From: a virus
Taxonomy: Duplodnaviria; Heunggongvirae; Uroviricota; Caudoviricetes
Reading direction: 5' to 3' (one strand)
Virus record (IMG/VR): IMGVR_UViG_2711768074_000021
Length of the DNA stretch: 13,501 nt
A program made the translations under genes and the position numbers. The notes under the pieces are model-generated. The model made no database searches and had not been told where the DNA came from. It saw nothing but the letters and a program-made list of their open reading frames with translations. This document shows, piece after piece, positions 1 through 13,501 of the stretch (within the stretch, counting starts at the first letter, position 1; each line of letters opens with the position of its first letter).

Positions 1-7437: not shown

Positions 7438-7986
7438 ATGAAGACACTAAAAGCAACTCCAGAAACAACTAATTTTATCAACTGCGGCTGTGTTACGCTT
7501 AAGGGCTTAGAACTTGATTCCTTTGCATTAAATATTGCAAATTTGCTAAGTGCTGTACGCACATTCCATCTTCTGGATTGTGCTCGCTCAAAGGAACTGG
7601 GCATTGAGGTAATGGAATTTATCCATGAATATGCTCTATCTGCTGCTTCTCCTGCACAACAAAAACAATCCTTCCCTGAAAGCTGGCTGGTTAACCTTCG
7701 CACCCAACGCGAAGCCTGCGGCTTAACAACCGCCGAACTCGCCAGGCTGCTCGATCTCGATGAAGAAATTATCATCCAGTGGGAGAGCGGAGAGTATGAA
7801 CCAACTATCAGTATGCTTATCCCACTGGCAAATATTCTTGGCTGCGATCCGATGTGCCTGTTAACTGGTGAGGTTACTCCTCCGGAGCAACCAAAAAGTG
7901 AGGAGCAGCAACACCATGACGCATCTCAACAAGTTTGCCCCTTATCTCGCGAAGCTCTTCTGCGGAAGAACCAATACCAATGGTGA
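7438..7986 (+). CDS. Hypothetical protein with XRE-type HTH in its C-terminal half (about 183 aa)
   Basis: LTTAELARLLDLDEEIIIQWESGEYEPTISMLIPLANILGCDPMCLLTG is a clear HTH_XRE. The N-terminal 90 aa are unassigned. Start taken at ATG 7438. The 3' 113 nt overlap an antisense ORF (7874-8134), so the true end is uncertain. Confidence 0.55.
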   Translation: MKTLKATPETTNFINCGCVTLKGLELDSFALNIANLLSAVRTFHLLDCARSKELGIEVMEFIHEYALSAASPAQQKQSFPESWLVNLRTQREACGLTTAELARLLDLDEEIIIQWESGEYEPTISMLIPLANILGCDPMCLLTGEVTPPEQPKSEEQQHHDASQQVCPLSREALLRKNQYQW

Positions 7987-8114
7987 CATAATCGCCGCTT
8001 CGCCCTTCAAGGTACATGCGAACATTTTTATCAATCATTGCGGAAACAGTCTCAATATGAAAACACTTCTGAGACTCGCTATATAGCAGAACATATAAGT
8101 CAGCTGAGGAAGCC

Positions 8115-8480
8115 ATGAAAAAGTTCGAAAACATAACTGTTCTCCATGTTGATGACTTTGATTATACAAACCCGGAACTTCTCCCGGAGGTTGTAAAGGC
8201 AATGGATGTTGCCGATATAGTGATTAGAGAAAAGAGAATTGTCAAAAACAGGCTCGCATGCACTTCAGGAGCAATGACAGAAACAACCTCACAGCAAGAT
8301 AATTACGAAGGCATTTGTCTGGAGCCTGATTCATTTGCGGTAAATGTTTATCATTTATTGCATGCAACACAGGTATTACATATGTCCAGTAATCACGAAA
8401 CGAAAACACTCGGCAGCGAAATTCTGAGTTTTGCATGTGAGTATACAAAAGCTGCTGCCGAAAAAGAATTAGCGCAATAA
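8115..8480 (+). CDS. Hypothetical protein (121 aa), accessory cassette
   Basis: ORF with a GAGGAA Shine-Dalgarno 5 nt upstream of the ATG. AT-rich codon usage unlike the replication genes. No family recognised. Confidence 0.55.
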   Translation: MKKFENITVLHVDDFDYTNPELLPEVVKAMDVADIVIREKRIVKNRLACTSGAMTETTSQQDNYEGICLEPDSFAVNVYHLLHATQVLHMSSNHETKTLGSEILSFACEYTKAAAEKELAQ

Positions 8481-8558
8481 CAACAAATATGCCCTGAACG
8501 TTTATTGCGGTTTTATCGCCGGGGATTGTTACAACCTTAATCCACAGGAGGCTTTATT

Positions 8559-8672
8559 GTGACTTTTATAAAGAATATGGCATCACACAAGACCGCCTGC
8601 CTTATTGCACAATACGGTGAAAATTACATGCATATTGCCTGCTTATTTCTGCGTAAAGCATACGGGAGATAA
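8559..8672 (+). CDS. Candidate small ORF (37 aa, GTG start), possible leader peptide
   Basis: Perfect AGGAGG (8546-8551) 7 nt upstream of GTG 8559. Reads MTFIKNMASHKTACLIAQYGENYMHIACLFLRKAYGR. Its stop lies 2 nt before the next gene ATG. Below the ORF-track size cutoff. Confidence 0.3.
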   Translation: MTFIKNMASHKTACLIAQYGENYMHIACLFLRKAYGR

Positions 8673-8674
8673 TA

Positions 8675-8875
8675 ATGCATCAGAAAACAGCAGAACACGA
8701 ACAAACCAGAATATTGCTGACCATCAAAAACGGGAAAGTAATATTCATTCTCCATGTTCATGACGATGAACTTGTAGGAACTCTTTCAACATTCCTGTTT
8801 ATTGCAGAAAAGGCAGGATATGACGTTATTGCACCAGCAGATGAAGATGAAGATGAAGATGAAGATGAGGAATAA
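8675..8875 (+). CDS. Hypothetical small protein (66 aa) with poly-acidic C-terminal tail
   Basis: ORF ending ...APADEDEDEDEDEE. Followed 5 nt later by the next gene, so a two-gene unit. Confidence 0.5.
   Translation: MHQKTAEHEQTRILLTIKNGKVIFILHVHDDELVGTLSTFLFIAEKAGYDVIAPADEDEDEDEDEE
8840..8872 (+). repeat. In-frame hexanucleotide tandem repeat (GATGAA)x4 + GATGAG + GAA
   Basis: Read directly. Encodes the DEDEDEDEDEE tail and also carries the Shine-Dalgarno (GAGGAA 8867-8872) of the downstream gene. Confidence 0.9.
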
Positions 8876-8880
8876 ATATC

Positions 8881-9462
8881 ATGCAATACGATGAATTCCA
8901 GGCTGAAGCAACAGCCAATGGTATACGAACTGGCAGTATGACGATTGATTATCACGACGCCATACGTCGTCTGGATGCCGGAGAATTCGATACTCCTAAT
9001 GTGCGAGGTTTACGTATCCTTCAGTGTCTGGCGCAAGCCGACGAAGCAGGATTACTGGGTAAACTTCCGGTTGAGATGAAGGTTGCTCAGTGGCGATGGT
9101 TGTATGTGACGACATTCATCAACGAAGAAGAAGACAAGAACGGCACAATTGATATCCTGAATGAACACGGAACAACTGAACACGCCGTGGTATATAACGG
9201 GATGTATGGGTTTATGACGATATATCCCGGCCCCATTCGATTTGCCTTACAACAGTATATTGAATGGAATTTAATTCAAAAATACGGCGAAGCTGAAGGA
9301 ATGGGAAGAGCGCTGTTTCTTTATCAGAAAATGCTCACTACTTCCCCTGATAAAGGTTTCATTCTTTCAGATATGGGTCGAGAAGGGCTTGAAATCCTTC
9401 TGGATGAAATTATTAACGAAATGAATACTCATGGCATGCAATCCGAAACAGATATTAAGTAA
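8881..9462 (+). CDS. Hypothetical protein (193 aa), accessory cassette
   Basis: ORF with a GAGGAA Shine-Dalgarno 8 nt upstream. Tightly linked to the 66-aa gene. No family recognised. Confidence 0.6.
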   Translation: MQYDEFQAEATANGIRTGSMTIDYHDAIRRLDAGEFDTPNVRGLRILQCLAQADEAGLLGKLPVEMKVAQWRWLYVTTFINEEEDKNGTIDILNEHGTTEHAVVYNGMYGFMTIYPGPIRFALQQYIEWNLIQKYGEAEGMGRALFLYQKMLTTSPDKGFILSDMGREGLEILLDEIINEMNTHGMQSETDIK

Positions 9463-9472
9463 AAGGGACCAC

Positions 9473-9658
9473 ATGACCGTTATCGAGTATATCCAGGAAA
9501 ATCCAGATTGCAGTAGAGAAGATATATCCCTCGCACTTGGAAGAAGCGCAACTTCTATCAGTAATGAATTATCACGGTTATTGTGGAATGGGTTAATAGT
9601 ACGAACTGGAGAAAAAAACAAAATGATTCTGTACTGCGTAAACAATCTGCCGTTTTGA
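9473..9658 (+). CDS. Small winged-helix-like DNA-binding protein (about 61 aa); 3' end coincides with the IS terminus
   Basis: MTVIEYIQENPDCSREDISLALGRSATSISNELSRLLWNGLIVRTGEKNK has a wHTH-like pattern. Start taken at ATG 9473 (GGGA 4-5 nt upstream). The TGA stop (9656-9658) is the first three bases of the IS left end. Confidence 0.5.
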   Translation: MTVIEYIQENPDCSREDISLALGRSATSISNELSRLLWNGLIVRTGEKNKMILYCVNNLPF

Positions 9659-9727
9659 AGTGGCACACTGAATTTGGCCACCTGAACAGAGGTGATATGC
9701 TCACCTCAGAACAACACAGGTGCTCCA

Positions 9728-10417
<690 letters not shown>

Positions 10418-11073
10418 GTGTGCCCGGAGTTCAGGGCGGGCATGGATGCTTAAATGAACCGCGAGTCTGTCTGGAATATTGAACCGGTAACTCACGATGA
10501 GAAACCCAACAATCCCACCGGGTGTGACGGTGGAGAACCTGAGCGGCAGTGACCTGCGGCATGCCCGCAGGGTGATGTAACCCGCTGACAACGGGGATTG
10601 AGGCGAGATCACTAAGCCGAGATGATCCTCAAGGTTAAGTACTGAAAGGCTGAAGAACATGAACCCGTTAATCCGCCTCTGTGGGTTGAAAACGTCACCA
10701 CGGCCTACGTGATCTGACAGGCCGTGCAGGAGGAACTGGCAGTGATACGTAAGCACTGCCGGTCGAAGGTGTTTTGACATGTATGCGAAACACCGGGGCA
10801 GCAGCGTCTATCACGCTTGCGTTGCTGACTTCTGCCAACTTGCGGCAAGCAAGGATAAAGAGTGCGACGGGCAGCCTCCTCAGTATGCCTGAGTCCAGGC
10901 AGGTAAACCGGGGAAGGTCAGCGACGGATGTTAAGGGGGCATGGCTCCGATGACGCGCTGGCTGGCGGAGCTTCCGTAGTAGTCCGCGATGGGGAAAGCC
11001 CATTACATGGCGAAGGGAAGCAGTTTGAATGTGTTTGCGACGTGAATTAACTGACCTAACGAGGTGAAGACCT

Positions 11074-12597
11074 TTGATAATCAGCGAAATGCAACGCAAG
11101 CTTGCCACATGGGCAGTCACCGATCCGTCCCTACGGATTCAACGGCTGCTGCGTCTGATAACACAACCAGAATGGCTGGCTGAAGCGGCGCGGATCACGC
11201 TTTCATCAAAGGGGGCCCATACCCCCGGCGTTGATGGCGTGAACAAAACAATGCTACAGGCCAGACTGGCTGTTGAGCTGCAAATCCTCAGGGATGAATT
11301 ACTCTCAGGCCACTACCAGCCCTTGCCCGCCAGACGGGTTTACATCCCTAAAAGCAACGGCAAACTGCGACCACTGGGTATCCCCGCGTTGCGGGATCGT
11401 ATTGTTCAGCGGGCCATGCTGATGGCGATGGAGCCGATATGGGAGAGTGATTTTCATACGCTCTCATATGGCTTCCGGCCTGAGCGCAGTGTCCACCACG
11501 CGATCCGCACGGTGAAATTACAGCTCACAGACTGTGGTGAAACCCGGGGACGCTGGGTGATTGAAGGCGACCTGTCCAGTTACTTCGACACCGTACATCA
11601 TCGACTGCTGATGAAGGCTGTACGCCGCAGGATCAGTGACGCACGTTTCATGACTCTGCTGTGGAAAACCATCAAGGCGGGACATATCGATGTCGGTCTC
11701 TTTCGGGCGGCCAGTGAAGGTGTGCCACAGGGCGGTGTTATATCGCCGCTATTATCGAACATCATGCTGAATGAGTTCGATCAATACCTGCATGAGCGCT
11801 ACCTGAGCGGGAAAGCCAGAAAAGATCGGTGGTACTGGAATAACAGTATCCAACGGGGCCGAAGTACGGCGGTCAGAGAAAACTGGCAGTGGAAACCCGC
11901 GGTGGCGTACTGCCGCTATGCCGATGATTTTGTCCTCATCGTCAAAGGCACCAAAGCACAGGCGGAAGCCATCAGGGAGGAGTGTCGGGGTGTGCTCGAA
12001 GGCAGTCTGAAACTCAGGCTGAACATGGATAAGACTAAAATCACCCATGTTAATGACGGCTTTATCTTTCTGGGGCACAGGATCATTCGCAAACGCAGTC
12101 GTTATGGCGAGATGCGAGTGGTCTCAACGATCCCGCAGGAGAAAGCCAGAAACTTCGCCGCATCGCTGACAGCACTGTTATCAGGCAACTACAGTGAAAG
12201 CAAAGTCGATATGGCTGAACAACTCAACCGAAAACTGAAAGGCTGGGCCATGTTCTATCAGTTCGTTGATTTTAAGGCCAAAGTCTTCAGTTATATCGAC
12301 CGTGTCGTGTTCTGGAAGCTGGCTCACTGGCTGGCCCGCAAATACCGTACAGGTATCGCTTCCCTGATGAGGTGGTGGTGTAAATCACCGAAACCGGGTC
12401 AGAGCAAAACGTGGGTTTTATTTGGTAAAACCAATCACGGCAAGCTCAGCGGCGAAATACTGTACCGGTTGGTGGGGCAAGGCAAGAAGCTGTTCCGCTG
12501 GCGGCTACCCGAAGGTAATCCCTATCTGAGGACGGAGACCAGAAACACGTATACATCGCGCTTTACAGAAGTGGCAATGGCGTTCGCCAGCATTTAA
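11074..12597 (+). CDS. Group II intron-encoded reverse transcriptase/maturase, no recognisable endonuclease domain
   Basis: RT blocks present: RPLGIPALRDRIVQRA, SYGFRPERSVHHAI, EGDLSSYFDTVHH, GVPQGGVISPLLSNIMLNEFD, CRYADDFVLIV, plus maturase (X) region LNRKLKGWAMFYQF. No HNH or Cys-rich C-terminus. Start is TTG 11074 (GAGGTGA Shine-Dalgarno at 11061-11067) or ATG 11089. Confidence 0.9.
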   Translation: MIISEMQRKLATWAVTDPSLRIQRLLRLITQPEWLAEAARITLSSKGAHTPGVDGVNKTMLQARLAVELQILRDELLSGHYQPLPARRVYIPKSNGKLRPLGIPALRDRIVQRAMLMAMEPIWESDFHTLSYGFRPERSVHHAIRTVKLQLTDCGETRGRWVIEGDLSSYFDTVHHRLLMKAVRRRISDARFMTLLWKTIKAGHIDVGLFRAASEGVPQGGVISPLLSNIMLNEFDQYLHERYLSGKARKDRWYWNNSIQRGRSTAVRENWQWKPAVAYCRYADDFVLIVKGTKAQAEAIREECRGVLEGSLKLRLNMDKTKITHVNDGFIFLGHRIIRKRSRYGEMRVVSTIPQEKARNFAASLTALLSGNYSESKVDMAEQLNRKLKGWAMFYQFVDFKAKVFSYIDRVVFWKLAHWLARKYRTGIASLMRWWCKSPKPGQSKTWVLFGKTNHGKLSGEILYRLVGQGKKLFRWRLPEGNPYLRTETRNTYTSRFTEVAMAFASI

Positions 12598-12602
12598 ATG
12601 GA

Positions 12603-12636
12603 GAGCCGGATGCGCTGAAAGGTGCACGTCCGGTTC
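12603..12636 (+). ncRNA. Group II intron domain V (catalytic hairpin)
   Basis: GAGCCGGATGCGCTGAAAGGTGCACGTCCGGTTC fits the 34-nt domain V consensus: AGC triad at positions 2-4, GAAA-type loop, terminal GAGCCGG/CCGGTTC pairing. Confidence 0.8.
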
Positions 12637-12687
12637 GGGGAGGAGAGGCAGGGAAATAGTCCGACTACGCCCTGCCTCTTACTCTAC

Positions 12688-13160
12688 TCAGCACATGGCA
12701 GGGCTTCGTTTATGTGGCGTTCATCATTGATGTGTTCGCCGGATACATCGTGGGATGGCGGGTCTCATCGTCCATGGAAACGACATTCGTGCTGGATGCA
12801 CTGGAGCAGGCAGTATGGGACCGTCGTCCGTCTGGCACTATCCATCACTGTGATAAAGGTTCTCTGTATGTATCGCTGGCCTACACGCAGCGGCTTAAGG
12901 AAGCAGGATTACTGGCATCAACAGGGAGCACAGGCGACTCGTATGACAACGCGATGGCGGAGAGCATCAATGGTCTTTACAAAGCGGAGGTAATACACCG
13001 TAATAGCTGGAAAAACCGGACAGAAGTGGAACTGGCCACACTAACGTGGGTGGACTGGTATAACAATCGACGATTGCTGGGAAGGCTGGATCATATCCCT
13101 CCGGCAGAAGCAGAAAAAGCTTATTATGCTTCCATCAGAAACGATGATCTGGCAGCCTGA
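12688..13160 (+). CDS. IS3-family transposase OrfB, exon 2 (DDE catalytic core, C-terminal part)
   Basis: Translation (I)STWQGFVYVAFIIDVFAGYIVGW ... HHCDKGSLYVSLAYTQRLKEAGLLASTGSTGDSYDNAMAESINGLYKAEVIHR ... is an rve/DDE core. In frame with exon 1 after intron removal. Stop at 13158-13160. Confidence 0.8.
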
Positions 13161-13501
13161 GTTCACAAATAAAACAATCTCCAGGAAACCCGGGGCGGTT
13201 CAAATTTCGCAGAGGGCTGGCTTCTGATGCTGACGCTAACGTGCTTTTCCCACCTGCTAACCAGAAAGTAATCTGCCCAGCATAACAGTAACCCCATCAG
13301 CTTAAAATCAATAACGCCCTGTAAAACCTGAAGTAACAGTCCGGGAACTCGTATCATGCTAACATATCAGTGTTGTGAAGCAGTCGACAACGAGCTTCAG
13401 ACGTAAGCGTGCAGCAAGAACCGTATTGACGGGGATGTGTTATTCAGTCGGCAGTGCTACGCGCCAGGGGAGCAGTTCGCCGACCCGGTTTATCGGCCAG
13501 T

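Follow-up and report, generated by a model that had tools for sequence, protein, structure and literature searches.

The early-left operon of a lambdoid E. coli prophage probably encodes a small antirepressor of the FsoA/GfoA/Rem type carrying a slippage-prone, lineage-specific acidic tail, together with a 193-aa protein that would be a separate early accessory protein. The antirepressor family is already known, and the 66-aa protein described here is, judged from sequence comparison, most likely a further member with a polymorphic tail.

Gene order of the prophage early-left region

The window, i.e. the whole stretch of 13,501 nt that was analysed (virus record IMGVR_UViG_2711768074_000021), matches approximately 200 complete E. 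coli chromosomes and many Stx1- and Stx2-converting phages, and sequence matches place related prophages at yecE. All features described below are on the + strand. Because the same strand runs on to xis and int in intact relatives, the region is taken, from its gene order, as part of the early-left (pL-type) operon of a lambdoid E. coli prophage. A CI-like repressor of the LexA family is encoded at 6596..7291 (helix-turn-helix [HTH] plus Peptidase_S24; the RefSeq orthologue is annotated 'LexA family protein'), and a related locus, L019, has an HTH_3 plus Peptidase_S24 gene in the matching position. The repressor gene is followed directly by an intrinsic terminator (7303-7319) and then by a pL-like early-left promoter, TTGACA-17-TAATAT (7356-7384), which matched 10 of the 12 positions in a consensus scan. 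Operator-like palindromes of the form ATCAA-N7-TTGAT flank this promoter at 7344-7360 and 7391-7407, and three half-sites related to the same motif are found in the cI/cro intergenic region (6477, 6507 and 6556). On the basis of the consensus scans and the palindromes, the pL-like promoter is predicted to be controlled by the CI-like repressor.

An HTH gene (7408-7986) lies 3′ of the promoter, followed by a 121-aa ORF (8115-8480) and a conserved 37-aa ORF (8559..8672) with a GTG start and a strong AGGAGG Shine-Dalgarno sequence at 8548-8553. The 121-aa ORF was considered as a relative of phrog_1737, and the comparison showed no relationship. The 37-aa ORF, which the initial annotation had missed, stops 2 nt ahead of the start of the 66-aa ORF and belongs to the same packed gene string, in which stop-to-start gaps are 2-10 nt. 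It is an ORF in locus L001, is annotated in Stx1 phage LC567819 and has conserved counterparts in phiP27 and ASU11; 17 of the differences are synonymous and 12 non-synonymous, and dN/dS relative to phiP27 is approximately 0.06, a ratio that is approximate as dS is saturated. The 66-aa ORF (8675..8875) and the 193-aa ORF (8881..9462) come next, and the fourth gene of the string (9473..9658) encodes a winged-helix, MarR-like protein, as indicated by Pfam and PHROG matches. The 3′ end of this gene is truncated by IS911, matches to which begin at about 9655, and its stop codon is provided by the first IS911 bases; a longer, intact winged-helix ORF is present in L001. No promoter-like site was found on the + strand between 8304 and 8675 in a consensus scan, which is weak evidence, and a search for LexA boxes gave only chance-level matches, none of them near the 66-aa gene.

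The 66-aa protein and its repeat-encoded acidic tail

The ORFs that had been proposed from the sequence alone, i.e. a 66-aa ORF ending in a (GATGAA)n-encoded tail and a 193-aa ORF starting 5 nt later, were confirmed by the sequence and by RefSeq annotation of E. coli, which places the same boundaries (WP_000553975.1, 66 aa; WP_001199104.1, 193 aa). The 66-aa protein is a predicted homologue of the FsoA/GfoA/Rem-type small antirepressors, as indicated by its match to phrog_340 (E 4.9e-22), which is also matched by FsoA (1.1e-26), the GfoA-like protein SEN34_55 (6.2e-21) and E. coli K-12 Rem (4.4e-21). It also weakly matches the C-terminal parts of two "anti-repressor" PHROGs. FsoA was located using the primers le154 and le162 (PMC3121763 Table S1), which match exactly at L009:3408-3429 and 3602-3641; it is Fels-1 ORF STM0898.2n, and was also recovered by tblastn with the 66-aa protein. 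BLASTP gave 43% identity to FsoA and 39% identity to SEN34_55 over short local matches of 37 aa and 28 aa, respectively, and identity to the characterised family members over the whole alignment is only 20-31%.

An NG turn, D-D/N-E, F and AGY-x-(V/I)-x-PP recur in most family members, the glycine of the AGY motif being the only strictly invariant position of these motifs in the alignment. The 66-aa protein has the size and core of the family, a single domain of approximately 60-85 aa with a conserved core, and a profile search recovered 474 relatives, nearly all of them Enterobacterales proteins of 60-85 aa. The AlphaFold2 model consists of a beta-hairpin at residues 12-28 (strands 12-18 and 21-28) and a helix at residues 37-46, with a pLDDT of approximately 88-94 in the core and 56-74 in the tail. 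A close family member, homologue P0251, has a precomputed 'weak' match to the Pfam family PF27490 'Rem'. The 66-aa protein itself gave no Pfam match, a result that says nothing either way because the same scan was also null for Rem, as it was for FsoA and the GfoA-like protein. Scans of the 66-aa protein, the 193-aa protein and their distant homologues with Pfam, PADLOC and NCBIfam gave nothing significant, profile searches against PDB sequences gave no match for either family, and searching the literature by accession number had no result. A UniRef "DUF905" label on one cluster was not reproduced with Pfam. Family membership makes a trans-acting small antirepressor the most likely identity of the 66-aa protein.

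A competing reading is that both genes are ordinary, unrelated accessory genes, with the repeat as neutral microsatellite noise and a distant resemblance to antirepressors that carries no shared activity. Narrow specificity within the family would fit this, since YpjJ, YeeT and YkfH, relatives predicted by PSI-BLAST, were inactive on DicA (PMC10448788), as would the finding that FsoA had no detectable role in the induction of Fels-1 itself (Lemire, Figueroa-Bossi and Bossi 2011, PMC3121763) and the fact that the tail is variable and dispensable in the family. However, the 66-aa gene is under purifying selection (dN/dS 0.22 relative to phiP27), its core motifs show strong conservation throughout Enterobacterales, and three members of this PHROG, each tested separately, are antirepressors, so that this competing reading is quite improbable.

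The C-terminal end of the 66-aa protein is ADEDEDEDEDEE; the translation of the ORF terminates ...IAPADEDEDEDEDEE, and the C-terminus of the ORF at 8675-8875 reads APADEDEDEDEDEE. The tail, DEDEDEDEDEE, is encoded by (GATGAA)4-GATGAG-GAA at 8840..8872, an in-frame polymorphic slipped-strand site made up of four GATGAA units (8840-8863), GATGAG (8864-8869) and GAA (8870-8872), followed by the TAA stop codon (8873-8875). Tandem Repeats Finder reported a perfect period-6 array at 8839-8868 with 5.0 copies, 100% matches and a score of 60. The initial annotation had suggested that slippage at this site could vary tail length between isolates, and comparison of repeat copy number across homologous loci bore this out: near-identical E. 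coli prophages vary, with 1, 2, 4, 5 or 8 GATGAA units among aligned E. coli chromosomes, and the evidence for a 3-unit allele comes from match spans rather than from alignment. The flanks of the repeat, including the terminal GATGAGGAATAA, are identical in five of the six aligned chromosomes, the sixth (strain 155) having two base differences just downstream of the repeat, and the terminal GATGAGGAATAA is common to all aligned E. coli alleles. Of the 203 matching genomes, 60 were sampled at even spacing; units per genome by match span were 1 in 42, 2 in 11, 4 in 4, 5 in 2 and 8 in 1. Protein length variants of 60, 64, 66 and 68 aa were found. The 4-, 5- and 8-unit alleles adjoin an identical 193-aa protein (WP_001199104.1), and the changes in repeat number are therefore recent. 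As the unit is 6 nt, none of these changes shifts the frame, and the spacing between the Shine-Dalgarno sequence and the next start is constant; on/off switching by frameshift or by promoter spacing, as at a contingency locus, was not found.

The tail differs widely across the family. The E. coli subgroup related to the window is the only one with ADEDEE and its expansions; Klebsiella phages and phi467 have ...S(D/N)T(N/H)S, FsoA has FEEISNVG and 705R4 has PPDA, and APNTEKQ was also seen. The initial annotation had named the lack of an acidic tail in homologues as a finding that would count against its proposal, and this was found in phiP27 L07 and ASU11 gp52, both of which end in PPAKEQTL. 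The net charge of the 66-aa protein is -13, of which -2 comes from the core and -11 from the tail; homologues span +1 to -8. Neither FsoA nor GftA was impaired when it carried 3xFLAG at its C-terminus (PMC3121763). The Asp/Glu tail can thus be described, from the comparison of homologues, as a lineage-specific, length-variable extension and not a feature of the family. It is probably tolerated rather than required, because the tails vary, the charge sits in the tail and a 3xFLAG extension did no harm in FsoA or GftA. The tail may modulate the potency of the antirepressor.

The strong negative charge had originally been taken to suggest a DNA mimic. The 66-aa protein would then be an inhibitor of the anti-restriction type, whose tail would fill the site at which a host or defence protein binds DNA. 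Such a role is consistent with the net charge, with the position in an early operon, a frequent site for phage counter-defence genes, and with the variation of tail length among isolates, which could reflect an arms race. However, nearly all of the charge lies in a low-confidence, probably disordered tail on a nearly uncharged core, known DNA mimics show their charge on a folded scaffold, homologues of approximately 50% identity (phiP27 and ASU11) lack the tail entirely, approximately 70% of E. coli alleles carry a single GATGAA unit, and the family includes characterised antirepressors. The Ocr/ArdA-type pattern, in which a conserved folded surface is negatively charged throughout the family, was not found. 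We therefore regard an inhibitor of this type as very unlikely. What survives of the original suggestion is its looser part, as the protein, by its antirepressor family, probably does bind a DNA-binding protein.

The 193-aa protein and its neighbours

The 193-aa gene starts with ATG at 8881, 5 nt past the stop codon of the 66-aa ORF, and a GAGGA Shine-Dalgarno sequence (8866..8870) lies 10 nt upstream, within the last repeat unit, so that the ribosome-binding site is embedded in the acidic codons as originally described. The carrier of this site, GATGAGGA, is present in 7/7 aligned E. coli-type sequences at any repeat number, and phiP27 instead has AAGGAG and an ATGA stop/start overlap at the junction of the two genes. 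The encoded protein is acidic (net charge -14) and is a member of phrog_1515 (E 3e-90). When 1.84 billion representatives were searched by profile, its family amounted to 101 clusters at 50% identity. Close homologues are from Escherichia only, named family members are from Enterobacterales, and further records, of Aeromonas and Elizabethkingia phages, come from the phage collection; the distant homologues are labelled "hypothetical protein" and, once, "Phage protein". The AlphaFold2 model has a pLDDT of 86.5, with no convincing fold match in PDB or BFVD, and Pfam, PADLOC and NCBIfam gave no match. The annotation of Klebsiella homologues as "2-polyprenylphenol hydrolase" was supported by no profile. 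Beyond being an unassigned Enterobacterales prophage protein, with a family of approximately 100 clusters at 50% identity, a confident model and no fold match, it showed nothing unusual in this analysis.

Residues ~71-183 of the 193-aa protein align to the whole of phrog_1737, a family of approximately 120 aa (hhalign probability 72%, E 3.5e-5). A phrog_1737 gene lies directly 5′ of an fsoA-like gene in Fels-1, phi467, Klebsiella phages, CharmingMan, EKP1 and L019. Because it has a domain in common with proteins that precede fsoA-like genes, the 193-aa protein may, as a speculation, work in the same regulatory neighbourhood.

The gene immediately 5′ of the 193-aa homologues is the small antirepressor in E. 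coli, phiP27 and ASU11, a gene for a ParE_like 74-aa protein in locus L003, a gene for a phrog_1886 protein (135-140 aa) in AsXd-1, CharmingMan and EKP1, and a serine protease gene in Klebsiella phages. CharmingMan has the fullest order, i.e. phrog_1737, phrog_340, phrog_1525, phrog_1886, phrog_1515 and then an ORF6N/Rha-type protein, of which the arrangement in the window looks like a shortened version. No 193-aa homologue was found beside the small protein in the examined loci of Fels-1 (fsoA) and vB_EcoM-705R4.

The initial annotation had treated the 66-aa and 193-aa genes as a two-gene unit with an antitoxin-like member. In such a functional pair, whether toxin-antitoxin-like or inhibitor-effector, the 193-aa protein would be neutralised or regulated by its small acidic neighbour, the 66-aa protein. 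The tight spacing, with the Shine-Dalgarno sequence inside the upstream gene and the ATGA overlap in phiP27, is compatible with this, and the tight coupling in E. coli, phiP27 and ASU11 could reflect a functional link; furthermore, both families share an operon in most phage records with the 193-aa family, fsoA-like genes repeatedly adjoin genes for phrog_1737/phrog_1515-domain proteins, and in one distant locus the 193-aa homologue begins within the ParE_like gene. However, Pfam, PADLOC and NCBIfam revealed no toxin, antitoxin or defence-system domains in either protein, the consensus scan found no dedicated promoter, and the genes lie inside a longer co-directional string that also holds the 37-aa ORF and the winged-helix gene. 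In addition, PBAD-fsoA is active alone (PMC3121763). The two-gene unit and the antitoxin-like partner were thus not upheld, and a functional pair appears improbable. Because the upstream neighbour of the 193-aa family varies and the examined Fels-1 and 705R4 loci have the small protein but no 193-aa homologue, the adjacency is read, from these comparisons, as a lineage-specific juxtaposition and not as a toxin-antitoxin unit, and the 193-aa protein as an uncharacterised phage accessory protein rather than a conserved partner.

Predicted role and comparison with known antirepressors

Small antirepressors act by binding the repressor, and purified GftA released GtgR from its operator in a gel shift assay (PMC3121763). 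By analogy, the 66-aa gene would be silent in the lysogen, as suggested by its position, and would be transcribed from the pL-like promoter (7356-7384) when the CI-like repressor is inactivated. The 66-aa protein would then bind a repressor of the DicA/GtgR type, most likely that of another resident prophage, and the bound repressor would leave its operators, so that the induction of co-resident prophages would be coupled, as FsoA does for Gifsy-2. The tail would be a disordered C-terminal extension in which (GATGAA)n expands and contracts in frame by replication slippage, and the final GATGAGGA would be retained because it is the ribosome-binding site of the 193-aa gene. Translational linkage of the 193-aa gene would exist here only because the intervening genes of other phages are absent.

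It is also conceivable, although unlikely, that (GATGAA)n serves as a tuning knob for the antirepressor and, separately, that proteins with the phrog_1737/phrog_1515 domain are unrecognised partners that modulate or redirect antirepressors. A longer Asp/Glu tail might then compete with operator DNA for the DNA-binding surface of the repressor, and isolates with 1 to 8 units would differ in how they trigger co-resident prophages.

The orthologues carry only the label "hypothetical protein", both in approximately 200 complete E. coli genomes and in many Stx-converting phages. Should the antirepressor assignment be true, they would code for one of the trans-acting antirepressors that synchronise the induction of several prophages in one cell, which would be relevant to the induction of Shiga-toxin phages and to competition between prophages in polylysogens, e.g. 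ST131 and EHEC. The tail-length polymorphism is a small curiosity that might give natural alleles for dissecting antirepressor potency.

FsoA is a close counterpart among the characterised proteins. The fsoA gene lies in the left operon of the Salmonella prophage Fels-1, under the cleavable repressor FsoR, and its product acts in trans on Gifsy-2 (PMC3121763), the target being the Gifsy-2 repressor GtgR. Like the 66-aa protein, FsoA belongs to phrog_340 and has the NG/DDE/F/AG core and the beta-hairpin plus helix, and its gene, like that in the window, is in an early-left operon 3′ of a cleavable, S24-type CI-like repressor. It differs in size (78 aa compared with 66 aa, with a longer N-terminus) and in ending without an Asp/Glu repeat, and the Fels-1 locus differs in having a phrog_1737 gene before fsoA, a phrog_1886 gene after it and no gene of the 193-aa family.

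Rem, from the Qin prophage, relieves DicA repression of dicBp 165-fold (Ragunathan et al. 2023, PMC10448788), and has been linked to GfoA and FsoA, small antirepressors of Lemire et al. 2011 (PMC10448788). It shares with the 66-aa protein its membership of phrog_340 and is likewise a small prophage protein, one that relieves a short, non-cleavable HTH repressor. However, Rem is 83 aa long, is only approximately 20% identical, has no acidic tail and is encoded in the nin/Q region beside hokD, whereas the window gene is in the left operon. The GfoA-like protein, also of phrog_340, has the C-terminal motif ...LGYRVTPPSD compared with ...AGYDVIAPADE in the window. GfoA, GfhA and GftA of the Gifsy prophages are encoded by stand-alone, LexA-controlled genes beside dinI, unlike the window gene with no LexA box nearby, and GftA belongs to phrog_4847 and not to phrog_340. 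The direct orthologues of the string of 37-aa, small and 193-aa genes are phiP27 L07/L06 and the early-left ORFs of Stx phages, which are annotated only as hypothetical proteins; phiP27 L07 differs from the window gene in having no acidic tail and in overlapping L06 by ATGA.

Variable termini of the probable small antirepressor and the 193-aa protein

Most members of the 193-aa protein family (phrog_1515; window 8881-9462, + strand) carry a nearly invariant C-terminal histidine within the motif ...P-x-x-P-x-x-H, as seen in the family alignment. The protein encoded in the window ends instead in ...MQSETDIK and the Stx-phage alleles in ...MPEGQ, indicating that, as judged from the alignment, the C-terminus was replaced in the lineage comprising the window and Stx-phage alleles. 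The probable small antirepressor (66 aa; 8675-8875, + strand) also varies at its end, with homologues in Klebsiella phages and phi467 having a C-terminal tail that terminates in ...S(D/N)T(N/H)S. In Aeromonas phage AsXd-1 the small gene is missing, and the same tail is found on its phrog_1737 protein (the stretches concerned in the related loci are L016:2467-2874, L005:2964-3218 and L006:3924-4133). This shared tail suggests either a fusion of the two genes by deletion or a portable tail motif. In some E. coli genomes the small antirepressor gene contains a 1-nt frameshift (L015:701-882; proteins P0056, P0059 and P0060), and one frameshifted allele is annotated as a pseudogene in RefSeq.

Neighbouring genes of the operon

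Immediately upstream of the 66-aa gene is a 37-aa ORF (8559-8672) with a strong Shine-Dalgarno sequence, which is absent from the RefSeq annotation of E. coli chromosomes. Its amino-acid sequence is conserved among phiP27, ASU11 and Stx phages, with a dN/dS of ~0.06 at saturated dS. The same operon encodes an HTH protein (7408-7986), a candidate target of the antirepressor, in which residues 97-160 form a DicA-like HTH with 35% identity to DicA, the repressor antagonised by Rem in the E. coli K-12 Qin prophage. This protein has a domain of ~50 aa in common with a 121-aa ORF (8115-8480), and phrog_5451 and phrog_4587 each match both. Downstream, the winged-helix gene is cut short by an IS911 copy that starts at 9656, leaving 61 aa in the window versus 82-96 aa in the related locus with an intact ORF (L001). 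A group II intron interrupts this IS911 copy in the region 9656-13501, with a reverse-transcriptase ORF at 11074-12597 and an Rfam Intron_gpII match at 12601-12687.

Replication gene and Rfam matches to C4 antisense RNA and isrK

The DnaC-like (ATP-binding) replication gene (1910-2818, - strand) contains a perfect 21-nt tandem duplication at 2721-2762, which doubles the 7-aa segment RAEMDEL.

Rfam matches scoring over the gathering threshold were obtained on the - strand for the C4 antisense RNA (5123-5210) and isrK (5232-5308), both located inside the 5′ portion of a Rha/Ant-type ORF, as listed at 4517-5365. This arrangement looks like the P1-type c4/ant control module, and the phage may therefore encode a second antirepressor that is under RNA control.

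Follow-up and report, generated by a model that had tools for sequence, protein, structure and literature searches.

The group II intron E.c.I4 and its homing into the transposase genes of IS3-family insertion sequences have been described since the early 2000s. E.c.I4 is assigned to bacterial class A (PMC3552965; PMC3522654, Table S2), is counted among the ORFs without a recognisable D/En region (PMC3552965), and has been reported in the host elements IS629, IS911, ISEc16 and ISEc31 (PMC3522654). The literature already views intron copies and intron/IS tandems as material on which ectopic recombination can act; such recombination is reported for group II introns in Wolbachia and discussed for the E.c.I4/IS tandems of Enterobacteriales (PMC3522654). 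Here we analysed a stretch of 13,501 nucleotides from the caudovirus record IMGVR_UViG_2711768074_000021 (hereafter the window), in which a first-pass annotation had described a group II intron splitting the transposase of one IS3-family element.

The window carries a complete, full-length group II intron of 2,270 nt at positions 10418-12687 on the plus strand, on which all intron, exon and protein features given below also lie. The intron shares 2,267 of 2,270 nt (3 mismatches, 99.87% identity) with the copy of E. coli E24377A at NC_009801:4848623-4850893. Naming it E.c.I4 rests on this published locus: Table S3 of Leclercq & Cordaux 2012 (PMC3522654) lists it as E.c.I4-2b, at 99% identity to the entry in the group II intron database. 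Together with the Rfam match at the 3' end described below, this near-identity identifies the window intron as the already known E.c.I4 (= S.f.I1, Escherichia/Shigella), which is catalogued under class A and has IS3-family transposase genes as its known homing targets. Length, the En-minus intron-encoded protein of 502 amino acids and the insertion point in IS3-family transposase genes (IS911, IS629-like) all agree, and the intron itself shows no difference; what sets the window copy apart is that its exons come from two different host IS elements. The first-pass annotation had not recognised the catalogued intron. At a threshold of at least 99% identity the 2,270 nt recur in thousands of records, far beyond chance; E.c.I4 is matched in 2,669 of 5,426 complete E. 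coli genomes, occupying up to 20 places per genome. As uninterrupted copies of both host elements give the two edges (intact IS911 reads ...GTGACCTATA|TCTGG and the intact IS629-like element ...ACTTACG|TCAGCACATGG), the insertion spans exactly 10418-12687, which confirms the boundaries 10417/12688 proposed earlier.

The ribozyme begins with GTGTG (GUGUG in the RNA) at 10418-10422. Between 10380 and 12720 the Rfam families for D1-D4 gave no match at a permissive threshold, where only the domain V/VI families were found; domains I-III were therefore tested by, and rest on, covariation within the clade. An RNAalifold consensus was computed on 55 relatives for 10423-11021, and its pairs were then counted against slid-partner and shuffled controls. 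This places domain I at 10423-10912, domain II at 10913-10966 and domain III at 10970-11021. Across these domains 95.2% of 9,500 cells pair, compared to 35-42% when the partners are slid, compensatory changes on both sides occur in 117 of 174 pairs, and the observed values were reached by none of 500 shuffles. A single-sequence minimum free energy fold of the intron's first 660 nt served only for picking candidate loops and is not used as evidence. A conserved DIVa hairpin lies at 11061-11074, just upstream of the intron ORF. At the 3' end, RF00029 matches 12601-12687 with 64.9 bits (gathering score 40; E 3.6e-11), covering all 77 model positions and ending exactly at 12687. Its alignment and the fold of 12598-12687 (z-score -5.8 against shuffles) agree on domain V at 12603-12636, with the AGC triad and a GAAA loop, and on domain VI at 12639-12685, in which a single bulged A at 12681, the seventh nucleotide from the 3' end, is the branch-point candidate.

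The intron ORF, situated between domains III and V and thus in domain IV, encodes a reverse transcriptase/maturase of 502 amino acids with a YADD motif (11089-12597; the program-made ORF begins at TTG 11074). Pfam reports RVT_1 (1.5e-34) and GIIM (1.3e-10) only, the NCBIfam equivalog TIGR04416 scores 341 bits against a cut-off of 300, and no HNH or other endonuclease domain was detected in Pfam at E values up to 0.01. The structural part of the first-pass annotation thus holds: GTGTG 5' end, domain V position, a domain VI adenosine 7 nt from the 3' end, RT blocks with YADD and the lack of an endonuclease were all borne out. With ribozyme and protein intact, this intron copy is apparently functional. 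It has little discovery value in itself, as the intron and its homing habit are already described and the identical ORF is already annotated as ltrA in RefSeq.

The sequences through which the intron would recognise its target were sought in domain I. EBS2 (ACGUC, 10692-10696) pairs with exon positions -13 to -9, which in the IS911 5' exon are IBS2 GATGT at 10405-10409 (GAUGU in the RNA). This helix is paired in 96% of cells, with compensatory changes in four of its five pairs among the 55 relatives, where the combinations AUGUC-GACAU, AGGUC-GACCU/GACUU, UCAUC-GAUGA and AAGUA-UACUU occur. An extension of EBS2 to 8 bp in IS911 (ACGUCACC with GGUGAUGU) was rejected as a general feature, UC(A/G)CC being invariant while the exon varies. 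The candidate EBS1 (CGUAAG, 10748-10753) occupies the loop of the hairpin 10738-10762; it is a perfect complement of the IS629-like IBS1 (CUUACG) and matches four of six positions of the IS911 IBS1 (CCUAUA; CCTATA at 10412-10417). In this helix 75.6% of cells pair, positions -2 to -4 and -6 being well supported; since -1 and -5 are weak, the assignment of EBS1 to 10748-10753 is probable, short of proven. UGUGGG at 10680-10685 was also considered as EBS1 and rejected, as it sits in conserved helices (alignment columns 300-312).

IS911 supplies the 5' exon (9656-10417) with its left 762 nt, which show one mismatch in 761 nt (99.87% identity) to the intact IS911 annotated in strain D1. The likeness (99.9%) takes in the left end with its IRL (TGAAGTGGCACAC...), orfA (9728-10030; Pfam HTH_Tnp_1), the A6G frameshift site (9979-9985) and the N-terminal part of orfB (Pfam HTH_21), which ends with ...VWCGDVTY and the first base of the next codon. 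The one missense change is P to L in ...KNR(P/L)EKPD..., and the copy lacks its right 485 nt, and with them the IRR and two thirds of the catalytic core. The element is inserted in, or abuts, a lambdoid prophage. Two hits (H68 and H69) considered as prophage homology reaching into the IS region were uninformative, one turning out to be a joined piece, the other an ISEc52 at a different prophage position.

On the other side of the intron, an IS629-like element of the IS3 family, here called ISx, contributes its right 515 nt as the 3' exon (12688-13202). This exon comprises the C-terminal catalytic core (STWQGFVYVAFIIDVF...DDLAA; Pfam rve, rve_3 and rve_2) with the stop codon at 13158-13160 and ends with the IRR (...CCCGGGGCGGTTCA). 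Together with 200 nt of flank it is 100% identical to an intact, intron-free element of E. coli O103:H2 12009 (L001:13291-14515). The adjoining genomic-island DNA (13203-13403) is likewise 100% identical to the ISx flank in O103:H2 12009 and 2013C-4991; by this comparison, the right flank belongs to the ISx locus and not to IS911. IS629/IS1203-type elements encode the same catalytic core and have the same type of IRR; of such an element, just the right 515 nt are present in the window. With 93-94% DNA identity to such copies, the parent of the 3' exon stands apart from IS629 itself as a related element, and its RefSeq name goes no further than 'IS3 family transposase'.

The two halves do not go back to a common element. 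The parental OrfB proteins of IS911 and ISx are 26% identical, and between the real 3' half of IS911 and the window's 3' exon no DNA similarity is detectable. The IRL (TGAAGTGGCACACTG...) and the reverse complement of the IRR (TGAACCGCCCCGGGT...) have little in common beyond TGAA. A target duplication is absent at the ends of the hybrid unit, where the flanking triplets are TTT and AAT; for comparison, a TCT duplication flanks the intact IS911 of strain D1. As its ends are mismatched, the hybrid unit would not be a transposable IS. Joining 10417 to 12688 nevertheless creates the codon ATC in an open frame, and in the predicted spliced product a complete rve integrase core (profile positions 2-101 of 102) runs across the junction. 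The earlier observation that splicing recreates the block D-V-T-Y-I ... VYVAFIIDVF within an IS3-family transposase coding sequence therefore stands as to codon and frame, but the block itself is, from the origin of its parts, a chimera of two elements, because IS911 provides the left exon and an IS629-like element the right one. Judged from the exon comparisons, then, the transposase halves beside the intron come from different insertion sequences, and predicted splicing would yield an in-frame chimeric transposase ORF. Neither annotation nor interpretation should treat the two fragments as a single IS that was interrupted.

We consider it probable that this is a functional-looking En-minus class A E.c.I4 whose exon hybrid arose by recombination between two E.c.I4 copies. 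The intron would home by reverse splicing into the DNA for the D-x-T-Y motif, containing the first catalytic Asp, of IS3-family transposases, finding its target through EBS2/IBS2 and EBS1/IBS1 base pairing. As E.c.I4 lacks an endonuclease, its cDNA would presumably be primed from nascent strands at replication forks, judging from the intron class. Because the D-x-T-Y motif is common to IS911 and the IS629-like elements, the same intron comes to lie at the same codon (D-x-T-Y|) in both, and RecA-type homologous recombination between two such copies could join the two loci by a crossover, leaving the hybrid behind; transcription from IS911 followed by splicing would then produce a chimeric OrfAB in frame. 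What the intron most likely marks is thus a joint left by an old recombination, not the interruption of one jumping gene.

Both presumed parents are common among the complete genomes: the IS911|intron 5' junction occurs in 1,286 records and the intron|IS911 3' junction in 1,027, the IS629-like|intron 5' junction in 1,791 and the intron|IS629-like 3' junction in 1,638. The very ISx locus of the window, with its flank, is intron-free in O103:H2 12009 and carries the intron with both ISx exons in 2013C-4991. Hybrids of the type IS911-like/E.c.I4/IS629-like were found with a purpose-built query in 116 of 5,426 complete E. coli genomes (the 632 records with a coverage of at least 80% do not measure hybrids, since IS911 and the intron attain that coverage by themselves). 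At least two further independent versions, in Eco-15 and, upstream of pic, in O104:H4, carry other exon alleles and flanks. The intron-less IS911/ISx hybrid junction was found in none of the 5,426 genomes. The window intron differs from the ISx-borne copy of 2013C-4991 at six sites, all left of 12537; either the crossover lay within the final 151 nt or a different allele was present in the ISx-borne ancestor, and mapping the crossover by these sites does not discriminate between the scenarios. With the intron-mediated recombination in Wolbachia and Enterobacteriales (PMC3522654) this account shares the substrate, two dispersed identical copies, and the product, a locus with flanks of different origin; the event in the window, unlike those, is inferred from one junction only. 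In IS-rich pathogenic E. coli and Shigella, intron-bridged hybrids would show where the genome was once rearranged.

Assemblies can also break or mis-join at the same 2.27-kb near-identical, multi-copy sequence. A mis-join of an IS911::E.c.I4 and an ISx::E.c.I4 locus through this repeat, with no hybrid in the cell, would look identical to a real one. The many places per genome occupied by the intron would favour such an error, and many draft genomes carry the intron as a lone contig of about 2.27 kb, showing that assemblers working from short reads do not resolve it. Moreover, the complete E. coli genomes contain neither the window in full nor the prophage|IS911 junction. We nonetheless regard a mis-join as unlikely: the same hybrid type is present in the 116 complete genomes, many of them long-read and among them the well-studied O104:H4 outbreak lineage, where one hybrid is seen again in many independently sequenced isolates, and short-read assemblers normally break at such repeats without bridging 3.5 kb of repeated DNA.

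Recombination between intron copies might go further and amount to true bacterial exon shuffling, the hybrid encoding a splicing-dependent chimeric transposase active in trans on IS911 ends. This is conceivable because many different IS3-family transposase genes carry E.c.I4 at an identical codon and phase, and the hybrid in the window is fully open, with the DNA-binding N-terminal part of IS911 fused via D-V-T-Y-I to the IS629-like catalytic core. We hold it to be improbable; if true, the IS3 family would gain new transposases through intron-mediated module swapping.

We give still less credence to an order of events in which IS911 and an IS629-like element first combined at the conserved motif, through recombination or nested transposition, into a hybrid IS that E.c.I4 retrohomed into later. 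The junction does keep a usable target (GATGTGACCTATA|TC) that E.c.I4 could recognise, but at this point the few bases that the two elements share would by no means suffice for homologous recombination, whereas a pair of introns has 2,270 identical nt in common; and the intron-free hybrid junction is missing from all 5,426 genomes while both intron-bearing parents are common. Finally, the first-pass reading, by which the intron entered one IS3-family element and left its transposase dependent on splicing, and which could draw on the frame kept across the junction, on the complete rve core and on this state being normal for other E.c.I4 copies (e.g. E24377A L006 and 2013C-4991 L008), is for the window copy refuted by the exon comparisons and retains a negligible probability, given an IS911 left and an IS629-like right exon with dissimilar OrfB parents and DNA, mismatched inverted repeats without target duplication, a right flank that is the ISx locus of O103:H2, and no intron-free IS of such composition in 5,426 genomes.

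The same D-x-T/S-Y/F codon is the insertion site in 50 of 52 relatives. Throughout the clade, in many phyla, the intron follows the D-x-T-Y codons of a DDE transposase, with EBS2 and exon covarying; this clade-wide targeting may be useful to studies of group II intron targeting.

At 10418-12687 of the window, where the first-pass annotation had placed a complete group II intron, every detail of that description was borne out. The intron begins with GTGTG, and the Rfam model RF00029 (group II intron, domains V-VI) is matched over its full length at 12601-12687 with 64.9 bits (gathering score 40), ending exactly at the 3' boundary that had been put forward (12687). In the fold of 12598-12687 (z-score -5.8), domain V (12603-12636) forms a 34-nt hairpin with AGC triad, 2-nt bulge and GAAA loop, and domain VI (12639-12685) carries a single bulged A at 12681, seven nt from the 3' end. 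The intron ORF (11089-12597, 502 aa; begun at TTG 11074 in a mechanical ORF list) matches Pfam RVT_1 and GIIM and passes the NCBI equivalog model for group II intron RT/maturases; a Pfam search of this ORF found no HNH-endonuclease-like domain. The insertion point reads ...GGTGATGTGACCTATA/TCTGGACGGG in the intact IS911 of strain D1, ...GATTTTACTTACG/TCAGCACATGG in the intact IS629-like element of O103:H2 12009 and ...GTGACCTATA(GTGTG...CTCTAC)TCAGCACATGG in the window, which fixes the insertion at exactly 10418-12687.

The intron is E.c.I4, an element already known and named, since coordinates of E.c.I4 copies have been published, including E24377A NC_009801:4848623-4850893, 'E.c.I4-2b' (Leclercq and Cordaux, 2012; PMC3522654), from which the window intron differs at 3 of 2,270 positions, and the same work assigns E.c.I4 to class A (Table S2). 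Within one published set, E.c.I4 and S.f.I1 were listed as class A ORFs without a recognisable D/En region (Toro and Martínez-Abarca, 2013; PMC3552965). Of 5,426 complete E. coli genomes, 2,669 contain sequence matching the 2,270-nt intron; a near-full-length copy is present in 1,874 of these, and matches occur at up to 20 places per genome. The intron ORF is labelled ltrA in RefSeq. In numerous draft assemblies the intron stands alone on a contig of ~2.25-2.29 kb, almost its own length (comparison loci L009, L013, L016, L037, L047, L055, L067, L071 and others); it is therefore a collapsed multi-copy repeat where assemblies break.

As the Rfam search returned no matching model for domains I-IV, relatives were gathered for covariation analysis by scanning the intron protein against one genome per bacterial species. 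This returned 80 loci (66-100% protein identity), of which 55 were aligned, each as 20 nt of 5' exon plus all sequence up to the ORF; a consensus structure was computed with RNAalifold and its pairs were then counted. Standard pairs occupy 95.2% of 9,500 cells in these 55 relatives, as opposed to 35-42% after displacing the 3' partners by 1-3 columns, changes on both sides occur at 117 of 174 pairs, and none of 500 shuffles attains any of the observed pairing measures. The consensus fold delimits domain I (10423-10912), domain II (10913-10966), domain III (10970-11021) and the base of domain IV (from 11051), with a nearly invariant DIVa hairpin (11061-11074) directly before the start codon. 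The canonical domains thus do fold, I-III backed by covariation and V-VI by the local fold and Rfam.

The exons, by comparison, derive from two different elements. Window 9656-10417 is the left part of IS911; a single mismatch in 761 nt separates it from the intact strain D1 copy. It takes in the left inverted repeat, orfA at 9728-10030, the A6G frameshift motif (9979-9985) and the portion of orfB that ends in ...VWCGDVTY. At 10127-10132, CTT in place of the CCT of strain D1 changes ...KNRPEKPD... to ...KNRLEKPD... in the N-terminal part of OrfB. The genuine IS911 continuation (TCTGGACGGGTAAGCGC..., encoding IWTGKRWAYLAVVLDLF) is missing from the window. In its place, 12688-13202 matches, at 100% identity, the right-hand portion of a second IS3-family element, designated ISx here, which is 93-94% identical to IS629/IS1203-type copies and lies intact and without intron in O103:H2 12009, where the identity to the window runs 200 nt past the IS end into flanking island DNA. 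IS911 OrfB and ISx OrfB have 26% identity, and apart from TGAA the left end (TGAAGTGGCACAC...) has little in common with the reverse complement of the right end (TGAACCGCCCCGGG...). The triplets flanking the two ends, TTT and AAT, form no target duplication, whereas TCT is duplicated around the intact IS911 copy in strain D1. Joining the exons yields an open frame with the rve domain crossing the junction, and the resulting protein is a chimera. Of the proposal that the intron interrupts one IS3-family element, the location in IS3-family transposase sequence and the open frame on joining therefore stand, but because the flanks are two different elements joined through the intron, a single IS with a splicing-dependent transposase is unsupported for the window copy.

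Both parental states are common. With 200-nt queries, and counting records with query coverage of 80% or more, the 5' and 3' junctions of the intron with IS911 were found in 1,286 and 1,027 records, and those with IS629-like elements in 1,791 and 1,638. Strain 2013C-4991 has the window's own ISx locus, with the same flank, carrying E.c.I4 and both ISx exons; six positions, each left of 12537, distinguish the window intron from this copy, and the 867 nt from 12537 to 13403 are identical. A query designed so that only IS911-like/intron/IS629-like hybrids could reach at least 80% coverage retrieved such hybrids from 116 complete genomes. At least two, of the Eco-15 and O104:H4 types, are independent of that in the window, having other exon alleles and other flanks. 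The Eco-15 hybrid (L003, 3001-6548) adjoins papI, and that of O104:H4 FDAARGOS_349 (L004, 3001-7771) is situated immediately upstream of the pic autotransporter gene and has an IS30 within its IS911 part; both 3' exons contain internal stops according to RefSeq. A search for the hybrid junction without intron found none in the complete genomes, its partial matches being ordinary IS629-type elements aligned via the homologous motif. The most likely and parsimonious origin of the hybrid is homologous recombination between E.c.I4 copies in IS911 and in ISx, which would have joined two loci: a pair of introns shares 2,270 identical nt, as opposed to a few bases between the two IS elements at the junction. 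Intron copies and intron/IS tandems have been seen as recombination substrates before (PMC3522654).

That an assembler instead linked two loci via the repeated intron appears unlikely, if still worth weighing: the whole window occurs in none of the 5,426 complete E. coli genomes, nor does the prophage-IS911 junction, homology of the prophage part to all complete genomes ending at the IS911 left end, and lone contigs of ~2.27 kb in many draft genomes mark the intron as a troublesome repeat. The same contigs, however, indicate that short-read assemblers usually break at the intron without bridging it.

The prophage part (120-9655) is a lambdoid early and replication region, with a replicative helicase, Rha-family regulators and repressor-like genes; it shares 99.8% identity with a prophage in E. 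coli O55:H7 RM12579. Close to the Rha-family regulator genes, Rfam identifies a C4 antisense RNA (RF01695, 75.1 bits; 5123-5210, minus strand) beside an isrK Hfq-binding RNA (RF01394, 62.3 bits; 5232-5308, minus strand). At the other edge, ~13403-13501 holds the last ~100 nt of an element of the IS66 family (end GTAAGCGTGC...). These match the tnpC end of a copy in E24377A at 100% identity, and in the window the element breaks into island DNA that runs on in O103:H2 12009.

Among alignable relatives (within L010-L087, 66-100% protein identity; many phyla, with Alpha- and Gammaproteobacteria, Nitrospirota and Desulfobacterota among the groups represented), 50 of 52 carry the intron in frame after the same codon position of a DDE (IS3-type) transposase gene, following D-x-(T/S)-(Y/F), and their ligated exons translate to the unbroken motif ...W..D.TY....GW.YLA.V.DL.SR; the 3' exon begins with T in 50 of 52. 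Exon positions -13 to -9 pair and covary with a conserved 5-nt segment (ACGUC, 10692-10696), taken to be the exon-binding site EBS2. The loop CGUAAG (10748-10753) complements the IS629-like intron-binding site IBS1 (CUUACG) at every position and the IS911 IBS1 (CCUAUA) at 4 of 6. For exons with AGC at -7 to -5 its covariation is clear, but it is weak at -1 and -5, so this loop is a probable rather than proven EBS1. The perfect EBS2 fit by IS911 and the perfect EBS1 fit by IS629-like elements may explain how one intron uses both. Lacking an endonuclease domain, the intron would, by analogy with other En-minus introns, prime cDNA synthesis from replication-fork strands. In the one-genome-per-species data 311 related stretches turned up, whereas class A introns were called scarce in a 2020 survey (PMC7306698).
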